Shown: one piece after another, positions 1-7,858 of the stretch
Position numbering within the stretch: the first letter of the stretch is position 1
Layout: the number at the start of each line of letters is the position of its first letter
Source of the DNA: a virus
Taxonomy: Duplodnaviria; Heunggongvirae; Uroviricota; Caudoviricetes
DNA: 7,858 nucleotides
Virus record (IMG/VR): IMGVR_UViG_2850808358_000013
Span: 1-7,858 of that record
Reading direction: 5' to 3' (one strand)
The notes under the pieces: generated by a model
What the model was told of the DNA's origin: nothing
The model's database searches: none
What the model saw: only the letters and a program-made list of their open reading frames with translations
Made by a program: the position numbers and the translations under genes

Positions 1-939
1 TTATTTGATTTCAATTTTGTCCCACTCCCTGCCTCTGTCATCACGATACTGTGATGCCATGGTGTCCGACTTGTGCCCGAGAAGATGTTGAGCAAACTTA
101 TCGCTTATCTGCTTCTCATAGAGTCTTGCAGACAAACTGCGCAACTCGTGAAAGGTAGGTGGATCCCCTTCGAAGGAAAGACCTGATGCTTTTCGTGCGC
201 GCATAAAATACCTTGATACTGTGCCGGATGAAAGCGGTTCACGACGAGTAGATGCAATTATGGTTTCTCCGCCAAGAATCTCTTTGCATTTATCAAGTGT
301 TTCCTTCATTGATATCCCGAGAGCATCAACATGCAATGTTGTAGGGATGGCAATTTTTACGCCTGTTTTGCTTTGCTCGACATAAAGATATCCATCTACG
401 ATATCAGACCACTTCATTTCGCATAAATCACCAACTCGTTGCCCGGTAACAACAGCCAGTTCCATTGCAAGTCTGAGCCAACATGGTGATGATTCTGCTG
501 CTTGATAAATTTTCAGGTATTCGTCAGCCGTAAGTCTTGATCTCCTTACCTCTGATTTTGCTGCGCGAGTGGCAGCGACCGGGTTTGTTGTTATATGGCC
601 TTCAGCTATTGCCTCTCGGAATGCATCGCTCAGTGTTGATCTGATTAACTTGGCTGATGCCGCCTTGCCCTCGTCTATGTATCCATTGAGCATTGCCGCA
701 ATTTCTTTTGTGGTGATGTCTTCAAGTGGAGCATCAGGCAGCCCCCTCCTTATTGCTTTAATTTTGCTCATGTAATTTATGAGTGTCTTCTGCTTGATTC
801 CTCTGCTGGCGAGGATTTTTTCGTAGCGAGCAAGCCATGAATGTAACGTAACAGAATTATCACTGTTGATTCTCGCTGTCAGAGGCTTGTGTTTGTGTCC
901 TGAAAATAACTCAATGTTGGCCTGTATAGCTTCAGTGAT
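1..939 (-). pseudogene. int: Lambda-type tyrosine integrase (Int), 5'-truncated remnant; the longest ATG-initiated ORF is 1..771
   Basis: Minus-strand translation ends ...HLLGHKSDTMASQYRDDRGREWDKIEIK with the stop at 1-3, which I recognise as the C-terminus of phage lambda Int; the catalytic signatures HELR, LLGH and SQY are present. My manual translation upstream of the M at 771 continues in frame (..ITEAIQANIELFSGHKHKPLTARINSDNSVTLHSWLARYEKILASRGIKQKTLINYMSKI..) up to 939, where the frame enters the IS terminus and meets a stop (955-957). About 37 N-terminal codons and the start codon are missing. Confidence 0.9.
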
Positions 940-968
940 TGAGGTAGCCTGAGTTTAACGGACACTCC
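940..968 (+). repeat. Left terminal inverted repeat of the IS600-like element
   Basis: tgaggtagcctgagtttaacggacactcc; pairs with the reverse complement of the right end (tgaggtgtactggcaatagcggacactacc), about 20 of 29 positions identical. Confidence 0.6.
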
Positions 969-1003
969 TTCCTGAAATAGAATGGCATCAGAAGGAGCTA
1001 ATA

Positions 1004-1306
1004 ATGAGCAGAAAAACCCAACGTTACTCTAAAGAGTTCAAAGCTGAAGCTGTCAGAACGGTTCTTGAAAATCAACTTTCGATCAGTGAAGGCGCTTCCC
1101 GATTATCCCTTCCTGAAGGCACTTTAGGACAATGGGTTACCGCCGCCAGAAAAGGGCTCGGTACTCCTGGTTCCCGCACGGTGGCTGAACTGGAATCTGA
1201 AATTCTGCAACTGCGTAAGGCGTTAAATGAAGCTCGCCTTGAGCGAGATATATTAAAAAAAGCAACAGCGTATTTTGCACAGGAGTCGCTGAAAAATACG
1301 CGTTAA
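1004..1306 (+). CDS. IS3-family transposase OrfA (helix-turn-helix plus leucine-zipper-like C-terminus)
   Basis: 100-aa ORF with AGGAG 6 nt upstream of the ATG; the product ends ..ERDILKKATAYFAQESLK, typical of IS3-family OrfA; the slippery run lies near its 3' end. Confidence 0.9.
   Translation: MSRKTQRYSKEFKAEAVRTVLENQLSISEGASRLSLPEGTLGQWVTAARKGLGTPGSRTVAELESEILQLRKALNEARLERDILKKATAYFAQESLKNTR
1255..1261 (+). other. Programmed -1 ribosomal frameshift site (A AAA AAA followed by G) generating the OrfAB fusion transposase
   Basis: The heptamer aaaaaaa + g at 1255-1262 sits in the orfA frame as tta-aaa-aaa-gca; the orfB frame (the frame of the ATG at 1342) is exactly -1 relative to orfA. This is the known IS3-family mechanism (established for IS911 and IS3). 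Confidence 0.6.
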
Positions 1307-1341
1307 TCGAACAATGGCGACAACAATTTCCCATTGAAGCG

Positions 1342-2160
1342 ATGTGTCAGGTATTTGGTGTATCCAGGAGCGGTTATTACAACTGGGTACAGCATGAACC
1401 CTCAGACAGAAAACAAAGTGATGAGCGGCTAAAACTGGAGATTAAGGTGGCACATATCCGCACTCGCGAAACATATGGAACCCGGCGGCTCCAGACGGAG
1501 CTGGCAGAGAATGGCATCATCGTTGGTCGTGACCGACTGGCACGTCTTCGTAAGGAGCTAAGGCTACGCTGTAAGCAGAAACGCAAGTTCAGAGCGACTA
1601 CGAACCCGAACCACAATCTGCCAGTTGCGCCAAATCTGCTGAACCAGACGTTCGCTCCTACAGCACCAAATCAGGTCTGGGTGGCGGACCTGACGTATGT
1701 TGCCACACAGGAGGGATGGTTGTACCTCGCTGGCATCAAAGATGTTTATACGTGCGAAATTGTCGGCTACGCCATGGGAGAGCGCATGACAAAAGAGCTG
1801 ACAGGTAAAGCCCTGTTTATGGCGCTCAGGAGCCAGCGCCCACCTGCCGGGCTAATCCACCACTCTGATCGAGGTTCACAGTACTGCGCATACGATTACC
1901 GGGTCATACAGGAGCAGTTTGGTCTGAAAACATCAATGTCGCGTAAAGGTAACTGTTACGACAACGCTCCGATGGAAAGCTTCTGGGGAACGCTGAAAAA
2001 TGAGAGCCTGAGCCACTATCGTTTTAATAACCGGGATGAAGCCATCTCAGTAATACGGGAATACATTGAGATTTTCTACAATCGTCAGCGTCGTCACTCT
2101 CGTCTGGGGAATATCTCCCCGGCAGCCTTCAGGGAAAAATATCATCAGATGGCTGCTTAA
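1342..2160 (+). CDS. IS3-family transposase OrfB (DDE / retroviral-integrase-like catalytic core)
   Basis: 272-aa ORF containing DDE motif elements (..VWVADLTYV.., ..HHSDRGSQY.., ..NAPMESFWGTLKNE..); it lies in the -1 frame relative to orfA. Confidence 0.9.
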   Translation: MCQVFGVSRSGYYNWVQHEPSDRKQSDERLKLEIKVAHIRTRETYGTRRLQTELAENGIIVGRDRLARLRKELRLRCKQKRKFRATTNPNHNLPVAPNLLNQTFAPTAPNQVWVADLTYVATQEGWLYLAGIKDVYTCEIVGYAMGERMTKELTGKALFMALRSQRPPAGLIHHSDRGSQYCAYDYRVIQEQFGLKTSMSRKGNCYDNAPMESFWGTLKNESLSHYRFNNRDEAISVIREYIEIFYNRQRRHSRLGNISPAAFREKYHQMAA

Positions 2161-2174
2161 AAAAAGAACAAATG

Positions 2175-2203
2175 GTAGTGTCCGCTATTGCCAGTACACC
2201 TCA
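2175..2203 (+). repeat. Right terminal inverted repeat of the IS600-like element
   Basis: ggtagtgtccgctattgccagtacacctca ends in CA-3'; its reverse complement matches the left repeat. Confidence 0.6.
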
Positions 2204-2283
2204 TTCAGTTAATGCCTCGCAGAAAAAGCGCTCCTGCTGCTTAACAAATTCAACGATATCGAACATTTTTTTGGTCCTGAAAA

Positions 2284-2565
2284 TCAGAAAGGACAGGGGG
2301 AGAATTTTCTCTCCCATTCTTCTTCCGCCCGAGCATAGGCGATCGCTGAGATATAATCGTTGTACGCCTCTTCAGCTTTTTCGCCAGTGAGTGCCAGTTG
2401 GGCTTCTTTGGGTAAAAAAAGGCTGCTCATAAGCAATGGTTTATCGGGGAACATGCTGATAAGCTCCTGCGCCCGATCATCAATCCATTTATCCTTTTCA
2501 TCCTGAATATGCTGATTAACCCAGCGACGCTCCTCTATGCGGTCGCAGGTGAGGTATGCGTTCAT
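2284..2565 (-). CDS. Hypothetical small acidic protein (93 aa), last gene of the Rha operon
   Basis: ORF with AGGAG 9 nt upstream of the ATG (reverse complement of 2566-2580); its start is 20 nt after the stop of the upstream ORF. By my count 19 D/E versus 12 K/R. No family recognised. Confidence 0.55.
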   Translation of the reverse strand: MNAYLTCDRIEERRWVNQHIQDEKDKWIDDRAQELISMFPDKPLLMSSLFLPKEAQLALTGEKAEEAYNDYISAIAYARAEEEWERKFSPCPF

Positions 2566-2585
2566 GGCGGAACTCCTGATTCCGG

Positions 2586-2867
2586 TTAATGCATTAAATT
2601 AATTTGTCGGGAAAGCTGACAGACAGGGCAGTTACATTCTTCCTCCTGCTCTTTAGCGAAGAAATATGCAGCGGCCTGTAATGCGATGTCTTCTGGATGT
2701 TCCGCGATAAACATAACATTGCCTTCCGTATCAATAACAGAAATAGCCTCATCAGGCAGGACGACAAAATAGGCGATGATTTTATCATCCATAAAAACTT
2801 CTCCCATTATCGTTTCTGCTGGCGTTATGACGTTTTTTACATTGATATTAATTTTTTGATTGAGCAT
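2586..2867 (-). CDS. Hypothetical small, strongly acidic protein (93 aa) with a C-terminal C-x-C-x-x-C motif
   Basis: ORF with AAGGA about 7 nt upstream of the ATG; its start is 11 nt after the stop of the upstream ORF. About 15 D/E versus 5 K/R; ends ..EECNCPVCQLSRQINLMH. No family recognised. Confidence 0.55.
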   Translation of the reverse strand: MLNQKININVKNVITPAETIMGEVFMDDKIIAYFVVLPDEAISVIDTEGNVMFIAEHPEDIALQAAAYFFAKEQEEECNCPVCQLSRQINLMH

Positions 2868-2878
2868 GATATTTCCTT

Positions 2879-3091
2879 TCAGGCTGGTGAGATTAACGGT
2901 TGGCCTTTATGGTTCAGGTAAACTTCGATTGCATCTGAAATAATGCGGATTTTTTCAATCAGTGAATGTGCGTAAAGTGCATTATTAACGTTAGCTGACG
3001 CCATGTAATAACGCCCGTTGTAAAGAATTGCTGTACCGGGTTTAACGTCCTCGCGAGAAACTAATGCGGTTCCGTAGTGAGGTTTGAGCAT
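2879..3091 (-). CDS. Hypothetical small protein (70 aa)
   Basis: ORF with a strong GGAGG 7 nt upstream of the ATG (reverse complement of 3092-3110: ccGGAGGatttgtcATG). Same strand and tight spacing with the neighbouring genes. Confidence 0.55.
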   Translation of the reverse strand: MLKPHYGTALVSREDVKPGTAILYNGRYYMASANVNNALYAHSLIEKIRIISDAIEVYLNHKGQPLISPA

Positions 3092-3130
3092 GACAAATCC
3101 TCCGGTTAATTAATCCAGATATTTAATTTA

Positions 3131-3153
3131 ATCCCCGATATGTGATCGGGGAT
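3131..3153 (-). other. Perfect 9-bp inverted repeat (hairpin) between the Rha gene and the 70-aa ORF
   Basis: atccccgat-atgtg-atcggggat; on the minus-strand mRNA it is followed by an A/U-rich stretch (UAAAUUAAAUAU) rather than a clean U-tract. Confidence 0.4.
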
Positions 3154-3161
3154 GGGGTTAA

Positions 3162-3800
3162 TTAAAGATTAACGTTGAAACCAAAGCGGGAAGACTTTTC
3201 CGATGTGCGGGAAATATCCAGCAATTTACGGCGCATTTCTTCCGTCAGATGCTTGAAGGCGTTAAATTCGGCGACAGCCGCATCGACGTTATAGCCGTTA
3301 CGACGTAATTCATTAAATATGCGCATTGCAGGGCTTGGCATGTCGAATAAGACGGAGGTATCAAGCTGCAATGTATTTCTATCAACATAGTTCATCGTGG
3401 CATAGGGGTGATGCTCTGAAAACCACGATAAAGGGAAATTGATATTCATCGCAGGAGAAGACAGGGCCAGTTGTTTCTGTTCCCATAGTTGTTTTTCCAT
3501 GCGATCGAATTCAGCAATGTAGGCTTCCTTGAATGCAGCTGCTTTTTTGCCGGTGAAGCCCATCACCAGAAAAACGAAGCCGTTTTTGGTGATTTGGTAG
3601 GCGTTATAGGTATTGCCTCGGTGTTCGAATTTAACCCGCGAAAAGTTGCGGGTTAAGAATTGCTCAGAGCATTCGAGGGATTCTATTTTCTGAACAACAT
3701 GGTGATGCTGCTTGCCAAAAAACTCAGCAATCGAAATAGAAGTAGTGACGGCGCGACCATTTTCGATGGTTACGTCAGGGTGAGAAAGGGTAGTAGCCAT
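3162..3800 (-). CDS. rha: Rha-family phage regulatory protein (pRha domain; antirepressor-like)
   Basis: N-terminus MATTLSHPDVTIENGRAVTTSISIAEFFGKQHHHVVQKIESL...YQITKNGFVFLVMGFTGKKAAAFKEAYIAEFDRME matches the pRha N-terminal domain as I remember it. Start chosen at ATG 3800 (GAGGA 7 nt upstream) rather than the track's 3959; the 53-codon in-frame extension is GC-rich and low-complexity. Confidence 0.8.
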   Translation of the reverse strand: MATTLSHPDVTIENGRAVTTSISIAEFFGKQHHHVVQKIESLECSEQFLTRNFSRVKFEHRGNTYNAYQITKNGFVFLVMGFTGKKAAAFKEAYIAEFDRMEKQLWEQKQLALSSPAMNINFPLSWFSEHHPYATMNYVDRNTLQLDTSVLFDMPSPAMRIFNELRRNGYNVDAAVAEFNAFKHLTEEMRRKLLDISRTSEKSSRFGFNVNL

Positions 3801-3830
3801 AATGACATCCTCAAGTGATAAGTTAATTAA

Positions 3831-3937
3831 CTCACCACCAGAGGTGCTAATCTCATGGGTGGTGAGACGCACAGGGTTAGCACTACCGGTCACTCGAGAA
3901 CCCGGCCAGCCTTGCGGCTGCCCCGCACGCCTCACCA
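3831..3937 (-). promoter_or_regulatory. Structured 5' leader of rha with three copies of a complementary motif allowing alternative hairpins
   Basis: Plus-strand ctcaccacc (3831-3839) and ggtggtgag (3858-3866) form a perfect 9-bp stem; a third copy ctcacca (3931-3937) can alternatively pair with the middle element. cagcc-ttgc-ggctg (3907-3920) is a GCAA (GNRA) tetraloop hairpin on the minus-strand RNA. Confidence 0.4.
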
Positions 3938-3961
3938 TAATTTGAATGTGGCTGTGCATTA

Positions 3962-4043
3962 CGCATAAAAAAACCGCTTCAGCGCGGTTATGCGCTCGAG
4001 TAACTTTCGGGGTGCTAATCCCGGCACCCGTTTTATGAGGTGT
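3962..4043 (-). ncRNA. Putative small RNA (about 80 nt) between a promoter-like motif and an intrinsic terminator; hypothetical
   Basis: Minus-strand -35 TTGACT (4078-4073), 17-nt spacer, -10 TATATT (4055-4050). The predicted transcript 5'-ACACCUCAUAAAACGGGUGCCGGGAUUAGCACCCCGAAAGUUACUCGAGCGCAUAACCGCGCUGAAGCGGUUUUUUU contains a 6-bp GC hairpin (4010-4029) and the terminator hairpin; no plausible ORF. Confidence 0.25.
3967..3989 (-). terminator. Rho-independent terminator acting on minus-strand transcripts
   Basis: Minus-strand RNA AACCGC-GCUGAA-GCGGUU followed by a U-run (plus-strand A-run 3967-3973); the stem is short, so moderate strength; preceded by a second hairpin. Confidence 0.45.
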
Positions 4044-4049
4044 TCGCCA

Positions 4050-4078
4050 AATATAGCCCCGACATCACACGCAGTCAA
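4050..4078 (-). promoter_or_regulatory. Sigma70-like promoter candidate P2 (TTGACT-17-TATATT) on the minus strand
   Basis: Hexamers read directly from the reverse complement; shares the 11-mer TATTGACTGCG with P1. Confidence 0.3.
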
Positions 4079-4383
4079 TATCGTCCTTTCTCGGAAATGC
4101 TTTGGCGGTGCCGCCTGCACCCAAAACATTCCCTGTATTGGTCAGCGCCAACTTCCTGCCAGTGTTGCCCGTTCTCACGCCGTTCTCGCTCTCGCGCGGG
4201 GATACTCTCTCATCGACCGGATCGCACCCGATGATACAGCACGTTTACGTGTAGGGGTCTAAACAGGTCATTGACGCTGTAAAGCTCCAGATTGTTAAAG
4301 AGCATTTTGCGGCGGGTTAAGTCGCGCCGTACGACTGATTTATGTAGCCCTGTGTCAGGGCGCGATGTTTCTGGCTTGGGTAA

Positions 4384-4413
4384 AATATAATAAGTGCAAC
4401 TGATCGCAGTCAA
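4384..4413 (-). promoter_or_regulatory. Sigma70-like promoter candidate P1 (TTGACT-18-TATATT) on the minus strand
   Basis: Reverse complement of agtcaa (4408-4413) and aatata (4384-4389); sits in an AT-rich block; the same TATTGACTGCG 11-mer as P2, about 335 bp upstream of it. Confidence 0.25.
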
Positions 4414-4641
4414 TAGCAAGACTAATAATTTAATTTTAATCTATGTGATTGATTTTTAGATTAATTTATTTATGTAAAAAATATAAGCGAGGATAATGCA
4501 GGTGGTGAGTTATGGAGGATGCGCAAAGAAAAAACGGCGCTGAGGCCGGTTACTCTGTGTTAGATTTGGTGTGAGGGAACCCCTGATAACACTAAGAAAA
4601 GCAGTGAACAGTCAAAGAGAACCCAGCGGGCTTGGTGGCTT

Positions 4642-4670
4642 TTGACAAAAACATCGCCTGTAACTATAAT
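4642..4670 (+). promoter_or_regulatory. Consensus sigma70 promoter for the hicAB-like operon (TTGACA-17-TATAAT)
   Basis: ttgaca at 4642-4647, 17-nt spacer, tataat at 4665-4670. The palindrome aacta-taat-tagtt overlaps the -10 and is a candidate autoregulatory operator. Confidence 0.6.
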
Positions 4671-4699
4671 TAGTTGCAATGTAGCGAAGATGAGATTAT

Positions 4700-4954
4700 G
4701 TGGGTATGGGGAAAGCAGATAAGCTACTGGAAAAGTTTTTAAACAGTAAAAAAACGTTTGAATGGGATGAGTTGGTCGTTTTGTTTTCCTCTCTGGGATA
4801 TGTCAAAAAGGAAATGCAGGGCTCAAGAGTGCGGTTTTTCAATGCTGAAATCAACCACACCATATTAATGCATCGCCCACATCCAGAAAGTTATATTAAA
4901 GGTGGAACGCTGAAAGCGATTAAACAGAATCTGAAAGAGGCTGGGGTATTATGA
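4700..4954 (+). CDS. hicA: HicA-family toxin-like protein (YcfA/HicA fold, putative mRNA interferase); initiation may be at ATG 4706
   Basis: ..KADKLLEKFLNSKKTFEWDELVVLFSSLGY..QGSRVRFFNAEINHTILMHRPHPESYIKGGTLKAIKQNLKEAGVL fits the HicA pattern as I remember it; the stop overlaps the next start (ATGA at 4951-4954). The track start is GTG 4700. Confidence 0.7.
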   Translation: MGMGKADKLLEKFLNSKKTFEWDELVVLFSSLGYVKKEMQGSRVRFFNAEINHTILMHRPHPESYIKGGTLKAIKQNLKEAGVL

Positions 4955-5295
4955 ATCATCTAAAATATAAAGGATATTTAGGTACAGTAGAACCAGATTT
5001 TGAAAATAATATCCTGTACGGAAAACTGGCGTTTATTCGAGACCTGGTAACTTATGAGGCTTCTACATTAGCTGAACTGGAACAGGAGTTTAAGACATCG
5101 GTTGAGCTGTATTTACAGTCTTGTGTGGAGGATGGAAAGGAGCCTGATACCCCGTTTAAAGGTGTGTTTAACGTCAGACTTGATCCAGAACTGCATCGTC
5201 GGGTCGCTGAAATGGCGATGGAAGAAGATTTATCACTGAACGCCTTTGTTAATAAGGCGCTGGAAAAAGAAGTCAACCATCACACAGGGGCTTAA
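4951..5295 (+). CDS. hicB: HicB-family antitoxin-like protein with a C-terminal ribbon-helix-helix DNA-binding domain
   Basis: N-terminal YKGYLGTVEPDFENNILYGKLAFIRDL..EEPDTPF resembles HicB N-domains; C-terminal KGVFNVRLDPELHRRVAEMAMEEDLSLNAFVNKALEKEV is RHH-like; 4-bp overlap with hicA. Confidence 0.7.
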   Translation: MNHLKYKGYLGTVEPDFENNILYGKLAFIRDLVTYEASTLAELEQEFKTSVELYLQSCVEDGKEPDTPFKGVFNVRLDPELHRRVAEMAMEEDLSLNAFVNKALEKEVNHHTGA

Positions 5296-5382
5296 TGTTC
5301 CCTTCGTCTTTGACATCCTCACCGCCGAAGAATGGGGAATTTACGGCGCACTGGTAAATGGTGGGGCGAGCAGGAGGCAAAC

Positions 5383-5408
5383 AAAACCCGGCACCAAGGC
5401 CGGGTTTT
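5383..5408. terminator. Bidirectional Rho-independent terminator between the convergent hicAB-like operon and the repressor operon
   Basis: aaaacccggc-accaag-gccgggtttt: a perfect 10-bp stem with a 6-bp GC core and a 6-nt loop, with an A-run upstream and TTTTGTT downstream, so a U-tract follows on both strands. Confidence 0.6.
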
Positions 5409-5409
5409 G

Positions 5410-5580
5410 TTATTGGTGCATTTGGCAGGTTGTAATATCTGGTCCATAAGCCAAAGTAAAAACAGGCTTGTTGATCAAGCCCATGTTCTTTAATGATTGA
5501 ATCATTTTTCCTTGCTCGCTAACTTTTTGCTTGCTAAGTATTTCTTCCACTTGTTGTGTCAAGGATTTGTCTTTGTTCAT
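5410..5580 (-). CDS. Unlisted 56-codon ORF between the repressor gene and the terminator; hypothetical
   Basis: Manual translation of the minus strand gives MNKDKSLTQQVEEILSKQKVSEQGKMIQSLKNMGLINKPVFTLAYGPDITTCQMHQ; the stop lies 2 nt from the terminator stem; only a weak GTGAG Shine-Dalgarno. Below the ORF-track length cutoff. Confidence 0.3.
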   Translation of the reverse strand: MNKDKSLTQQVEEILSKQKVSEQGKMIQSLKNMGLINKPVFTLAYGPDITTCQMHQ

Positions 5581-5701
5581 TTATGGCTCACTTGATTGCG
5601 ACTGCTCCCCGCCCGCATTGGGCGAGGGTTCTCGGAGATTTTTCGCTGAAAAAGGAAATAAAATAGCCTCCCTGCAAGGTTATTGATATCATCCTGTGAG
5701 T

Positions 5702-6421
5702 TCAATCAAAAGTCTCATCATTCCACTGCGACTTTATGACCTTTCCGACAAACGGGCAGTTTTCGTTACACTCAATCATGTCGAATCGTGGGTTGAGTGG
5801 CTCCAGGTACGCTTTACCGCTCTCACGAATGAATCGTTTGAAGGTGAATTCATCGCCATTCATTCGGGCCACGCAAAAATCGCCATCCTCAATCTCCCGC
5901 TCAGGGTCAACGAGTATCAGCATCCCTTCGGGGAAACTGGGTTTACCACCCTGCGGCGCGGTCATTGAATGCCCCTTGACCTCCAGCCAGAACGACCTGT
6001 CACTGGCTTTTGTGGTGGTGGAGATCCACTTAATCGCATCCTTTGCGGTGTACGAAAAATCATCCATTGAGAAAGCTCCAGCCTGTACGCAGGAGAGTAA
6101 CGGATATTCGTAATATTTCTCGAACAGGTTACGCCTGTTTCCCGGTGTGTGGGTACGAATACTGCGTAACAAATCACTCAGATCTGGATTAATTTCTTCC
6201 GCAGGAACCTGTAATAAAGCCGCAAACTTAAGGGTATTTTCAGTATTTAACGCAATTTTTGCGTTCAATAACTGACTAACAGCCCCCTGCGTTTTGAAGC
6301 CGAGGATATCTGCGGCTTTTTCCTGGCTTAGGGATAGCTGTTTCCGTTTTTCATCCCAGATTTTGCGCAGTCGTTCAGCGTTCTGGATGTCTTTGTCAGT
6401 AATTGTAATTTTCTTCGTCAT
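5702..6421 (-). CDS. cI: Lambda cI-like prophage repressor (N-terminal HTH, C-terminal LexA/S24 autopeptidase domain)
   Basis: The C-terminal half is nearly colinear with lambda cI as I recall it (..[16 protein letters not shown].., ..[30 protein letters not shown].., ..[13 protein letters not shown].., ..[14 protein letters not shown]); Ala-Gly cleavage site, Ser (GHSM) and Lys (FKRF) all present. Start set at ATG 6421 (GGAGG 4 nt upstream) rather than the track's 6460. Confidence 0.9.
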
Positions 6422-6472
6422 AGTGCCTCCAATTTTATTAGCAACACAAATATTTATCAAATAGCTGGCCTG

Positions 6473-6500
6473 TTGACATTTAAATCAGGTAAGCTAATAT
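6473..6500 (+). promoter_or_regulatory. pR-like sigma70 promoter for the cro-like gene (TTGACA-16-TAATAT) in the divergent repressor/cro intergenic region
   Basis: ttgaca at 6473-6478 and taatat at 6495-6500; GGGAGG 6 nt before the ATG at 6527; the palindrome atttaaat lies in the spacer. The leftward repressor promoter and the operators were not resolved. Confidence 0.5.
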
Positions 6501-6526
6501 CGGAAAATTGAAATGGGAGGATCTCT

Positions 6527-6766
6527 ATGACTCTTGACGAGTACTTGAGACAAAGCTCTATCAGACAAGCCGATTTTGCGGCGATTGTTGGAGTTTCTCA
6601 GGGATTTGTCAGTGGGGTTATTACAGGGAGATACATGCCTCAGGGGCGGAAAGCCATTGAATGGGCAAAAGCTACAGACTGGAATGTAACTCCCCATGAA
6701 CTAAACCCGCATGACTACCTAAACATGGAAGATGGTATTCCGCTTCATGTAAGGCAAACAGCCTGA
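6527..6766 (+). CDS. Cro / YdaS-like small HTH regulator (79 aa)
   Basis: Divergent from the repressor gene with a strong SD; ..IRQADFAAIVGVSQGFVSGVITGRYMPQGRKAIEWAKATDWNVTPHELNPHDY fits the Cro/YdaS-type HTH pattern as I remember it. Confidence 0.7.
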   Translation: MTLDEYLRQSSIRQADFAAIVGVSQGFVSGVITGRYMPQGRKAIEWAKATDWNVTPHELNPHDYLNMEDGIPLHVRQTA

Positions 6767-6770
6767 TAAC

Positions 6771-6783
6771 CCTCCATCGGAGG
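6771..6783 (+). promoter_or_regulatory. Hairpin that pairs the Shine-Dalgarno sequence of the downstream ORF with an anti-SD
   Basis: cctcc-atc-ggagg: a perfect 5-bp stem whose 3' arm GGAGG is the SD located 5 nt upstream of the GTG start at 6789; it begins 5 nt after the cro-like stop. Confidence 0.4.
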
Positions 6784-6788
6784 TGTGA

Positions 6789-7070
6789 GTGAACAGGCAA
6801 ATCAAAACGGTTATGCCCGATCAGTACTGTGATGCTGATCGGGACTGGATACAGGAGCAATTGTTACAGCTAGACCCGACCACCAGGGTAAAAATTGCAG
6901 CAGAGTACGCGAGAGTGTACCAGGAAGAGTGGGACAAGGAGCCTGTATCGTTCAGGAAGGGCAACAGGGCAAGACGGAGCGCCAACACCCGGTTACGGGT
7001 GTATGTCCAGAAGTACGCGAGAGCCAGCCGTGGCTGGATGTTTTCGCCAGTAGCGATACGGAAGGAATAG
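6789..7070 (+). CDS. Hypothetical protein (93 aa; GTG start) in the position of cII / early-right genes; basic C-terminal half
   Basis: ORF directly downstream of the cro-like gene with GGAGG at -5; product ..DRDWIQEQLLQLDPTTRVKIAAEYARVYQEEWDKEP..RKGNRARRSANTRLRVYVQKYARASRGW..; no family recognised. An alternative ATG lies at 6813. Confidence 0.5.
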   Translation: MNRQIKTVMPDQYCDADRDWIQEQLLQLDPTTRVKIAAEYARVYQEEWDKEPVSFRKGNRARRSANTRLRVYVQKYARASRGWMFSPVAIRKE

Positions 7071-7096
7071 ATCTCATCAAGGTTATTATTTTTTTG

Positions 7097-7141
7097 TGAA
7101 ATGATTTCGCATGAAATCATTGCGCTTGAAATTTTACTAAG
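7097..7141. repeat. Three TGAAAT motifs at exact 15-bp spacing, with an embedded 9-bp inverted repeat
   Basis: TGAAAT at 7097, 7112 and 7127; units 1 and 2 match at 12 of 15 positions; inverted repeat aatgatttc (7100-7108) / gaaatcatt (7113-7121) with a 4-nt spacer; preceded by a T7 run and followed by tandem AAGGGGGT / AAGGGGGC (7142-7157). Confidence 0.45.
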
Positions 7142-7307
7142 AAGGGGGTAAGGGGGCAGATCTGTAACATCCGTGCCTGTAAGGGCACTACCAGAGGAAG
7201 GCAGCTCCATAGGTTAGGTAGATCACTGTATAGGGTGAGATGGTTTCTGACGAAATTGTTATTATGCTAACCATTACGGTAGAAATAGTACCATACTCAT
7301 CAAACAT

Positions 7308-7483
7308 GTGGTTATCAGCCTGCTCGGAAACAAATTCTACACCGGAAAAGACAAGGTCACGTTTGATTATGTGCTGGCTGCCAAATTGCGTGATGCCGGA
7401 CTGGCGATCGAACGTAATTATCTGGTTGATATGGCAACGGTAAGCGCGGATTCGTCGATATCATGGTCGTTGCCCCATCTGGT
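7308..7483 (+). pseudogene. Fragment of an unidentified gene, 3'-truncated by the IS911 insertion
   Basis: Protein-like frame ..GNKFYTGKDKVTFDYVLAAKLRDAGLAIERNYLVDMATVSADSSISWSLPHL runs straight into the IS terminus at 7484; the final residues and stop of the track ORF are encoded by the IS end. No convincing start or RBS (GTG at 7308 only). Confidence 0.35.

Positions 7484-7858
<375 letters not shown>

Follow-up and report, generated by a model that had tools for sequence, protein, structure and literature searches.

A probable recombinant joint between two lambdoid prophages, marked by a single IS600 copy, in a Shigella boydii-type chromosome

The window analyzed here, a stretch of 7,858 nucleotides taken as a whole, contains a truncated lambda-type integrase gene (int'), a complete IS600 and a 5.3-kb piece of early prophage DNA running from a truncated recT (recT') to cro (2204-7486), which is bounded on one side by the IS600 and on the other by a piece of IS911 joined to yfaX (Table 1). 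The window is 100 % identical to CP026877.1, whose chromosome is Shigella boydii-type, a label taken from the source names of identical proteins. Within the 5.3-kb fragment, the reading frames of cI, cro, hicAB, kilR and gamL are still intact.

Table 1. Features of the window, with positions counted from its first nucleotide
Feature	Position	Strand	Basis or remark
int', truncated lambda-type integrase gene	1-939	-	aligned with lambda Int (structures 5j0n, 1z1g); Pfam
Left flanking triplet GAT	937-939		Int codon 45 (ATC on coding strand)
Complete IS600 (IS3 family), 1264 bp	940-2203	+	sequence comparison; Pfam; RefSeq names of copies
IS600 orfA	1004-1306	+	intact; Pfam HTH_Tnp_1
IS600 slippery A-run, putative frameshift region between orfA and orfB	1254-1261		read from sequence
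IS600 orfB	1342-2160	+	intact; Pfam rve/rve_2/rve_3/HTH_21
Right flanking triplet TTC	2204-2206		recT codon 21 (GAA on coding strand); mismatch to GAT
recT', RecT-family recombinase, first 21 codons	2204-2266	-	cut by IS600 right end
gamL, host nuclease inhibitor	2284-2565	-	PF28165 on identical products
Conserved 93-aa early-left ORF	2586-2867	-	
kilR-type cell-division inhibitor gene	2879-3091	-	PF27398
Rha/Ash-type regulator or antirepressor ORF	3162-3959	-	5' part overlaps C4 antisense RNA
C4 antisense RNA	3855-3942		
isrK	3967-4043		
hicA-hicB toxin-antitoxin pair	4700-5295	+	
CI/LexA-type prophage repressor (HTH + S24 peptidase)	5702-6421	-	apparently intact
cro-like HTH gene	6527-6766	+	
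93-aa ORF in cII position	6789-7070	+	
IS911 left end	7487-7858	+	rearrangement joint at the other end of the 5.3-kb prophage fragment

End-to-end alignment shows that the minus strand of 1-939 encodes residues 45-356 of lambda Int and the stop codon, with four substitutions, none of them within the catalytic-domain motifs. The catalytic and core-binding domains are homologous to those of lambda Int (Pfam Phage_integrase, E = 1e-40) and of the arm-binding profile no more than the final third is matched (Arm-DNA-bind_1, profile positions 50-74 of 74). Residues 1-44 and the gene's own start codon are missing, the longest open reading frame with a start codon being 1-771 (256 aa). The lambda-like frame thus runs to 939 and gives way to an IS terminus at 940, as a preliminary description of the window had it. 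In the source genome ybhC lies 134 bp past the int' stop codon, which on the K-12 map is one side of attB-lambda; the ybhB side is not adjacent to int'.

The element that interrupts int was at first called IS600-like. The assignment to this group stands and the qualifier can be dropped: with a length of 1264 bp and an identity of 99.4-99.9 % to copies that RefSeq names 'IS3-like element IS600 family transposase', 940-2203 is IS600 itself. Its terminal inverted repeats are imperfect, of about 29 bp and of the TG...CA type, and the ends TGAGGTAGCC...GTACACCTCA are the same in all copies compared. CP026877.1 carries many nearly identical copies.

With these exact boundaries, no direct repeat of 2, 3 or 4 bp fits around 940/2203: GAT adjoins the element on the left and TTC on the right. 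The preliminary description had reported this mismatch and had allowed that corrected boundaries might bring out a 3-4 bp repeat, which they do not. A simple IS600 insertion leaves a direct target duplication of 3 bp, rarely of 4 bp. Six control copies with identical ends, four in E. coli loci (L001, L003 and, with two copies, L004) and two in the window's own genome (L071), all have perfect 3-bp duplications (CTG, ATC, CTC, CCC, AAT, CTC). A broader baseline of 11 unrelated copies, retrieved by look-up of the IS600 OrfB protein, has the duplication in seven and lacks it in four. In uninterrupted relatives int continues as ...cagtGATtgcgatt (L001) and recT as ...gcgtcggTTCagttaatg (L018, L020, L023, L002). 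Because the duplication is absent and the two flanks continue into different genes, simple insertion is excluded; the missing duplication argues against that route and not against the identity of the element. Simple IS600 insertions in lambda-type int do exist in E. coli (O145:H28 RM12581; NIID080884). They have the same IS, orientation and 135-bp 5' stretch of int, but unlike the window they carry 3-bp duplications (ATC, CTC), and beyond the IS they go straight on into the int N-terminus and xis.

Here the far side is recT. The minus strand to the right of 2203 holds recT codons 1-21, closed by an immediate TGA that the IS600 tip provides, so that neither the missing Int N-terminus nor xis lies there, in keeping with what had been claimed; there is no xis anywhere in the window. 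At the other end of the fragment, the source genome has only positions 1-697 of IS911, fused to the C-terminal part of yfaX/rhmR, and since the remnant ends at this fusion, the right arm and attR are absent from it. Nothing here is able to excise: Int is missing both its start codon and the N-terminal arm-binding part, xis is absent, and no att site lies in the fragment. The earlier statement that excision functions have been lost is therefore borne out.

Such a joint could in principle be produced by a long-read assembler that fused two unrelated IS600 copies, and the many nearly identical copies in CP026877.1 would lend themselves to this error. We regard it as having a negligible chance of being correct, since both junctions recur in independent assemblies. 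The same joint is present in five of them (CP026877.1, JARKNR01, AFGE01, PSSR01 and QWSJ01), and the right junction is also reached by two short-read contigs. In AFGE01 and PSSR01 an IS911 with its own GAT duplication lies between int' and IS600; it was inserted later into the joint, which must therefore have existed in a cell.

The origin of the right flank is indicated by sister Shigella strains, in which the site between sibB/ibsB and mdtA is occupied by a lambdoid prophage that we call phiB and that carries an integrase of its own, int2. The segment 2204-7486 is collinear with phiB of CP026875.1, CP027027.1 and PSSP01 at 99.4-99.5 % identity, through both IS boundaries. No collinear match was found among E. 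coli complete genomes or phage records, where the best E. coli match consists of 5 pieces that together cover 94 % with an identity of 93 % and the best phage match covers 55 %. In CP026875.1 the segment is contiguous with recT-exo-ead...ORF6N-int2-mdtA, the neighbor being confirmed as mdtA. Only the first ~55 residues of int2 are in common with lambda Int, a blastn search with 1-939 gives no int2 match, and the Xis adjoining int2 bears the name of phage 434 Xis. That the DNA to the right of the IS might come from a different phage, as first suggested, agrees with this match to a prophage with its own integrase. An 8-nt flank that seemed common to the window IS600 and an IS600 copy in int2 proved to be a BLAST extension artefact; the int2 copy has a clean CTC duplication.

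CP026877.1 itself keeps the int2-proximal (left) arm of phiB at mdtA (1.636-1.657 Mb), about 1.8 Mb from the window and 99.5-100 % identical to the arms linked to the segment in other strains. GamL is found in one place only in this genome. Furthermore, yfaX is split between the window locus and the mdtA-arm locus, each half joined to IS911 positions 1-697, which ties the segment to the mdtA-yfaX region.

Taken together, these comparisons lead us to read the IS600 at 940-2203 as a recombinant joint between two different prophages, a scar and not a working device, with a probability of roughly three in four. Of the two routes named beforehand in place of simple insertion, IS-mediated deletion or recombination, the evidence favors recombination or rearrangement between IS600 copies of two prophages. 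On present sequence comparisons, deletion inside one prophage is probably not the origin. Such a deletion, through two direct IS600 copies or as an adjacent deletion, would have acted on a single ybhC prophage with lambda int and the recT-gamL-cI region and removed the int N-terminus, xis, the ea genes, exo and most of recT. It would account for the shared strand of int' and recT' and for their order, which is the one expected of a single lambdoid prophage. It also predicts the absence of the phiB exonuclease from joint-bearing genomes: the exact protein, reached by cluster look-up (a homologue search gave a 99 % representative from O157), occurs on five contigs larger than 1 Mb, none from a genome with the int'-IS600-recT' joint. 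A phage with lambda int and this early region is conceivable given lambdoid mosaicism, as xis and the first 165 nt (55 codons) of int are common to int2 and lambda int, which makes swaps of the integrase module easy. Against this, the sole collinear relatives of the segment (99.5 %) have int2 at mdtA and not lambda int, and the lambda-int prophages at ybhC in relatives have left arms of the form xis-ant-ORF6N-ead-abc2-kil-cIII-N or xis-ea-erf, the window's early region (recT-gamL-cI) being seen in none of those sampled. Moreover, the phiB integrase arm is still at mdtA in CP026877.1 and yet there is one copy only of the segment, whose other end the split yfaX links to the mdtA arm and not to a right arm of the lambda site. 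Judged by the sister-strain comparison, which is strong though not absolute, the two flanks do not come from one prophage, whereas an adjacent deletion would require that they did. We consider a single-prophage deletion unlikely.

For a joint between two prophages, we infer two earlier IS600 insertions, one in int at GAT and one in recT at TTC, both of which would have made a 3-bp duplication, and then homologous recombination between the two copies, which would have swapped their outer flanks. The outcome would be a single hybrid IS600 between GAT and TTC. If phiB was still at mdtA, the two copies would have been in inverted orientation, and recombination between them would have inverted a large stretch spanning the terminus. 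The mdtA arm of CP026877.1 begins at abc2' and not at recT or exo, and its past contiguity with the segment is thus read from the sister strains rather than seen in this lineage. In addition, the yfaX-IS911-abc2' joint also occurs in strains absent from the matches to the exact window GamL sequence, so that phiB may have been broken up before the IS600 joint arose and the one-inversion geometry may not be taken as established in its simple form. An attempted derivation found no single inversion, deletion or transposition that yields both IS911(1-697)/yfaX junctions.

A transposase might also have made the joint in one step, a resident IS600 in recT or int attacking the other site on the same chromosome, so that the IS was duplicated and the DNA between was inverted or deleted without a prior second insertion or homologous recombination. 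Both junctions lie exactly at IS termini, and the repeated use of GAT by IS3-family ends suggests that the site draws transposase-mediated events. However, IS3-family elements transpose by a copy-out, paste-in mechanism through a circle, which normally yields simple insertions (PMC2909936). The end structure is the same as that of the two-step homologous route, and the sequence by itself favors neither; on balance we hold the one-step origin to be more improbable still than the deletion.

Recombination between two prophages predicts a reciprocal joint, int N-terminus-xis / IS600 / rest of recT-exo, which would later have been lost or moved by further IS events. Protein look-ups and pattern scans with partial coverage of CP026877.1 did not find it (...TTC / IS600 / GAT...), and the other deletion endpoint, which the preliminary description expected in the same genome, likewise failed to appear in these searches. 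Viral contigs, scanned twice for the junctions that a reciprocal exchange would leave, gave no match either, in collections that probably do not include the CP026877.1 genome; an exact-pattern scan for the left junction gave none in a collection of species-representative genomes from which Shigella is evidently absent. The predicted truncated RecT product has no record. A 45-aa N-terminal Int peptide on record was rejected as an IS junction: its contigs stop at codon 45 because two integrase copies are identical from there on and the assembly graph branches, and several of them go on with the A found in intact int. Two of these contigs come from one genome. In S. flexneri the far side of the int' joint differs by strain, being pflA or a lysozyme gene, which shows that the IS600 copies located in this int exchange partners.

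The GAT at Int codon 45 has been used by three separate transposition-made junctions: the IS600 left end of this lineage, an IS600 right end in opposite orientation in S. flexneri, and the IS911 with its GAT duplication. IS911 is reportedly targeted to sites adjoining IS3-family inverted repeats, and the insertions in AFGE01 and PSSR01 resemble this in lying exactly against the IS600 left end. They differ from the targeting assays in that the resident end belongs to a different IS and the event is natural, so that targeting and chance are both possible. It is a tentative and rather doubtful suggestion that GAT abutting an IS3-family terminus is a site at which further IS3-family elements, other IS species included, insert preferentially. 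If true, natural genomes would record cross-element targeting of terminal inverted repeats, and such targeting would give rise to IS pairs, tandem or head-to-head, and hasten rearrangement. The recurrence of one triplet at both IS600 and IS911 junctions adds a modest observation from nature on how IS3-family elements choose their targets.

Cryptic lambdoid prophages such as Rac, DLP12 and Qin of E. coli K-12 are familiar remnants of this general kind. Like them, the remnant in the window keeps repressor, kil-type and toxin-antitoxin genes and can no longer excise; unlike them it is chimeric, with two prophages, two attachment sites and IS joints at both ends. IS-mediated rearrangement and prophage decay have been described in Shigella (PMC7373316). 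The joint shares with the scars left there by recombination between homologous copies of IS1, IS2, IS4, IS600 and IS911 an intact IS bounding truncated genes, the lack of a target duplication, flanks from distant loci and a surrounding region dense with other IS copies. It differs from them in nothing of kind; the particular combination of lambda int codon 45, IS600 and recT codon 21 is recorded in a handful of genomes. The phenomenon is already known, an ordinary scar of IS-driven genome shuffling in Shigella and no new kind of element.

The finding has some value for annotation: a region that could pass for one lambda prophage, decayed and internally deleted, is, if our reading holds, a chimera of two whose attachment sites lie about 1.35 Mb from each other on the K-12 map. 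Such a chimera would be misread by prophage predictors and in comparisons of 'prophage content'. Its wider importance is slight, as a further example of insertion sequences breaking up and reshuffling the prophages of Shigella.

We conclude that IS600 in this window joins remnants of two different prophages, a truncated lambda-type integrase gene (int', 1-939) on its left and the first codons of a RecT-family gene (recT') on its right. The element is 99.4-99.9% identical to copies named IS600 by RefSeq, and its boundaries are not in doubt because six control copies (four in E. coli loci, two in CP026877.1) have exactly the same termini. All six controls are flanked by perfect 3-bp duplications (CTG, ATC, CTC, CCC, AAT and CTC), whereas the window copy lies between GAT and TTC. 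In relatives without the interruption the int site reads cagtGATtgcgatt and the recT site gcgtcggTTCagttaatg, so the two flanks continue into different genes. The preliminary description had noted unequal flanks and argued against a simple insertion; both points are borne out, and no register of the IS boundaries yields a direct repeat. The duplication is 4 bp long (GAAC) at one unrelated IS600 copy, which lies in a DUF3313 gene. E. coli O145:H28 RM12581 and NIID080884 each have an independent insertion, with a duplication and oriented as in the window, within the first ~45 codons of lambda-type int; IS600 may prefer this region, or ascertainment may account for the clustering.

Features of the window and of comparison loci (window coordinates unless a locus, L, is named)
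Feature	Position	Strand	Remarks
IS600	940-2203		1264 bp; HTH orfA, DDE orfB
recT'	2204-2266	minus	first 21 codons; TGA stop from IS tip
gamL, 93-aa ORF, kilR	right of recT'	minus	in this order
Rha/Ash ORF	3162-3959	minus	C4 antisense RNA overlaps 5' part, isrK adjoining
Rha/Ash ORF, comparison locus	L014 5873-6763
C4 antisense RNA	3855-3942	minus	Rfam, 78.6 bits
isrK	3967-4043	minus	Rfam, 61.6 bits
hicA-hicB	4700-5295	plus	toxin-antitoxin pair
CI-type repressor	after hicAB	minus
cro-like gene, 93-aa ORF	after CI-type repressor	plus
IS911 left end	7487 to window edge 7858
complete IS911 of the IS911-GAT-IS600 head-to-tail pair	L015/L016 2398-3646		AFGE01000023.1, PSSR01000001.1
IS600, S. flexneri 2a 301	L010 8569-9833		AE005674.2; inverted; also L005, L007, L009, L011, L012
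IS600 in E. coli lambda-type int	L003 6369-7632; L004 6334-7597
IS600 in phiB recT			window codon 21; L022/L019 codon 116; L053 codon ~200
IS600 in DUF3313 gene	L028 3599-4862

The joint of int', IS600 and recT' is found in five independent assemblies, and its right junction is also reached by two short-read contigs. In two of these assemblies (AFGE01000023.1 and PSSR01000001.1) a complete IS911 lies exactly between int' and the left end of IS600 with GAT duplicated. An IS911 with its own duplication inside the joint means that the joint existed in the cell; this insertion and the five assemblies rule out assembly error as its origin.

The IS911 insertion is the third event at the GAT triplet. 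In S. flexneri, the int' remnant beside ybhC is truncated at the very nucleotide seen in the window, but IS600 is reversed, its right end abutting ATCACTGAAGC. Most strains have pflA beyond the element, LM651928.1 has a phage lysozyme gene there, and no duplication is present; these differing partners show directly that the partner changes by exchange between IS copies. Recombination inside an IS never breaks the junction between flank and terminus, so that two separate transpositions must have used one triplet. Neither orientation of the int'/IS600 junction occurred in 5,426 complete E. coli genomes. IS911 reportedly targets sites beside IS3-family ends already in place, which is a possible explanation for the reuse of GAT; the pair described here was the only abutting one among 110 IS600/IS911 matches at 50 loci.

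The minus-strand translation of int' matches lambda Int, as first described: over its full length it aligns with residues 45-356, with four substitutions and no stop. Its catalytic and central Pfam domains are present, together with the last third only of the arm-binding domain; the longest ORF with a start codon spans 1-771 (256 aa). In CP026877.1, int' lies 134 bp from ybhC, the lambda attachment site. The DNA right of IS600 was correctly said to encode neither the int N-terminus nor xis: recT', gamL and kilR lie there instead. Nothing in the window can excise, because Int is truncated (residues 1-44 and the start codon are missing), xis is missing, the fragment has no att site and the right arm is gone; the proposed loss of excision functions thus stands. 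The reading frames of the repressor, cro, hicAB, kilR and gamL are intact.

Within the right-hand segment, a C4 antisense RNA and isrK sit just upstream of or over the 5' part of the Rha/Ash ORF, an arrangement like the P1/P7-type immI antirepressor control module, here within a lambdoid early-left operon. This ORF has 265 aa (258 as called) in the window genome, against 296 aa in JARKNR01 and CP027027.1, and others have it split (window compared with L014); genuine frameshifts may explain the differences, as may indel errors of long-read sequencing. Between this antirepressor region and the cI repressor lies hicA-hicB, which is kept in all relatives of the segment's prophage lineage, phiB.

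CP026877.1 (GCA_002950035.1) contains the window with 100% identity, at about 4.95-4.97 Mb; the YbhC allele of this genome carries the source name Shigella boydii. Segment 2204-7486 matches three other Shigella chromosomes (CP026875.1, CP027027.1 and PSSP01) at 99.4-99.5% in one collinear alignment through both IS boundaries, whereas the best complete E. coli genome reaches 94% coverage, split into five pieces with 93% identity, and the best phage record reaches 55%. The mosaic is therefore peculiar to a single prophage lineage. In CP026875.1 phiB is unbroken (...cro-cI-hicBA-rha-kilR-gamL-recT-exo-ead-...-ORF6N-ORF6N-int2) and is followed directly by mdtA; the K-12 map and a comparison with 5,409 E. 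coli genomes confirm the identity of this neighbour. Its integrase, int2, resembles lambda Int over the first ~55 residues, diverges thereafter and has no nucleotide match to 1-939; the adjoining Xis bears the name of phage 434 Xis. Relatives whose ybhC prophage has an intact lambda-type int carry quite different left arms.

CP026877.1 itself retains the int2-proximal phiB arm at mdtA (L071, 1.636-1.657 Mb; abc2'-DUF2737-ead-p131-DUF4222-ORF6N-ORF6N-int2::IS600), 99.5-100% identical to the arms of strains in which arm and segment are linked, and the segment's exact GamL occurs at a single place in this genome, the window. On these sequence comparisons, we regard the persistence of this arm as decisive for the origin of the right-hand DNA in a different prophage, which upholds the earlier suggestion of a different phage module. 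Across Shigella genomes, IS600 has struck phiB recT at three positions; the copy in CP027027.1 and PSSP01 is itself interrupted by an IS30-like element and borders an intra-prophage inversion.

Segment and mdtA arm are further tied together by yfaX/rhmR, whose C-terminal part lies just beyond the IS911 fragment at the right edge of the window and whose N-terminal part precedes an identical fragment at the left edge of the arm. The halves lie ~1.8 Mb apart in CP026877.1 (window 7487 onward, L025/L014; L071 4439-5135); in K-12, by map position, 208 kb separate yfaX from mdtA and 1.55 Mb separate it from ybhC. Both are fused, in mirror-image arrangement, at the same internal point (about 697) of a 5' IS911 fragment, one junction within the 8-bp microhomology ATCCCTAA and the other within GGG(A), and the two IS911 left tips abut different phiB sequences. 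We could derive this arrangement from no single inversion, deletion or transposition. CP026877.1 shares the yfaX-N'/IS911/abc2' junction with CP026845.1, CP026846.1 and CP119446.1.

The simplest route would start from two independent simple IS600 insertions, in int at GAT and in recT at TTC, followed by homologous recombination between the copies. If phiB then still lay at mdtA, the copies would be inverted relative to each other, because the K-12 map has int and ybhC on its minus strand and int2, recT and mdtA on its plus strand, and in the window IS600 reads toward recT'. Exchange would invert roughly 1.35 Mb between the sites and place recT' beside int' on the same strand, as found in the window; this argument is one of consistency only. 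phiB may already have been fragmented when the IS600 joint arose, as other strains sharing the yfaX-IS911-abc2' joint are absent from matches to the exact GamL. A one-step rearrangement made by the transposase is conceivable and would yield the same final structure, but IS3-family elements normally transpose through a circle and yield simple insertions (PMC2909936).

Recombination of two prophages predicts a reciprocal joint (int N-terminus-xis / IS600 / rest of recT-exo), which neither an exonuclease look-up nor pattern scans found: the exact phiB exonuclease occurred in five contigs >1 Mb, all belonging to genomes without this joint, and the scans gave no match in collections that probably lack the CP026877.1 genome. 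A 45-aa Int N-terminal peptide, considered as a trace of it, is an artefact of draft contigs that break where two integrase copies become identical; drafts with two such integrases have contigs ending at codon 45, and the resulting '45-aa partial integrase' entries look like IS junctions (L043-L052). Because the reciprocal joint was not located, some weight stays with a simple deletion inside one phage that combined lambda int with this early region. We consider this unlikely, as it needs a second near-identical copy of a mosaic otherwise seen only with int2, and a coincidental yfaX link to the mdtA arm. Where deletion and recombination between IS copies had been offered side by side, an IS-mediated rearrangement is therefore supported, with recombination of two prophages favoured over deletion.

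The initial observation is thus confirmed and its interpretation supported. Shigella genomes each carry hundreds of IS copies. In an unselected set from two Shigella chromosomes, a duplication was present at 7 of 11 IS600 copies and absent at the other four. The joint is a known kind of event and an ordinary one for Shigella, where recombination between IS copies is known to cause rearrangements and loss of genes (PMC7373316).

Follow-up and report, generated by a model that had tools for sequence, protein, structure and literature searches.

The region described here is very probably the promoter-proximal part of the early-left operon of a lambdoid prophage of the Stx-phage type, similar to TL-2011c and P13374, in which an RNA-controlled head gene, rha, is followed by a cargo of kil, an orphan gene, gamL and recT devoted to host takeover and recombination. 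It is a known kind of operon that holds one uncharacterised gene. Annotated Stx phages and STEC genomes share this arrangement, with rha, kil, orphan, gamL, recT and exo in succession, and an analogous gene order occurs in phi80, in Rac and in Klebsiella phages. Functionally, the operon would fall into two parts, a regulatory head (isrK-C4-rha) and a cargo equivalent in function to the lambda genes kil-gam-bet-exo. All coordinates given below refer to the window, the whole stretch of 7,858 nucleotides of viral DNA that was analysed (IMG/VR record IMGVR_UViG_2850808358_000013), and all of the features described lie on its minus strand.

The leading gene rha (3162-3800) encodes a Rha-family antirepressor-like regulator of 212 aa, and it is followed by kil (2879-3091; 70 aa), assigned to the KilR-type cell-division (FtsZ) inhibitors, by the orphan gene (2586-2867; 93 aa, PHROG 1635) and by gamL (2284-2565; 93 aa), assigned to the phi80-type inhibitors of the host nucleases RecBCD and SbcCD. 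The genes are separated by gaps of 70 nt (rha-kil), 11 nt (kil-orphan, 2868-2878) and 20 nt (orphan-gamL, 2566-2585), and Shine-Dalgarno (SD)-like motifs, GAGGA, GGAGGA, AAGGA and AGGAG, lie 7-8 nt 5' of the four ATGs. Net charges, calculated as K+R-D-E, are -10 for the orphan (pI 4.27) and -7 for GamL (pI 4.66), while Kil is basic at +2. An earlier, sequence-only reading of this DNA had described four minus-strand genes, each with its own SD and with gaps of 11 and 20 nt between the small ones, and two acidic 93-aa products of about -10 and -7, and all of this was reproduced from the sequence. The C-x-C-x-x-C cluster to which it drew attention is C78-N-C80-P-V-C83, near the C-terminus of the -10 protein.

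The three small ORFs are real genes under purifying selection and not chance ORFs, because their spacing is invariant, they are maintained intact, and they show an excess of synonymous changes and low pN/pS ratios. All 34 of the related loci that were examined first carry the three together, with identical spacing, and in the final set of 43 loci kil and the orphan are intact throughout, while gamL is intact in 39, the remainder comprising two copies with a 1-nt deletion and two that are truncated by an IS. In a test of variable sites across these 43 loci, where about 80% of changes were expected to be nonsynonymous, we counted 13 synonymous and 6 nonsynonymous sites for kil (P=4.5e-5), 16 and 17 for the orphan (P=2e-4) and 13 and 6 for gamL (P=5e-6). 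The pooled pN/pS values of kil, the orphan and gamL were 0.12, 0.23 and 0.12, respectively. The lack of conservation (dN/dS near 1, frameshifts) that had been named in advance as evidence against an accessory role was found for none of the three.

The 70-aa product is, by family membership, a KilR-type cell-division inhibitor. It matches phrog_294 with an E-value of 2.8e-32, BLASTP aligns it with Rac KilR at 38% identity (E 8e-13) and with phi80 Kil at 39% (E 1.2e-11), and an identical product carries a precomputed match to Pfam PF27398, KilR. Its score against NCBIfam NF008465 (PRK11354, the FtsZ inhibitor subfamily) fell below the cut-off (67.4 bits against 92), and for this reason we class it, from its sequence, as a divergent relative outside the narrow PRK11354 subfamily. 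The resemblance to Rac KilR and phi80 Kil covers nearly the full length of proteins that are all about 70 aa, and it extends to gene position, upstream of anti-nuclease and recombinase genes. Kil of phage lambda is unrelated in sequence to this type and is a positional and functional analogue only. By analogy with the phi80 and Rac proteins, Kil would block division of the host cell; for Rac KilR, a block of FtsZ ring formation or filamentation has been demonstrated, according to PMC12482147.

The -7 product is likewise GamL by family membership. It scores 147.9 bits against the NCBIfam equivalog NF033500 (cut-off 40) and aligns with positions 1-88 of the 89 in the profile. Its identity to phi80 GamL, which also has 93 aa, is 74%, and members of its family carry a precomputed match to PF28165. 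An alignment of 26 family members (48-97% identity), about 92-94 aa in length, contains an N-terminal M-x-A...D-x-I-E motif and a C-terminal C-P-F; M1, A3, E11, D29, P40, E66, Y68, A80, W84 and F93 are invariant and D8, I10, C91 and P92 nearly so. The best PDB sequence match to the family profile is lambda Gam (E 0.066), over an N-terminal MNAY..DRIE..W motif. Comparing predicted structures with Foldseek, as the sequence-only reading had proposed for the small ORFs, was informative for GamL and yielded no informative fold match for the orphan. The AF2 model of GamL (pLDDT 86.5) consists of two long helices, and the first four ranks against the PDB were all lambda GamS, with TM-scores of 0.72-0.75; for 5mbv_A the values were 0.75/0.72, with a probability of 1.00 and an E-value of 0.14. 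We base the case for a Gam-like fold in this predicted structure on the combination of rank, TM-score and equivalog HMM, the E-values of 0.14 and 0.066 being insufficient singly. Four anti-RecBCD types are listed for lambdoid phages, GamL among them, and a Gam-like fold has been predicted for it (PMC12315714, where Rotman et al. 2012 is cited for phi80 GamL), and the phi80 record annotates the protein as 'host RecBCD/SbcCD enzymes inhibitor, toxic without Mog'. By analogy, the acidic, helical GamL would block RecBCD and SbcCD, such that linear phage DNA and the recombination intermediates of RecT and Exo would survive.

In intact relatives gamL lies directly upstream of recT, the annealing-protein gene, and RecT starts 17 nt after gamL. 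A recT remnant begins at the same distance here (2204-2266) but consists only of the first 21 codons, the gene being interrupted there by one end of an IS3-family element, and homology to the Stx phages ends at window position 2204, within the RecT gene annotated in the relatives. The insertion sequence has removed recT, exo, xis and the N-terminus of int. The operon is vestigial in this genome and the prophage is a decaying remnant.

The assignment of the leading gene to the Rha family, made earlier from the sequence, holds for the leftward early operon, with 92 bits against Pfam PF09669 (Phage_pRha; gathering score 29.9) and 89.5 bits against TIGR02681 (cut-off 45.95), and the C-terminal half of the protein matches PHROG antirepressor families. 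We also retain the start at 3800 that had been chosen, because it alone follows an SD. A longer, 265-aa reading of rha (3162-3959) with a Pfam Phage_ASH match was rejected as the main reading, its extra stretch being the gene of a C4 RNA. Identity among the related loci is 80-90% for rha and 96-100% for kil-orphan-gamL, and in some loci an additional gene stands between them; rha and the small genes therefore belong to different mosaic blocks. The 70-nt gap between rha and kil contains a hairpin, CCCCGAT-CACAT-ATCGGGG (3133-3151), that lacks a T-run and was not called as a terminator in a terminator scan; it probably sits at the mosaic boundary.

An RNA cassette lies just upstream of rha, beyond the coordinates covered by the sequence-only reading. 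A sigma-70 promoter-like site, TTGACT-17-TATATT (4050-4078), agrees with the consensus at 10 of 12 positions and is conserved in every related locus. With its end 7 nt upstream of an IsrK-like small RNA, it is the putative promoter of an isrK-C4-rha transcript; a LexA box was sought near it and not found, and SOS control was rejected. The same promoter is a candidate for transcription of kil-orphan-gamL, the alternatives being a more distant upstream promoter and one within the rha-kil gap that escaped recognition. The IsrK-like RNA (3967-4043) scores 61.6 bits against Rfam RF01394 (gathering score 50) and has its own terminator-like hairpin at 3972-3989, followed by seven T in a row. Two elements within it are complementary to C4, a1 UUAGCAC (4012-4018) and b1 UUACUCGAG (3995-4003), and the RF03163 c4-a1b1 model gave a weak match at 4004-4056 (17.5 bits against 46.7; Gifsy-1 scores 48.1). 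The C4-type antisense RNA (3855-3942) matches Rfam RF01695 over its full length (78.6 bits, gathering score 45), with a loop b' (3890-3901) and a single-stranded stretch AGUGCUAA (3877-3884) that includes a' GUGCUAA. Finally, the rha leader (3801-3854) carries the C4 targets a2 UUAGCAC (3844-3850) and b2 (3807-3818), the latter overlying the rha SD GAGGA (3808-3812). The C4 loop GUUCUCGAGUGA pairs with UCACUUGAGGAU across this SD, and C4 a' pairs with UUAGCAC both in the rha leader (a2) and in IsrK (a1).

Two allelic types were found among seven unique sequences, and three-way compensatory changes between them retain the pairing of antisense and targets. In the second type, GUCCUAA pairs with UUAGGAC twice, and the loop CCCUUGAUUG pairs with CAAUCAAGG / CAAUCGAGG. 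RNA duplex energies calculated for whole molecules of C4 and leader were non-discriminating, with other parts of the mRNA scoring equally well, because the calculation ignores the fold of C4 itself, and we therefore judged the pairing by complementarity of the loops and by covariation. At this locus the RNA families are established, as are the complementarity and the covariation, and by analogy with P1 and Gifsy-1 these suggest a regulatory outcome in which C4 would repress translation of rha and IsrK would relieve the repression. C4 RNA, processed from the same transcript, would use its two exposed segments to pair with the rha leader, masking the SD, such that the antirepressor-like Rha would be kept off, and the upstream IsrK-like RNA, providing decoy copies of both targets, could lift the block.

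Among the three small ORFs the orphan is the only truly uncharacterised gene, conserved and lineage-restricted. The statement that none of the three could be recognised does not stand for Kil and GamL, which belong to named families with annotated members in hundreds of genomes. Homology of the kind named in advance as refuting evidence, to phage proteins already known, is clear for these two and was not found for the orphan, although the proteins concerned are accessory and not structural. The orphan protein (pI 4.3, net charge -10, with C78-x-C80-x-x-C83) is predicted to form a five-stranded beta sheet with two C-terminal helices, and searches returned no informative sequence or fold matches. 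A word-indexed search for distant homologues retrieved only relatives that are at least 86% identical, together with frameshifted variants, and the only additions from an exhaustive HMMER search against 1.84 billion representatives were large repeat proteins, which we rejected as spurious since their scores sum weak matches to repeats (NHL and similar). It is encoded by none of 185,579 species-representative genomes, and a literature search on it found nothing. The orphan is confined to Stx-type phages of E. coli and Shigella, always in the position kil-orphan-gamL; 98 phage records carry the orphan, 98 a near-identical gamL (at least 90%) and 98 a near-identical kil (at least 95%).

We tentatively consider the orphan to be a protein-binding accessory factor of the anti-nuclease and recombination set. 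It might act beside GamL by modulating or inhibiting a host protein of DNA-end processing or of defence, and might carry a Cys3 metal site. It is conceivable, if doubtful, that it constitutes a new small phage inhibitor or modulator, either aimed at a defence protein or host nuclease beyond the reach of GamL or acting as a compact GamL partner that replaces the 322-aa Mog, and that it is specific to the Stx2a lineage, including the O104:H4 outbreak phage. GamL does not strictly need the orphan, because other GamL phages do without it.

This last point also bears on the proposal that the orphan is an antidote-type modulator of the toxicity of its neighbours, either a functional replacement of Mog for GamL or a brake on Kil, which we regard as unlikely. 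Immediately upstream of gamL, phi80 carries agt/Mog, annotated as 'anti-toxin for Gam' beside a gamL that is 'toxic without Mog', a Klebsiella phage has a gene of Mog-like length (323 aa, noted as TolA-like) at the same place, and in the Stx-type phages it is the orphan that fills this slot, 20 nt upstream of gamL, the pair being inherited as one block. However, Mog, with 322 aa and rich in E/A/R/K, differs greatly in size from the 93-aa orphan and shows no similarity to it in BLASTP (best E-value 2.8-3.6), and in KO-TP1 and RAH1 kil directly adjoins gamL with nothing between, which argues against a general need of GamL for a partner.

Comparison of the orphan with its positional analogues (phi80 Mog, phi80 gp41, Rac YdaE and RacC) gave a weak signal from RacC only. 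This protein of 91 aa occupies the equivalent operon position in Rac, between kilR and recE, and if the two were distant relatives they would represent an old family of accessory proteins of recombination modules. Profile-profile alignment with hhalign matched orphan positions 17-50 to RacC 12-47 over 34 columns (P 0.0097), sharing a D/E-x-I-x-x-E-V ... V-x-D-x-x-G pattern, and 2% of column-shuffled controls reached the same score. Nevertheless, kinship seems rather unlikely, given that the hhalign probability is only 4%, that the exhaustive HMMER search left the two families unconnected and that RacC was chosen after about five positional analogues had been viewed, which brings the corrected significance to about 0.1; moreover, RacC has no known function, so that kinship would provide no mechanism.

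The sequence-only reading had taken Rha and the three small ORFs for a new, uncharacterised anti-restriction or anti-defence accessory module. Two strongly acidic products are consistent with this, as are GamL, which by analogy would block a host nuclease that doubles as a defence hub, and the orphan, which is lineage-restricted, like many anti-defence genes, and has no known function. As a module, the proposal is already largely refuted, the tie to rha being contradicted by its location in a different mosaic block, and we consider it highly improbable. PADLOC defence-system models matched none of the four proteins. The more general idea of host takeover, or of anti-nuclease DNA mimicry, suits GamL and Kil; the orphan shares the strong negative charge of acidic DNA mimics but has no fold or sequence likeness to Ocr, ArdA, gp5.9 and similar inhibitors. 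Least credible of all is an AbrB-type DNA-binding transcription regulator, since a SpoVT/AbrB-type domain was sought in the orphan by HMM and by fold and was not detected, although several NCBI entries (87-97% identical) and one phage record bear the name 'AbrB family transcriptional regulator'.

Most of what an early-left operon of the Stx-phage type contains is textbook lambdoid biology and of little weight in itself. Of more consequence is the presence of the conserved orphan, under purifying selection, in the recombination and anti-RecBCD block of the clinically important Stx2a phages of the TL-2011c / P13374 type. In addition, a P1-type C4 cassette heads the Rha-Kil-GamL-RecT operon in these phages and occurs in at least two co-varying specificity types. 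This suggests an RNA-based, allele-specific control of antirepressor expression during induction of Stx phages, perhaps extending to expression of the recombination genes, and such control could bear on toxin release.

With regard to known systems, the order of functions agrees with that of kil-gam-bet-exo in the lambda pL segment and of kilR-ydaE-racC-recE-recT in Rac, where a division inhibitor is followed by small accessory or anti-nuclease proteins and then by the annealing protein and exonuclease. Most of the proteins, however, are non-homologous analogues, and for the orphan lambda has no counterpart and Rac only the weakly similar RacC. The predicted fold of GamL matches lambda GamS best, but sequence similarity to lambda Gam (PDB 2UUZ, 5MBV) is confined to about 35 N-terminal residues. 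The likeness to phi80 GamL is closer, including the length of 93 aa, the N-terminal MNAYLT.DRIE motif, the C-terminal CPF and an acidic, helical character; the neighbouring gene differs, with Mog/agt adjoining gamL in phi80 and the 93-aa orphan adjoining it here.

The closest parallels to the regulatory head are immI of P1/P7 and isrK-orf45(STnc1160)-anrP of Gifsy-1, which also have on one strand a promoter, an IsrK/a1b1 element with terminator, C4, and an a2/b2 leader over the ribosome-binding site of an antirepressor-like gene. The P1 immI region comprises the c4 antisense RNA, the a1b1 and a2b2 targets, icd and ant, and icd, which encodes a division inhibitor, shares the operon with the cassette in P1, as kil does here. 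Gifsy-1 shows the same isrK / c4-a1b1 / C4 layout upstream of AnrP, and IsrK-dependent activation of translation has been demonstrated there experimentally (PMC4825925). The protein that follows the cassette differs, being a Rha-family member here that is unrelated to AnrP (STM2616; no BLASTP similarity, best E-value 2.2). Furthermore, whereas Gifsy-1 has a separate orf45 that is translationally coupled to anrP (PMC4825925), the short ORF that starts inside C4 here is in frame with rha and runs into it without a stop. Lastly, the Gifsy-1 cassette is located downstream of a Q-like antiterminator gene, antQ (STM2617), and not in an early-left position, whereas the cassette described here stands at the head of the recombination genes.

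The leftward operon consists of four minus-strand ORFs, rha (3162-3800, 212 aa from the ATG chosen in the sequence-only reading), kil (2879-3091, 70 aa), a middle gene which we refer to as the orphan (2586-2867, 93 aa) and gamL (2284-2565, 93 aa), and it is of a known kind, with one uncharacterised, lineage-restricted gene. The intergenic gaps are 70 nt (rha-kil), 11 nt (kil-orphan) and 20 nt (orphan-gamL), and an SD-like motif lies 7-8 nt 5' of all four starts. Reading of the ORFs and start sites bore out the layout as it had been claimed; the charges put at about -10 and -7 agree exactly with the K+R-D-E counts for the orphan (-10, pI 4.27) and the gamL product (-7, pI 4.66), and the reported C-x-C-x-x-C cluster is present in the orphan as C78-N-C80-P-V-C83. 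The kil product is basic.

Rha carries a Phage_pRha domain (92 bits) and also matches TIGR02681, and PHROG antirepressor families match its C-terminal half. The kil product matches PHROG 294, 'Kil protein for bacterial septation inhibition' (E 2.8e-32), and shows 38% identity to Rac KilR (E 8e-13) and 39% to phi80 Kil; its RefSeq name is 'cell division inhibitor protein', and a precomputed Pfam KilR match exists for an identical protein. It does not reach the narrow NCBIfam PRK11354 cut-off and is therefore classified, by sequence, as a divergent KilR-type protein. The -7 product is GamL: it scores 147.9 bits against the NCBIfam equivalog NF033500 'phi80_GamL' (cut-off 40) and is 74% identical to phi80 GamL, annotated in the phi80 record as 'host RecBCD/SbcCD enzymes inhibitor; toxic without Mog'. 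In a 2025 survey, GamL is one of the four types of anti-RecBCD protein known from lambdoid phages, and its predicted fold is given as that of lambda Gam (PMC12315714). For a profile built from 26 GamL sequences the best PDB match was lambda Gam (E 0.066), with which GamL has the N-terminal motif MNAY..DR(I/L)E..W in common, and an AF2 model of GamL (pLDDT 86.5) shows two long helices and gave lambda GamS as all four best Foldseek matches (TM 0.72-0.75). The sequence-only reading, which recognised none of the three small proteins, is thus upheld for the orphan and superseded for kil and gamL, and its idea of an acidic, DNA-mimic-like anti-nuclease fits the gamL product but not as a novelty, GamL being already known.

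DNA related to the window occurs in 686 of 5,426 complete E. coli genomes and in 112 phage records, mostly Stx2a-converting phages, including TL-2011c, the O104:H4 phage P13374 and its relatives, PA2, PA8 and Ss-VASD. The first comparison set comprised 32 IMG/VR loci and two annotated records, 34 related loci in all; eight NCBI loci were added later, and the final set numbers 43. Synteny is strict, with identical kil / orphan / gamL spacing throughout the first set (34/34), and the kil and orphan ORFs are intact in 43/43 loci of the final set and gamL in 39/43, two of the other copies having a 1-nt deletion and two being truncated by an IS. Variable sites show the strong synonymous bias of purifying selection, with pooled pN/pS values of 0.12 for kil, 0.23 for the orphan and 0.12 for gamL (binomial P 4.5e-5, 2e-4 and 5e-6, respectively), and not the lack of conservation, with dN/dS near 1, which had been named as counter-evidence. 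On these patterns, the three ORFs are constrained protein-coding genes.

The proposal that rha and the small ORFs form one accessory module is largely refuted. Identity among loci is 72-90% for rha and the RNA genes upstream from it and 96-100% for kil, orphan and gamL, and some loci differ at the rha position, with an additional gene or another N-terminal domain; to judge from these alignments, the Rha head is therefore a mosaic unit separate from the Kil-orphan-GamL-RecT block, and the two are not one co-inherited module. At the boundary between the variable and the highly conserved block, the rha-kil gap carries a hairpin (3133-3151, minus strand, CCCCGAT-CACAT-ATCGGGG) lacking a T-run.

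Homology to intact phages ends at 2204, 21 codons into recT, where the left IS3-family element begins (1004-2203, plus strand); recT is cut, exo, xis and the int N-terminus are removed, and the remaining int ORF (1-771) encodes only 256 aa. The right IS3-family element (7520-7858, plus strand), with orfA at the right window end, stands in place of the replication region after the cII-position gene, such that the two elements bracket a prophage remnant. Near-identical remnants in several NCBI genomes adjoin genes for a pectinesterase-domain protein and aconitase and show progressive decay, with cI split (51 + 121 aa), rha split or altered by a W-to-stop nonsense change, and gamL either shortened by an IS to 31 aa or bearing a 1-nt deletion; all of these copies keep kil and the orphan intact. 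Given the IS truncation and this decay, the operon in the window genome is a relic. Between cI and the operon, in opposite orientation, lies a hicA/hicB toxin-antitoxin pair (4700-5295, plus strand) preceded by a perfect TTGACA-17-TATAAT promoter-like site (4642-4670); in related Stx phages this place is taken by a restriction-modification system and a Panacea-domain gene. Downstream of cro, the 93-aa cII-position ORF (6789-7070, plus strand) belongs to PHROG 852, which lacks an assigned function, and has no match in Pfam or NCBIfam.

The orphan belongs to PHROG 1635, likewise a family without assigned function, and has no match in Pfam, NCBIfam, PADLOC or PDB sequences. Its homologues, all at least 86% identical, are confined to E. 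coli/Shigella; it occurs in 98 phage records, all at 90% identity or more, and is absent from 185,579 of 185,579 species-representative genomes, and when 1.84 billion representatives were searched exhaustively with HMMER, only spurious matches to repeat proteins were added. Phages of the Stx-type lineage alone carry it, as an insertion that separates kil from gamL. By analogy with phi80, Rac, lambda, P1 and Gifsy-1, Kil would arrest cell division and GamL would shield linear DNA from RecBCD/SbcCD for RecT/Exo recombination, and our tentative guess is that the orphan may be an accessory protein-binding factor of this anti-nuclease/recombination set. It is rather unlikely to be an antidote to GamL or Kil, as might be suggested by phi80, where gp41 and the 322-aa Mog occupy the slot near the GamL that is 'toxic without Mog', since the orphan has no similarity to Mog and in Klebsiella phages kil directly adjoins gamL. 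Another Klebsiella phage carries in this slot a 323-aa gene of Mog-like length, noted as TolA-like. In the Rac prophage of E. coli K-12 (6489-7230 of that locus) kilR, ydaE and racC fill the slot of kil and the Cys-containing orphan; YdaE (56 aa), a zinc-binding protein, resembles the orphan only at chance level, and RacC (91 aa), without assigned function, gives a weak alignment of 34 columns (hhalign P 0.0097), a score reached by 2% of column-shuffled controls, with an hhalign probability of only 4%. We treat this resemblance as a possible lead and not a finding, and an ancient RacC-like accessory protein, compatible with both the accessory-factor and antidote readings, is similarly doubtful. 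An AbrB-like regulator is highly improbable, since nothing supports the name 'AbrB family transcriptional regulator' borne by some database entries and the current RefSeq label is hypothetical.

Just upstream from rha, on the same strand and outside the region of the sequence-only reading, lie genes for a C4 antisense RNA (3855-3942; Rfam, 78.6 bits) and an IsrK-like RNA (3967-4043; Rfam, 61.6 bits), the latter ending in a hairpin followed by seven T and preceded by a predicted sigma-70-like promoter (4078-4050) that ends 7 nt before its start and might also drive kil-gamL. Further upstream, about 480 nt (4130-4611) are conserved and apparently non-coding and include a second minus-strand promoter-like site (4413-4384), the 11-nt TATTGACTGCG being common to both sites; the search for a LexA box near the isrK promoter was negative. 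The 12-nt C4 loop GUUCUCGAGUGA finds its complement, counting three G-U pairs, in the rha-leader target UCACUUGAGGAU, which contains the rha SD, and the complement of the single-stranded C4 segment GUGCUAA is UUAGCAC, also in the leader; the IsrK-like RNA contains copies of both targets, UUAGCAC and UUACUCGAG. In a second allelic type (F039, E. coli 97-3250 and several IMG/VR loci) the C4 stretch GUCCUAA is matched by UUAGGAC in both targets and the loop CCCUUGAUUG by CAAUCAAGG in the leader and CAAUCGAGG in IsrK, a three-way compensatory change between C4, leader and IsrK. A third variant (IMGVR_UViG_2826316604_000007), aligned to window 3844-3884, has GTAGCAA as C4 segment a' and TTAGCTAC as leader target a2, a partial compensatory change, with the a1 copy in IsrK unchanged. 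A 265-aa Rha ORF (3162-3959) was rejected as the main reading: its Pfam Phage_ASH match (49 bits) falls only on 3801-3959 (minus strand), the stretch spanning the C4 gene, and represents translation of that gene. An ATG at 3938 lies where orf45 would start by comparison with Gifsy-1 but, in the window, is in frame with rha without a stop; public 'Rha' annotations of 257-300 aa probably include the translated RNA gene, or else they represent an N-extended isoform.

By analogy with the same systems, phi80, Rac, lambda, P1 and Gifsy-1, C4 would block Rha translation and the IsrK-like RNA could relieve this block. In Gifsy-1, read-through of the IsrK terminator yields a translationally silent mRNA that is activated in trans by short IsrK (PMC4825925). 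The window cassette has the same a1b1 / C4 / a2b2 architecture as P1 immI, with target copies in the IsrK-like RNA and in the rha leader, and the same isrK / c4-a1b1 / C4 layout as Gifsy-1, where it lies 5' of the antirepressor-like AnrP; Rha is not homologous to AnrP and, therefore, the same cassette carries a different cargo.

Follow-up and report, generated by a model that had tools for sequence, protein, structure and literature searches.

What kind of element occupies the GC-rich 160 nt (3801-3960) between a terminator and the start codon of rha, and does it control this gene at the RNA level? The window, meaning the whole stretch of 7,858 nucleotides analysed here (IMG/VR record IMGVR_UViG_2850808358_000013, Caudoviricetes), was described in a first-pass annotation as carrying at this place an attenuator or riboregulatory leader with mutually exclusive hairpins, and all four sequence features that it listed are present at the coordinates it gave. 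Since rha is read leftwards, the sequence has to be considered on the minus strand:

3162-3800, minus strand: rha, the regulated gene, 212 aa, with a Phage_pRha domain (PF09669, 92.7 bits) and its ATG at 3800-3798

The small antisense RNA c4 was first described in phage P1, and the region before rha is the gene for a c4-family antisense RNA (Rfam RF01695). It is a typical representative of a known, catalogued family and not a new attenuator. Moreover, the larger interval 4078-3798 (minus strand) very probably represents a complete antisense control module of the P1 immI type, placed before the rha gene of a lambdoid prophage. The parts of c4 that the following account requires are these:

3855-3942, minus strand: c4 antisense RNA gene, span of the Rfam model (RF01695 match)
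3936-3858, minus strand: predicted mature c4 RNA, 79 nt (homology with the curated ends of the 77-nt P1 c4)
3921-3937, minus strand: c4 outer stem, 5' strand, including the 'third copy' 3931-3937 of the first-pass annotation (Rfam fold, inverted repeat, covariation)
3860-3876, minus strand: c4 outer stem, 3' strand (Rfam fold, inverted repeat, covariation)
3907-3920, minus strand: c4 hairpin 1 with a GCAA tetraloop, previously listed as a GNRA hairpin (Rfam fold, folding)
3890-3901, minus strand: b', the 12-nt loop of c4 hairpin 2, GUUCUCGAGUGA, pairing with b2 and b1 (Rfam fold, duplex search)
3877-3884, minus strand: a', the single-stranded c4 junction, AGUGCUAA, pairing with a2 and a1 (Rfam fold, duplex search)

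The Rfam covariance model for C4 matches the window over its full length (model positions 1-87) and scores 78.6 bits, with a cut-off of 45 and E = 1.3e-14. The 88-nt core has a folding energy of -46.9 kcal/mol (z = -4.15; 0 of 200 shuffles as stable), and its minimum free energy fold is the structure of the Rfam model, a long outer stem around two hairpins. This shape is backed by compensatory changes: across 21 homologues 99.8% of 566 cells in the three-helix fold are paired, compared with 32-47% in slid controls, and two-sided changes occur in 15 of the 27 pairs. The outer stem is formed by a 17-nt imperfect inverted repeat (3921-3937 and 3860-3876), to which the supposed third copy of the repeat motif, CTCACCA at 3931-3937, belongs. 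Hairpin 1 reads CAGCC-GCAA-GGCUG on the minus strand; among the homologues it shows compensatory changes in 5/5 pairs, and its loop alternates between GNRA and UNCG types. Directly before the outer stem, AU|GG is invariant at 3939-3936 and matches the position of the mature c4 5' end in P1. A C4 match was obtained in all 19 c4-bearing loci scanned, with an adjacent isrK match in 18 of them, including P1-like and N15-like phage, and GenBank LC710660, the record of a related Stx phage, already has isrK and C4 annotated in the same layout.

The terminator that had been taken as the left boundary of the leader does exist (3989-3972, minus strand; a terminator-like hairpin and its U-run), but it is part of an upstream isrK/a1b1 RNA that belongs to the same system:

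4050-4078, minus strand: promoter-like site for the isrK/c4/rha transcript, with -35 TTGACT, a 17-nt spacer and -10 TATATT (consensus match)
3967-4043, minus strand: isrK-type RNA with two hairpins and a terminator, bearing the upstream c4 target copies a1 and b1 (Rfam RF01394)
4012-4018, minus strand: a1 (UUAGCAC), in the loop of isrK hairpin 2, complementary to c4 a' (repeat search; corresponds to the curated P1 a1)
3995-4004, minus strand: b1 (GUUACUCGAG), complementary to the c4 b' loop (inverted repeat, duplex search)
3965-3989, minus strand: intrinsic terminator of isrK, stem-loop 3989-3972 and U-run (terminator scan; last hairpin of the isrK model)

The isrK model RF01394 matches the window at full length (61.6 bits, cut-off 50), 24 nt from the C4 match, and this RNA has a promoter-like site and an intrinsic terminator of its own. 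The promoter-like site (4078-4050) agrees with the consensus at 10 of 12 positions, is the sole such site in 3700-4300 and is collinear in an alignment with Gifsy-1 PisrK and with P1-like promoters; the predicted transcript start is at about 4043. The second copies of the c4 targets lie upstream of c4, a1 at 4018-4012 and b1 at 4004-3995, and their order is that of the curated sites in P1. The c4-a1b1 model (RF03163) scores 17.5 bits in the window, below its threshold of 46.7, and exceeds this threshold in P1 (51 bits), Gifsy-1 (48.1 bits) and three other loci, where its matches overlap the isrK match or occupy the place expected for isrK. Hfq binding by isrK and its accumulation as an sRNA of ~77 nt are known from the Salmonella homologue (PMC4825925).

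Downstream of c4, the following elements separate it from the rha start codon:

3844-3850, minus strand: a2 (UUAGCAC), in the loop of an alternative helix (repeat, duplex search, covariation)
3831-3839, minus strand: GGUGGUGAG, the 3' arm of this alternative helix, pairing with 3866-3858 (inverted repeat, covariation)
3807-3818, minus strand: b2 (UCACUUGAGGAU), overlapping the rha Shine-Dalgarno GAGGA at 3812-3808 (duplex search)

In the window, a' (3884-3877) pairs with a2 (3850-3844) and b' (3901-3890) with b2 (3818-3807), and UUAGCAC or its complement occurs there only as a1, a' and a2. The a2 site stands 7 nt past the predicted c4 3' end and 4-5 nt past the 88-nt Rfam span; in all 25 specificity types it is found 3-8 nt past the 3' end of that span, while b2 in most of the types lies ~34-37 nt past it, abutting or overlapping the Shine-Dalgarno. 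The c4 elements and their target sites co-vary across the 25 specificity types; besides the UUAGCAC type of the window, the module types include UUCUCAC and GUGGAAA. An a2 site is bound best by its cognate a' in 24 types, and a b2 site by its cognate b' in 18, with mean duplex energies of -8.9 kcal/mol for cognate versus -3.8 for non-cognate a pairs, and of -12.8 versus -6.6 for b pairs. Covariation of a' and a2 in fixed columns is 0.573, compared with 0.175 in shuffles, and 0/500 reach this value. In the corresponding count for b' and b2, 56.7% of the cells are paired in the register of the window and 72.5% at -2, a low value explained by a register that varies between module types; b'/b2 was then tested by the per-module duplex search and the cognate versus non-cognate comparison given above.

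How strongly c4 might hold these sites was estimated from duplex energies plus opening energies in place of RNAcofold. The latter gave the same ddG for c4 with rha mRNA or with isrK as with scrambled a'/b' and is uninformative here, because a nested model cannot put intermolecular pairs inside a closed hairpin loop. The predicted cost of opening a' and b' within c4 is at most 0.7 kcal/mol. For the binding of c4, a net energy of about -10.5 kcal/mol is predicted with the rha mRNA and of about -16.2 kcal/mol with isrK; a2 or b2 singly would bind c4 weakly, at about -3 kcal/mol each. The window b2 is predicted to sit in a stable local hairpin whose opening costs 11.4 kcal/mol, and therefore the rha Shine-Dalgarno may be closed even without c4. 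The Shine-Dalgarno is predicted to be mostly paired in most modules, the mean unpaired probability of 0.23 including a few rows, the window among them, that were scored with a wrong start codon.

These sites suggest a pathway in which transcription would start at the promoter-like site and would first produce the isrK-type RNA, with a1 and b1, ending at the intrinsic terminator, and in which read-through of this terminator would extend into the c4 gene and then rha. The c4 RNA of P1 is excised from a precursor co-transcribed with its target, with RNase P acting at the 5' end, and yields an RNA of ~77 nt. By homology, the window c4 would be cut from its precursor as an RNA of ~79 nt (3936-3858) with a 17-bp outer stem, two hairpins, an exposed a' junction (3884-3877) and an exposed b' loop (3901-3890). 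The mature RNA would then pair with a2 and b2, and because b2 covers the rha Shine-Dalgarno, the c4:b2 pairing would block translation of rha. The terminated isrK RNA is likely to compete for c4 and so lift the block, since it offers both sites in accessible form. Homologous modules stand before genes annotated as Ant, anti-repressor or Rha; the Rha of the window is assumed here to be an antirepressor. Control of an antirepressor-type gene at the RNA level, as first proposed for this leader, is a notion that the comparative evidence favours, pointing to the downstream Rha-family gene as the one controlled.

The 9-bp repeat that first drew attention to the region has its own place in this pathway. 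Its arms at 3831-3839 (CTCACCACC) and 3858-3866 (GGTGGTGAG) are perfectly complementary, and the repeat alone is borderline, because 13 of 500 dinucleotide shuffles of 3801-3960 contain one that is equally perfect and 9 bp or longer. A lack of covariation among homologues had been named as the outcome that would speak against the leader; the check was run and covariation is present, the alternative helix being 94.4% paired in homologues with compensatory changes in 5 of 9 pairs. Its 5' arm (3866-3858) consists of the last 7 nt of the c4 outer stem 3' strand plus a CC tail (3859-3858) that the Rfam c4 fold leaves unpaired. The repeat may act as a precursor-only helix, in which the c4 3' end is joined to the sequence just beyond a2; this helix would compete with the c4 outer stem and would set a2 in a loop. 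With c4 intact, the predicted probability is 0.96 for the outer stem and 0.015 for the alternative helix, and the latter is predicted to form in some other modules only. A switch with three states, with the alternative helix exposing the Shine-Dalgarno, was rejected, since the window helix has a predicted probability of 0.00 in every context tested. In the window, 3831-3839 also supplies the 5' arm of a hairpin in which the rha Shine-Dalgarno is buried. This hairpin (3809-3826/3827-3844) was also rejected as a conserved structure, with 60.4% paired versus 58.2% in shuffles in the window register.

Several characterized systems share parts of this arrangement. The c4 of P1/P7 immI (RF01695; curated in NC_005856) has the same covariance model and three-helix fold, and P1 shows the same order of promoter, a1, b1, terminator-like hairpin, c4, a2, b2/SD and next gene; its C4 match adjoins c4-a1b1, and its curated c4, a1, b1, a2 and b2 are ordered as in the window. 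Both also have a' in the junction and b' in the loop of hairpin 2, a b2 that covers the Shine-Dalgarno of the ORF behind it and an invariant AU|GG at the start of the mature RNA, and in both an alternative helix links the 3' end of c4 with what follows a2 (in P1 CCUGCCACC/GGUAGCAGG, 8/9). However, the regulated ORF in the window is rha itself, whereas in P1 it is the small icd ORF, translationally coupled to ant. An icd-like ORF is absent between the c4 targets and the regulated gene, and b2/SD leads directly into the 212-aa rha ORF, so the window module would work like immI and not as an icd-ant operon. The a and b sequences also differ from those of P1, indicating a different specificity, and heteroimmunity of P1 and P7 via c4 has been known since 1990. 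The upstream element of the window scores 61.6 bits with isrK and 17.5 with c4-a1b1, with the reverse in P1, and the host of the module is a lambdoid prophage with an S24/LexA-type repressor, unlike the plasmid prophage P1 with its C1.

The CI RNA/seqA/seqC of P4 and the CA RNA of N15 are similar in that a processed small RNA lies between upstream and downstream complementary sites on its own transcript, and the N15-like phage YDC107_1 has an isrK and C4 pair in the same layout as the window. Both systems are described as acting via premature transcription termination (in part in PMC4825925); in the window, by contrast, the downstream site is on the Shine-Dalgarno and no terminator follows c4. 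As in P22 sar/ant (PMC12197685), a small RNA is predicted to block translation initiation of an antirepressor, but sar is made from the strand opposite its target, while c4 comes from the same strand and uses two short separated elements.

The closest experimental record comes from Gifsy-1 (Hershko-Shalev et al. 2016, PMC4825925), where isrK is likewise followed by a C4-scoring region and then by an antirepressor gene. The published "orf45"/STnc1160 region of Gifsy-1 scores 69 bits as C4, with isrK at 79.3 bits, and STnc1160 is a processed RNA of ~80 nt from the homologous region (PMC4825925). Further likenesses are read-through at the isrK terminator, extended pairing between isrK and c4 within the precursor and a leader frame that opens at the same AUGG. 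The orf45 stop overlaps the anrP start, whereas the window frame is fused to rha, a condition also noted for S. dysenteriae (PMC4825925), and the downstream proteins differ in type (AnrP MTTQISVE..., Rha MATTLSHP...). When we mapped the published mutants, the compensatory pairs G28-C162 and G31-C159 fell on a1:a' and G114-C175 on the c4 outer stem. Point mutants of a' derepress anrP (484 and 926 versus 4 Miller units in the wild type; PMC4825925). The a1 mutants G28A and G31A raise basal expression (93 and 218 versus 4 Miller units; PMC4825925), which would not be predicted from a pure decoy role of a1/b1 and suggests an added role in termination or precursor folding.

Could the same sequence be explained without an antisense RNA? 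In a cis-acting transcription attenuator, alternative leader hairpins would decide whether RNA polymerase terminates before rha. The conserved, covarying structure and the RNA-level control implied by such a leader hold, and mutually exclusive helices do exist, namely the outer stem of c4 and the competing 9-bp helix (3866-3858/3839-3831), both of which covary. However, the sequence is a c4 gene, and it is not a transcription attenuator because no terminator separates c4 from rha: between 3942 and 3800 on the minus strand there is no terminator-like hairpin with a U-run, the only one being 3989-3972, upstream of c4. The A/U-rich tract said to follow the 3'-most hairpin was unflagged in the intrinsic terminator scan and pairs into another stem, as loop and 3' arm of hairpin 3809-3826/3827-3844; no riboswitch or leader family matches; and the partners with which the variable loop and junction elements covary are distant sites rather than a terminator. 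For the sensing step, the leader frame is open, but without a Shine-Dalgarno or codon periodicity. A cis-acting attenuator is very improbable. Gene callers annotate the region in several phages as the N-terminal coding part of a longer Rha, here a 265-aa ORF (3959-3162) that is indeed open in frame, and public records call such long CDSs. This seems extremely improbable to us: codon-position bias is absent upstream of ATG 3800 (0.30/0.29/0.30) and clear inside rha (0.26/0.19/0.43), the Shine-Dalgarno and ATG at 3812-3798 are conserved in homologues, and the upstream region matches two RNA covariance models with compensatory base-pair changes. A coding N-terminal extension of Rha was rejected for its missing codon periodicity.

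Translation of a separate leader is the mechanism published for Gifsy-1, in which the region would mainly be an upstream ORF, 'orf45', and isrK in trans would refold the read-through transcript, allowing ribosomes to enter at the leader ORF and proceed to the gene downstream, here rha. Tagged orf45 is translated in Gifsy-1 and start-codon or stop mutations reduce anrP activation (PMC4825925); reading from AUG 3938, or from AUG 3959, the window has an open frame, the same as that of rha; of 24 module types, 12 lack stops between the start of isrK and the ATG of the gene when read in the frame of the gene, compared with 0 and 4 for the two other frames; and the fold predicted for the full precursor has isrK and c4 paired, as in the published 'structure A' (z = -6.6). 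The region nevertheless has no codon periodicity, a recognisable Shine-Dalgarno is missing at both AUG codons, and in-frame stops occur in P1-like, N15-like and Gifsy-type modules. The start-codon mutants of Gifsy-1 may have hit RNA processing, because this AUG falls in the invariant AU|GG that marks the 5' end of mature P1 c4. In the published double mutants with isrK:orf45 pairing restored, repression does not return (224 and 327 versus 4 Miller units), as expected if a' must also match a2. We regard such coupling as an unlikely main mechanism, and it is compatible with the c4 model rather than exclusive of it. In an action of the P4/N15 type, c4 would mainly pair with a1/b1 on the nascent RNA, enforcing isrK termination and limiting read-through rather than blocking the rha Shine-Dalgarno. 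The sites a1/b1 lie directly before the terminator, predicted c4 binding is stronger there than at a2/b2, basal expression rises in a1 mutants of Gifsy-1, isrK in trans lifts a transcriptional fusion 8-fold, and the Gifsy-1 authors themselves draw the analogy with P4 CI/seqA (PMC4825925). Nonetheless, b2 covaries with b' and sits on the Shine-Dalgarno in most types, neither of which a termination-only model needs, and the 139-fold translational effect in Gifsy-1 is far above the 8-fold transcriptional one (PMC4825925). As the main mode this appears unlikely, and P4/N15-type termination is probably an additional layer, not an alternative, to the translational block by c4.

Given this c4 reading, it is possible, and we put it forward tentatively, that the 'IsrK-orf45-AnrP' of Gifsy-1 and the 'a1b1-c4-a2b2-ant' of P1 are one module, in which orf45/STnc1160 would be the c4 RNA, IsrK the terminated a1b1 decoy (an anti-antisense RNA) and the conserved helix a precursor-only switch displaying a2, with Rha-linked cassettes kept stop-free in the rha frame, so that upstream ribosomes could read through and bypass c4. 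A limited literature search found no paper equating STnc1160 with c4 or IsrK with a1b1, and a 2025 review treats IsrK and c4 as unrelated. The Gifsy-1 paper calls the region an ORF and refers to P4 CI/seqA; the P1 c4 papers are uncited in it, 'Citron' and 'RNase P' being absent from its text (PMC4825925).

None of this module biology is new in kind. The module would represent a sequence-addressed switch on antirepressor genes of lambdoid, P1-like and N15-like prophages, including Stx-converting phages. The sampled modules, a small sample, contain at least 14 a-types and at least 21 b-types in combinatorial assortment, which implies that co-resident prophages are connected in a network of cross-immunity and cross-induction. 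Recognition of the RNA genes also allows the start sites of rha/ant to be corrected, as gene callers repeatedly extend these ORFs through isrK and c4; examples of such mis-extended ORFs are sb41 of ST64B, several 'Ant' genes of Stx phages and a RefSeq Rha protein.

The c4 antisense RNAs have been known as a family since 1990, and the module before rha is a member of this family, which has its own Rfam entry and for which a sibling phage already carries an annotation. Scanned against Rfam, the whole window yields two full-length matches above the curated thresholds, both on the minus strand. Following the naming of the a and b elements in P1 (curated record NC_005856), the parts of the module are:

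4078-4050, minus strand: promoter-like site, near-consensus (TTGACT, 17 nt, TATATT), 7 nt before the isrK model start
4043-3967, minus strand: isrK (RF01394), 61.6 bits, cut-off 50
4018-4012, minus strand: a1, UUAGCAC, in the loop of an isrK hairpin, complementary to a'
4004-3995, minus strand: b1, complementary to b'
3942-3855, minus strand: C4 antisense RNA (RF01695), 78.6 bits, cut-off 45
3901-3890, minus strand: b', GUUCUCGAGUGA, exposed in the 12-nt loop of c4 hairpin 2
3884-3877, minus strand: a', AGUGCUAA, exposed in the c4 junction
3850-3844, minus strand: a2, UUAGCAC, 7 nt past the predicted c4 3' end, complementary to a'
3818-3807, minus strand: b2, UCACUUGAGGAU, complementary to b', covering the rha Shine-Dalgarno
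3812-3808, minus strand: rha Shine-Dalgarno, GAGGA
3800-3798, minus strand: rha start codon, ATG

The complement of a', UUAGCAC, occurs on the minus strand of the window only at a1 and a2, and no second promoter-like site of this kind was found within 3700-4300. The elements that the first-pass annotation had described are all present and find their place in this module: the third copy of CTCACCA (3931-3937) and the middle element pair as the outer stem of c4 (17 bp), hairpin 1 of c4 is the GNRA hairpin (GCAA tetraloop, 3907-3920), and the upstream terminator, a hairpin and U-run resembling a terminator at 3989-3972, is that of isrK. The 9-bp inverted repeat (3831-3839/3858-3866) is perfect, and a 17-nt imperfect repeat (3860-3876/3921-3937) was also found. 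Taken alone the 9-bp repeat is borderline, because dinucleotide-shuffled versions of 3801-3960 contain a perfect repeat of 9 bp or more in 13 of 500 cases; the folding energy of the 88-nt core is -46.9 kcal/mol (z = -4.15).

Homologous modules were collected from 79 IMG/VR loci found via the Rha protein and from GenBank phages found with blastn. Across 21 distinct C4 sequences, 99.8% of 566 cells are paired as the Rfam structure requires, with double-sided changes in 15 of 27 pairs, while sliding the partners by 1-3 columns leaves only 32-47% paired; the hairpin 1 tetraloop alternates between GNRA and UNCG. The fold covaries, so that the structured leader of the first-pass annotation, which had named covariation among homologues as a check, withstands this comparison. 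Its reading of rha as a gene under RNA control is also supported, but the element is a c4 antisense RNA gene lacking the terminator of an attenuator.

The collected modules carry 25 distinct a'/b' combinations, built from 14 a' and 21 b' sequences. In 25/25 types a2 is located 3-8 nt beyond the end of the 88-nt span of the c4 model; b2 follows in most types at about 34-37 nt beyond the same end, against the Shine-Dalgarno. The cognate a' binds its own a2 best in 24/25 types (-8.9 against -3.8 kcal/mol for non-cognate pairs) and the cognate b' its own b2 in 18/25 (-12.8 against -6.6 kcal/mol); the upstream sites give a similar picture, with the cognate best in 15/25 and 14/25. With fixed columns the a'/a2 covariation score is 0.573 versus 0.175 in shuffles, none of 500 reaching the observed value. 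A three-way co-variation of this kind marks an antisense RNA whose targets are addressed by sequence.

The a and b specificities assort independently across module types, b' GUUCUCGAGUGA, for example, being combined with three distinct a' sequences and a' UACGCCAA with six distinct b' sequences, which implies recombination between the two address elements. In one locus (L003, about 1058-1203) a' GUAGCAA mismatches its own a1 UUAGCAC and fits its own a2 UUAGCUAC in part only; such a mismatch suggests recombination between specificity types, or decay of this copy. In another (L053, about 1100-1190), an insertion of 10 tandem AATCACC heptamers separates the a2 hairpin from b2/Shine-Dalgarno, so that a2 and b2 stand about 90 nt apart instead of about 30 nt.

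The alignment shows an order of parts common to the window, Gifsy-1, the P1-like RCS47 and the N15-like YDC107_1; the curated P1 order is P1c4/P2c4 promoters, a1, b1, 77-nt c4, a2, b2, icd and ant. Mature P1 c4 starts with the G after AU in AU/GG and ends in ...CCACC. This AU/GG is invariant in all sequences collected, and by homology with P1 the mature c4 of the window would span 3936-3858. Both RNAs are annotated only in the record of a related Stx2 phage (LC710660), as "isrK Hfq binding RNA" and "C4 antisense RNA" before the homologous gene. In Gifsy-1 the orf45/STnc1160 region scores as C4 (69 bits) and adjoins isrK (79.3 bits), which is overlapped by c4-a1b1 (48.1 bits). We mapped the published Gifsy-1 mutations (PMC4825925) onto its sequence: A107, published as the "first AUG of orf45", falls on the invariant AUGG, G114-C175 is one of the outer-stem pairs of c4, and G28-C162 and G31-C159 are a1:a' pairs. 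Single a' mutants derepress anrP (484 and 926 Miller units, wild type 4), and double mutants restoring a1:a' are still derepressed (224 and 327 Miller units; PMC4825925). We infer, differing from the authors' reading, that this persistent derepression is what c4 repression would predict, because a' no longer fits a2. The raised basal expression of a1 mutants (PMC4825925) is unexplained by a pure decoy and suggests a further function, either in termination or in the folding of the precursor, as in P4.

To the directly observed family membership, fold, target-site positions, target co-variation and placement of b2 on the Shine-Dalgarno, P1 and Gifsy-1 add a likely course of events. Transcription would start at the 4078 promoter and partly terminate after isrK, read-through continuing into c4 and then rha; c4 would be excised from this precursor, and pairing of a'/b' with a2/b2 would block 30S binding at rha. 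Estimates including opening energies give about -3 kcal/mol for c4 on either mRNA site alone and about -10.5 kcal/mol on both, in support of cooperative two-site binding. For c4-isrK the estimate is about -16.2 kcal/mol; isrK would fit as a competitor relieving repression of rha, since c4 is predicted to bind it more strongly than the mRNA and isrK over-expression relieves repression in Gifsy-1 (PMC4825925).

The mutually exclusive hairpins proposed in the first-pass annotation are real and evolutionarily maintained. The 9-bp repeat pairs the 3'-terminal 9 nt of c4 (3866-3858), among them the CC tail that is otherwise unpaired, with GGUGGUGAG (3839-3831), in competition with the outer stem. 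This alternative helix is paired in 94.4% of cells and compensatory in 5/9 pairs (slid controls 33-61%), is extended by a short inner stem (GAG/CUC in the window; 69% paired, compensatory in 3/3 pairs), and exists in P1 as CCUGCCACC/GGUAGCAGG. Because helix and inner stem enclose a2, this site is placed in a hairpin loop, like a1 in isrK. For c4 with downstream sequence, the mean predicted probability is 0.96 for the outer stem and 0.015 for the alternative helix. With isrK attached, the outer stem drops to 0.39 on average (0.00 in the window), since isrK is predicted to pair with the a'b' region in the precursor (-106.5 kcal/mol, z = -6.6); the average for the alternative helix increases to 0.24, with its value in the window still at 0.00. 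There, GGUGGUGAG is predicted to favour a local hairpin burying the Shine-Dalgarno, for which no in-register conservation was found across homologues.

A transcription attenuator would need an intrinsic terminator after the alternative hairpins; none was found there, and this explanation fails. A longer Rha protein could be suspected from the rha frame, which has no stop for 264 nt before the ATG (3801-4064, minus strand), across isrK, terminator and c4. Between isrK start and gene ATG, the gene frame is free of stops in 12/24 module types (the other frames in 0/24 and 4/24), stop totals are 27 versus 84 and 66, and 12/12 stop-free types sit before Rha-type genes. The longer protein fails on codon periodicity (0.30/0.29/0.30 upstream versus 0.26/0.19/0.43 in rha), and because periodicity is lacking the open frame seems to reflect selection that keeps stops out, not selection for a peptide. 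Models of leader-ORF coupling or of termination are compatible additions to c4 repression and do not replace it. Several CDS annotations (deposited or RefSeq) cross isrK and/or c4 (L083 246-1403, ST64B sb41; L085 546-1205; L086 372-1205; L088 372-1394) or begin inside c4 (L001 4388-5161); the start sites in all these annotations are probably over-extended.

Three isrK-C4-rha modules, all of different specificity, stand in tandem in L073 (IMGVR_UViG_2806310672_000003, 1-2721), with C4 copies at 205-292, 1059-1146 and 1908-1994. They are enclosed by ORFs of ~285 aa (26-886, 883-1734 and 1731-2582), the ATG overlapping the preceding stop codon. In L059 (1039-1127), L062 and related loci, sRNA-Xcc1 (RF02221, 71 bits) stands at the position corresponding to that of the c4 module, just upstream of a Rha paralogue (45% identical). 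As the phage contigs with sRNA-Xcc1 also carry a c4 module, this RNA may represent another type of cassette for RNA-level control of antirepressor-like genes.

The gene neighbourhood of the module corresponds to the early-left region of a lambdoid prophage:

5702-6460: S24/HTH repressor
4951-5295: HicB (Pfam match)
4700-4954: probable HicA ORF (HicA annotation in a homologous E. coli prophage)
1342-2160: rve integrase-core ORF of an IS3-family element
1004-1306: HTH_Tnp_1 ORF of the same element

The probable HicA/HicB toxin-antitoxin pair (4700-5295) has the repressor gene on one side and the isrK promoter on the other, followed by the isrK-c4 module, rha, ORFs homologous to kil and its neighbours, the IS3-family insertion and the integrase. 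The IS3-family element (1004-2160) separates the phage integrase (1-771) from the kil/gam-side genes. Since similarity to E. coli prophages starts only at 2204, the prophage has probably been rearranged around this element.

Follow-up and report, generated by a model that had tools for sequence, protein, structure and literature searches.

Positions 3960 to 4080 of a lambdoid early region had been proposed, from the letters of the sequence alone, to encode a small minus-strand RNA bounded by a promoter-like motif and an intrinsic terminator. The question that this locus raises is whether such an RNA is real and, if so, what it does. We analysed the whole stretch of viral DNA around it, here called the window (7,858 nucleotides; positions 1 to 7,858 of IMG/VR virus record IMGVR_UViG_2850808358_000013). 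The interval very probably holds IsrK, an RNA of 77 nt encoded next to the promoter of a P1-type immI antisense module; the module ends in a Rha-family antirepressor gene. The features of the window are collected in Table 1; (-) and (+) mark the strand.

Identity and boundaries of the RNA

A covariance-model scan against Rfam, which the sequence-only reading had suggested as a check, returned only two matches above the gathering scores in the whole window: C4 (RF01695) at 78.6 bits and isrK (RF01394) at 61.6 bits. The isrK match, at 4043..3967 (-), exceeded the gathering score of 50 with an E value of 1.2e-11 and covered positions 1 to 77 of the 77 in the model, a full-length match that gives an RNA of 77 nt. 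Both predicted RNA ends were borne out, since the isrK model runs from 4043 to 3967, where the last U is the end of the RNA. What had been described as a compact noncoding RNA reaching from promoter to terminator in a lambdoid early region corresponds to a known small RNA family. By homology, then, the candidate appears to be a real small RNA that is already known, a copy of IsrK, which is a family curated by Rfam and studied experimentally.

The earlier statement that the interval contains no credible open reading frame (ORF) agrees with our searches. The overlapping ORFs at 3959..4129 (-), 3990..4262 (+) and 4040..4234 (+) had no Pfam match, and the two that were scanned against PHROG, 3959..4129 (-) and 3990..4262 (+), had no match there. 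Because of this lack of family matches, we rejected the ORFs over IsrK as coding sequences.

Table 1. Features of the window, in window positions
Feature	Position	Strand	Evidence or remark
Integrase fragment	1-771
IS3-family element	1004-2160
gam-like gene, kil-like gene, rha, then C4 and IsrK			Order in window
Rha-family antirepressor gene, 212 aa from ATG 3800	3162..3800	-	Pfam Phage_pRha, 92.7 bits
Box b2 (UCACUUGAGGA), includes Rha gene Shine-Dalgarno GAGGA 3812-3808	3808..3818	-	11 pairs with C4 b' loop
Box a2 (UUAGCAC), antirepressor leader just after C4, identical to a1	3844..3850	-	Sequence, duplex energies
C4 antisense RNA (Rfam RF01695), IsrK partner	3855..3942	-	78.6 bits; gathering score 45
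IsrK sRNA (77 nt), Rfam RF01394	3967..4043	-	Covariance model; homologues in 8/8 relatives and Gifsy-1
Intrinsic terminator/attenuator: stem 3989-3984 / 3977-3972, U7 3973-3967	3967..3989	-	Consensus scan; homologue hairpins
Box b1 (GUUACUCGAG), linker before terminator	3995..4004	-	Complement of C4 hairpin-2 loop b' (CUCGAGUGAC, 3898-3889)
IsrK stem-loop 2 (CGGG / CCCG), pairs 4023-4020/4011-4008, box a1 in loop	4008..4023	-	Rfam, fold
Box a1 (UUAGCAC), in IsrK hairpin 2 loop	4012..4018	-	Complement of C4 a' (GUGCUAA, 3883-3877), 7 bp
IsrK stem-loop 1 (CACCU / GGGUG, A-rich loop), pairs 4042-4038/4029-4025	4025..4042	-	Rfam, fold, covariation
PisrK, predicted sigma-70 promoter: -35 TTGACT 4078-4073, 17-nt spacer, -10 TATATT 4055-4050	4050..4078	-	Consensus scan and conservation
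hicAB	4700-5295
LexA-type cI (a cro-like gene follows)	5702-6460
Second IS	Starts 7520

Promoter and terminator

A consensus scan recovered both of the motifs on which the sequence-only reading had been built, TTGACT-17-TATATT at 4078..4050 (-), with 10/12 matches, and a hairpin with U-tract at 3989-3967 (-). At the sequence level, the predicted +1 is A4043, with 6 nt between the end of the -10 element and +1. The terminator-like site at 3989..3972 (-) reads AACCGCGCTGAAGCGGTT and is followed by a T-run, with U7 at 3973..3967. In the RNA, the 3' end is AACCGC-GCUGAA-GCGGUU plus the U run, a 6-bp GC-rich stem whose hairpin has an energy of -8.8 kcal/mol in the window.

The number of such sites was not above chance. 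Between 3000 and 5000 we counted 3 promoter-like sites (3.6 expected from shuffles) and 3 terminator-like sites (2.0 expected), and the fold of 82 nt had a z of -1.96. The motifs alone are unremarkable; homology and conservation carry the case.

We used an alignment, A1, of 104 distinct homologous modules. Upstream of +1, the columns T11, T12 and G13 (4078-4076, the TTG of the -35 element) and A35 and T39 (4054 and 4050, positions 2 and 6 of the -10 element) were invariant among the 104 homologues, and T34 and A37 (-10 positions 1 and 4) were nearly so, while the spacer varied. The hexamers otherwise diverge between lineages (TTGATT/TACACT, TTGCCA/TACATT, TTGAAA/TATAGT and TTGACA/GACACT). Invariant key bases, divergent hexamers and a free spacer are together the signature expected of a working sigma-70 promoter.

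A hairpin with a mean energy of -8.4 kcal/mol, followed by at least 5 T, was present in 113 of 114 modules. In A1 the terminator helix was 69% paired, a value to be read with the two terminator types lying out of register in that alignment. The sequence-only reading had held that nothing downstream on this strand needs a terminator at this place unless a transcript ends here. This needs correcting: the C4 RNA and the Rha antirepressor gene follow on the same strand, which points, by analogy with Gifsy-1, to a leaky attenuator inside an operon.

Fold of IsrK

The fold that we favor for IsrK consists of two short 5' hairpins and the terminator, giving a predicted three stem-loops. Helix 1 was 99.8% paired in A1, with double-sided changes at 5 of its 6 pairs, these being carried by few sequences; compensatory versions of stem 1 occur in the relatives L003 and L007 and in Gifsy-1. 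Helix 2 was 100% paired, with little variation.

The RNA had been described as a two-stem-loop molecule with a GC hairpin at 4029-4010 in its middle. A compact structured RNA is indeed present, but it has three stem-loops, and the proposed middle hairpin is not the conserved one. Although that hairpin can form in the window sequence, it was 84.6% paired among the homologues, compared with 84.8% in shuffles, and had no double-sided changes. We rejected it as the functional fold because it shows no covariation. Of the two stems expected to be conserved in homologues, the terminator was, but the 4029-4010 hairpin does not covary.

C4 and the pairing boxes

Absent from the earlier reading was the RNA that adjoins IsrK and is its pairing partner, C4, which starts 24 nt downstream on the same strand. 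In the minimum free energy (MFE) fold of C4, box b' lies in the loop of hairpin 2 and box a' is single-stranded. The C4 stems were 99.4 to 99.5% paired in A1, with abundant compensatory change.

The complementarity between the two RNAs covaries as well. The a1:a' helix was paired in 97.7% of cells, with double-sided changes at 6 of 7 pairs and up to 5 pair types per column. The b1:b' helix was 96.1% paired over 9 pairs (4003-3995 with C4), and 8 of the 9 had double-sided changes, so that 14 of the 16 pairs in the two helices had changed on both sides. A tenth b1:b' pair, G4004-C3889, exists in the window but lacks conservation (5/113). The whole proposed structure was 95.8% paired in A1, compared with 80.8% in shuffles (0 of 500 reached the observed value) and about 40% when the partners were slid.

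The boxes of IsrK recur in the antirepressor leader as a2 and b2, and the GAGGA within b2 lies 7 nt upstream of ATG 3800. Alignment-free duplex energies from restricted RNAduplex runs showed that cognate duplexes were 5-8 kcal/mol stronger than noncognate ones for all four box pairs: -14.6 versus -8.6 kcal/mol for a1 with a', -13.3 versus -5.6 kcal/mol for b1 with b', -10.0 versus -5.2 kcal/mol for a2 with a', and -17.8 versus -10.9 kcal/mol for b2 with b'. The 114 modules carry 20 alleles of a' and 41 of b', in 56 combinations. These results show a three-way covariation, in which IsrK and the leader carry equal boxes and the cognate C4 exposes boxes complementary to both. RNAcofold of IsrK with C4 and of the leader with C4 gave gains of -1.9 and -0.7 kcal/mol, the same as for shuffles. 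We discarded it as a test because nested-only cofolding is blind to loop-loop contacts between folded RNAs.

The antirepressor gene and the frame through C4

The product of the Rha gene matched PHROG families 995, 1760 and 518 (transcriptional regulator or anti-repressor), and its counterparts in relatives are annotated as Rha or antirepressor. A frame that begins at ATG 3938 in the 5' arm of C4 continues in frame into rha; it is closed upstream of 3959 in the window, and the window has no separate icd-like ORF between C4 and the Rha gene. The frame could possibly yield a second, N-terminally extended isoform of the antirepressor. We also observed that the open frame through C4 is conserved and that database protein families seemingly include the translated C4 region.

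For the window itself, the result is mainly an annotation matter. The segment 3855-4078 should be annotated as two regulatory RNAs that are already known, with ATG 3800 as the start of the Rha gene. At least one E. coli RefSeq genome instead has a pipeline coding sequence (CDS) across C4 and IsrK: the PGAP Rha CDS of E. coli 90-3040 extends over both. Some relatives have a long ORF over the whole module.

Context and distribution

Around the module, the window consists of lambdoid early-region DNA broken up by IS elements. Because these elements interrupt the prophage, the module may be silent or decoupled in it. A search for CI operator repeats common to the cI-cro intergenic region and the leftward promoter region gave nothing convincing. 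A possible PL promoter with a nut-like site lies upstream.

The stretch 3700-4400 was matched in 597 of 5,426 complete E. coli genomes and also in many Stx-converting phages. In Stx2 phage F004 (GenBank LC710661), an "isrK Hfq binding RNA" and a "C4 antisense RNA" are annotated at the homologous place. We compared eight relatives, namely, Stx1, Stx2 and Stx2c phages, YYZ-2008, a Peduoviridae phage, Salmonella ST64B, a Yersinia phage and an E. coli chromosome. Each of them has isrK (56.9-76.6 bits) at a distance of 24-35 nt upstream of C4 (75-83 bits), with an antirepressor-type gene after C4; the IsrK-C4 linkage was present in every locus examined, Gifsy-1 included. A pattern scan of IMG/VR gave 120 further loci. 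With a degenerate IsrK...C4 pattern, the subtype was found in Shigella flexneri, Salmonella enterica, E. coli, E. albertii, Escherichia sp. and Citrobacter braakii and in one Vagococcus contig, which may be contamination. An exact 43-mer of the window IsrK had no match in species-representative genomes. Some elements carry two or three tandem IsrK-C4 modules with different box codes.

Proposed mechanism and alternatives

IsrK of the Salmonella prophage Gifsy-1 is a stable RNA with its own promoter that acts in trans (Hershko-Shalev et al. 2016, PMC4825925). PisrK drives the short IsrK and a translationally silent read-through mRNA there, the read-through transcripts form the target mRNA, and a stable processed RNA, STnc1160, arises downstream of IsrK (PMC4825925). 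When IsrK is provided in trans, translation of anrP rises 139-fold, and this trans activity is lost in IsrK mutants (PMC4825925). Hfq binding and trans-activation of antirepressor translation are known from these Salmonella experiments alone (PMC4825925).

Most likely, IsrK in the window competes with the antirepressor leader for C4 and would thereby switch antirepressor translation on, as in Gifsy-1. The module would be read in the order PisrK, IsrK (with a1/b1 and a leaky terminator), C4 (b'/a'), leader (a2/b2) and the Rha-family gene. Transcription is predicted to start at A4043. By analogy with P1 and Gifsy-1, the terminator at 3989-3967 would end most transcripts and so release free 77-nt IsrK; were it leaky, as in Gifsy-1, some read-through would produce the C4 and rha mRNA. 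The exposed b' and a' boxes of C4 are complementary to b2, with its Shine-Dalgarno, and to a2, and pairing between them would, as in P1, block ribosome access to the antirepressor. Because IsrK carries the same boxes as the leader, it would pair with C4, in cis within the read-through RNA and in trans as the short RNA, and the antirepressor would then be translated, as in Gifsy-1. The antirepressor would in turn antagonize the prophage repressor and push the prophage towards induction.

Counting against this explanation, the published Gifsy-1 model is more complex than simple C4 titration. Coupling in Gifsy-1 needs translation of orf45, which starts inside C4, and the cis a1 mutation G28A raises basal translation (PMC4825925). 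The context also counts against it, as the module is located in a leftward early operon here and downstream of Q in Gifsy-1. So do the lack of a net heterodimer gain in RNAcofold, the low score of the window on the c4-a1b1 model (17.5 bits) and the IS elements within the prophage.

The main rival is a cis attenuator as in P4, with C4 pairing to the nascent a1/b1 and promoting termination, so that the 77-nt RNA is mainly a by-product. The architecture is that of P4 seqA-CI-seqC, and the Gifsy-1 authors raise the possibility themselves (PMC4825925). The window adds to this that b1 ends only 5 nt before the terminator stem, that a1/b1 are paired in cis with C4 in the MFE fold of the full-length RNA, and that a helix extended from the terminator flanks has modest covariation in an alignment-free check (the terminator types misalign in A1). 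We nevertheless consider attenuation somewhat unlikely to be the main role, given the trans-activation of anrP by short IsrK and its loss in mutants, and a co-expressed C4-containing fragment did not relieve IsrK toxicity in the Gifsy-1 study (PMC4825925). Attenuation of this kind and trans-activation are not mutually exclusive.

It is very unlikely that IsrK is instead an independent, Hfq-dependent trans-acting small RNA with mainly host core-genome mRNA targets, its linkage to C4 and the antirepressor being incidental. The RNA has a U7 tail and a single-stranded linker, which are typical of Hfq-dependent small RNAs, and the Rfam family bears the name "isrK Hfq binding RNA"; other prophage small RNAs regulate host genes (PMC12197685). 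However, the variable segments of IsrK change in step with the cognate C4 and leader and follow no fixed host sequence, the linkage to C4 occurs in every locus examined, and a conserved host target is improbable because there are 56 box-allele combinations. Chance resemblance to a promoter and a terminator, or membership of a protein-coding gene, is so improbable that it hardly enters the balance: the motif counts do equal the shuffle expectation, and a long ORF does span the module in some relatives, as does the PGAP CDS of E. coli 90-3040, but the covariance-model matches exceed their gathering scores, structure and boxes covary strongly, key promoter bases are invariant, and in the window the frame is closed upstream of 3959, with the ORFs over IsrK lacking family matches.

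If IsrK competes with the leader for C4, the IsrK-C4-antirepressor module would be a widespread switch of enterobacterial prophages, present in Shiga-toxin phages as well, that sets antirepressor output and hence prophage induction. A further idea, which we consider unlikely, is that the three sets of matching boxes make up a hypervariable and combinatorial "address code" and that free IsrK is a diffusible, allele-specific inducer signal. Were this true, one prophage releasing a burst of IsrK would lift the repression of the antirepressor in any co-resident prophage or satellite that shares its code, and cross-induction or exclusion between prophages would be wired by the IsrK box code.

Comparison with known systems

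The immI region of P1 and P7 is described in outline as an a1/b1 leader, the c4 RNA, a2/b2, icd and ant (Citron & Schuster 1990). In the P1 record, a1, b1, c4, a2, b2 (over the icd ribosome-binding site), icd and ant stand at matching distances from P51b. The spacing is common to P1 and the window: a1 lies at about +26 and b1 at about +40, c4 lies some 100 nt downstream with a2 directly behind it, and b2 covers a ribosome-binding site. In both, the a box has 7 nt and begins with UU. P1 also has, like the window, a hairpin between b1 and c4, in its case with AUUUUUG. The isrK model aligned to P1 4231-4312, starting 7 nt after the -10 element, at 35.1 bits (E = 7e-6), which is below threshold. 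The window, in turn, scored 17.5 bits on the Rfam family c4-a1b1 (RF03163; E = 0.13, 4056..4004), below the gathering score of 46.7, and because of this score we did not assign it to that family, although it probably functions as such. L003 (50.6), Gifsy-1 (48.1) and P1 (51.0) pass the RF03163 threshold, and the family overlaps isrK in Gifsy-1, YYZ-2008 and P1.

The arrangement that defines c4-a1b1, two boxes upstream of c4 that are complementary to a'/b' of the adjacent C4, is present in the window. So is that of a P1-type immI region, a C4 with exposed a'/b' and, downstream, a2/b2 with b2 over the ribosome-binding site. The covariation of its boxes with C4 and their recurrence in the antirepressor leader argue that IsrK is the a1/b1 partner of C4, the counterpart of seqA in P4. 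This covariation confirms, independently and by comparison, the a1:a' helix that was proven in Gifsy-1, and it ties IsrK explicitly to the concept of P1 a1/b1 and P4 seqA, a link that exists in Rfam and a few papers and is rarely stated in those papers on IsrK that we consulted. Unlike P1, the window lacks a separate icd gene, its output is a Rha-family protein (Phage_pRha) and not Ant1/Ant2, and it belongs to a lambdoid prophage with a CI/LexA-type repressor and not P1 C1.

In P4, as in the window, sequences complementary to a C4-family RNA lie both before and after it (seqA-CI-seqC; PMC10111431, PMC4825925), and relatives of P4 seqA and CI are reported to be detected by the isrK and C4 profiles (PMC10111431). 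CI of P4 works by ending transcription of the replication operon prematurely (PMC10111431, PMC4825925). The downstream box in the window instead covers the antirepressor Shine-Dalgarno, which would point to translational control, and the downstream genes are rha, kil and gam and not primase.

Gifsy-1 is the system in which IsrK has been likened to P4 seqA (PMC4825925). Its isrK scores 79.3 bits, against 61.6 for the window, and its C4 scores 69 bits; the gene order is isrK, C4, the antirepressor-like STM2616 and isrJ. The Gifsy-1 promoter, TTGACA-18-TATATT with 6 nt to a +1 A, has the geometry of the one in the window, and the two have in common GGGGCTATATT, 6 nt and then +1 A. They also have in common the three stem-loops with the terminator, a C4 (STnc1160) whose 5' arm contains an ATG, a following antirepressor gene and the a1:a' helix. 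The pairs G28:C162 and G31:C159, validated in Gifsy-1 by compensatory mutation (PMC4825925), map exactly onto a1:a', and the start of orf45, A107, is the ATG in the C4 5' arm.

The box alleles differ, being UUAGCAC / GUUACUCGAG in the window and UUGGCGU / UCACCG in Gifsy-1, and so does the sequence of stem 1. The ORF that starts in C4 is in frame with the Rha gene in the window, whereas in Gifsy-1 it is a separate ORF of 45 codons with an ATGA overlap. The module of the window sits in the leftward early region next to kil-gam and that of Gifsy-1 downstream of the Q-like antQ; we recognized no Q-type antiterminator gene among the ORFs of the window, and, unlike in Gifsy-1, no isrJ follows the module. 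Judged from these comparisons, the IsrK of the window probably differs from the characterized copy only in its box alleles and its genomic context.

Setting of the isrK module in the prophage

The prophage in the window is degraded and includes an integrase fragment and IS3-family sequences (see the table). The hicA/hicB toxin-antitoxin pair has cI on one side and the leftward promoter region on the other. Because relatives carry a restriction-modification system where the window has this pair, the site looks like a moron slot.

Coordinates of features in the window and in two homologous loci
Feature	Sequence	Position	Strand	Remarks
Integrase fragment	Window	1-771	-	Continues off the left end
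IS3-family element	Window	orfA 1004-1306; orfB 1342-2160		Occupies the expected exo/bet place
boxA-like sequence TGCTCTTTAACAA	Window	4304..4292	-	After the boxB-like hairpin
boxB-like hairpin GCCCTGACACAGGGC	Window	4361..4347	-	After the promoter-like site
Promoter-like site TTGACT-18-TATATT	Window	4413..4384	-	Consensus scan
Perfect sigma-70 consensus promoter TTGACA-17-TATAAT	Window	4642-4670	+	Ahead of hicA/hicB
hicA/hicB toxin-antitoxin pair	Window	4700-4954 and 4951-5295	+
Second IS3-family orfA	Window	7520-7858 (starts at 7520)		Beyond the cro/cII-like genes
CDS "Rha family phage regulatory protein," 298 aa	L002, E. coli 90-3040, NZ_CP027459	2963..3859		RefSeq
Tandem modules, three copies	L034, IMG/VR UViG_2671181028_000005	9698-11254

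Upstream of isrK, the minus strand at 4413..4292 holds a second promoter-like site followed by boxB-like and boxA-like elements. This site and PisrK, the isrK promoter, have the 11-mer TATTGACTGCG in common, and we take TGCTCTTTAACAA to be an exact rrn-type boxA. Among the window ORFs, there was no N-like ORF between the promoter-like site and isrK. Judged by these motifs, the region could be the leftward early promoter with a nut-like antitermination site that directs transcription into isrK.

The IsrK terminator has CGCAUAA ... UUAUGCG flanks (3994..3961 on the minus strand) that are able to lengthen its hairpin over the U-tract. From one terminator type to another, the two flanks show modest co-variation in their complementarity (-5.7 versus -3.8 kcal/mol), and the lengthened hairpin may bear on the processing or stability of read-through RNA.

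Tandem copies and an outlying match

The whole module is repeated in tandem, in two or three copies, in the homologous loci L034, L011, L023, L076, and L080. The period is 656 nt, and each unit consists of the promoter, IsrK, C4, and a short Rha-like ORF (~120 aa). Each unit is also spanned entirely by an ORF of 219 to 220 aa that begins at the stop of the preceding unit. In L034, the sole tandem locus that we inspected in detail, the a/b box alleles differ among all three copies.

One match to the IsrK...C4 pattern (L133) lies in contig NZ_JBQPOM010000071.1 of Vagococcus sp. WN89Y, labelled a Firmicute. Since the remaining matches are all from Enterobacteriaceae, this contig may be contaminated or mis-binned.

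Open reading frame through C4

The RefSeq Rha CDS of L002 reaches upstream over both C4 (3662-3749) and IsrK (3774-3850), and a conserved SD with a ATGGCTACT start lies ~86 codons inside it. The annotated N terminus is probably over-extended.

In 108 of 114 modules, a frame that begins at an ATG within the C4 5' arm stays free of stops as far as the antirepressor ATG (3938..3800 on the minus strand of the window); the other two frames across the same stretch are open in 36 and 17 modules. In 88 of the 114, the window among them, this frame also shares the register of the antirepressor start codon. The 46-aa product matches Pfam PF10554 (Phage_ASH; 45 bits), as well as PHROG 995 and 6928. Either translation passes through C4, resulting in coupling or in a longer isoform, or the matched protein families in part mirror a conserved RNA. 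The ATG in the C4 5' arm (3938 on the minus strand) is the counterpart of the start of "orf45" in the Salmonella prophage Gifsy-1.

Follow-up and report, generated by a model that had tools for sequence, protein, structure and literature searches.

The window analysed here, that is, the whole stretch of 7,858 nucleotides from a Caudoviricetes virus, contains at positions 3990 to 4640 a block with few open reading frames. The principal features of the block are all on the minus strand. It is bounded on the right by the promoter of a toxin-antitoxin pair (hicA and hicB are annotated in the relative L003). An sRNA lies at its left edge and is followed by an antisense RNA and the first protein gene of the operon. 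The features are listed below in the direction of minus-strand transcription.

4642 to 4670, plus strand: consensus promoter TTGACA-17-TATAAT (12/12) for the hicAB toxin-antitoxin pair, right bound of the block (promoter scan)
4553 to 4611, minus strand: frameshifted 3'-end remnant of a 127-aa gene; phage F039 (L001) has the intact gene (homology to L001)
4526 to 4552, minus strand: intrinsic terminator CCGGCCUCAGCGCCG with a U-run, end of the cI/accessory-gene operon (alignment and fold)
4414 to 4500, no strand assigned: AT-rich segment, about 20% GC, immunity-type-specific, candidate OL operators and/or UP element (GC content and alignments)
4384 to 4413, minus strand: sigma-70 promoter TTGACT-18-TATATT, read as PL, predicted start near 4377 (promoter scan)
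4347 to 4361, minus strand: leader hairpin GCCCUGACACAGGGC, 5' of boxA and by eye like the boxB of lambda/P22 (sequence and fold)
4320 to 4336, minus strand: second leader hairpin AGUCGUACGGCGCGACU, immediately upstream of boxA (sequence and fold)
4292 to 4304, minus strand: boxA TGCUCUUUAACAA, the sole exact match in the window (pattern search)
4149 to 4306, minus strand: conserved element made up of boxA, a spacer of about 30 nt and a five-helix RNA of about 110 nt (covariance model R1)
Helices of the element, minus strand: P1 4267-4262/4160-4155; P2 4256-4254/4170-4168; P3 4251-4248/4243-4240; P4 4234-4225/4219-4210; P5 4199-4194/4189-4180
4090 to 4112, minus strand: short conserved piece CGCCAAAGCAUUUC (alignment)
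4050 to 4078, minus strand: sigma-70 promoter TTGACT-17-TATATT of the IsrK-like sRNA (promoter scan)
3967 to 4043, minus strand: IsrK-like sRNA of 77 nt with an intrinsic terminator, stem 3989-3972 and U-run to 3967 (Rfam RF01394)
3855 to 3942, minus strand: C4-type antisense RNA (Rfam RF01695, 78.6 bits; gathering score 45)
3162 to 3800, minus strand: Rha/Ant-type antirepressor-like gene, the first protein gene of the operon (PHROG 995, 518 and 1760; E down to 4.5e-98)

Neither the IsrK sRNA at the left edge of the block nor the boxA-led structured RNA in its GC-rich half had been noticed in the preliminary description of this DNA.

Composition, promoters and the IsrK/C4 module

The block had been described as poor in ORFs and as having a sharp switch in GC content, and both descriptions hold. 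The ORFs of at least 50 aa overlap one another on both strands, a search of every ORF in the block against Pfam and PHROGs returned no match (best E=0.034), and comparison of the reading frames with those of relatives revealed no conserved frame. Protein coding was rejected for the block on the basis of these searches. The GC content is 55.6% over 4000-4260 and 23.1% over 4380-4500, the latter being the lowest-GC 121-nt stretch of the whole window (median 45%). The AT string quoted earlier sits at 4431-4474, and 4415-4500 has 19.8% GC. The suggestion that the block is regulatory, non-coding DNA of a phage early region is supported. A degraded gene spanning the block is not, and the gene remnant is limited to the frameshifted stretch at 4553-4611. 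Homology to L001, in which the gene ends with ...GLFPHAKSHTE (stop), extends to window position 4611, and 4 nt of L001 are deleted in the window.

The terminator that follows the remnant is conserved in L001, L003 and PA2 and folds with -7.6 kcal/mol. A C-to-A change weakens its stem in the window, and the terminator was not called by the scan because the stem there has fewer than 5 pairs. The 20-codon ORF proposed as a peptide candidate (4512-4574) does translate as quoted. The peptide itself was rejected: the ORF runs antisense across this minus-strand terminator and has only 16 codons in relatives, and the alignment shows that PA2 does not have the segment that carries its start codon and the upstream GGTGGTGAG.

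The AT-rich segment is common to the window and L003, whose CI proteins are 99% identical. In PA2, other sequence replaces it, and the CI of PA2 differs in its N-terminal DNA-binding half. That the segment and the DNA-binding half of CI change together suggests OL/PL, and a region for H-NS/IHF-type nucleoid proteins is not supported as its main explanation. The upstream promoter (4413-4384) would then be under the control of CI. A search for operators by words and dyads, in which 4375-4530 was compared with the cI-cro intergenic region, gave one 14/17 match (TAGCAAGACTAATAATT versus TAGCAACACAAATATTT), with no clear repeated dyad and no individual CI operators. A mosaic joint with relatives lies at 4378-4390, i.e. 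at the -10/start site, where PA2 joins a different promoter to the same leader.

The two promoter-like sites are located where they were originally reported, at 4413-4384 and 4078-4050, and each matches 10/12 consensus positions in the promoter scan. Both are probably real promoters. Sites of this kind number 3 in 1.3 kb versus 2.1 +/- 1.6 in shuffles. The 11-mer TATTGACTGCG, said to be duplicated at these sites, is present on the minus strand at both 4080-4070 and 4415-4405, but its significance did not survive. The window contains 49 identical 11-mer pairs versus about 21 +/- 6 in shuffles, the upstream copy in the closest relatives is TATTGACTATG and not the exact 11-mer, and the two promoters share nothing beyond the -35 and -10 hexamers. 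The identity is at chance level and is a coincidence.

The IsrK/C4/antirepressor part of the locus is a plain member of the known P1-immI/Gifsy-1-like module. The IsrK promoter and body (4078-3967), C4, the Rha/Ant gene and the a/b complementarities resemble those of P1/P7 immI and of Gifsy-1 isrK-orf45-anrP. The sRNA has its own promoter and its own terminator, and a leader and an antirepressor gene come after it, the layout reported for IsrK (PMC4825925). The Rfam match (61.6 bits, gathering score 50; all 77 model positions) starts at 4043, 7 nt past the -10 hexamer, and this arrangement is repeated in PA2 and phi191. The terminator fold is -9.1 kcal/mol. The record LC710660 annotates both isrK and C4, and the relatives share the layout. 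The sRNA carries a1/b1-type sites, ACUCGAG and UUAGCAC, that are complementary to C4. The GUGCUAA of C4 is complementary to UUAGCAC both in IsrK and in the leader that lies after C4 and before the antirepressor ribosome-binding site. The CUCGAGU of C4 is complementary to ACUCGAG in IsrK, and at the Shine-Dalgarno sequence inspection by eye showed an imperfect match to the a2 site. The setting differs from that of Gifsy-1, in which antQ is described upstream; here the module is part of the PL operon and follows directly on the boxA element.

A boxA-linked structured RNA in the proposed PL leader

The new item in the block is the boxA and structured RNA at 4306-4149, in the GC-rich half. The remainder is ordinary and consists of PL/OL, the terminator, the gene remnant and the IsrK promoter. 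The boxA GCTCTTTAACA matches the gamma-proteobacterial consensus GYTCTTTAANA (PMC5725501), and the family alignment shows little or no variation at most of its positions. The variants in the family are GCTTTTTAACA, which is the phi80 type and is off consensus at position 4, and GCTCATTAACA; the departures are at positions 4-5. The hairpins upstream of boxA vary. The one at 4361-4347 is confined to the window/PA2 type of leader and is absent from the phi80 type, and phi80, HK225 and Edno5 have a different hairpin abutting their boxA.

The window element scores 174.8 bits (E=3e-39) with covariance model R1. In a MAFFT alignment, 96.3% of cells are paired and 10/28 pairs have compensatory changes. 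In the model-fitted alignment, the corresponding values are 98% and 14/28; the family sampled is narrow (enterobacterial, every member above 140 bits), and common descent accounts for many of the compensatory changes. Slid registers pair at 44% or less, and the compensatory counts were equalled in 0/500 shuffles. The invariant G-U pairs establish that the strand of the RNA is that of PL transcription. The element is non-coding: no frame is open across the members, and the length differences are not multiples of 3. A local hairpin, ACAG...CUGU, that competes with P1 was considered and rejected: it is not kept in Edno5, where P1 shows three compensatory changes, and P1 is preferred for these two reasons. 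Searches of Rfam 15 with the whole window at E<=1, and with 4080-4420 alone at E<=10, gave no match to the 4306-4149 RNA.

The position of the element is conserved. It lies just downstream of PL in phi80, HK225 and the Klebsiella and Edwardsiella phages. In phi80, the homologous stretch begins at boxA; the annotated O-L region is on one side of it and the first early-left ORF on the other. In HK225, the element is found 65 nt downstream of the annotated promoter, and in KO-TP1, Edno5, PA2 and phi191 it is downstream of the repressor gene. The genes that follow it vary between phages, and the RNA is >90% identical where the downstream ORFs are unrelated. In phi80 and KO-TP1, a 5'-UTR segment leads into the first early-left ORF, and the piece CGCCAAAGCAUUUC is the start of that segment; in the window, it is truncated by the IsrK promoter. 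A search of the PA2 right operon (19.5 kb) gave no R1 match below E=0.1 and no boxA within 2 mismatches, so the right operon must do without the element.

A proposed role in antitermination and its alternatives

The proposal made here builds on the observed anatomy of the block, its homologies, the fold of the RNA and the conserved position of the element. It is that the block is the control region heading the early left operon of a Shiga-toxin-type (Eru1/Oslovirus-type Stx-phage-like) prophage and that antitermination is brought about by the boxA and RNA leader, a reading to which we would give about an even chance. Within it, we infer that the element acts as a cis-acting leader linked to Nus factors. 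The cI/accessory-gene operon would stop at the terminator at 4552-4526, and the AT-rich segment, linked to CI type, would act together with the sigma-70 promoter (4500-4384) as OL/PL. Transcripts from PL would start near 4377 and would have about 575 nt of untranslated RNA before the first start codon at 3800. The early part of this leader, about 300 nt before the second promoter, would contain one or two hairpins, the boxA at 4304-4292 and the five-helix RNA to about 4150. The boxA may recruit NusB/NusE and other Nus factors, and the folded RNA may stabilise or extend the modification of RNA polymerase. Polymerase from PL would thereby be resistant to Rho along the extended stretch without translation. 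It would also continue beyond the IsrK terminator at 3967, and beyond those further on, to transcribe C4, the antirepressor gene, kil, gam and the recombination genes. The roughly 410-nt transcript that had been predicted from the upstream promoter to the terminator at 3967 is what this model predicts when antitermination fails. Polymerase from the second promoter (4078-4050) would start downstream of the element and would mostly stop at 3967, giving the 77-nt IsrK-like sRNA.

A need for antitermination is indicated by the intrinsic terminators that lie downstream of the element in the window, phi80 and HK225, together with the untranslated leader. Antitermination by the element would take the place of the N protein absent from these phages. 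No match was found in a search for N-family proteins that covered the early-left and post-cro ORFs. The boxA complexes of the rrn type mainly suppress Rho-dependent termination and are poor on intrinsic terminators, so that read-through of the IsrK terminator would need a contribution from the extra RNA. Some read-through of this terminator occurs in Gifsy-1 from the IsrK promoter itself, with no such element (PMC4825925). Further points against the proposal are the departure of the phi80-type boxA from the consensus, the absence of a second copy from the PA2 right operon, the outcome of the operator search and the narrowness of the family sampled.

Besides put and EAR, could the element represent a third type of RNA that acts in cis as a processive antiterminator? 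We put this forward tentatively, as a reading that is less likely than not. The nascent folded RNA would replace N by tying the boxA-loaded Nus complex to the polymerase, which would resist both Rho and intrinsic terminators. If this is true, lambdoid phages without N, among them phi80 and the Eru1 Stx2a phages, would use the element as their device for early antitermination. The put RNAs of HK022 and HK639 are cis-acting antiterminators that bind the zinc-binding domain of the RNA polymerase beta' subunit. Like put, the element is folded and conserved, lies just downstream of PL in N-less lambdoid phages and is independent of the downstream genes, and the left operon has its only copy, which is also the annotated state in HK639. 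However, put consists of two stems in about 70 nt, and the element has five helices in about 110 nt with a boxA attached. Homology to put was rejected. A BLAST search with putL found HK022, HK75, O276, phiEt88, HK639 and others, with no element-bearing phage among them, and model R1 with filters off gave no match at HK022 putL or putR. The only resemblance is a short motif, GAACGGGCAAC in the element and GAACGGCAAU in put, which is a lead rather than a test.

An alternative that we regard as unlikely is that boxA alone protects the transcript, which is long and untranslated, against Rho, in the manner of rRNA operons and CRISPR arrays. The five-helix RNA would then serve otherwise, for example as a signal for RNA stability or processing, as an sRNA that acts in trans or as a sponge, or as a stable product of processing. 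The rrn leader (boxB-boxA-boxC; NusB/E/A/G, SuhB, S4) and the boxA leaders of CRISPR arrays and suhB are similar in that a consensus boxA lies close to the 5' end of a long transcript that is not translated, many members of the present family have a hairpin just upstream of boxA, and no phage protein partner is evident. The fit of boxA to the consensus and the leader of about 575 nt would both be expected here, boxA-dependent protection of non-coding arrays is documented (PMC7665894), and prophage regions are rich in sRNAs, with IsrK and C4 adjoining the element. The conserved RNA of about 110 nt after boxA has no rrn counterpart, and the setting of the element is an early operon of a phage, with intrinsic terminators in it. 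However, in all family members boxA and the structured RNA are separated by a fixed interval of about 30 nt, which suggests that the two are one unit. In addition, the structured RNA is not flanked by a terminator or promoter of its own, and its invariant single-stranded runs give the impression, and only that, of a contact surface for protein or polymerase over a seed region.

It is rather improbable that the element is a large nutL site for an unrecognised N-like protein of the phage, possibly encoded elsewhere in the genome, with P3 or P4 as the boxB hairpin. The element resembles the nut sites of lambda/P22 in that a boxA, TGCTCTTTAACAA, is located in the PL leader upstream of terminators, and the homologous stretch of phi80 lies between O-L and a gene that its depositors named N. 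A nutL site was reportedly placed in this interval of phi80 by Tanaka and Matsushiro in 1985. Atypical N systems with extra nut sites also exist (mEp021 Gp17, PMC11893012). On the other hand, the phi80 'N' belongs to a PHROG of unknown function, does not have an arginine-rich N-terminus and has homologues in only 7 of the 131 element-bearing loci, whose downstream ORFs are heterogeneous; it was rejected as a general partner protein on the grounds of this count and this PHROG. The >90% identity of the RNA across phages with unrelated downstream ORFs also argues against a dedicated protein partner, as do the reported lack of N in Eru1 phages (PMC8044961) and the lack of a nutR-like second copy in PA2. 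The RNA is far larger than a nut site, and the first conserved hairpin 3' of boxA (P3) is about 45 nt away, compared to about 8 nt in lambda.

The remaining reading, that the block is a degraded gene or an H-NS/IHF-binding region in which the duplicated 11-mer marks a duplicated regulatory unit, is very improbable and already largely refuted: about 60 nt of a former gene are indeed left at 4553-4611, and 4415-4500 has a composition favoured by H-NS, but the ORFs have neither protein homology nor a frame conserved in relatives, the GC-rich half has RNA-type covariation, the AT-rich part changes along with the DNA-binding domain of CI, and the 11-mer is at chance level and not conserved.

Significance and distribution

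The Eru1/Oslovirus Stx2a phages include those of the 2011 O104:H4 and 2006 O103:H25 outbreaks, and they lack an N homologue (PMC8044961). The searchable literature offered no explanation of how the early left operon of these N-less phages passes its terminators. phi80 and HK225 pose this question too. The element, an RNA supported by covariation that carries a consensus boxA and is located where nutL or putL would sit, is a concrete candidate for antitermination. If the proposed role is correct, a new RNA class would be added to the short list of processive antitermination devices, Nus loading of the rrn type would be linked to put-like action of an RNA in cis, and the choice of promoter would explain how one locus gives rise to the short IsrK sRNA in one case and to a long operon transcript in the other.

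No genome record inspected has an annotation for the element, which makes it a ready candidate for a new Rfam family. The element was found in 18 of 100 metagenome loci searched with model R1, these being 100 of the 120 loci returned by a gapped-pattern scan, and the other loci were mostly chance matches. It is present in at least 119 IMG/VR viral contigs and in 224 of 5,426 complete E. coli genomes.

A structured RNA joined to boxA

At 4306-4149 (-) a consensus boxA is linked to a structured RNA that is real, widespread and unannotated. The boxA, TGCTCTTTAACAA (-), lies 73 nt 3' of the predicted transcription start, is the sole exact match in the window and agrees perfectly with the consensus GYTCTTTAANA (consensus from PMC5725501). 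In a distant BLAST search with 4085-4440, homology to phi80, HK225 and the Klebsiella phage KO-TP1 starts at boxA and extends 150-185 nt 3', and the Edwardsiella phage Edno5 gave a 78% match over the core. In phi80 the homologous stretch is flanked by the annotated O-L region and the first early-left ORF, and in HK225 it begins 65 nt past an annotated promoter. In all these phages the element is located 3' of the repressor gene and 5' of kil, gam or recombination genes.

A 29-nt core pattern placed the element in at least 119 IMG/VR contigs, and a covariance model of the element recovered 18 further copies from 100 metagenome loci searched. The model matches 4306-4149 with 174.8 bits. Among 5,426 complete E. 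coli genomes, 224 carry the 158-nt element, including O104:H4, O103:H2, O111:H8 and O145 strains and phi80-derived lab strains; no feature is annotated under it in any of the 30 E. coli genome matches listed. Rfam 15 has no family for the element, even when the isolated region was searched at E<=10.

The fold was derived from 19 representatives (<95% identity, aligned with MAFFT) using RNAalifold and inspection, and five helices were found.

Helices of the element
P1, CCUGUU/GGCAGG, long-range helix
P2, CCC/GGG
P3, CACG/CGUG, hairpin
P4, UCAUCGG.../...CCGGUCGAUGA, hairpin
P5, variable hairpin

In the MAFFT alignment 96.3% of cells are paired, compared with at most 44% when the partners are slid, and changes on both sides occur in 10 of 28 pairs, a number that none of 500 shuffles reached (3.1 +/- 1.0). 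A model-fitted alignment of 36 distinct sequences, which leans towards the model, gave 98% paired and 14 of 28 pairs. P3 switches between A-U and G-C in about half of the sequences, P1 carries three compensatory changes in the Edno5 lineage, and unrelated hairpins of differing length substitute at P5. The invariant G-U pairs fit the PL-transcribed strand only. No coding frame is retained in the element, and its length differences are non-multiples of three.

A second conserved leader piece, CGCCAAAGCAUUUCUCCCGCAUCAGCGGGUAAC.ACAGAGGG.AAG with a small hairpin, occurs at about 2800-2850 in L004 (phi80), at about 3330-3380 in L010 (KO-TP1) and at many IMG/VR loci. In phi80, KO-TP1 and others it immediately precedes the start codon of mutually unrelated first ORFs, and the window keeps just its first 14 nt (4112-4090). 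In the phi80/HK225 type, the hairpin abutting boxA together with the U-rich boxA UGCUUUUUAA scored as terminator-like (2483-2500 in phi80, 2983-3000 in L005, HK225), and boxA of this type may overlap a weak attenuator.

The promoter ahead of the element

The promoter at 4413-4384 (-) is most likely PL, since it and its flank co-vary with the DNA-binding domain of the repressor and stand at the head of the early-left genes. BLAST matches to relatives end at 4378-4390, which is the -10/start site; PA2 has the same leader from this joint onward, with a different promoter and upstream AT-rich segment. When CI of the window (5702-6421) is compared with CI of PA2 (L008, 108-821), the C-terminal halves are virtually identical, with one substitution beyond residue 120, and the N-terminal DNA-binding halves are only ~35% identical. 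This is a clean domain swap, giving two immunity types on one backbone. A prophage with a 99% identical CI has the promoter and AT-rich segment in common with the window. A search near the promoter picked out no individual operators, and its control by CI is therefore something that we infer.

A proposed antitermination leader

The element sits at the position of an early antiterminator in phages without N. It occupies the same position as the put site of HK022, but it is not a detectable put relative: BLAST with putL gathers a different set of phages, and the covariance model, run unfiltered, finds nothing at putL or putR. A classical nut site was also rejected, as there is no boxB a few nt 3' of boxA. 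The right operon of PA2 has neither a second copy of the element nor a boxA. Scanning of early-left and post-cro ORFs did not find an N protein, and Eru1 phages have been reported to be without N, CII and CIII (PMC8044961). The phi80 ORF named N lacks an arginine-rich N-terminus and belongs to a PHROG of unknown function; it is encoded at only 7 of 131 element-bearing loci, and the ORFs 3' of the element are heterogeneous. Close to its C-terminus, the 93-aa ORF 3' of cro (6789-7070; PHROG 852, function unknown) carries the arginine-rich stretch RKGNRARRSANTRLR; it is the sole arginine-rich small early protein seen and has no N-family match.

In rRNA operons and CRISPR arrays, a boxA heading a long non-coding transcript serves to resist Rho (PMC7665894). 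The boxA of the element is placed likewise, and PL transcripts are predicted to run ~575 nt untranslated ahead of the first start codon. Because this arrangement is combined with a conserved RNA at the put position, it is proposed that the element is a cis-acting antitermination leader. Nus factors would be loaded by boxA, and the folded RNA would stabilise or extend the modified complex. Read-through into C4, the antirepressor and the remaining genes of the operon would then be limited to polymerase that initiated at PL, and initiation at the IsrK promoter, 3' of the element, would yield the short sRNA. The IsrK terminator is ~160 nt past the element on PL transcripts, and phi80 and HK225 too have intrinsic terminators 3' of the element, inside the early-left operon. 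Complexes of the rrn type are weak on intrinsic terminators. The 410-nt transcript suggested in the preliminary description would, under this model, be the expected product of PL transcripts without antitermination. The element most likely belongs with the processive antitermination leaders, and it has a fair chance of being a new class of RNA.

The remainder of the block and the prophage

The window spans the integrase-to-cro portion of a lambdoid prophage that is considered degraded because of its truncated integrase, IS3-family insertion and second IS in the right operon. Its nearest relatives are found among Oslovirus ('Eru1') Stx2a phages and E. coli prophages.

Gene layout
1-771, truncated integrase, lambda-type
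~1004-2160, IS3-family insertion (orfA 1004-1306, orfB 1342-2160)
2284-3091, gam/kil-type genes
3162-3800, Rha/Ant-type gene
4700-5295, hicAB, then a small ORF
5702-6421, CI, LexA-like
6527-6766, cro
7520 (orfA start) to the window end at 7858, second IS

The IS3-family element occupies the place of xis, exo and bet in relatives, and the orfA starting at 7520 interrupts the right operon. The two IS elements presumably resemble IS600 and IS911, a pair that would point to a Shigella-like host.

Most of the block at 3990-4640 is ordinary and is explained by a terminator, a gene remnant, OL/PL, the IsrK promoter and the 5' half of IsrK. It had been described as ORF-poor, and its ORFs do overlap one another and have no family match. 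The composition switch is also present (55.6% GC at 4000-4260 versus 23.1% at 4380-4500, the lowest-GC stretch of the window), as are promoter-like sites at 4413-4384 and 4078-4050 (-). The reported 11-mer has two minus-strand copies (4080-4070 and 4415-4405), but their exact identity carries no meaning. The window has many identical 11-mer pairs (49 versus ~21 in shuffles), the upstream copy is TATTGACTATG in the closest relatives, and the two promoters are alike solely in the -35 and -10 neighbourhoods. The 20-codon ORF offered as a peptide candidate runs antisense across the terminator at 4552-4526 (-) and is not conserved.

This terminator, directly 3' of the last gene of the cI-side operon, is kept in phage F039, PA2 and the prophage with 99% identical CI. 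Next to it, 4553-4611 is what is left, frameshifted, of the 3' end of a 127-aa gene found intact in F039; the remainder of that gene was replaced by hicAB, whose promoter (4642-4670) matches the consensus at 12/12 positions. The hicA/hicB toxin-antitoxin pair, on the opposite strand, forms an insertion that separates the cI operon from PL. Between hicB and the small ORF 3' of cI lies a perfect hairpin of 13 bp (5380-5411) that can terminate transcription in both directions. The arms of a perfect 12-nt inverted repeat, GGTGGTGAGTTA, are 661 nt apart, one just 5' of the antirepressor ribosome-binding site (3828-3839) and one (4501-4512) that had been described as an SD-like GGTGGTGAG; it is near chance expectation at such length, and no role was found for it.

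The left edge of the block is a known module. An Rfam scan placed the IsrK sRNA at 4043-3967 (-) (61.6 bits, gathering score 50) and the C4 antisense RNA at 3942-3855 (-) (78.6 bits, gathering score 45). The promoter at 4078-4050 stops 7 nt short of the IsrK model start, and the terminator noted at 3967 is IsrK's own. GUGCUAA and CUCGAGU of C4 are complementary to IsrK sites, and GUGCUAA also to a site just 5' of the antirepressor ribosome-binding site. The window has the same order as the a1/b1 - C4 - a2/b2 layout of P1 immI and matches the isrK-leader-anrP layout of Gifsy-1, where IsrK has both a short sRNA form and a read-through mRNA form and where the IsrK promoter by itself gives some read-through (PMC4825925). 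Both RNAs are annotated already in LC710660 and are present also in PA2 and phi191.

An upstream ORF from 3959 (-) shares the frame of the Rha/Ant gene, and no stop separates the two (3800-3959). RefSeq has a 257-aa 'Rha family' protein in the relative L002 (3146-3919), the gene of which would run into the C4 RNA, and in LC710660 the gene starts at the internal ATG. Over-extension probably explains the long form, the alternative being an orf45/icd counterpart fused in frame. A 24-nt direct repeat (75% identity) links 3896-3919 and 4617-4640; the latter stretch, just 5' of the hicAB promoter, resembles the C4 hairpins in complement, has no Rfam match and may have been left by a further RNA of the C4 type. 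In two related prophages, sRNA-Xcc1 scores above its Rfam gathering score beside antA/antB-type antirepressor genes (L003 2977-3065, L009 4871-4954), a second type of antirepressor-paired sRNA at the same operon position.

Follow-up and report, generated by a model that had tools for sequence, protein, structure and literature searches.

Organisation of the hicAB locus

The window, i.e., the whole 7,858-nucleotide stretch of viral DNA analysed here, carries two overlapping genes on its plus strand, hicA (4706..4954) and hicB (4951..5295), which encode a toxin of 82 residues and an antitoxin of 114 residues, respectively. As had been described in the initial annotation, the toxin gene comes first and the two genes overlap by 4 bp; the overlap reads ATGA, and the ORFs extend over 4700/4706-4954 and 4951-5295, both on the plus strand. 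The 84 residues previously given to the toxin, which correspond to an alternative in-frame GTG at position 4700, are revised here, since the IncX4 plasmid copy of the gene lacks this GTG and the RefSeq call is 249 nt long, which makes ATG 4706 the most likely start codon. Such a 4-bp overlap recurs in the hicAB loci of Photorhabdus, Salmonella, Xenorhabdus and Haemophilus, among many others. Two open reading frames are also present on the minus strand within the pair, at 4696-4863 and 5052-5276.

The initial annotation had proposed a hicA/hicB-like pair and suggested a profile search by which to check it. Both proteins score above the Pfam cut-offs: HicA scores 45 bits on HicA_toxin (PF07927 / COG1724; cut-off 27) and aligns over the entire profile (positions 1-58 of 58), and HicB scores 71 bits on PF05534 (COG4226 type; cut-off 21). 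Full-length matches were likewise returned to PHROG 8887 ‘toxin’ for HicA (E 9e-35) and to PHROG 9151 ‘HicB-like antitoxin’ for HicB (E 1.5e-50), and the fold searches described below concur. HicA is 100% identical to RefSeq WP_000513533.1, which RefSeq already names as such, and the annotation of the identical or near-identical pair is HicA/HicB.

The AlphaFold2 model of HicA (pLDDT 96) comprises an N-terminal extension, a helix at residues 20-29, three strands (32-36, 41-46 and 51-56) and a second helix at residues 66-79, and its best Foldseek matches in the PDB are the HicA structures 6g26 (chains E/F) and 1whz, with a probability of 0.99. When the HicA sequence alone served as the phmmer query, no match was obtained in the PDB, the solved HicA structures being reached only with a 113-sequence profile.

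[quoted passage not shown] In the AlphaFold2 model (pLDDT 87) the former exhibits a partial RNase H-like (HicB) fold, with strands within residues 4-37 followed by a helix at residues 40-60. The top Foldseek matches are the B. pseudomallei HicB (6g26_B, 6g1n, 6g1c) and TTHA0281 (2dsy), with probabilities of 0.94-1.0 and TM-scores that are modest because the model consists of two domains; similarity of HicB to solved HicBs is undetectable at sequence level. The RHH domain previously assigned to the antitoxin is borne out by weak matches of residues 72-113 to the CopG-family RHH protein 9kkd (E 0.013) and to ORF56 (2k9i, E 0.2), by matches to Arc-like repressor PHROGs, and by the helices at residues 79-91 and 96-112 that follow an FNVRL strand segment in the model. 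An RHH-type HicB represents the ordinary ‘Class 4’ arrangement of the scheme of Gerdes and is no oddity (PMC10865869).

Transcription signals

The pair is preceded by a sigma-70 promoter on the plus strand (4642..4670), with a -35 element TTGACA (4642-4647), a 17-nt spacer and a -10 element TATAAT (4665-4670). This promoter, which had been noted as perfect in the initial annotation, indeed matches the consensus at 12/12 positions and is the sole such site in the window, where 0.01 would be expected by chance. Among six aligned hicAB loci (the window, the IncX4 plasmid, two from Photorhabdus and one each from Salmonella and Xenorhabdus), the TTGAC of the -35 element is invariant in 6/6, and the position of the -10 element differs. 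An inverted repeat 5' of the -35 element (4611-4646) is 71% complementary and is weak as a terminator.

The palindrome that had been reported over the -10 element is present, TGTAACTA-TAAT-TAGTTGCA (4659..4678, no strand assigned), and is imperfect, one arm position being mismatched. The corresponding YAACY-N6-RGTTR pattern has a single occurrence in the window, and the 20-nt block is unchanged between the prophage and IncX4 copies, the flanks of which diverge. Furthermore, a YAACY-N4-9-RGTTR palindrome lies 5' of hicA in 39 of the 57 loci of the clade to which this pair belongs, across phyla, where shuffled sequences are expected to yield 0.61. From this conservation the palindrome is predicted to represent a conserved operator, to which HicB would bind.

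Downstream of the pair, a bidirectional intrinsic terminator is predicted at 5380..5411 (no strand assigned), with a 13-bp stem (AAAACCCGGC...GCCGGGTTTT) that has an A run on one side and a T run on the other. The stem was found in both the minimum-free-energy and the centroid folds, and the hairpin was not listed by the consensus terminator scan. This terminator is predicted to be common to hicAB on the plus strand and to the convergent cI-orf56 unit on the minus strand. Between positions 4700 and 5285, the terminator scan returned no terminator-like site. A 7-bp direct repeat, TTTGACA, occurs at both ends of the cassette (4641-4647 and 5307-5313). Its interpretation as a scar of insertion was rejected, since the right-hand repeat is missing from the IncX4 copy and the homology simply fades past the stop codon.

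Prophage context

In this decayed lambdoid prophage, the cassette occupies a variable slot that is bounded by the repressor gene on one side and by the leftward early genes on the other. A cI-like repressor of 239 residues, with Pfam Peptidase_S24 and HTH_3 domains, is encoded on the minus strand at 5702..6421, so that the pair is convergent with it, as had been stated, and the locus occupies a rex-like variable slot, in agreement with the rexAB-type position ascribed to it previously. The repressor is 98-100% identical to the cI proteins of the L001 and L003 prophages and of the Stx2a phage Lyz12581Vzw.

A 56-residue ORF of PHROG 28875 (unknown function) lies 3' of cI on the minus strand (5410..5580). 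It adjoins hicAB in L001 and L005, and L003 has a small membrane protein in its place; because of this replacement and of its absence from the plasmid copies, it was rejected as an obligatory third component of the system.

Prophages with 98-100% identical cI proteins carry a BsuBI-type restriction-modification system together with a Panacea pair, a Panacea pair together with hicAB, or hicAB alone. The cI-adjacent slot swaps restriction-modification, Panacea-type and HicAB cargo, and provides a convenient natural test bed for the question of whether lysogens are protected by HicAB. The window also contains IS3-family elements at 1004-2160 and from 7520 onward, and it is missing the recombination genes left of gamL that are present in the intact relative L001.

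A closely related copy on IncX4 plasmids

The cassette (4640-5311) exhibits ~90.7% DNA identity to the hicAB genes of a 30.6-kb E. coli plasmid, which was assigned to IncX4 from its size and its IncX-type transfer genes taxC and ddp1, and HicA and HicB are each 96% identical to the IncX4 proteins. Relative to the IncX4 copy, the prophage lineage has 8 nt inserted immediately 5' of the hicA start codon. By its ATGA overlap, the lack of a terminator-like site between the genes in the terminator scan, and this high identity, the pair belongs to the HicA^O B clade. The published IncX4 pair, from p14EC007a (PMC11878559), has overlapping ORFs and no internal terminator, and its HicA is toxic and fully neutralised by HicB (Lin et al. 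2025, NAR, PMC11878559). By analogy with this 96%-identical orthologue, the HicA of the window would be toxic and would be neutralised by its HicB. The IncX4 orthologue provides a slight advantage in plasmid competition only (PMC11878559), and for the pJIE143 HicAB a role in plasmid maintenance was ruled out, according to the account of Bustamante and Iredell 2019 that is given in PMC11594946.

Candidate active-site residues of HicA

The segment QGSRVRFF, in which the initial annotation had seen a replaced or shifted active-site histidine, was read correctly: Gly39 and Ser40 are retained (codons G39-S40-R41, 4820..4828, plus strand), and the histidine of the canonical Gly-x-His at the start of strand beta2 is replaced by Arg41. 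In an HMMER profile alignment, with which hhalign concurs, Arg41 (codon 4826-4828) aligns with His24 of the B. pseudomallei HicA and with His28 of the Y. pestis HicA3. The toxin is therefore non-canonical in having an arginine at the position of the catalytic histidine of characterised HicAs. To our knowledge, all HicAs tested to date have required the Gly-Ser-His histidine.

The window is not alone in this substitution, which extends to the whole clade with a PF05534-type HicB, an old branch of the family that includes the H. influenzae HicA. Residue 41 is arginine in 126 of 150 relatives and otherwise A, G, K, S, Y or V; P0135, which has Ala56, is the sole relative among the 150 with His41, and in relative L065 His41, His56 and His59 are all present. 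Because the H. influenzae HicA, which gave the family its name, has an arginine, the catalytic histidine marks the characterised subset and not the family as named.

A second, clade-specific motif, H-x-P-H-P (H56-R57-P58-H59-P60, 4871..4885, plus strand), offers candidate relocated catalytic histidines. His56 occurs in 145/150 relatives and His59 in 147/150, and both are found in all 51 HicAs (51/51) that adjoin a PF05534-type hicB. The histidine of EINHTIL (His51), put forward earlier as an alternative catalytic residue, was rejected as such because it is present in only 55 of the 150 relatives, in contrast to the near-invariant His56 and His59 of MHRPHP. In the profile alignment and by hhalign, H56-R57 corresponds to a two-residue gap in the solved HicAs. 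Strands 41-46 and 51-56 of the AlphaFold2 model form a hairpin, across which His56 would lie opposite Arg41, judging from the predicted strand registers. In the gonococcal HicA, the histidine of the PHP segment is close in space to the catalytic histidine, and His40, the counterpart of His59, is dispensable (PMC12297915).

We give even chances to the view that in the PF05534-HicB-paired clade, which is large and spans phyla, the catalytic histidine has moved from Gly-Ser-His to His56 and/or His59 of the H-x-P-H-P motif, part of which may have arisen by a two-residue insertion. In that case, the histidine that the literature describes as essential for HicA would pertain to one branch of the family only and, taken together with the YAACY-N-RGTTR operator, the clade would represent a mechanistically distinct, structurally uncharacterised HicAB subtype. 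HicAs that lack the literature's catalytic histidine and yet are toxic give this clade its value for locating the active site.

Proposed mode of action and alternative readings

With the observed family membership, fold, architecture, promoter and operator conservation and residue pattern taken together, the locus very probably represents a complete, and probably functional, type II HicAB system of Class 4 (toxin first, RHH HicB) and of the HicA^O B clade, carried as a prophage moron. The consensus promoter would give rise to a single hicA-hicB mRNA, on which the ATGA overlap would couple the translation of both genes. The N-terminal domain of HicB is expected to bind and mask HicA, and an RHH dimer of HicB on the TGTAACTA-N4-TAGTTGCA operator over the -10 element would repress the operon. 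Free HicA, with its dsRBD-like fold, would arrest growth, most likely through RNA cleavage as in other HicAs. Catalysis in this clade, where the Gly-Ser-His histidine is Arg41, would proceed via the near-invariant His56, the predicted cross-strand neighbour of residue 41, and/or His59, the counterpart of the histidine near the active site in canonical HicAs. The biological role of the module would be that of a selfish addiction or competition module, or of an abortive-infection defence.

As to the chemistry, it is conceivable, though we consider it unlikely, that the toxin of this clade is not a HicA-type RNase and that it arrests growth in some other manner, for example by binding RNA or ribosomes stoichiometrically via its dsRBD-like surface, or through a different chemistry. 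The replacement of the histidine essential in tested HicAs by Arg or by A/G/K/S/Y/V would fit such a toxin, RNase activity of the IncX4 orthologue is not reported in PMC11878559, and no members of the clade were found among PDB structures. However, the HicA fold and the Gly-Ser turn are retained, the near-invariant His56 and His59 stand beside the old active-site position, as expected of a relocated catalytic residue, and the combinations of His41 with His56 and His59 in L065 and of His41 with Ala56 in P0135 suggest continuity with the canonical enzymes. It is very improbable that the pair is a defunct remnant in a dying prophage, with ORFs that look intact and are no longer expressed or toxic. 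The prophage is indeed degraded, by its IS3-family elements and missing recombination genes, and the 8-nt insertion relative to the plasmid copy alters the translation start region of hicA; yet the apparently complete prophage L001, whose HicA and HicB are 100% and 98% identical to those of the window, has the same insertion, no damage is seen in the promoter, operator, overlap or terminator, and the genes contain no frameshifts or stop codons.

Regarding the role of a functional HicAB pair, a mobile addiction module that is purely selfish and rides along on plasmids and prophages is a serious contender, to which we attach a little less than even confidence; such a module would bring no phage-defence benefit, and its adjacency to cI would reflect a recombination-permissive slot. 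The same cassette, from the -35 element to just past the hicB stop codon, occurs on >500 conjugative plasmids as well as in prophages with two types of immunity, and it is intact within a prophage remnant that IS elements have shortened, both of which speak for selfishness. A search of PADLOC-DB 2.0 with both proteins of the pair and with the small ORF beside them gave no match at E up to 0.01, which points the same way and leaves room for a defence function. Similarly, the P. putida prophage HicAB (HicAB2) has no effect on prophage stability or defence (PMC12894663). Against this reading, sister phages have a restriction-modification system and Panacea-type toxin-antitoxin pairs in this slot as well, HicA genes frequently lie within defence islands (Gerdes, PMC10865869), and as an addiction module the IncX4 copy performs weakly.

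Comparison with known systems

The system is already known, and the locus as such adds little to it. With the characterised HicAs, i.e., those of E. coli K-12, Y. pestis (HicA3, 4p78), B. pseudomallei (4c26/6g26), S. pneumoniae, S. meliloti and N. gonorrhoeae, the HicA of the window has in common the dsRBD-like fold (Foldseek 0.99), a Gly-Ser turn that leads into strand beta2, a P-x-P segment ahead of the last helix and a toxin-first operon with a HicB partner. Sequence similarity to these proteins is at profile level only (E 0.003 to 0.5), and the HicA of the window differs from them in the arginine that stands for the catalytic histidine, in the two-residue insertion that carries His56, in an extra N-terminal helix and short strand (residues 3-19), and in its PF05534-type HicB partner.

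The family-naming hicAB locus of H. influenzae, which is contiguous with hif, is more closely related: its HicA, taken from a genome scan, is a clear homologue (phmmer E ~1e-34) with the GSR...HKPHP residue pattern, its genes have the 4-bp overlap, and its HicB (Q9LA69) is 61% identical to that of the window. The H. influenzae pair is chromosomal, whereas that of the window is prophage-borne, and no YAACY-N-RGTTR operator was found 5' of the Pasteurellaceae copies.

The rexAB genes of phage lambda are co-transcribed with cI and act through a membrane channel. Location alone matches, i.e., that of a lysogen-expressed accessory module beside the repressor gene, with no relation in sequence or architecture. 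Unlike rexAB, the pair of the window is a toxin-antitoxin module, predicted to be self-regulated, on the strand opposite cI; RexA or RexB homologues co-transcribed with cI were not found here, the Pfam matches of the pair being to HicA and HicB only. A hicAB pair in the lambdoid rexAB position has been annotated since 2007, in the lambda-immunity phages mEp234 and HK106 (GenBank EF120460/EF120461), where hicA-hicB occupies the same slot, from cI to the OL/PL side. The HicA of these phages belongs to the same H-x-P-H-P clade (GSG...FHEPHP) and is only 34% identical to that of the window, and their HicB is another protein, longer at 152 residues. Furthermore, their hicAB genes are co-oriented with cI, with a third ORF behind them, whereas the pair of the window is convergent with cI and has its own promoter.

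Another close known system is the IncX4 HicAB (pJIE143, p14EC007a), with which the pair has in common the ATGA overlap, the promoter and operator block and the lack of an internal terminator. Identity spans from the -35 element to just past the hicB stop codon, and the 5' and 3' flanks differ, as does the carrier, which is a lambdoid prophage in the one case and a conjugative plasmid in the other. One compact cassette moves between mcr-1-type conjugative plasmids and Shiga-toxin-phage-like prophages.

Architecture of the prophage remnant

The window represents a cut-down lambdoid prophage, i.e., a remnant, which commences with an integrase gene (1-771, - strand). An IS3-family element (1004-2160, with orfA at 1004-1306 and orfB at 1342-2160) lies between the integrase gene and a gamL-like gene, where the intact relative, E. 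coli prophage locus L001, carries exo/recT and further genes over ~3 kb. Three small early-left genes separate this element from a Rha/Ash regulator gene (3162-3959, - strand), while the hicAB pair is located between the latter and a 56-codon ORF (5410-5580, - strand; PHROG 28875, function unknown) downstream of the cI-like HTH/S24 repressor gene (5702-6421, - strand). The cro-like gene (6527-6766, + strand) is soon followed by a second IS3-family transposase gene (orfA, from 7520). In the 265-residue Rha/Ash product, a Rha domain (residues 72-156) follows an Ash-family segment (residues 5-60) that matches only the C-terminal half of the Ash profile. The Rha protein of E. coli prophage locus L003 is annotated as 257 residues, and the longer ORF of the window may possess a spurious or fused N-terminus.

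The hicAB cassette

The proposal of the initial annotation that this locus encodes a HicA/HicB toxin-antitoxin pair was borne out by profile searches, in which the toxin matched Pfam HicA_toxin with 45 bits (cut-off 27) and the antitoxin matched PF05534 with 71 bits (cut-off 21), while the PHROGs ‘toxin’ and ‘HicB-like antitoxin’, both classed as morons, matched the full length of the two proteins. The AlphaFold2 model of HicA (pLDDT 96) exhibits a dsRBD-like core with an additional N-terminal helix, and among PDB folds it best matches B. pseudomallei HicA and TTHA1913 (probability 0.99). In the HicB model (pLDDT 87; top fold matches B. pseudomallei HicB and TTHA0281), the N-terminal domain is beta-rich and contains a long helix, and two helices lie C-terminal to it; the last 40 residues of HicB align weakly to CopG-type RHH proteins, in keeping with the RHH domain previously assigned to the antitoxin. 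The arrangement is the classical ‘Class 4’ of Gerdes' scheme (PMC10865869), and the HicB shares 61% identity with the original HicB of H. influenzae.

The cassette is preceded by a TTGACA-17-TATAAT promoter (4642-4670), whose perfect 12/12 match, reported earlier, is the sole such site in the window (0.01 expected by chance). The toxin had been read as 84 residues, from an alternative GTG at 4700 present in the ORF list; however, ATG 4706, yielding 82 residues, is the likely start of hicA (+ strand) because the homologue from IncX4 plasmids lacks the GTG and the RefSeq call is 249 nt. Just 5' of this start, within 4690-4710, the prophage lineage (the window and L001) carries an 8-nt insertion, TGTGGGTA, which is absent from the copies of IncX4, Photorhabdus, Salmonella and Xenorhabdus; this insertion creates both an out-of-frame ATG (4698) and the in-frame GTG (4700), and may alter the efficiency of toxin translation. 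The hicB gene (4951-5295, + strand; 114 residues) overlaps hicA by the 4 bp ATGA, as originally described. At 5380-5411, a 13-bp stem between an A run and a T run forms a hairpin able to serve as terminator for hicAB as well as for the cI-orf56 unit that converges on it. This hairpin is the strongest of the region and clear in RNA folding, but is not listed by the consensus terminator scan, which alone would therefore miss this bidirectional terminator.

Relatives and published function

The HicA of the window is identical to WP_000513533.1, annotated as HicA in E. coli prophages, and an E. coli prophage protein annotated as HicB is 98% identical to its partner. The cassette (4640-5311, from the -35 element to 16 nt beyond the hicB stop) is ~90.7% identical to hicAB of ~30-kb IncX-type plasmids; among complete E. 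coli genomes, 466 of 502 matches lie on such plasmids. At the protein level, HicA at least 95% identical occurs on 539 plasmid records, mostly conjugative plasmids. Lin et al. coined the name HicA^O B for such pairs, with overlapping ORFs and no internal terminator, and showed that HicA of plasmid p14EC007a is toxic in K-12 and fully neutralized by HicB, while the pair confers only a slight advantage in plasmid competition (PMC11878559). A plasmid-maintenance role of the pJIE143 pair was excluded by an earlier study, as cited in a 2024 review (PMC11594946). The same review asks for experimental validation of phage defence by HicAB, and a functional P. putida prophage HicAB had no influence on prophage stability or defence (PMC12894663). 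PADLOC matched no model to hicAB, nor to the L003 proteins tested. The pair is an ordinary toxin-antitoxin cassette, already annotated and experimentally anchored; the remaining interest lies in an apparent histidine relocation and an unusually deep operator conservation, both of which belong to the clade of HicAs that pair with PF05534-type HicB, and not to this locus.

Two relatives, P0223 (182 residues) and P0299 (168 residues), carry HicA_toxin and PF05534 domains in one polypeptide, representing either HicA-HicB fusions of the clade (Class 11 of Gerdes' scheme) or read-through at the 4-bp overlap. Haemophilus loci L011, L012, L015 and L017-L019 (~1250-1504) encode HicB 94-96% identical but lack an intact ORF of 55 residues or more just upstream, which suggests an orphan hicB or a decayed hicA.

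The toxin active site

Alignment by eye had indicated that the catalytic histidine of this toxin may be replaced or shifted, and the HMM search and alignment that the initial annotation had suggested uphold a replacement: in a profile of 113 toxin relatives aligned to solved HicAs, and in hhalign as a second method, Arg41 of ‘GSR’ aligns with His24 of B. pseudomallei HicA and His28 of Y. pestis HicA3, a position at which histidine is essential in every HicA tested (PMC11594946; gonococcal study PMC12297915). The toxin is in this respect non-canonical, but not as a peculiarity of the locus. Position 41 is Arg in 126 of 150 representatives and otherwise Ala, Gly, Lys, Ser, Tyr or Val. Furthermore, scanning genomes with H. 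influenzae HicB as the seed yielded 65 loci spanning Proteobacteria, Verrucomicrobia, Bacteroidota, Nitrospirae, Clostridia and Anaerolineales, 51 of which possess a HicA homologue directly 5' of hicB (position 41: 47 Arg, two Tyr, one Lys, one His), and in the H. influenzae toxin itself the sequence is GSRVRF...LHKPHP. Judging from these sequences, the Arg-for-His substitution is a property of the clade.

The histidine of ‘EINH’ (His51), put forward initially as a substitute, is present in just 55 of the 150 representatives, whereas the two histidines of the ‘H-x-P-H-P’ motif are near-invariant (His56 in 145, His59 in 147), both also occurring in all 51 hicB-adjacent HicAs. Solved HicAs show a two-residue gap opposite His56-Arg57, and the model contains a hairpin of strands 41-46 and 51-56, whose registers would bring residue 41 and His56 directly opposite each other on the exposed side of the sheet. 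His59 is the counterpart of the ‘PHP’ histidine, which in the gonococcal study lies near the catalytic histidine in space, yet is dispensable (PMC12297915). Two intermediates were found, P0135 (His41 with Ala56) and a Psychroflexus protein (His41, His56 and His59). The simplest reading is an apparent move of the catalytic histidine in this clade. Catalytic residues are not mentioned in the 2025 paper (PMC11878559) or Gerdes' survey (PMC10865869), and PDB searches found no solved structure of a member.

A conserved putative operator

The palindrome described over the -10 element is present at 4659-4678 (TGTAACTA-TAAT-TAGTTGCA), but is imperfect: one arm position is mismatched, so that by itself it is weak evidence. 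The prophage and IncX4 copies have diverged in promoter spacer and leader but share all of its 20 nt. In Photorhabdus, where two loci were compared, L006 possesses a perfect 8+8 palindrome at the same spacing to a TTGAC -35 element; near-perfect palindromes occur in the other Photorhabdus locus, as well as in the Salmonella and Xenorhabdus loci. Across the clade, 39 of 57 loci possess YAACY-N4-9-RGTTR within 110 nt 5' of hicA (shuffled sequences: mean 0.61, maximum 4), and the motif occurs once in the window. The palindrome is the expected footprint of an operator at which RHH-type HicB would bind and occlude the -10 element, and its conservation is unusually deep. The motif-free loci are mostly Pasteurellaceae (not found 5' of hicA in L013, L014, L016, L020-L026 and L056), with other palindromes farther upstream, e.g., AGCAAACGTTTGCT ~96 nt 5' of hicA. 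The RHH of Pasteurellaceae HicB is closely related despite the missing clade-wide operator.

The slot beside cI and comparison with known phages

The pair is convergent with the cI-like gene, as first noted. This cI is 98-100% identical to those of two E. coli prophages and the Stx2a phage Lyz12581Vzw, and the slot compared here extends from cI to a left flank common to the window, the Stx phage, L003 and L001. In Lyz12581Vzw (5156-8606) it holds a restriction-modification pair (a methyltransferase with a BsuBI-type endonuclease) as well as a Panacea-domain pair; in L003, a Panacea pair (4146-4996), hicAB and a small membrane protein; and in L001, like the window, hicAB and the 56-codon ORF. 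The same hicAB-orf56 module also accompanies a different cI in prophage L005. Since cargo differs beside near-identical cI genes and the module recurs beside another, the slot is a variable cargo site, the positional equivalent of lambda rexAB, and the earlier placement is sustained. The Panacea-domain protein of the sister phages and its 125-residue partner likely form a PanA-type toxin-antitoxin pair. Prophages of two different immunity types carry the 56-codon ORF together with hicAB; in L003, the place of the ORF is taken by a small ‘transmembrane anchored protein’.

Overall, the initial observation is confirmed and its interpretation essentially right. For hicAB in the rex-position slot there are precedents in the lambda-immunity phages mEp234 and HK106, whose immunity-region records of 2007 annotate both hicA and hicB in the same slot, there co-oriented with cI and with a HicA that reads GSG...FHEPHP.

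Follow-up and report, generated by a model that had tools for sequence, protein, structure and literature searches.

The window, by which we mean the whole 7,858-nucleotide stretch of DNA analyzed here, carries on its minus strand a 56-codon open reading frame (ORF) that extends from an ATG to a TAA codon. By ORF scan and translation, its product is MNKDKSLTQQVEEILSKQKVSEQGKMIQSLKNMGLINKPVFTLAYGPDITTCQMHQ. The ORF lies just 3′ of a co-oriented gene for a cI-type repressor, as an earlier note on this DNA had described, and a spacer of 121 nt separates it from the cI stop codon. The repressor matches Peptidase_S24 (E=6e-28) and HTH_3 (E=3.5e-7) in Pfam as well as the transcriptional repressors of PHROG 4, and carries the RefSeq name "LexA family protein". 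A consensus scan of positions 5200-6600 identified a PRM-like site upstream of cI as the sole promoter-like site on the minus strand upstream of the small ORF, and found none in the gap between the two genes. The shared orientation and the gap free of promoter-like sites uphold the earlier claim that the ORF is placed for co-transcription with cI.

Downstream, the ORF runs into a bidirectional intrinsic terminator formed by a perfect 13-nt inverted repeat (5380-5392/5399-5411; AACAAAACCCGGC/GCCGGGTTTTGTT), with a U-run 3′ on both strands. The outer stem reaches two bases into the stop codon, and the G+C core begins 5 nt past it; the earlier note, which had the ORF end 2 nt before the terminator stem, was essentially right. 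On the other side of the terminator, the convergent hicAB genes match HicA_toxin (E=1.2e-11) and HicB (E=7.4e-20) in Pfam. We also agree with the previous description of the ribosome-binding site as weak: the best anti-SD duplex within the 20 nt 5′ of the ATG has an energy of -3.9 kcal/mol, whereas the values for three other genes of the window (cI, the cro-like gene, and kil) are -9 to -10 kcal/mol.

The spacer contains a further minus-strand ORF of 42 codons (5577-5705). Its TTG start overlaps the cI stop codon (GATTGA) and its TGA overlaps the ATG of the small ORF (ATGA), an arrangement that could in principle chain-couple translation of cI to that of the small ORF. By chance alone, a frame this long would be open in ~13% of cases.

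Elsewhere in the window, the prophage is degraded. The 3′ part of an integrase gene occupies 1-771 (minus strand), an IS3-family element (orfA, orfB) lies at 1004-2160 (plus strand) where related prophages have exo and recT, collinearity with these prophages resumes at 2204, and an IS911-like orfA begins at 7520 (7520-7858, plus strand). Two minus-strand segments score above the Rfam gathering threshold, 3855-3942 as C4 antisense RNA (78.6 bits) and 3967-4043 as isrK (61.6 bits). The two occupy the region immediately 5′ of a Rha/Ash-type antirepressor ORF (3162-3959), overlapping its 5′ end, and together with it resemble a P1 immI-like or Gifsy isrK-like antirepressor control unit.

Table 1. 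Features at and around the small ORF, in window coordinates.
Feature	Coordinates	Strand	Basis or remark
Small partner protein gene of SDH-type ClpP-fold proteases, apparently orphaned here	5410..5580	-	RefSeq WP_164834428.1; PHROG 28875
cI-type repressor gene, 239 aa, HTH_3 + Peptidase_S24	5702..6421	-	Upstream gene of the presumed transcript
PRM-like sigma-70 promoter match upstream of cI, TTGATA-17-TAAAAT	6432..6460	-	Consensus match only
Bidirectional intrinsic terminator of the cI/small-ORF unit (-) and convergent hicAB (+)	5380..5411	.	Inverted repeat, A/T runs
hicA-hicB toxin-antitoxin pair, convergent with the small ORF	4706..5295	+	Pfam, RefSeq; context, outside the module
Apparent 3′-end remnant of a deleted SDH protease gene, 13 nt, AGT GAG CCA TAA then ATG	5581..5593	-	Homology ends exactly here
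74-nt filler in place of 1293 nt of L010, with G+C-rich stem-loop 5607-5628	5594..5667	.	L010 alignment

Conservation of the small ORF

Comparative data indicate that the small ORF is a real, conserved protein-coding gene. It is already known to the extent of being annotated as a hypothetical protein and catalogued in PHROGs. The identical RefSeq product is found at the equivalent place in 3 complete E. coli genomes, and residues 1-53 match PHROG 28875 (E=1e-30; 56-position profile), to which no function is assigned there. The ORF belongs to a block (5374-5593) that recurs in other E. coli prophages at ~90% nucleotide identity and in a different setting. Compared with these relatives, the frame contains no indels and differs by 6 synonymous and 7 non-synonymous changes (pS 0.19, pN 0.05), and dN/dS between close pairs is 0.21-0.31. 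The test of conservation and codon substitution pattern proposed in the earlier note therefore came out in favor of a coding sequence. Two plus-strand ORFs that overlap the small ORF (5332-5493 and 5246-5449) were dismissed because their starts fall outside the conserved block.

More distant relatives, gathered by exhaustive HMMER search, profile search, and inspection of loci, share 33-55% identity with the small protein and are found in Plesiomonas, Klebsiella, Enterobacter, Cronobacter, Citrobacter, Pectobacterium, and Shewanella. At this distance synonymous sites are saturated and pN is 0.4-0.5. A profile search with the family recovered 21 clusters. The relatives are mostly 55-63 aa long, with a few called products of up to 75 aa, and have in common the motif Q..MI.DLK..GL[IL]N.P.F.LAYGP. 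The small protein of the window displays the general pattern of the family, whose members span 55-86 aa: a helix at the N terminus precedes the motif G-[LIV]-x-x-x-P-x-[FY]-x-L, and GLINKPVFTLAYGP forms the conserved tail segment. Searches of Pfam, NCBIfam, and PADLOC yielded no match above threshold, and sequence and fold searches of the PDB gave no meaningful match. A resemblance to the N-terminal part of ArgR was rejected: the scores of 16.6 and 17.2 bits are sub-threshold (the cut-off for the 16.6-bit match is 27) and the AF2 model is a single helix.

The earlier note had left it equally likely that the ORF is non-coding. We reject this assessment on the basis of the PHROG and RefSeq matches, the dN/dS values, and homologs reaching down to 33% identity. 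The ORF could in theory be a chance frame in the 3′ UTR of cI, or the region could act as an RNA, for example a terminator or sRNA. The weak ribosome-binding site would fit such a reading, as would a terminator-like hairpin with a U-run inside the ORF (5462-5484, minus strand; AUGGGCUUGAUCAACAAGCCUGU UUUUACUUUG) and the finding that the whole region folds better than shuffled sequences (z=-4.25). However, the folding score is dominated by the terminator and by the hairpin of the filler, and no Rfam family matches within 5380-5700. Moreover, a synonymous GGC to GGA change in protease-bearing relatives breaks one pair of the internal hairpin, which argues for constraint on the protein rather than on the RNA. 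Amino-acid conservation at ~33% identity, with synonymous sites saturated and length held constant, would be difficult to reconcile with a chance frame. We consider this alternative to have a negligible probability, the comparative data having to all appearances effectively refuted it already.

Pairing with an SDH-type protease gene

The small ORF is carried by 20 of 5426 complete E. coli genomes. In 17 of the 20 it abuts, at the sequence TAAATG, a gene for a 300-aa "SDH family Clp fold serine proteinase", which itself comes after a prophage repressor gene; the other three genomes have an orphan small ORF in an arrangement like that of the window. The protease family corresponds to PF01972 and PHROG 11747, and a PF01972 protease is encoded at the relative loci L002, L003, L006, L008, and L010. 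The gene order repressor-protease-small gene is kept around small-protein homologs of 55% and 48% identity and around protease homologs in Klebsiella and Enterobacter prophages, and a protease/small-gene pair flanked by housekeeping genes is found in Shewanella. Within the E. coli clade, TAAATG couples translation of the small gene to that of the protease gene and compensates for the weak ribosome-binding site; more distant homologs have good GGAG-type sites instead.

We then analyzed species-representative protease loci, taking the best 80 of 401 confirmed matches (L038-L117). They derive from many phyla, including Bacteroidota, Acidobacteriota, Gemmatimonadota, Spirochaetota, and Elusimicrobiota. 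All 80 have an ORF of 55-86 aa after the protease gene, with a start between -38 and +127 nt from the protease stop codon and, in all but one, within 35 nt of it. An HMM iterated solely on the 410 nt around the protease stop picked up a same-strand homolog of the small protein at 65 of the 80 loci; control searches returned 0/80 upstream, 1/80 farther downstream, and 0/80 in antisense. At the other 15 loci, an ORF of 62-86 aa starts -38 to +22 nt from the protease stop, and most of these share the tail Y-x-[LF]-P-x-x-D-T-I-G. The tail motif reads GL[IL]N.P.F.LAYGP in Enterobacterales and G.I..P.Y.LP..DTIG in other phyla. That the small ORF never varies in its placement or strand with respect to the protease gene is a further argument against a chance frame or an RNA. 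Natural fusions of protease and partner were not found; the longer homologs have N-terminal or internal extensions.

The surroundings of the pair are diverse. Among 137 nearest neighbors there are 188 Pfam families, none of which occurs in more than 4, and many of the neighbors are housekeeping enzymes. Such unrelated neighbors indicate that the pair is a self-contained, mobile two-gene unit without a third conserved component. The SDH-type proteases of E. coli prophages are ~50% identical to those of Bacteroidota, Acidobacteriota, and Elusimicrobiota, and this identity across phyla, together with the unrelated housekeeping neighbors, suggests frequent horizontal transfer of the unit. TBLASTN, another check that the earlier note had named, came back empty for the small protein in 50,697 phage records, and the protease had two remote matches only in the same records, indicating that the pair is rare in isolated phages.

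Evidence for loss of the protease gene

A PF01972 protein is encoded nowhere in the window, and the small gene there lacks the position directly 3′ of a co-oriented PF01972 gene that characterizes its family. With only 13 nt of a protease gene left, it would be a member of the family by descent whose context has been lost. The closest intact relative, L010, is a prophage of E. coli 2015C-3121. It shares the hicAB and Rha/kil/gamL backbone of the window and has the order cI, a 53-aa membrane-protein gene, protease gene, small gene, terminator. The terminator is kept along with the small ORF in protease-bearing prophages. In the alignment, window 2204-5593 corresponds to L010 1833-5214 and window 5668-6113 to L010 6508-6953, such that 74 nt of the window (5594-5667) replace 1293 nt of L010. 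Homology breaks off within the end of the protease gene, which in protease-bearing prophages reads ...AGT GAG TCA TAA ATG. That the junction falls within the protease gene favors loss of the protease over its gain.

The alignment indicates that a single event removed both the protease gene and the 53-aa membrane-protein gene from the window lineage. In an ancestor of the window, the exchange of 1293 nt for 74 nt would have eliminated these two genes while sparing the small gene, together with 13 nt from the 3′ end of the protease gene and the shared terminator. With the protease gene deleted, the TAAATG translational coupling of the small gene would be lost as well. The remnant (5581-5593) holds the sole SD-like bases (GUGA) available to the small ORF.

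The 53-aa gene of L010 (6284-6445; NZ_CP027340.1) is annotated as encoding a "transmembrane anchored protein" and lies between cI and the protease gene. It was absent from the other protease-bearing prophages examined, and its product has no NCBIfam match.

Most of the filler consists of a ~50-nt G+C-rich stem-loop element (5600-5650) of the form CCCCGCCCG-CATT-GGGCGAGGG then TTCTCGG.G.TTTTTCGCTGA. Copies with 92-96% identity occur at more than 100 loci on E. coli plasmids. In each case examined, the element directly follows the 3′ end of a co-oriented gene, and these genes are unrelated: one of the MarR family, the yacB toxin gene, and, in the window, cI. No Rfam family matches the element. 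Because the stem-loop has no U-run on the minus strand, termination of the cI transcript at this point is not expected. Farther downstream, the hairpin inside the small ORF might attenuate read-through in the orphan.

A possible role for the small protein in the intact pair

The AF2 model of the small protein (pLDDT 82.7) comprises a helix at residues 7-32 (pLDDT >90) and the conserved tail in extended form. The helix is single, long, and amphipathic, and the protein as a whole is hydrophilic. The AF2 model of the protease is confident (pLDDT 91, pTM 0.88) and most closely resembles B. subtilis SppA, followed by ClpP, at TM-scores of about 0.4-0.5. Candidates for the Ser, Asp, and His residues are conserved: in the numbering of the L003 protease, Ser101, which lies in an AMSAGT motif, and His237 are invariant in the family, and Asp143 and Asp169 are invariant or near-invariant.

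We propose that the small protein is a cytoplasmic partner of ~56 aa that would be obligate for an "SDH family" (Ser-Asp-His) ClpP-fold serine protease. In lambdoid and other Enterobacterales prophages the pair is inserted directly 3′ of the repressor gene, a site at which a lysogen would express both genes from the repressor promoter. The combination of a helix and a conserved linear motif, encoded in obligate tandem, suggests a protease-docking regulator, a pseudo-substrate, or a dedicated substrate. The asymmetry between the two genes, in which the protease never occurs alone (80/80 loci) and the partner is tolerated alone, favors a neutralizing or regulatory role over that of an effector. 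Acting as a regulator or pseudo-substrate, in the manner of an antitoxin-like inhibitor, the helix and conserved tail may bind to the protease, and such a role would explain why the protease is never found without its partner and why the partner can survive without the protease. Inhibition is one of several roles that fit obligate pairing, and we advance the idea of an antitoxin-like inhibitor tentatively, at somewhat short of an even chance.

Alternatively, the small protein could be the dedicated substrate or pro-effector of the protease, cut at the conserved tail (for example, upon phage infection) to release an active fragment. On this model, the orphan would be an inert precursor left uncleaved, and the pair would resemble NfeD cutting its operon partner stomatin. 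Such a relationship accommodates the obligate pairing, the strong conservation of a linear motif within the extended tail, and the tolerance of the orphan. The weak NfeD1b_N match of the protease points in the same direction, as does its closest solved fold, SppA, which was crystallized with peptide termini in its active sites. However, a hydrophilic 56-aa protein with a single helix has no recognizable effector domain, and the inhibitor model fits the present data equally. We regard a substrate role as rather unlikely.

It is also conceivable, though in our judgment highly improbable, that the SDH protease and a ~60-aa pseudo-substrate inhibitor constitute a widespread toxin-antitoxin-like or abortive-infection module, with the orphan kept as a stand-alone anti-protease immunity factor that is co-expressed with cI and protects the lysogen or prophage against SDH-protease modules on competing elements.

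Spread and fate of the orphan gene

The identical small protein is indexed in 1192 assembly blocks and, among the places listed, 8/8 have cI, a 121-nt gap, the small ORF, and convergent hicBA. So widespread an orphan arrangement implies that the small protein alone is not harmful. The arrangement was found with two repressor alleles, and the block made up of hicAB, terminator, ORF, and spacer is 98-100% identical in all orphan copies. Orphan variants, looked up among called, intact products only and hence in a biased sample, carry I36N, an in-frame 15-nt deletion, or synonymous changes, and always keep the frame. Seen against the near-identity of the block and the bias of the sample, these frame-keeping variants are compatible with continued function.

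To judge from its sequence context, the orphan in the window is most likely a poorly expressed, harmless remnant. Poor expression would follow from the loss of TAAATG coupling combined with the weak ribosome-binding site, and persistence from the location of the gene, which has cI on one side and, on the other, a terminator required by both cI and hicAB. The orphan can still be co-transcribed with cI.

This last property would also serve a gene retained for a function of its own, either as an immunity factor directed against the SDH proteases of competing elements or as a small exclusion or regulatory factor, since it could be expressed with cI in the lysogen. The wide distribution of the arrangement, its association with two different repressor alleles, and the intact reading frame of every variant seen are in keeping with such a function. 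However, the orphan occurs in one lineage only and its block is nearly identical everywhere, so that persistence may reflect mere recent spread, and an ORF lodged between cI and a shared terminator may simply hitch-hike. Neither the weak ribosome-binding site with its lost coupling nor the accidental-looking junction inside the protease gene speaks for a selected function, and we think an independent role improbable. By contrast, we consider it likely that the explanation as a whole is correct, namely that the ORF genuinely encodes the small partner of a protease, was orphaned by deletion, and probably persists as a remnant.

These findings modify the earlier suggestion of an exclusion or regulatory factor. 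The part concerning location stands, in that the cassette repeatedly fills the exclusion slot downstream of cI; the idea of a free-standing factor does not, since elsewhere the gene is the second of a protease pair. We view the short ORF as the stranded half of a two-gene cassette and not as a new miniature exclusion factor. Of more use is the wider by-product of the analysis, that a gene for a small helix-plus-motif protein follows the gene of an SDH-type ClpP-fold protease in essentially every case. This pairing extends from E. coli prophages to Bacteroidota and Acidobacteria, and in Enterobacterales it is repeatedly found in the exclusion slot 3′ of cI. It offers a testable handle on a protease-based module, for which the natural orphan provides a control without protease.

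Comparison with known systems

A system named FS_HP_SDH_sah was reportedly described from phage-inducible chromosomal islands by Fillol-Salom et al. in Cell in 2022. It resembles the intact pair in combining a PF01972 ClpP-like SDH protease with an uncharacterized "HP" on mobile elements of Enterobacterales. The window differs in having the small gene only, without the required SDH_sah (PF01972) gene. FS_HP_SDH_sah exists as a DefenseFinder system that includes the SDH_sah gene (PMC13532340). Compared by system name and SDH_sah gene alone, the intact pair may correspond to this system, and the small gene in the window is probably a degenerate instance of a cassette already listed as a defense system. 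Text searches of the literature for SDH_sah turned up one use of the name, and PADLOC v2 contains no matching model for the small protein or the protease. The "Tai" tail-assembly-inhibition systems were considered as a possible SDH system and rejected, as the Tai paper mentions neither a protease nor SDH.

Two characterized proteases of the ClpP fold are encoded beside a partner. B. subtilis SppA has an operon-encoded inhibitor, SppI/YteJ. SppA is the nearest solved fold to the protease described here (3rst, 4kwb; Foldseek E=5e-6 to 1e-4), and in both cases the gene of a ClpP-fold serine protease lies beside that of a dedicated regulator; the active sites of 4kwb hold peptide termini. However, identity to the protease is ~16% and TM-scores are 0.38-0.54. 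SppA is membrane-bound and uses a Ser-Lys dyad, whereas the protease here has a triad in the order Ser-Asp-His. Similarly, SppI is a membrane protein and the partner here is a hydrophilic 56-aa helix with a tail. NfeD, a ClpP-like protease, and stomatin are encoded in operons, and NfeD binds and cleaves stomatin. The protease has a weak Pfam match to NfeD1b_N (E=1e-6, below cut-off), but its partner does not belong to the SPFH/stomatin proteins, is one-fifth of the size, and lacks a membrane segment.

The exclusion genes 3′ of cI include rexAB in lambda, sieB in P22, and stk in 933W. The pair occupies the same slot in the same orientation, 3′ of cI and before the terminator, with expression alongside the repressor in the lysogen, and this slot holds interchangeable cassettes. 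Searches of Pfam, PHROG, NCBIfam, and PADLOC revealed no homology of the small protein to RexA, RexB, SieB, or other exclusion proteins, and we know of no exclusion phenotype for the small gene.

Finally, the pair can be compared with type II toxin-antitoxin systems. The small protein differs from their antitoxins in having no DNA-binding fold (HTH, RHH, or AbrB), its AF2 model being a single helix. The likeness lies in a compact, mobile two-gene unit with unrelated neighbors, in which the larger enzyme is never alone and the small partner survives. By this analogy, the orphan pattern would fit, as indirect evidence, a protease that is toxic and neutralized by its small partner.

Follow-up and report, generated by a model that had tools for sequence, protein, structure and literature searches.

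Repressor genes can outlive the phage-producing ability of the prophages that carry them, as is the case for RacR in Rac, DicA in Qin and 'pr' in a defective prophage of E. coli Nissle, and as is also the case in the prophage remnant considered here. RacR and DicA hold toxic early prophage genes off; to our knowledge, both lack the S24 self-cleaving domain that is present in the cI repressor of the remnant. The Nissle repressor protects against stx and lambda phages (PMC5987069), immunity provided by grounded prophages is an idea that has been reviewed (PMC6379469), and Stx-phage cI variants that join a lambda-like C-terminal half to a differing N-terminus have been described (PMC3430580).

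Here we describe a lambda cI/cro immunity region of the Stx2a-phage immunity type in a Shigella prophage remnant. The finding is real yet ordinary, and the conceptual gain is small, since both defective-prophage immunity and the architecture of the lambda switch are textbook matter. The locus resembles that of lambda in (i) the domain order, cleavage site and catalytic dyad of its repressor and the divergent orientation of cro, (ii) three predicted 17-bp OR sites, which overlap the PR -35, PR -10 and PRM hexamers in nearly the same way, and (iii) a predicted near-leaderless PRM transcript and a second, here candidate, operator set at a leftward promoter. It differs from lambda in the recognition helix of its cI, in the predicted operator half-site ((T/A)A(T/A)TAG versus TATCAC), in the PR spacer (16 versus 17 nt) and in the distance from the cI ATG to OR3 (14 bp, with the Shine-Dalgarno sequence between, versus 10 bp). 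The remnant lacks rexAB and carries a 56-aa ORF, hicAB and other cargo between cI and PL. Its Cro is a 79-aa HTH_3 protein of the 434/P22-like kind, unlike the Cro of lambda, which has a different fold from HTH_3 proteins.

Stx2a phages offer a second comparison. In F039, F004, Stx2_EC3283 and their relatives, and in the prophages of 16 complete E. coli genomes, cro is 95-99% identical to that of the remnant; OR1 and OR3 are identical, and so are the half-sites of OL and the gene order gam-kil-(ant/rha)-isrK/C4-PL ... cI-cro-orf93. These relatives are complete and carry helicase/primase, Q, stx and lysis genes, whereas the remnant carries none of these; the cargo between PL and cI is a restriction-modification cassette or a Panacea pair in the relatives and hicAB in the remnant, and the remnant further differs by a Q223P substitution in cI and by two changes in OR2. 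In F039 (Oslovirus, Sepvirinae) the immunity region is bordered on the left by bet, gam, kil, C4/isrK and a restriction-modification cassette and on the right by helicase, primase, ninG, Q, tRNAs and stx2A. The remnant cI is 98.3% identical to Stx2a-phage cI, and its N-terminal domain is identical to that of F039, from which the whole protein differs at four residues (118, 126, 214 and 223). Coverage of at least 80% of the region was found in 23 of 100 DNA-matching phage records, of the Stx2a type, and the immunity type is rare among complete E. coli genomes (16 of 5,426).

The window, by which we mean the entire 7,858-nucleotide stretch analysed, is 100% identical to part of the chromosome CP026877.1 (assembly GCA_002950035.1); Shigella boydii is the NCBI name attached to the exact cI protein, and our use of the organism name rests on that record. 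We estimate a probability of about 0.7 that the locus is the immunity region of a Stx-phage-type (Oslovirus/Sepvirinae-like) lambdoid prophage, situated at the lambda attachment site adjoining ybhC, reduced by IS600 and IS911 to ~7.5 kb, and bearing a lambda-type switch that, by homology, would still work. The left flank in CP026877.1 consists of ybhC/ybhJ-like genes, which we take to be the lambda attachment-site side, and beyond IS911 lie a truncated IclR-like gene and then ordinary chromosomal genes; the entire prophage therefore spans ~7.5 kb, containing int', IS600, gam, kil, rha, isrK/C4, hicAB, cI, cro, orf93 and IS911.

A first-pass annotation of this DNA had called the integrase destroyed and the prophage decayed and flanked by IS elements, and the comparison bears out both descriptions. 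ORF calls and comparison with lambda Int place a truncated lambda-type integrase at 1-937 (minus strand), in which the ORF at 1-771 is 99% identical to lambda Int residues 101-356 and lacks the N-terminal arm-binding part; similarity to IS600 starts at about 938. IS600 (IS3 family, PGAP name; approximately 938-2203, plus strand) interrupts int and replaces xis through bet, and the left end of IS911 (7488-7858, plus strand, with its start at about 7473-7488) forms the right-hand deletion boundary. Everything to the left of gam and to the right of orf93 in complete Stx phages has been lost, and the gene set of a complete prophage (int/xis, replication, antitermination, lysis, virion) is not intact in the remnant.

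The cI gene (5702-6421, minus strand, ATG start, 239 aa) was delimited by its ORF, domain content and alignment with lambda. A 252-aa reading of the ORF from a TTG start was rejected as an upstream extension, homologues being annotated at 720 nt. The product comprises an N-terminal helix-turn-helix domain (Pfam HTH_3, E 3.4e-7, residues 24-77; five helices predicted at 9-90), a linker with the A114-G115 cleavage site, and an S24 domain with S152 and K195 (Pfam Peptidase_S24, PF00717, E 6e-28), and its AlphaFold model has a pLDDT of 81. Alignment with lambda cI (PDB 3bdn) is end to end (E 5.9e-74, residues 2-238), with the N-terminal helix-turn-helix part falling on lambda residues 2-92. The claim that the Ala-Gly cleavage site and the Ser/Lys dyad are retained proved correct: VQAGAF (A114-G115) lies on lambda VQAGMF (A111-G112), GHSMT (S152) on GNSMT (S149), and FTFKRF (K195) on FTFKKL (K192). 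Inactivating substitutions at Ser and Lys, looked for in the lambda alignment, were absent, and all four residues, the dyad among them, are invariant in an alignment of 62 cI homologues (47-78% identical) plus lambda. The sequence thus supports an SOS-cleavable repressor of the lambda type, paired with a divergent cro. A search for LexA boxes (CTGT-N8-ACAG) returned nothing relevant, and therefore no separate LexA input is indicated. Downstream of cI, at the position of lambda rex, lies the 56-aa ORF (phrog_28875; 5410-5580, minus strand), which is possibly co-transcribed with it.

Identity to lambda cI is 50% overall and is unevenly distributed, at 33% in the N-terminal domain and 68% in the C-terminal domain, in agreement with the earlier remark that the former is unlike its lambda counterpart. 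Since both this domain and the operators differ from those of lambda, the immunity specificity is expected to be distinct. Within the aligned N-terminal domain, the lambda acidic residues E34 and D38 are conserved; these are the positive-control residues altered in lambda pc mutants.

The divergent cro-like gene that had been proposed is present at 6527-6766 (plus strand) as the first gene of PR, separated from cI by 105 bp. Its 79-aa product is of the HTH_3 type (E 1.5e-5), belongs to phrog_35 (E 5e-17) and matches the PDB 'Cro' chains 8c7k/8co2 (E 1e-4). Ribosome-binding sites had been judged intact for both genes, and a GGAGG motif indeed precedes each ATG, by 5 nt for cI and by 6 nt for cro. 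The second gene of the PR operon, orf93 (phrog_852; 6789-7070, plus strand), occupies the position of lambda cII. Repeats of the cII type (TTGC-N6-TTGC) near cro and orf93 did not rise above chance, and therefore no PRE-like promoter was identified.

Operator-like sites were found by MAFFT alignment with the lambda region that carries annotated operators, and the stretch from OR3 to OR1 aligned with zero gaps, the spacers being 6 and 7 bp in both. The OR3-equivalent site (TATTAGCAACACAAATA, 6436-6452) lies ungapped on lambda operator-r3, the OR2-equivalent site (AAATAGCTGGCCTGTTG, 6459-6475) and the OR1-equivalent site (AATCAGGTAAGCTAATA, 6483-6499, overlapping the PR -10) follow by colinearity with lambda, and all three were also returned by a half-site matrix scan. 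Read as 6+5+6 bp, their half-sites are TATTAG, TATTTG, AAATAG, CAATAG, AATCAG and TATTAG. Scanning the intergenic region for dyad symmetry failed to pick out these sites, which emerged only from the ungapped lambda alignment, and a generic repeat finder gave chance-level pairs only. Our literature searches found no published operator description for this Stx-phage immunity group, for which the predicted operator set, with its half-site (T/A)A(T/A)TAG in a 6+5+6 bp arrangement, offers a usable prediction.

The promoter scan returned, exactly as first annotated, a rightward promoter of the form TTGACA-16-TAATAT (PR; -35 at 6473-6478, -10 at 6495-6500, plus strand, 10/12 matches), and also a PRM-like promoter on the minus strand at 6432-6460 (TTGATA 6460-6455, 17-nt spacer, TAAAAT 6437-6432, 10/12 matches). 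As in lambda, the PR -35 opens with the last three bases of OR2, and the PRM hexamers keep their lambda positions; the PR -10 reaches one base deeper into OR1 than does that of lambda. The predicted PRM start lies 3-5 nt upstream of the cI ATG, so that the transcript would be near-leaderless, as in lambda, and the cI GGAGG would therefore serve only transcripts initiating farther upstream, presumably also as in lambda.

From these features we infer that the immunity switch is still functional. A different interpretation is that the module is a recent, non-functional relic, still intact because the IS deletions are recent and point mutations have had too little time to build up; Q223P, the OR2 changes or both could have weakened it by now. 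Across 1.1 kb, 14 Shigella contigs show four substitution sites and two 1-bp deletions, copies differing by 0-4 per 1.1 kb; with so few differences selection and recency are not separable, and intactness is therefore no evidence of selection. This closeness, which is too great for any selection test, is compatible with a relic, and each functional element nonetheless scores intact. Relative to 10 other Shigella copies with exactly the same cro, two bases are private to the sublineage of the window, namely G5754, which gives Q223P, and G6467, at the centre of OR2; a third, G6472 (OR2 half-site position 4), is common to the other copies of the same remnant; OR2 reads AAATAGCTAG(C/A)CTATTG in intact phages. 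All three of these private or near-private changes fall in cI or OR2, as would suit the onset of decay, and proline at cI 223 is unique to this protein, absent from the 61 other homologues. Against this, position 223 is variable in the 62-homologue alignment (R/Q/H/T/E/S/N) and, in the AlphaFold model, lies outside any strand, in a loop just ahead of the last one (residues 224-233). Both OR2 changes likewise occur at positions that vary among the natural operators of the set: C at half-site position 4 is natural in both OR1 and OL1, and the centre of the site is free to vary. Modulation rather than loss is accordingly what Q223P and the OR2 changes would be expected to bring.

Decay might also be read from four sister long-read assemblies (L008, L009, L012 and L015), in which cI is split by the loss of one base from a C5 run (6283-6287); if real, this frameshift would mean that cI is dispensable. 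The deletion is confined to that homopolymer, and frameshifted cI fragments occur on 3-4 contigs only, all from long complete assemblies and the longest of these contigs a whole chromosome, so that homopolymer error is likelier than pseudogenisation, and the frameshifts are probably long-read errors. The intact Q223 form of the protein is found on at least 1000 contigs. On balance we consider it unlikely that the module is a functionless relic, and we prefer the reading of a switch that still works.

For the leftward side of the switch, a matrix derived from the six half-sites of the three OR sites was scanned across the window, and the sole other strong site was 4411-4427 (minus strand), with a score of 13.5 against 8.8 for the next best; a site as strong arose in 13 of 300 shuffles. 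This OL2-like site reads TATTAGTCTTGCTATTG and is followed by ACT, its last three bases opening the -35 hexamer TTGACT, which is the register of OR2 and PR. The corresponding candidate PL from the promoter scan (TTGACT 4413-4408, 18-nt spacer, TATATT 4389-4384, minus strand) and the OL2-like site together span 4384-4427. A further OL1-like site (GATCAGTTGCACTTATT, 4389-4405, minus strand), weak by the matrix, lies 5 bp past the OL2-like site, and the matrix scan found no OL3. In all ten halves of the candidate operators, half-site position 2 is A and position 6 is G. All five of the intact E. coli prophages and phages compared, F039 included, have these same OL outer hexamers, with variation confined to the central 5 bp and the spacer.

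The position of these sites is consistent with a left operator. Just downstream of OL, the segment 4250-4378/4390 occurs in 155 E. coli genomes whose immunity types vary, and homology to those genomes ends at 4378-4390. The match extends across OL in just 16 genomes, as many as carry this OR. The break in homology is what the left limit of an immunity region would produce, and by the equal counts the OL region is inherited along with this cI type. We therefore take 4384-4427 as a plausible candidate PL/OL for isrK/C4, rha, kil and gam. Downstream of it on the minus strand lie the isrK RNA (3967-4043) and the C4 antisense RNA (3855-3942), both identified by Rfam, followed by the leftward early genes, namely an intact rha/antirepressor-like gene (3162-3938), an intact kil (2879-3091, 70 aa, with a product one amino acid off that of the phage copy), an orf with no named function (2586-2867) and an intact gamL (2284-2565). 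No N gene was seen in the remnant, where the isrK and C4 RNAs come after PL.

The first-pass annotation had extended cI control to whatever cargo remains, naming the rha operon and a toxin-antitoxin pair. For the former the claim stands as plausible, since the rha-kil-gam operon is located downstream of the candidate PL/OL. It is not supported for the latter, hicAB, which lies inside the immunity region (hicA 4706-4954, hicB 4951-5295, plus strand). This pair has its own promoter of perfect sigma-70 consensus (4642-4670, plus strand, promoter scan), and the half-site matrix scan of the window showed no operator-like site near it; on these two observations we reject control by cI.

By homology with lambda we infer DNA binding, cleavage, expression, immunity and PL control for the remnant, and the switch may be envisaged as follows. 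Dimers of cI on OR1 and OR2 would block PR (cro and orf93) and activate the near-leaderless PRM, OR3 being filled at higher cI levels, and cI on the OL-like sites over the PL-like promoter would keep isrK/C4, the rha/antirepressor-like gene, kil and gam off. Upon DNA damage, RecA filaments would stimulate S152/K195 self-cleavage at A114-G115 and both promoters would open, so that Cro, Gam, Rha and the division inhibitor Kil would probably be expressed for a short time. No phage would be produced, because the remnant no longer has replication, late or lysis genes. The remnant thus probably confers immunity to matching phages and SOS control over its leftover early genes. Under repression, immunity is expected against phages that share this N-terminal domain and these operators, the 23 Stx2a-converting records included, and a working repressor would protect the host from lysogenic conversion by matching Stx2a phages. 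A working switch would also mean that DNA damage in a pathogen leads to the expression of inhibitors of division and of RecBCD.

After such cleavage the circuit may also flip to an anti-immune state held by Cro. A rival reading is that it is already parked there in this strain, in which case Cro would repress PRM and cI would be intact yet silent, with no immunity. Both cro and PR are intact, the remnant is free of the lytic genes that would kill cells in this state, and anti-immune defective lambda lysogens are a classical phenomenon. The evidence at this locus favours neither state, however, and lambda itself, unless induced, settles by default in the stable cI state. We regard a switch parked under Cro as highly improbable and retain the reading of a switch held by cI.

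In a further rival reading, cI is a domesticated regulator under selection, whose loss would derepress kil or other toxic early genes in an addiction-like manner, as with RacR/YdaS-YdaT in Rac and DicA/DicB in Qin, and SOS-timed Kil and Gam may themselves help the host. Apart from the RacR and DicA precedents, this proposal draws on the retention of kil and gam downstream of the candidate PL and on the concentration of changes at PL/OL, among them down-mutations of the -35 and -10, which suggests pressure on leftward expression. Set against it are the sister cI frameshifts, which, if real, would mean that loss of cI is tolerated with kil intact, and the possibility that Cro could repress PL without cI; the proposal also requires that this Kil be toxic and that PL reach as far as kil. 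We view domestication as possible but less likely than our preferred reading of an immunity region of Stx2a-phage type with a working switch.

In 11 near-identical Shigella copies, 56 variable substitution sites were counted across window positions 3040-7472. Fourteen of these fall within the 40 bp of PL/OL at 4385-4424, where ~0.5 would be expected; OR has three, cI one and cro none. The PL changes, which occur in several Shigella lineages, give a -35 of TTAACT and -10 hexamers of TATGTT and TATGCT, different lineages having independently weakened one element or the other. The excess at PL/OL could stem from selection on leftward expression, from exchange with paralogous prophages or from a local mutational hotspot. 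Because the changes cluster in operator and promoter DNA while coding DNA is near-invariant, it is conceivable, though we find it doubtful, that the remnant switch is being actively re-tuned in Shigella and not merely decaying, as a domesticated SOS-timed kil/gam/rha module adjusted by selection; were this so, cI would set which Shigella lineages same-immunity Stx2a phages can convert. A second concentration of variable sites in the same 11 copies lies in non-coding DNA past orf93, with 21 of the 56 at 7100-7299 and two more at 7078 and 7084.

In four long-read complete Shigella assemblies carrying copies of the remnant (L008, L009, L012, and L015), the repressor gene cI (5702-6421, minus strand) is frameshifted by loss of 1 bp from a run of five C residues at 6283-6287. 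Because the resulting cI fragments were not seen outside these assemblies, the deletion is probably a homopolymer error of assembly. Other 1-bp gaps are also present in the frameshifted assemblies, for example at 5930 in L008.

When the window was compared with near-identical Shigella copies of the region (L007-L016), 56 sites varied across 4.4 kb, and 14 of them were packed into 40 bp (4385-4424) of the candidate leftward promoter and operator, PL/OL (4384-4427, minus strand), with almost one allele per genome. Among the changes are TTGACT to TTAACT in the candidate -35 element, TATATT to TATGTT or TATGCT in the -10 element, and single substitutions in operator half-sites. A single PL/OL allele is common to five intact E. 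coli prophages or phages examined, and a sixth, JNEC-KY204, differs at the central bases only.

The roughly 300 bp leading from candidate PL to the isrK promoter (4080-4384) are invariant in the window, in L007, and in phage F039, an intact Stx2a-converting phage of the same immunity type, and the PL-proximal portion (4250-4378/4390) is common to 155 E. coli genomes of differing immunity types. This interval of the window contains no annotated genes; a short ORF within it (MLFNNLELYSVNDLFRPLHVNVLYHRVRSGR) resembles a truncated HTH of the Xis/AlpA type.

Further along the minus strand, after a promoter-like site of isrK's own (4078-4050), C4 antisense RNA and isrK are recognised at Rfam level (78.6 and 61.6 bits, respectively) at 3855-4043, directly upstream of the rha/antirepressor-like ORF and overlapping its 5' end. 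This layout resembles an RNA-controlled antirepressor module, which could bypass cI. The longest Rha ORF encodes 265 aa (3162-3959, minus strand), and its first 60 residues, the stretch overlapping C4 RNA, match the Phage_ASH family; start assignment is uncertain, the ORF being called at 258, 296, or 300 aa, or split, in sister copies.

Within the immunity region, hicAB (4706-5295) and its own sigma-70 promoter, matching consensus at 12 of 12 positions, occupy 4642-5295 on the plus strand, a cargo position held in related prophages by a Panacea-domain pair, a restriction-modification cassette, or an SDH-family protease. An inverted repeat at 5380-5411, with perfectly matching 13-bp arms (AACAAAACCCGGC and GCCGGGTTTTGTT) separated by 6 nt, lies between hicB and the convergent 56-aa ORF (5410-5580, minus strand) and is probably a bidirectional terminator closing the cI transcription unit.

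The integrase (1-937) shares 99% identity with lambda Int. In the chromosome CP026877.1 the remnant lies beside ybhC, on the att-lambda side. On the opposite flank, IS911 abuts a truncated IclR-like gene instead of the neighbour expected at att-lambda, implying an IS-mediated deletion or rearrangement that removed host DNA as well.

A second variable hotspot among the Shigella copies is the non-coding DNA 3' of orf93 (7084-7300), with 21 variable sites in 7100-7299 and a near-palindrome, GAAATGATTTCGCATGAAATCATT, at about 7100-7125.

Follow-up and report, generated by a model that had tools for sequence, protein, structure and literature searches.

A predicted hairpin masking the ribosome-binding site behind a cro-like gene of an Eru1-type prophage as a possible, weak case of translational coupling

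We analyzed a 7,858-nucleotide stretch of prophage DNA (hereafter, the window) in which the Shine-Dalgarno (SD) sequence of the first gene after cro can pair with a C-rich stretch that begins 5 nt past the cro stop codon. The palindrome is present as described, and its hairpin is at best a weak, allele-specific case of the well-known coupling of genes through masking of a ribosome-binding site (RBS), with nothing in it that is new in kind. We tentatively propose, at somewhat less than even confidence, that it would act as a modest damper on the downstream gene, with a partial dependence on translation of cro. The proposal starts from the sequence, the order of the genes, a probable start codon and predicted folding energies, and from these we infer an effect on expression.

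The window is a decayed prophage whose repressor-cro-ORF block is 95–99% identical to that of Oslovirus/Sepvirinae Stx phages, including Lyz12581Vzw, TL-2011c, P13374 and PA2. Such phages are known as ‘Eru1’, a non-lambdoid kind of Stx phage without N, CII and CIII (PMC8044961), and the prophage of the window is Eru1-type and Stx-phage-like. On the left side of the window are an integrase gene (1–771, minus strand), an IS3-family element (orfA 1004–1306, orfB 1342–2160), a gene for a Rha/Ash regulator (3162–3959, minus strand) and the genes for HicA (4700–4954) and HicB (4951–5295). These are followed by an S24/HTH repressor gene (5702–6424, minus strand) with a divergent PRM-like site in front of it (6460–6432, minus strand). 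A PR-like sigma-70 promoter on the plus strand (6473–6500; TTGACA and TAATAT separated by 16 nt, 10 of 12 matches in a consensus scan) precedes the cro-like gene (6527–6766, plus strand), which we call allele A. Its 79-aa product matches Pfam HTH_3 (E = 1.5e-5) and the phrog_35 transcriptional repressor family (E = 5e-17), and its TGA stop codon (6764–6766) is followed by an in-frame TAA (6767–6769). When the early gene order of Eru1-type phages (S24 repressor, divergent cro, small ORF, DEAD helicase, primase) was compared with the window, the first three genes were present. The helicase and primase fall outside its contents: similarity ends near position 7195, and a second IS3-family orfA, preceded by unrelated DNA, starts at 7556.

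The PR-like promoter would give one mRNA for cro and the co-oriented ORF behind it, and the terminator scan found no terminator-like site between the cro start at 6527 and the GTG at 6789. The two genes are closely spaced, as coupling on a shared mRNA demands, with a gap of 22 nt from the cro stop to the GTG. In the PR operon of phage lambda, cII likewise comes first behind cro, but nutR and tR1 lie between them, whereas in the window only 22 nt separate the two genes. A minus-strand ORF that overlaps the hairpin site (6672–6860) lies antisense to the last part of cro and the first part of the next ORF, and we took it to be spurious for that reason.

An earlier note on this DNA had described a CCTCC-ATC-GGAGG hairpin between the cro-like stop and a GTG start, set 5 nt from each, and the sequence bears this out. 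On the plus strand, the anti-SD arm CCUCC (6771–6775), the loop AUC (6776–6778), the SD GGAGG (6779–6783), the spacer TGTGA (6784–6788) and the GTG (6789–6791) follow one another directly, so that the stem begins four bases after the TGA (an offset of 5) and the SD ends five bases before the GTG. The RNAfold structure also has the pairs C6770–G6785 and A6769–U6786 around a bulged U, giving −7.6 to −8.0 kcal/mol for the extended form compared with −5.7 kcal/mol for the bare 13-mer. When the whole predicted PR transcript (6507–7100) was folded, the five stem pairs had probabilities of 0.97–0.98 and the SD was unpaired with a probability of 0.03 or less. A predicted outer helix joins GCCUG (6761–6765, plus strand), which overlaps the cro stop codon and is paired with a probability of about 0.93–1.0, to CAGGC in ORF codons 2–4 (6794–6798, plus strand; 0.95 or more), enclosing both the stop codon and the SD with its start. 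The predicted cost of opening on free RNA is 5.6–7.1 kcal/mol for the SD and 9.8–15 kcal/mol for the RBS, depending on the context folded. In silico, then, the SD and start of the downstream gene are occluded on free mRNA, as a coupling mechanism of this kind would need.

On an untranslated mRNA, the hairpin and the outer GCCUG/CAGGC helix would keep the RBS closed and damp independent entry of the 30S subunit. Ribosomes reading cro to the TGA at 6764 would cover or unwind the 5′ arms, and initiation at GTG 6789 would therefore partly follow cro translation, a mechanism that belongs to the ‘RNA unfolding’ type of translational coupling. By the general geometry and footprint size of the ribosome, the arm 6771–6775 is +11 to +15 from the P site when TGA 6764–6766 occupies the A site, a distance at which a terminating ribosome would keep the arm open. 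The 5′ arm is thus within reach of ribosomes on the upstream ORF, and a ribosome parked on the cro stop is predicted to lower the opening cost from 5.6 to 2.0–2.5 kcal/mol for the SD and from 9.8 to 5.2–6.1 kcal/mol for the RBS, a relief of 4–5 kcal/mol in the latter. Together with a hairpin probability of 0.97 or more, this relief makes the mechanism physically plausible.

Masking of an RBS by a structure that upstream translation relieves is an established coupling mechanism, with RNA-unfolding examples in the MS2 coat and lysis genes, E. coli rpmI-rplT, phage f1 genes VII-IX and atpH-atpA (PMC12548453). Like these systems, the window has its downstream RBS in a stem whose 5′ arm is reached by upstream ribosomes, with the predicted relief given above. 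They differ in that the established systems have reporter and mutational evidence and usually involve longer or conserved structures, whereas the predicted stem of the window has 5–7 bp, is not conserved across alleles and is statistically unremarkable. Two physical caveats also apply (PMC12548453): until the terminating ribosome leaves, no 30S subunit can bind an SD that lies 12 nt beyond the stop, and once it has left, a hairpin of 5 bp with a triloop would quickly refold. The claim that ribosomes terminating at cro melt the stem and so couple the two genes therefore holds as far as the geometry and the predicted relief are concerned, and is weakened by this steric caveat, by masking at the level of chance and by a common cro allele (allele B, described below) that lacks the arm. 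Coupling by termination and reinitiation was also considered; the two genes neither overlap nor nearly touch. Classic pairs of this kind overlap (PMC6728339, PMC10666635) and many distant relatives of the pair studied here lie at −4 to −38 nt, whereas the window has a gap of +22 nt; gaps of ~20 nt nearly abolished reinitiation by the same ribosome in E. coli test pairs (PMC10666635), which makes it unlikely here.

The reading that competes most directly with a modest damper, and that we consider possible though rather doubtful, is that the hairpin is fortuitous: a leader rich in C faces an SD rich in G by coincidence, and 30S subunits, through a strong GGAGG:16S duplex, start translation at GTG 6789 whether or not cro is read, with no regulatory consequence. 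Shuffle tests, none of them significant, favor it. When the 32-nt stretch was shuffled, 29 of 200 sequences folded as well as the observed one, and when the SD and everything downstream were held fixed and the 40 nt upstream were shuffled, 21% masked the SD equally or more strongly (7.11 kcal observed vs 5.48 ± 2.3 in the shuffles; z = 0.6 for opening of the whole RBS). Coupling energy, defined as the amount by which a ribosome footprint on the cro stop reduces the cost of opening the RBS relative to free RNA, was 4.84 kcal/mol in a 100-nt context; shuffles gave 2.36 ± 2.99 (p about 0.18). Overall, the shuffle p values ranged from 0.18 to 0.32, and neither stability, specificity nor conservation marked the hairpin out as a coupling element. 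Moreover, the SD is predicted to pair with the 16S 3′ end at −10.8 kcal/mol, beyond the −5.7 to −8 kcal/mol of the hairpin, which again fits initiation independent of cro.

The opening energy of the SD leans the other way. Against 145 candidate RBSs taken from 388 kb of related phage sequence, it ranks 8th, at about the 95th percentile, and opening of the whole RBS falls at the 80th–90th percentile. An exact CCTCC 3–10 nt upstream of a GGAGG-type RBS was found at one of 45 sites, that of the window itself, where base composition predicts roughly 0.5% per site. The arrangement is uncommon, not exceptional, because the earlier note had been made by scanning the whole window. Masking of the SD is indistinguishable from chance. 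The assertion that a precise post-transcriptional control can be read directly from the sequence fails on this result and on the absence of the arm from the majority cro allele.

That absence became apparent when relatives were compared: two unrelated cro alleles precede one and the same RBS and ORF. The HTH_3 protein, allele A, comes in two sub-variants, the window type and that of Lyz12581Vzw. TL-2011c, phi346, P13374 and others have allele B, a member of the lambda-Cro family (PF09048). Every E. coli-type relative has the identical SD GGAGG, and the anti-SD arm CCUCC was seen only with allele A. The two alleles converge exactly at ‘CCATCGGAGG’, a mosaic junction that assigns the two hairpin arms to different modules, and allele B reads ‘cacacagCCCATCGGAGG’ and hence lacks the anti-SD arm. 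Allele A accounts for 16 of ~157 chromosomal E. coli matches (allele B for ~90%), about 23 of 100 phage records and 2 of 12 metagenome matches (allele B for the other 10), and the metagenome scan with the RBS returned only alleles that were already known. A ribosome placed on the stop codon of allele B is predicted to free only 1–2.4 kcal/mol, and the opening energy of the RBS is similar in the two alleles, about 14–16 kcal/mol. Even within allele A, the hairpin varies: two substitutions in the Lyz12581Vzw type (U to C in the loop, which becomes ACC, and UGA to UGG) shift the register of the predicted fold to CACC/GGUG and ACCC/GGGU, leaving GGA in a loop, while GUCUG in Lyz12581Vzw retains the pairing of the outer helix via a G-U pair. 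All homologs of cro allele A are at least 96% identical and always lie upstream of the same ORF, with no homologs of intermediate identity among which covariation could show. On this distribution, the anti-SD arm comes with a rare cro allele and the hairpin is lineage-specific. The lack of the arm in most phages that share this RBS and gene, the junction that places the arms in different modules and the similar RBS opening in both alleles all add weight to a fortuitous origin.

Counterevidence to a fortuitous origin comes from Eru1-like prophages of Salmonella, whose leaders are homologous to that of the window from the ‘GCCTGA’ stop onward (alignment A2). Three such leaders (L131, L136 and L137) resemble the window in the gene family, in the ‘GCCTGA’ stop, in the C-rich pentamer opposite GGAGG and in the 5-nt distance from the SD to a GTG start, and the order S24 repressor, Cro-type gene, phrog_852 ORF, 123-aa ORF and DEAD helicase is shared. 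The Salmonella leaders differ in having an imperfect anti-SD, CCACC in place of CCUCC, and a strong helix that pairs the region of the stop codon directly with the start codon, whereas the window has only CCUCC/GGAGG and the 5-bp outer helix. In L131 this is a perfect 10-bp helix of CUGAACACGU (1171–1180) with ACGUGUUCAG (1199–1208), which connects the stop and the GUG start; in L137 a GCACC/GGUGC helix is added. Coupling energies were 9.85 kcal/mol in L131 (p about 0.003), 8.92 kcal/mol in L137 (reached in 0 of 300 shuffles) and 6.21 kcal/mol in the third leader (p about 0.11), and RBS opening in L131 had z = 6.3; two of the three leaders are thus non-random at p of 0.003 or less, compared with p of about 0.18 for the window. 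Non-random, stop-anchored occlusion of the RBS in Salmonella suggests selection on this type of leader, and both this occlusion and the C-rich pentamer that the window has in common with these leaders argue against mere coincidence. When viral contigs were scanned with a 14-mer of the Salmonella-type leader (CCACCAACAGGAGG), the matches lay in unrelated contigs, the 14-mer being too unspecific.

It is also conceivable, though we regard it as unlikely, that the hairpin is a post-stop ‘ribosome termination structure’, a damper or insulator that impedes both reinitiation and de novo initiation and so keeps the downstream protein low relative to Cro regardless of whether cro is translated. Chemla et al. 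reported that, with the upstream gene translated, structure right after a stop codon still lowers distal expression, and in their library of random 24-nt intergenic sequences more stable structures gave lower distal expression (bioRxiv 10.1101/2020.02.10.941153). The hairpin shares with such structures a stable local fold ~10 nt after a stop within an operon; its center lies about +11 nt after the stop, near the genome-wide energy minimum at +9 nt (bioRxiv 10.1101/2020.02.10.941153), and the weak GTG start codon would suit a design for low expression. Ribosome termination structures are, however, depleted at gaps under 25 nt (bioRxiv 10.1101/2020.02.10.941153), and the gap here is 22 nt. The statistical objections to a selected role hold here too, with the stability of the hairpin within the range of shuffles. 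The direction of the effect differs as well: termination structures insulate, whereas the earlier note had proposed activation across the 22-nt gap.

A stronger form of the coupling idea, which we judge improbable, is that the leader may be a selected, stop-codon-gated RBS switch common to Eru1-type Stx phages and their Salmonella relatives, tying the phrog_852 protein strictly to Cro translation, with the hairpin as its form in E. coli allele A. We compared 50 distinct contexts of the family and found the gene nearly always directly after a small upstream gene, usually of Cro type (lambda-Cro, HTH_3 or YdaS families), with an overlap of 4–38 nt or a gap of 30 nt or less. Most distant relatives overlap the two genes, with ATGA or GTGA in L006, L007 and L072. 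Close placement, which permits coupling, is therefore conserved, whereas the hairpin of the window is not. Sequestration of the RBS as a rule for the whole family was rejected: opening energies ranged from 0.3 to 9.8 kcal/mol, with z-scores scattered about 0 outside the Salmonella group.

[quoted passage not shown] The ORF matches phrog_852 over its full length (E = 9.7e-43; residues 2–92 on profile positions 4–94 of 98), and its 43 homologs share the invariant motifs WIQEQL and ANTRLR. The claim that GGAGG is the SD of this GTG is backed by three lines of evidence. Across 61 distinct contexts of the family, an in-frame ATG or GTG 21–39 nt upstream of a conserved Met is nearly universal, and in nearly all of them the good SD (−3 to −12.6 kcal/mol) sits at this upstream start and not at the conserved Met. 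The phrog_852 profile aligns already from residue 2 of the long form. Finally, the codons between the GTG and ATG 6813 differ from those of the 72%-identical Salmonella homolog (L131) mostly by synonymous or conservative changes (AGG/AGA, CAA/CAG, ATC/ATC, AAA/AGA, ACG/ACG and GTT/GTG). From these comparisons, the GTG is very probably a genuine start and GGAGG its genuine SD.

Public annotations (PGAP and PHANOTATE records) instead start the gene at the ATG of Met9 (6813–6815, plus strand), probably an internal methionine. Were this the true start, GGAGG, 30 nt upstream, could not be its SD and would serve no start codon, and the hairpin would have no bearing on translation of the ORF. Beyond the choice of both annotation programs, the homolog alignment lends this some support, with Met9 nearly invariant, Pro10 invariant and the preceding eight residues poorly conserved. 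The ATG has almost no SD (predicted energy −2.5 kcal/mol in the window and close to 0 in relatives), and all three lines of evidence above speak against it. We therefore consider a start at ATG 6813 very unlikely, with a small doubt about the GTG persisting because of the near-invariant Met9-Pro10, and conclude that the gene after cro has probably been annotated eight codons too short in public records.

The family phrog_852 is annotated as ‘unknown function’. An AlphaFold model of the downstream protein has three helices (pLDDT 74); the protein had no match in Pfam, NCBIfam or a PDB sequence search, and the model had no Foldseek match in the PDB with E under 0.8 and no recognized HTH match. 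Searches by structure and homology (Foldseek against the PDB and BFVD) returned only uncharacterized viral homologs. The label ‘CII transcriptional activator’ that one public record gives the protein is unsupported by any Pfam, NCBIfam, PDB or fold match. PMC8044961 and a second paper on Eru phages neither discuss the small ORF after cro nor describe experiments on it.

A DNA-level or other RNA element, such as a 13-bp palindromic protein site, a terminator, a nut/boxB-like site or an RNA thermometer, is suggested by the perfect 5-3-5 palindrome and is hardly credible, given that the window has no second copy of the site and no family of half-sites (4 matches at up to 3 mismatches against 1.45 expected, the others inside an IS), that the hairpin is followed by no T-run and passed over by the terminator scan, that Eru1 phages lack N (PMC8044961), that no Rfam family matched, and that the hairpin is predicted to stay closed from 25 to 60 °C.

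If the modest, partly cro-dependent damping that we propose is functional, the hairpin would be one more small example of RBS masking relieved by upstream translation. Its setting is the early operon of Eru1-type Stx phages, which are clinically relevant and whose early regulation has barely been studied. Should the leader instead be a selected switch, it would control a protein in the position of CII in phages that lack CII, CIII and N, and could help to set their unusual lysis-lysogeny behavior. The phrog_852 gene itself is a widespread, uncharacterized companion of diverse Cro-type genes, usually overlapping them or lying within about 30 nt. The Salmonella helix that joins stop to start would be a far better experimental model of coupling than the hairpin of the window, and the Salmonella leaders, along with the probable misannotation of the start codon, are more useful leads than the hairpin.

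Stop-gated translational coupling has a far better candidate in the leaders of Salmonella Eru1-like prophages than in the window, where CCUCC (6771–6775) pairs with the GGAGG Shine-Dalgarno (SD) sequence (6779–6783) of the phrog_852 gene that follows cro. In Salmonella enterica GCA_011267925.1 (locus L131, positions 1171–1208), the region of the Cro stop codon, CUGAACACGU, forms a perfect 10-bp helix with the region of the GUG start, ACGUGUUCAG. This stop-to-start helix encloses the SD of the homologous gene. Two further Salmonella loci, L136 and L137, have leaders of this kind, L137 making the occlusion another way, with GCACC/GGUGC. None of 400 upstream shuffles gave equally strong occlusion of the ribosome-binding site in the helix leader.

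The window's hairpin straddles a recombination junction. The boundary between two unrelated cro alleles, of the HTH_3 and the lambda-Cro (PF09048) type, is exactly at CCATCGGAGG (6775–6783 in the window and 3540–3552 in comparison locus L002). This position is within the hairpin's loop and SD, and the two arms are therefore parts of different mosaic modules. Downstream, public records place the start of the phrog_852 gene at ATG 6813 (PGAP in RefSeq; PHANOTATE/Pharokka in GenBank; window region 6789–6815), yet both the SD positions across the family and the synonymous differences between codons point to GTG 6789 as the start, which means that deposited proteins are probably eight residues short at the N-terminus.

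Other repeats lie within and beyond this gene. Just 3′ of Met9 is a perfect 9-bp inverted repeat, CCCGATCAG and CTGATCGGG separated by 10 nt (6816–6824 and 6835–6843), in which one mismatch (GAT to GAG, Asp to Glu) breaks pairing in most relatives. The 3′ end of the gene holds a terminator-like hairpin at 7024–7047, CCAGCCGTGGCTGG followed by ATGTTTTCGC, which could be a weak tR1-like site closing the cro-ORF unit; the T-run of relatives is weaker (ATGCTTTCGC). Thirty nucleotides past the stop codon, preceded by a T-run, comes a perfect AT-rich 9-bp palindrome, AATGATTTC and GAAATCATT with a 4-nt spacer (7100–7108 and 7113–7121). This palindrome could be a protein-binding or origin-related site, and Lyz12581Vzw and phi346 carry a different inverted repeat, TTAGTTG...CAACTAA, at this place.

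In the region 7060–7858 the encoded protein ends in ...AIRKE, as opposed to ...AVRKFPPTP in most phages, the match with intact Eru1 regions stops near 7195, and position 7556 marks the beginning of an IS3-family orfA; a second IS3-family element occupies 1004–2160. Because helicase and primase replication genes are absent from the window, the prophage looks defective. Just upstream of the repressor gene, a HicA toxin/HicB antitoxin pair (4700–5295) whose genes overlap by 4 nt is placed as in E. coli JNEC-KY204, whereas Oslovirus phages have a restriction-methylase pair at this position.

Many genomes carry an uncharacterised phrog_852 gene as the first one behind cro (family loci L004–L118; in the window the two genes together span 6527–7070). 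The genes that precede it in Enterobacterales are Cro-type but not homologous to one another (lambda-Cro, HTH_3 and YdaS-like), and it usually overlaps them by 4–38 nt; tblastn found weaker homologs of the phrog_852 gene in Vibrio phages. Its product may act jointly with Cro or have a CII-like role.

Follow-up and report, generated by a model that had tools for sequence, protein, structure and literature searches.

A small PHROG 852 protein encoded directly after cro in Eru1-type phages: a probable accessory of the helicase–primase replication module rather than a CII

Among EHEC outbreak strains, the most virulent carry Eru1-type Stx2a phages. In these non-lambdoid Stx phages, the Eru1 unit comprises eru1A, coding for a helicase, eru1B, coding for a Toprim primase, and eru1C, coding for a DUF1367 protein; Eru1 phages are devoid of N, CII and CIII homologues, and the unstable lysogeny of the Stx2a representatives has been ascribed to their replication region (Llarena et al. 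2021, PMC8044961). Only eru1A to eru1C are named in that study, in which a 93-aa ORF lying directly after cro goes undiscussed (PMC8044961), and our search of the literature retrieved nothing on the Eru1 origin or on this ORF. Whereas the Eru1 unit as published consists of three genes, the family of the 93-aa protein emerges here as a fourth component, and it is conserved with the helicase more widely than DUF1367. In intact Stx phages, the leftward cI gene is followed by cro, the ORF, a gap of about 210 nt, a 125-aa ORF, the DEAD/DEAH helicase and the Toprim primase, and then by DUF1367, NinG, NinH, Q and stx2.

The DNA analysed here, hereafter the window, is a stretch of 7,858 nucleotides from the Caudoviricetes record IMGVR_UViG_2850808358_000013 of IMG/VR, and its features are compiled in Table 1. 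Its cI–cro–ORF segment is 97.6% identical to that of the Eru1-type Stx2a phages of the genus Oslovirus, namely P13374, TL-2011c, Lyz12581Vzw and Ss-VASD, in which the counterpart of the 93-aa protein (about 96% identity) is annotated as 'hypothetical protein' or left unannotated. A contig index lookup returned no exact copy of the window protein on record. The pR-like promoter, opposed by a divergent pRM-like site serving the cI-like repressor gene, would drive cro and the 93-aa gene, plus the replication genes in intact relatives.

With regard to the downstream region, the window departs from these phages. Similarity to the Stx-phage orthologue ends at position 7064, two codons before the stop of the 93-aa gene, and from there to about position 7483 the window matches a variant present in three E. 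coli genomes, e.g. JNEC-KY204, which carries a different gene of about 128 aa downstream. What is left of the latter in the window starts with ATA instead of ATG (7293-7295) and has lost one nucleotide (G) at about 7433-7434, and IS911 removes the rest. All three eru1 genes are gone: IS911 stands in place of the helicase, primase and DUF1367 genes of the intact arrangement, and no helicase and primase follow in the same operon, whereas close relatives encode there an SF2 helicase (ResIII/DEAD/Helicase_C) and a Zn-ribbon/DUF7146/Toprim primase. With a pseudogene as neighbour of the 93-aa gene and IS911 in place of helicase and primase, the replication module is dead in the window, whose integrase gene is, in addition, interrupted by IS600. 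Judging from these lesions, the prophage is decayed and its 93-aa gene a stranded relic, so that the window copy is of low biological importance in itself.

Table 1. Features of the window around the 93-aa gene (positions are those of the window; stop codon included for the 93-aa gene).
Feature	Position	Strand	Basis or remark
cI-like repressor gene	5702-6460	-	HTH_3 and Peptidase_S24 domains
pR-like sigma-70 promoter, TTGACA-16-TAATAT	6473..6500	+	Consensus scan, 10/12 matches
cro-like HTH gene, upstream neighbour	6527..6766	+	PF01381 (E 1.5e-5); phrog_35 (E 5e-17)
Shine-Dalgarno sequence GGAGG	6779..6783	+	5 bases 5' of GTG; sequence reading
93-aa gene	6789..7070	+	ORF listing; PHROG 852 member
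Conserved core, residues ~9-80, three helices	6813..7028	+	Alignments, AlphaFold2 model
Helix 3, basic (pI 12)	6948..7028	+	Family signature N59..A61 R62..A65 N66 T67 R68 L69 R70
Three 15-nt TGAAAT-initiated units	7097..7141	+	In the non-coding stretch after the gene
G-tract GGGGGTAAGGGGG	7144..7156	+	Transcribed-sense strand; GATC follows at 7159-7162
Short G+C hairpin, GTGCC / GGCAC	7173..7188	+	100% of cells paired among relatives
Conserved core motif CATAGGTTAGGTAGATCAC, GATC inside	7208..7226	+	Alignment of relatives
Inverted repeat GATGGTT ... AACCATT	7239..7275	+	Just 5' of the next gene
Remnant of a ~128-aa downstream gene	7293..7483	+	Alignment with E. coli JNEC-KY204, translations
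IS911 left end and orfA	7484..7858	+	100% identity to 'IS3-like element IS911 family transposase'

According to the ORF listing, the 93-aa ORF starts with GTG; an extension upstream is precluded by a TGA in the same frame at 6786. The first-pass annotation had placed a gene of this extent and length between the cro-like gene and repeat-rich non-coding DNA, and had described an acidic N-terminal and a highly basic C-terminal half. The ORF listing and the neighbouring features agree with the former, and the composition with the latter: residues 1-52 have a pI of 4.5 (11 D+E, 7 K+R), versus 12.0 for residues 53-93 (12 K+R, 1 D+E). The protein is a member of PHROG 852, a family of unknown function, whose HMM it matches over nearly its whole length (E 9.7e-43, 145 bits; residues 2-92 on profile positions 4-94 of 98), and a search with the family profile retrieved 413 clusters (50% identity) at E<=1e-3. 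Relative to an orthologue sharing 73% identity, the gene shows a dN/dS of 0.26, with a dS of 0.76. The ORF is a genuine and conserved gene, far beyond chance, and is under purifying selection.

AlphaFold2, run with 133 homologues, predicts three helices spanning residues 15-26, 30-50 and 54-80 (pLDDT 89.5, pTM 0.73). The acidic helix 1 holds a conserved D17-W20-I-x-E-Q-L stretch, whereas the 27-residue helix 3 contains nine K+R and no acidic residue. Among 133 diverse members, N66 is the sole invariant residue, and A61, R62, A65, L69 and R70 are each at least 90% conserved. Together with N59, T67 and R68, these residues share one face of helix 3. Many relatives are only 66-75 aa long and begin near window residue 14, and the C-terminal tail (residues 81-93) displays no conservation. 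The nucleic-acid binding suggested at first sight for the basic half remains plausible.

The protein had been called unrecognised, and the profile searches and structure prediction carried out here likewise pointed to no characterised family and to no fold relative in the PDB. Scans of the 93-aa protein against Pfam (E<=1), NCBIfam and PADLOC (E<=0.01) returned zero families, and a Pfam scan of the 133 family members gave no match, including to any winged-helix/HTH initiator domain. PDB sequence searches with profiles of 30 and 133 sequences yielded chance matches only (E>=0.057); Foldseek comparison of two AlphaFold models with the PDB found no relative (best E 1.1-1.3), and a fold search of BFVD matched only unnamed members of the same family. 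A bZIP reading, to which an 'ARRS' stretch resembling a basic region by eye might lead, was rejected: the members share the consensus ARHE/ARRxANTRLR, their Asn, Ala and Arg are not spaced as in the bZIP signature, and no bZIP was found by Pfam.

The genes found beside the 93-aa family are more informative. The homologues of Fels-1, the Serratia phage OS31, a Klebsiella prophage and Vibrio phage 1.233.B all precede a non-coding gap, after which come, in some cases behind one small gene, the same SF2 helicase and primase. Writing FAM for the family of the 93-aa protein, HEL for the SF2 helicase and PRI for the primase, we found that an Eru1A-like helicase (58-100% identity) and an Eru1B-like primase (52-100% identity) come after FAM in 47 of about 50 non-redundant loci (80 IMG/VR loci), in which a gap of 130-700 nt, with or without one variable small gene, separates FAM from the helicase. 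A wider survey, to which distant relatives were added, was clustered at 85% identity into 44 non-redundant clusters. The SF2 helicase lies at most five genes away from FAM in 41 of them; two further loci end early on the relevant side, and in the remaining one the helicase was not seen within range.

Two distinct gene orders occur among these loci. The first, encountered in about 27 lineages, reads cI / cro / (CII) / FAM / gap / (small variable gene) / HEL / PRI. The second, shared by about 16 mostly Vibrio-type lineages, reads SSB / x / HEL / VRR-NUC nuclease / FAM; its HEL, of about 650 aa, is 22-25% identical to that of the first order, and neither cI nor cro is found nearby. Of note, homology between the protein of about 125 aa encoded downstream in the first arrangement and the VRR-NUC of the second was considered and found unsupported (hhalign probability 1.7%). 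A reverse test, anchored on the helicase and restricted to one genome per species, placed FAM upstream of the helicase in 43 out of 44 gammaproteobacterial species (Enterobacterales, Gilliamella and one MAG), with zero gap in the MAG locus L208, where FAM abuts the helicase start. FAM was detected in none of nine betaproteobacterial prophages having the helicase–primase pair, and was not found near more remote helicase homologues. Since all nine betaproteobacterial prophages lack a detectable FAM, the family is probably not intrinsic to the helicase–primase machinery; a protein of about 100 aa is present in these betaproteobacterial loci.

Pairwise divergence of FAM correlates with that of the helicase (Spearman rho 0.53) and of the primase (0.65), to be compared with 0.58 between helicase and primase themselves, and with -0.01 between FAM and cI. 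Furthermore, FAM copies that are at least 96% identical adjoin two unrelated cro genes on the one hand and, on the other hand, two downstream cassettes of gene plus repeats, whose genes are just 36% identical to each other. Because near-identical copies are found beside unrelated cro genes and different cassettes, FAM behaves as a separate mosaic unit that keeps company with helicase and primase. The family is co-inherited with these replication genes rather than with the immunity genes and, as far as gene order and co-divergence can tell, belongs to the replication module of Eru1-type phages.

One relative is fused to a primase-helicase. The last 73 residues of P0170 (883 aa) correspond to the FAM domain, and its residues 4-297 match PDB 7ola, a 797-aa 'DNA primase' (E 1.5e-13); a match to DUF5906 is weak and sub-threshold. 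P0170 thereby recalls primase-helicases of the P4 alpha/SaPI Rep type, by similarity over its N-terminal 300 residues or so and by the place of the FAM domain at its extreme C-terminus. P4 alpha and SaPI Rep carry their origin-binding domains at this end, in the form of winged-helix domains, whereas the model of the 93-aa protein consists of three helices without a beta-wing. Among the 150 best representatives this fusion was seen only once, its partner is a different helicase type from the Eru1-type SF2 enzyme, and its signature is degenerate (ANDDLR versus ANTRLR).

We propose that the 93-aa protein is a helicase/primase (replication) accessory factor working with the helicase, a reading to which we assign a probability of about 0.55, as the SF2 helicase is the partner conserved wherever FAM occurs. 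This helicase is RadD-like (PDB 6jde, E 1e-16) and ends in a C-terminal zinc ribbon. The 93-aa protein would be made early from pR, straight after cro, and, in partnership with the RadD-like helicase, joined in temperate phages by the zinc-ribbon/Toprim primase, would start a phage primosome, acting in loading or initiation. With less confidence, we can suggest that the protein partner is bound through the acidic N-terminal helices, and that the invariant Asn/Arg/Ala face of helix 3 contacts nucleic acid by structure rather than by sequence, candidate targets being a fork, an R-loop or origin DNA that has been opened. Synteny and co-divergence may also be due to linkage of genes inherited together as one module, instead of to a physical partnership.

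Small proteins with such tasks are familiar in replication. The loaders or organisers lambda P, P2 B and SPP1 G39P and the primosomal adaptors DnaT and PriC are small, mostly helical and non-enzymatic; they are encoded beside the replication helicase or initiator, and bridge the origin or nucleic acid with the helicase. We propose that the 93-aa protein may be functionally analogous to them, although neither homology nor a fold match with any of them is detectable, and although the helicases served by the known loaders are hexamers of the DnaB type, the putative partner here being an SF2 enzyme. Searches of Pfam, NCBIfam and the PDB revealed no homology to Phage_lambda_P or to AAA+ loaders of the DnaC/IstB type, and a protein of 93 aa without a P-loop is too small to be an ATPase. 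Nor does the family resemble winged-helix/iteron initiators (RepL, HTH_36, lambda O-type), given its three-helix model and the absence of co-variation with repeats. A bolder and so far doubtful extension would see in PHROG 852 an unrecognised class of primosome/helicase accessories with a novel three-helix fold, the obligatory partner of RadD-like SF2 helicase–primase modules in gammaproteobacterial phages, acting at a transcription-dependent origin made of G-tract, GATC and hairpins. The G-tract would then form an R-loop or a G-quadruplex, and PHROG 852 would be the missing initiation/loading component of the poorly understood Eru1 replication, in modules that include those of the O104:H4 and O103:H25 outbreak Stx2a phages.

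Among the alternatives, the one that survives best, and which we still hold to be unlikely, is that of a host-interface factor tying the module to a gammaproteobacterial host component (e.g. DnaB/DnaC, SSB, or Dam/SeqA at GATC), or shielding it from host defence. Such a role would agree with the occurrence of FAM in 43/44 gammaproteobacterial versus 0/9 betaproteobacterial versions of the same module, with its persistence where the type of origin or the order of genes has changed, and with the GATC sites conserved in the origin-like core described below; moreover, an SF2 helicase that is RadD-like is unlikely to be the replicative one, so that a host helicase may need recruiting. Nevertheless, the co-divergence with helicase and primase is that expected for a partner of phage proteins, and the betaproteobacterial absence could stem from divergence past detection or from replacement by the protein of about 100 aa. 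The PADLOC scan, which covers defence and not anti-defence, gave no match.

The non-coding region following FAM looks origin-like in temperate enterobacterial phages. In the window, the first two TGAAAT units form a perfect 9-bp hairpin or palindrome (7100-7108 with 7113-7121), one stem pair of which switches from G-C to A-U via a G-U intermediate among close relatives. The G-tract of the window has counterparts at the equivalent place in Stx, Fels-1, Serratia, Klebsiella and many metagenomic relatives. Further downstream, the 7173-7188 hairpin has a 6-bp stem and a GTAA loop in relatives, GCGAAGC being found there in Fels-1-type loci, and GTTAGGT occurs in 12 of 23 divergent locus groups. In the 7239-7275 repeat, one pair displays compensatory A-U, G-C and G-U states across 11 relatives, with 100% of cells paired. 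Two hairpins keep their pairing in 95% of cells while passing through G-C, A-U and G-U states, and their covariation score exceeds all 500 shuffles, a modest signal given that only two pairs show double changes. Positions 6400-7500 contain no Rfam match. The core motif CATAGGTTAGGTAGATC was also considered as a promoter and discarded: neither inspection by eye nor a scan revealed an acceptable -35/-10 pair, and the putative -10 is unconserved in relatives.

These elements invite the view that the 93-aa protein is a sequence-specific origin-binding initiator, which would bind the 7097-7141 repeats and hairpins or the 7208-7226 core and nucleate replication. The basic helix with its conserved Asn and Arg would suit it, as would the place of the gene as the last before the origin-like region in temperate phages, the C-terminal FAM domain of P0170, and four loci (L004, L005, L041 and L045) in which no small gene precedes the helicase and FAM is the only candidate small DNA-binding protein. 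A similar hint comes from L077 and L082, whose recombination breakpoint lies just past the first hairpin after the stop codon, so that this hairpin stays with the gene and may yet be bound by the protein. The same two loci, however, encode 100%-identical proteins, while their repeats belong to different families (GTACTAG versus TAGACGTCTA) and their small genes downstream differ; as identical copies adjoin different repeats, the 93-aa protein does not set repeat specificity. In 11 close relatives, the repeats vary in a concerted G/A manner unmatched by substitutions in the protein, whose core is invariant, and these changes resemble hairpin compensation with G-U intermediates; no co-variation between protein and repeats was found. 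Loci with iterons and RepL/HTH_36, as well as Vibrio loci, are without the G-tract and the CATAGGTTAGGTAGATC core and yet keep FAM with its invariant residues, a separate RepL/HTH_36 protein filling the initiator role in some FAM loci. Finally, no k-mer or DNA motif is common to all locus groups, and neither the second gene order nor L208 has such a gap beside the gene. Binding of the protein to the 7097-7160 repeats, for which the first-pass annotation had suggested a gel-shift assay, is thereby weakened, and an origin-binding initiator appears distinctly unlikely.

The position of the gene brings to mind lambda CII (Phage_CII family), which is of similar size and occupies the same slot right after cro in the pR operon. 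The likeness ends there. As had been noticed from the sequence at the outset, the protein is dissimilar to lambda cII: hhalign of the 133-sequence family profile gave a probability of 0.1% with lambda CII and of 0.09% with the 186-type CII of OS31. Neither the 93-aa protein nor its 133 relatives match PF06892 (Phage_CP76), the Pfam family of 186/P2-type CII, and no helix-turn-helix was recognised in the protein, whose model is made of three long helices. Most importantly, OS31 possesses a true CII, p16 (PF06892, 33.8 bits for a cut-off of 26), encoded as a separate gene between cro and the homologue of the 93-aa protein, directly upstream of the latter, and a second locus likewise has a true CII alongside a family member. 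Since OS31 carries both side by side, CII and the 93-aa family presumably have different functions. The 'cII position' assigned earlier is therefore a positional coincidence, FAM divergence being, moreover, uncorrelated with that of cI. From the two functions put forward for this slot, lysogeny establishment or replication, we retain replication, in view of the co-occurrence and co-divergence with helicase and primase, and not lysogeny, as FAM does not diverge in step with cI and coexists with CII. The context argues against a lysogeny-establishment activator of the CII type and, on these sequence comparisons, the 93-aa protein is probably no cII-type lysogeny regulator.

The least probable alternative is a regulator in the lambda sense, whether a cII analogue at lysogeny promoters or an N-like arginine-rich RNA-binding antiterminator acting on the downstream hairpins and letting pR transcripts reach the replication and Q genes: in spite of the location right after cro in phages without N, CII and CIII homologues (PMC8044961), of the arginine-rich helix, of the compensatory and G-U hairpin changes that mark the sense strand, possibly the pR transcript, as the structured one, and of the hairpins with a conserved CTTAAAGGTG loop and variable stems that follow the stop codon in Fels-1-type relatives, it is very improbable, considering, besides the results on CII and cI, that about 16 lineages have FAM after helicase and VRR-NUC, in a cluster of replication/recombination genes away from any cI or cro, and that one relative is fused to a primase-helicase.

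The sequence of the ORF is already in databases many times; the new points are that it can be attributed to the replication module and that a cII role is rejected. An overlooked small ORF, found almost always where gammaproteobacterial phages have the helicase, is thus placed in that module, a tempting positional 'cII' annotation is corrected, and a concrete gene and a concrete origin-like element are available for Eru1 replication initiation. The analysis also flags mis-annotated opposite-strand ORFs in deposited phage genomes. In the window, an antisense ORF (6821-7210, 129 aa) overlaps the 93-aa gene and shows no conservation: relatives either do not have it or have it at a very different size, and it measures only 55 aa in the closest relative.

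The origin-like non-coding region that follows the gene of the 93-aa PHROG 852 protein comprises a hairpin-bearing set of three TGAAAT units, a second inverted repeat, a sense-strand G-tract, two GATC sites, a G+C hairpin and the conserved CATAGGTTAGGTAGATCAC. Among close relatives, its middle part (7127-7233) is almost unchanged and its flanks are variable; compensatory and G-U changes preserve hairpin pairing on the plus strand. The region could represent a transcription-dependent origin (R-loop or G-quadruplex) or a structured leader RNA, and an Rfam scan of it matched no family.

Hairpins were also found 3' of the homologue in other loci. Fels-1-type relatives harbour GCGAAGC within a hairpin at the place equivalent to the window hairpin at 7173-7188, and its two versions, TAGTGCGAAGCACTGG or TAGCGCGAAGCGCTGG, amount to a compensatory stem change. 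The d(GCGAAGC) sequence was reportedly described by Hirao and colleagues as an unusually stable DNA mini-hairpin present in phage replication origins. Another type of hairpin, with one or two copies per locus, has a conserved CTTAAAGGTG loop and stems that vary by locus yet remain complementary (ACCGGG/TCCGGT, CAGG/CCTG, CGGG/CCCG and CCAGA/TCTGG); it is absent from window-type loci.

Features of the window and of related loci (L-numbers)
Feature	Location	Strand	Match or remark
Integrase remainder	window 1-771	-	C-terminal 256 codons
IS600	window about 930-2200		99.5-99.7% identity
Rha/Ash-domain regulatory gene	window 3162-3959	-	
C4 antisense RNA	window 3855-3942	-	RF01695, 78.6 bits
isrK	window 3967-4043	-	RF01394, 61.6 bits
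HicA toxin	window 4700-4954	+	PF07927, E 1e-11
HicB antitoxin	window 4951-5295	+	PF05534, E 7e-20
Origin-like non-coding region	window 7071-7292		
Pseudogene of ~128-aa protein	window 7293-7483		PHROG 1347 family
IS911	window 7484-7858		100% identity
GCGAAGC hairpin, Fels-1-type	L003 4330-4470; also L053, L059, L077, L082		downstream of homologue
CTTAAAGGTG-loop hairpins	L003, L005, L041, L050, L051, L053, L084		first 40-60 nt after homologue's stop codon
Miscalled opposite-strand ORF	L005 4052-4438	-	
Miscalled opposite-strand ORF	L088 4462-4791	-	
Second gene order	L087-L089, L096, L103, L120, L136, L158		

The pseudogene next to this region has lost its start codon, carries a frameshift and is truncated by IS911, which in the window has also replaced the helicase and primase genes. 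The PHROG 1347-family protein shows a weak PD-(D/E)xK-like motif (REase_MTES_1575, E 0.003). Since its gene and the repeats around the G-tract are exchanged together as a single cassette in relatives, the product may be the origin-specific factor. With regard to the remainder of the window, the lambda-type integrase is interrupted by IS600, and the C4 antisense RNA and isrK lie directly upstream of the Rha/Ash-domain gene, with partial overlap; the arrangement within this prophage resembles an antirepressor-like cassette under antisense control, in the style of P1/P7. The HicA/HicB pair, whose stop and start codons overlap, has the Rha cassette on one side and cI on the other.

The same pair of helicase and primase genes occurs in prophages of Betaproteobacteria (L210-L217 and L221) that have no detectable PHROG 852 family member. 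They carry instead a conserved protein of ~95-100 aa (motif KNW..FQHY..R.PPWIKLH..LLDD), encoded directly upstream of the helicase gene and abutting it, which may be the functional counterpart of the family. In loci with the second gene order (SSB-HEL-VRR-NUC-FAM, mostly Vibrio-type), a PHROG 824 gene encoding a VRR-NUC nuclease of about 138 aa (PDB 4qbl, E 1.6e-10) stands immediately 5' of the family member, whose start it overlaps. Among the 150 best family representatives, the sole long protein is the metagenomic P0170 (883 aa), in which the family domain forms the last 73 residues and the N-terminal ~300 residues match PDB 7ola, 'DNA primase'.

The PHROG 852 gene is left without annotation in many Stx-phage records, and in the deposited Klebsiella phage ST340-VIM1phi10.1 (L005) and phage phiHSIC (L088), an opposite-strand ORF was called over it and the real gene missed. 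The phiHSIC helicase additionally harbours an intein with Hint and LAGLIDADG domains.

What the first reader, a model, noticed from the sequence alone, without database searches (positions are those of the whole stretch)
7071..7307. Repeat-rich non-coding stretch: 15-bp-phased TGAAAT motifs, an inverted repeat, tandem AAGGGGG units and further hairpins
Three TGAAAT motifs at exactly 15-bp intervals (7097, 7112, 7127) overlap a 9-bp inverted repeat, preceded by a T7 run and followed by AAGGGGGT-AAGGGGGC (7142-7157) and a gtgcc-tgtaag-ggcac hairpin (7173-7188). The only ORFs across it are antisense or other-frame and look spurious. Phased direct repeats next to A/T runs resemble iterons of a replication origin or a multi-site operator. 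This may be the replication or regulatory centre of the module, whose cognate protein could be the upstream 93-aa ORF or the gene destroyed by IS911.
Basis: seen in the sequence. Interest (0 to 1): 0.5.

Follow-up and report, generated by a model that had tools for sequence, protein, structure and literature searches.

The report
Relic origin-like element of helicase–primase prophage
The repeat-rich stretch is real, non-coding and belongs to a previously undescribed conserved DNA element that sits in front of the helicase–primase replication genes of 'Eru1'/Fels-1-type prophages (including major Shiga-toxin phages), most likely their replication origin, here left as a dead relic next to an IS911 insertion.

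Summary

The window is a decayed Eru1/Fels-1-type lambdoid prophage. In intact relatives the same ~220-nt stretch is non-coding. It lies between a 93-aa gene (phrog_852) and an SF2 helicase plus Toprim primase.

- **Shallow features:** the TGAAAT phasing and the 9-bp inverted repeat are conserved only in close E. coli relatives. They are one lineage's version of a hairpin upstream of the G-run box.
- **Deep features:** The G-runs extend to Xenorhabdus, Serratia and Brenneria.
- **Strand-specific structure:** hairpins keep pairing through G·U changes on the gene strand only.
- **Natural swap:** of 104 distinct loci, 99 carry the element. The other five have classical iterons plus a RepL-like initiator gene in its place, upstream of the same helicase family.

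Best reading (about 0.55): an initiator-less, probably transcription-activated, replication origin. Main rival: a structured regulatory RNA leader. Neither neighbouring protein looks like a cognate binder. No Rfam family or paper describes it.

The parts
6473..6500 (+). PR-like sigma-70 promoter (TTGACA-16-TAATAT) whose transcript would run through cro, the 93-aa gene and the element (context)
   Evidence: Promoter scan, 10 of 12 matches. It lies between the cI-like repressor (5702-6460, minus strand; Peptidase_S24 + HTH_3) and cro (6527-6766; HTH_3).
6789..7070 (+). 93-aa gene (phrog_852, function unknown). It is the constant upstream neighbour of the element but not specific to it.
7080..7139 (.). 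A+T-rich segment (GC 27%) holding the T7 run (7089-7095) and the three TGAAAT motifs (7097, 7112, 7127)
   Evidence: Composition profile; pattern search gave 0 of 200 shuffles. Conserved only in type A relatives.
7096..7125 (+). 'el.1' hairpin. Core arms are 7100-7108 / 7113-7121 with loop GCAT; up to 13 bp in relatives.
   Evidence: Pair counts on 22 sequences show an A-U / G-C compensatory pair and G·U variants. Most lineages have a hairpin or imperfect palindrome in the 75 nt upstream of the G-run box, with different sequence. G·U to A·C ratio is 121:23, against about 87:59 in shuffles.
7142..7157 (+). G-run box AAGGGGGT-AAGGGGGC, on the non-template strand for rightward transcription
   Evidence: G4+ N1-4 G4+ is present in 99 of 104 distinct loci. 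Flanks average 79% purine and GC skew +0.80. 37 of 83 have a canonical G-quadruplex motif, none on the C strand.
7173..7188 (+). Small G+C hairpin GTGCC-TGTAAG-GGCAC (GTGCCC-GTAA-GGGCAC in relatives)
   Evidence: Other lineages carry a different small hairpin at this position, for example AGCGC-GAA-GCGCT or AGTGC-GAA-GCACT.
7189..7235 (.). Conserved core. CTACCAGAGG... is the counterpart of CTTTTCCAACAG in relatives. It is followed by the box CATAGGTTAGGTAGATCACTGTATAGGG (7208-7235), which includes GATC 7221-7224.
   Evidence: Invariant block. The exact pattern AGGTTARGTAGATCNCNGTA was found in 67 viral contigs. It is conserved as primary sequence with no consensus pairing. One copy per locus.
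7239..7275 (+). 'el.2' hairpin. The outer stem is GATGGTT / AACCATT (7239-7245 / 7269-7275). An inner TTTC-TGAC-GAAA lies at 7244-7255, with a fourth GAAAT at 7252-7256.
   Evidence: The outer stem pairs in 100% of cells in 22 type A and type B sequences, with G-C / A-U / G·U variation and never A·C. The Salmonella version is ATGGTTTCTT / AAGAAACTAT.
7070..7073 (.). GATC (Dam) site 1. Sites 2 and 3 are at 7159-7162 and 7221-7224.
   Evidence: Sequence. GATC averages 1.64 per 120-nt core against 0.39 in shuffles. It is the most over-represented of the 16 palindromic tetranucleotides tested (about 4-fold; GTAC and TTAA are under 2-fold). 87 of 88 cores have at least one.
7293..7483 (+). Remnant of the small restriction-endonuclease-like gene (phrog_1347; 128 aa when intact). 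The start codon is ATG->ATA (7293-7295), one G is lost in the run at 7433-7434, and it is truncated by IS911.
   Evidence: Alignment with E2855. PHROG hit 2e-50, with weak REase_MTES_1575 and PD-(D/E)xK-like hints. The domain also occurs C-terminal to Phage_rep_O domains in other proteins.
7484..7858 (+).
Evidence: Homology to intact prophages ends at 7483. The ORF at 7520-7858 is a Transposase HTH_Tnp_1.

Best explanation
The stretch is the cis-acting origin region of an 'Eru1'/Fels-1-type replication module (SF2 RadD/UvsW-like helicase plus Zn-ribbon/Toprim primase).

Its anatomy, 5' to 3' on the gene strand:
1. An A+T-rich segment with a lineage-specific hairpin. The TGAAAT motifs and the 9-bp inverted repeat are this hairpin.
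2. Two G-runs.
3. A small G+C hairpin.
4. A roughly 45-nt core conserved as primary sequence, ending in CATAGGTTAGGTAGATC, with Dam sites.
5. A second hairpin.

Proposed mechanism (inferred, not shown): the module has no double-strand origin-binding initiator. Rightward transcription from PR through the purine/G-rich tract makes the region single-stranded, as a persistent RNA:DNA hybrid or R-loop and/or a folded leader. Gene-strand hairpins and the conserved core then give the phage helicase and primase their entry point.

What is shown: conservation, synteny, single copy, strand-specific pairing, and replacement of the element by an iteron-plus-initiator cassette in sibling phages.
For: **Synteny**
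- cI, cro, phrog_852, ~200-430 nt non-coding, [optional gene], helicase, primase. This order holds in E. coli, Salmonella (including Fels-1), Klebsiella, Yersinia, Serratia, Xenorhabdus and Brenneria.

**Natural swap**
- Of 104 distinct loci, 99 carry the G-run element.
- The five without it carry iteron arrays in the same slot. L179 has GGAACAGTTTGTTCC four times, with 22-bp spacing within two pairs.
- Those five also carry a RepL-like winged-helix initiator (PF05732, 26-27 bits against a cut-off of 20.3), followed by the same helicase family.

**Independence from the downstream start codon**
- Homing-endonuclease-like or restriction-endonuclease-like genes are inserted between the element and the helicase in some lineages.

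**Copy number and rival sites**
- One copy per locus, including 24 kb of the TL-2011c early region.
- No other repeat array in the replication genes.

**Origin-like composition**
- A 27% GC segment lies next to a tract with GC skew +0.8 and 79% purine. GATC is enriched 4-fold.

**Gene-strand-specific structure**
- H0 hairpin in relatives: 7 of 8 pairs are compensatory, 0 of 500 shuffles reach the observed score, and G·U to A·C is 44:4.
- el.1 region: G·U to A·C is 121:23.
- el.2 stem: 100% paired.

**Missing initiator and literature gap**
- The helicase is RadD/UvsW-like, not a hexameric replicative helicase, and no O- or P-type protein is present.
- Published Eru work names no origin.
Against: - No experiment bears on it, and function is inferred from position and comparative patterns only.
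- Pairing that tolerates G·U on one strand is most simply explained by an RNA. That fits a regulatory leader as well as a transcribed origin.
- I saw no DnaA-box or IHF-site match by eye, and no consensus scan was run.
- The A+T-rich segment is short (about 60 bp).
- Folding energies are not clearly better than shuffles for the window itself: plus strand z = -0.85, minus strand z = -1.57, with composition-only shuffles.
- The swap could instead reflect acquisition of a foreign replicon cassette that displaced a leader. The true origin of the standard module might lie elsewhere.
- The R-loop step is analogy, not evidence.
Confidence: 0.55

Rival explanations
1. It is a structured cis-regulatory RNA leader of the replication-gene transcript and not an origin. 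It would control processing, stability, termination or read-through, or expression of the helicase-primase genes.
For: - Conserved pairing is on the gene strand only, with many G·U and few A·C.
- Relatives carry hairpins with a conserved loop (UUAAAGGU) and covarying stems.
- The element always has the same orientation and lies downstream of PR.
Against: - It travels with the helicase-primase module. It is replaced by iterons plus an initiator rather than simply lost.
- Genes inserted between it and the helicase argue against control of translation start.
- The core is conserved as sequence, not structure.
- The GATC enrichment has no RNA rationale.
- It is single-copy, unlike nut and put sites.
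- No Rfam family matches it.
- The terminator scan of 6400-7520 found no terminator-like site inside the stretch, so no termination-type expression platform is evident in the window.
Confidence: 0.25
2. One reading: the phased TGAAAT repeats are iterons or operator sites bound by the upstream 93-aa protein or by the small protein whose gene IS911 destroyed.
For: - The phased motif is non-random.
- Lineage-specific short motifs recur on both sides of the core in direct and inverted orientation, for example TTTAGACGTC or CTAGTACAT in other groups.
- The small protein's domain is fused to Phage_rep_O domains elsewhere.
Against: - The phasing is not conserved beyond close relatives.
- 15 bp is not an integral number of helical turns.
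- phrog_852 is 76-81% identical between lineages with unrelated repeats, and it also precedes RepL/iteron modules.
- The small gene is dispensable for the module.
- No helicase segment co-varies with the repeat families.
- The G·U bias points to single-strand pairing rather than duplex protein sites.
Confidence: 0.08
3. It is an independent small-RNA gene, or an antisense RNA analogous to lambda oop, lying between the cII-position gene and the replication genes.
For: Its position resembles that of the lambda oop/Po region. It contains several hairpins.
Against: - The scan found no promoter-like site inside the stretch on either strand, and the only terminator-like sites (plus strand, 7022-7037) lie just upstream of it inside the 93-aa gene.
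- Structure signals are on the plus strand, not antisense.
- No Rfam match.
Confidence: 0.05
4. It is non-functional: decayed coding sequence or chance repeats in a dead prophage.
For: The window's prophage is degraded: two IS elements, a mutated start codon and a frameshift in the next gene.
Against: Sequence blocks are conserved across genera whose flanking proteins are only 40-60% identical. Pairing covaries. The stretch is non-coding in intact, inducible phages.
Confidence: 0.02

Closest known systems
Iteron-type phage and plasmid origins (lambda ori with O protein; RepL-type replicons)
   Same: It is a cis element placed at the head of the replication module, with an A+T-rich segment and short repeated motifs. 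In five sibling loci the same slot holds true iterons plus a RepL-like initiator.
   Different: The standard module has no initiator gene. The repeats are arms of hairpins, are not conserved, and are phased at 15 bp. No Phage_rep_O protein is present. The conserved parts are G-runs and a unique roughly 45-nt core.
Transcript-dependent (R-loop) origins: ColE1 RNA II pre-primer, T4 oriF/oriG, mitochondrial CSB II (from established knowledge, not tested here)
   Same: It lies downstream of a strong early promoter. G-runs sit on the non-template strand. Structured gene-strand hairpins surround them. No origin-binding initiator is present. The accessory SF2 helicase is related to UvsW and RadD.
   Different: There is no sequence similarity. 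There is no evidence for a persistent hybrid, RNase H processing or an RNA-DNA transition point. The phage brings its own primase.
IncQ (RSF1010) oriV with ssiA/ssiB hairpins used by the plasmid's own helicase and primase (from established knowledge)
   Same: The replicon encodes its own helicase and primase, and strand-specific hairpins lie in the origin region.
   Different: The helicase and primase families differ. There are no RepC-type iterons. Hairpin evidence here is for one strand only.
RNA antitermination sites of lambdoid phages (lambda nut boxA/boxB; HK022 put)
   Same: Stem-loops lie in the early rightward transcript of lambdoid phages. Eru1 phages are reported to lack N (PMC8044961).
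   Different: It is a single copy with no left-operon twin. It is tied to the replication module rather than to the operon. I saw no boxA-like sequence by eye. No Rfam match.

Membership tests
Lambda-type origin (ori-lambda) | Four or more direct ~18-19-bp iterons with internal dyad symmetry | tested here: not met
   There are only three 6-bp motifs in 15-bp phase. Two of them are the arms of one inverted repeat. The pattern is not conserved outside type A.
Lambda-type origin (ori-lambda) | Lies within or next to a gene for an O-type initiator (Phage_rep_O) | tested here: not met
   None of the seven window or E2855/phi346 proteins scanned (cro, the 93-aa protein, the small protein in both types, helicase, primase, DUF1367 protein) has a Phage_rep_O hit.
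Lambda-type origin (ori-lambda) | Adjacent A+T-rich unwinding region | tested here: met
   GC is 0.27 at 7080-7139.
Iteron origin with cognate initiator (general) | Repeat sequence co-varies with a neighbouring DNA-binding initiator | tested here: not met
   phrog_852, the helicase and the primase do not track the three repeat families. The small gene is optional. True iteron/RepL variants exist as a contrast.
R-loop / transcript-primed origin (ColE1-like) | Transcription from an upstream promoter runs through the origin | tested here: inconclusive
   A PR-like promoter lies at 6473-6500 on the same strand. The only terminator-like site between is weak, at 7022-7046. No transcript data exist.
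R-loop / transcript-primed origin (ColE1-like) | G-rich RNA segment opposite a C-rich template | tested here: met
   G-runs lie on the non-template strand in 99 of 104 loci, with GC skew +0.80.
R-loop / transcript-primed origin (ColE1-like) | Persistent RNA:DNA hybrid that is processed to a primer | not testable with these tools
   Needs S9.6/DRIP, RNase H genetics and 5'-end mapping of nascent DNA.
IncQ-type oriV | Two single-strand initiation hairpins on opposite strands | tested here: not met
   Pairing bias favours the plus strand upstream and in el.2 of types A and B. A minus-strand trend in pooled el.2 regions rests on single polymorphisms.
Lambda nut / HK022 put antitermination sites | Copies in both early operons | tested here: not met
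   There is one hit per locus, including 24 kb of TL-2011c.
Any curated RNA family (Rfam 15) | Covariance-model match | tested here: not met
   No hit at E<=1 over 7071-7307, nor over the element in four relatives.

The most novel reading that the evidence does not exclude
A family of temperate enterobacterial phages, including the Stx2a phages of the 2011 O104:H4 and 2006 O103:H25 outbreaks, starts replication without any origin-binding initiator protein. Instead, a structured, G-tract-containing transcript or R-loop made from PR, together with a conserved ~45-nt core, does the job that iterons plus a RepL-like protein do in sibling phages. Replication would then be wired directly to early transcription. 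That could explain the reported lysogenic instability of Eru1 phages.
Probability: 0.3. Interest if true: 0.8.

Novelty: new variant of a known kind. Interest (0 to 1): 0.6.

Why it matters
Eru1-type Stx phages are associated with highly virulent EHEC. They were reported to be far less stable as lysogens than lambdoid Stx phages, with the difference attributed to the replication region (PMC8044961). That work and its follow-up name the helicase, primase and DUF1367 genes but no origin or initiation mechanism.

This analysis gives three things:
- A concrete, conserved candidate cis element with defined sub-parts that can be mutated.
- A natural control, the RepL/iteron swap variants.
- A link between the Stx phages and Fels-1 and many Klebsiella, Yersinia, Salmonella and Xenorhabdus prophages.

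If the initiator-less, transcription-coupled model holds, it offers a mechanistic route from de-repression to phage copy number and toxin dose.

For the window itself the element is only a fossil. The replicon is dead.

Tried and rejected
- **Rfam:** cmscan at E<=1 on the window and four relatives found nothing at the element.
- **Literature:** searches for Eru origins and for the exact motifs found no description.
- **Whole-region folding energies:** z-scores were inconsistent between strands and lineages, so they were not used as evidence. An earlier script timed out.
- **RNAalifold:** on types A+B it gave a weak consensus of -18.6 kcal/mol. On the cross-group core it found no pairs.
- **Long-range closing stem between el.1 and el.2:** supported in Xenorhabdus. 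It is contradicted in group F, where the flanking motifs are direct repeats, so I dropped it as a general model.
- **Protein co-variation with repeat families:** none found for phrog_852, the helicase or the primase.
- **RfaH ops / JUMPStart resemblance of the G-run box:** rejected by inspection, because the C3:G8 pair of ops is absent.
- **Extra cI/cro operator:** no shared motif with 6420-6540.
- **Second, nutL-like copy:** none.
- **Minus-strand structure in el.2:** the apparent A·C excess comes from one or two polymorphisms in near-identical sequences.
- **Word-indexed homologue search with the small protein:** found only close relatives. The first alignment was too diverse for locus retrieval.

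Full report
**1. Observation.**
- TGAAAT lies at 7097, 7112 and 7127, and a T7 run at 7089-7095.
- A perfect 9-bp inverted repeat lies at 7100-7108 / 7113-7121.
- AAGGGGGT-AAGGGGGC lies at 7142-7157, and GTGCC-TGTAAG-GGCAC at 7173-7188.
- The phased TGAAAT pattern was seen in 0 of 200 dinucleotide-preserving shuffles.
- The G-run unit was expected 0.02 times.
- TGAAAT copies 1 and 2 are the 5' ends of the two arms of the inverted repeat, not independent direct repeats.

**2. Context.** The window is a decayed lambdoid prophage. In order it contains:
- an integrase (1-771, minus strand);
- an IS3-family element;
- a Rha/Ash-type gene with C4 and IsrK RNAs;
- HicAB;
- a cI-like repressor (5702-6460, minus strand);
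- a PR-like promoter (6473-6500);
- cro (6527-6766);
- a 93-aa gene of family phrog_852 (6789-7070);
- the non-coding stretch;

In intact relatives the order continues. It runs: small 125-128-aa gene, DEAD/DEAH SF2 helicase, Zn-ribbon/DUF7146/Toprim primase, DUF1367/NinB, NinG, NinH, Q, then in some cases stx2. This is the 'Eru1' replication unit of Llarena et al. 2021 (PMC8044961). That paper and its 2022 sequel name no origin. Salmonella phage Fels-1 has the same module. In the window the small gene has ATG->ATA at 7293, has lost one G at 7433-7434, and is truncated by the IS.

**3. The stretch is non-coding and conserved in a layered way.**
- No record annotates a gene across it, and alignments contain 1-, 2- and 4-nt indels.
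- Close 'type A' E. coli relatives keep the TGAAAT phasing and the inverted repeat. 'Type B' phages (TL-2011c, phi346 and others) keep only part of it.
- Types A and B are 93-99% identical in phrog_852, helicase and primase. They are only about 38% identical in the small gene.
- Loci were retrieved in five ways: through the small protein, by an exact-pattern scan, by protein look-ups, by a metagenome scan with phrog_852, and by DNA-similarity searches of plasmid and phage records. Together they gave 115 distinct versions from E. coli, Salmonella, Klebsiella, Yersinia, Serratia, Xenorhabdus, Brenneria and metagenomes.

**4. Shared anatomy across these versions.** From 5' to 3' on the gene strand:
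- In many groups, one to three hairpins with loop TTAAAGGT. These are degenerate in the window.
- An A+T-rich lineage-specific hairpin or palindrome ('el.1'). The window's TGAAAT/inverted-repeat unit is one version.
- A box of two or more G-runs.
- A small G+C hairpin.
- A core conserved as primary sequence: CTTTTCCAACAG, then 6-8 nt, then CATAGGTTARGTAGATC. The window's copy is at 7189-7235.
- A second lineage-specific hairpin ('el.2'), at 7239-7275 in the window.

There is one copy per locus, including 24 kb of the TL-2011c early region. The replication genes contain no other repeat array. No Rfam family matches.

**5. Structure signals are on the gene strand.**
- *TTAAAGGT-loop hairpin.* Across 41 distinct versions, 7 of 8 pairs show compensatory change. 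85.7% of cells pair, against 69.8% in shuffles (0 of 500 reach this). Sliding the partner columns collapses the signal. G·U outnumbers A·C by 44 to 4.
- *The 75 nt upstream of the G-runs.* The best hairpins give G·U to A·C of 121:23, against about 87:59 in shuffles.
- *The window's el.2 outer stem (7239-7245 / 7269-7275).* It pairs in every one of 22 type A and B sequences. It varies through G-C, A-U and G·U, and never A·C. Salmonella has a longer stem in the same place.
- *The core.* It has no consensus pairing.
- *Whole-region folding energies* were not informative.

**6. DNA-level signals.**
- GC falls to 27% at 7080-7139.
- The G-run region averages 79% purine and GC skew +0.80. 37 of 83 versions have a canonical G-quadruplex motif, and none has one on the C strand.
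- GATC is 4-fold enriched in the core. It is the most over-represented palindromic tetranucleotide of the 16 tested, and 87 of 88 cores have at least one. The window has GATC at 7070, 7159 and 7221.

**7. Which gene does the element belong to?**
- phrog_852 is always upstream. However, it is 76-81% identical between lineages whose flanking repeats are unrelated. Its model is an uninformative three-helix bundle.
- The gene between element and helicase is optional. It is the small restriction-endonuclease-like gene in some groups. It is an HNH/NUMOD4 homing-endonuclease-like gene in others. In groups C and D it is absent.
- The decisive comparison is. Of 104 distinct loci with at least 1.3 kb downstream of phrog_852, 99 have the G-run element.
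- The other five (L135, L136, L138, L144, L179) have classical iterons in the same slot. L179 has GGAACAGTTTGTTCC four times, with 22-bp spacing within two pairs.
- Those five also carry a RepL-like winged-helix initiator gene, followed by the same helicase family.
- The element and an iteron-plus-initiator cassette are therefore alternative occupants of one position in one module.

**8. Interpretation.** The best-supported reading is that the stretch is the origin region of this helicase-primase module, of a kind that lacks a dedicated origin-binding protein.
- The helicase is closest to RadD and distantly to UvsW. These are accessory, not hexameric, helicases, and there is no O- or P-type protein.
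- G-runs on the non-template strand downstream of PR, together with gene-strand-only pairing, fit an origin opened by transcription, as an R-loop and/or a folded transcript or displaced strand. This step rests on analogy with ColE1 RNA II, T4 oriF/oriG and mitochondrial CSB II. It is inference.
- The main rival is a structured regulatory RNA leader. It explains the strand bias equally well. It explains less well the module swap, the tolerated gene insertions, the sequence-conserved core and the GATC enrichment.

**9. Verdict.**
- Observation: confirmed.
The ori-like role is right. The identification of the iterons and of the cognate proteins is wrong.
- The element appears undescribed. I rate it a new variant of a known kind.
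- In this window it is a relic of a dead replicon. Its interest lies in the family it reveals.

Noticed in passing
window 3855-3942 (-) and 3967-4043 (-): Rfam hits to C4 antisense RNA (78.6 bits) and IsrK (61.6 bits), both above gathering score. They lie just upstream of, and overlapping, the 5' end of a Rha/Ash-type gene (3162-3959, minus strand). This is a P1 immI-like / anti-Q-type control unit.
   Followed up: partly
window 4700-5295 (+): A HicA toxin / HicB antitoxin pair (Pfam 45 and 71 bits) lies in the slot where related phages carry a BsuBI/PstI-type restriction-modification system.
   Followed up: partly
loci L052-L114, L118, L154, L193 etc.; first ~120 nt after the phrog_852 stop codon: There are one to three tandem hairpins with an almost invariant loop TTAAAGGT and strongly covarying stems, with many G·U pairs on the gene strand. 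They are absent or degenerate in the window (remnant TCAAGGT at 7076-7082). Their partner (a protein or another RNA) is unknown.
   Followed up: yes
L135, L136, L138, L144, L179 (metagenome contigs): These are variant modules. Iteron arrays plus a RepL-like initiator gene replace the G-run/box element upstream of the same SF2 helicase family.
   Followed up: yes
L095, L089, L118, L119, L200: An HNH/NUMOD4 homing-endonuclease-like gene sits between the element and the helicase, where E. coli and Salmonella have the small restriction-endonuclease-like gene. The site looks like a hotspot for selfish-nuclease insertion.
   Followed up: partly
proteins P0014, P0016, P0019, P0023: The domain of the small gene cut by IS911 (phrog_1347) also occurs C-terminal to a Phage_rep_O origin-binding domain in 390-494-aa proteins. 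This hints that it has a replication-related partner function rather than being only a nuclease.
   Followed up: partly
window 7022-7046 (+): A weak terminator-like hairpin (CCAGCC-GTGG-CTGG followed by ATGTTTTCGC) lies inside the 3' end of the 93-aa gene, just upstream of the element.
   Followed up: no
NC_019442.1 (TL-2011c) 18632-19162 = L115 12633-13163: The RefSeq record of the Eru1 type phage annotates nothing between cro and gp29. The phrog_852 gene is therefore missed there as well as the non-coding element.
   Followed up: partly
plasmid records NZ_CP076549.1, NZ_LR890473.1, NZ_AP024758.1 and others (37-42 kb, Klebsiella): Records filed as non-mobilizable plasmids carry this phage module (cI, cro, phrog_852, element, helicase, primase, Q, lysis genes). 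They look like circular or linear phage genomes or phage-plasmids.
   Followed up: partly
window 1004-2160 (+): A second IS (IS3 family; orfA is Transposase HTH_Tnp_1, and orfB has 272 aa) lies next to the integrase gene. The prophage is interrupted at both ends of the window.
   Followed up: no
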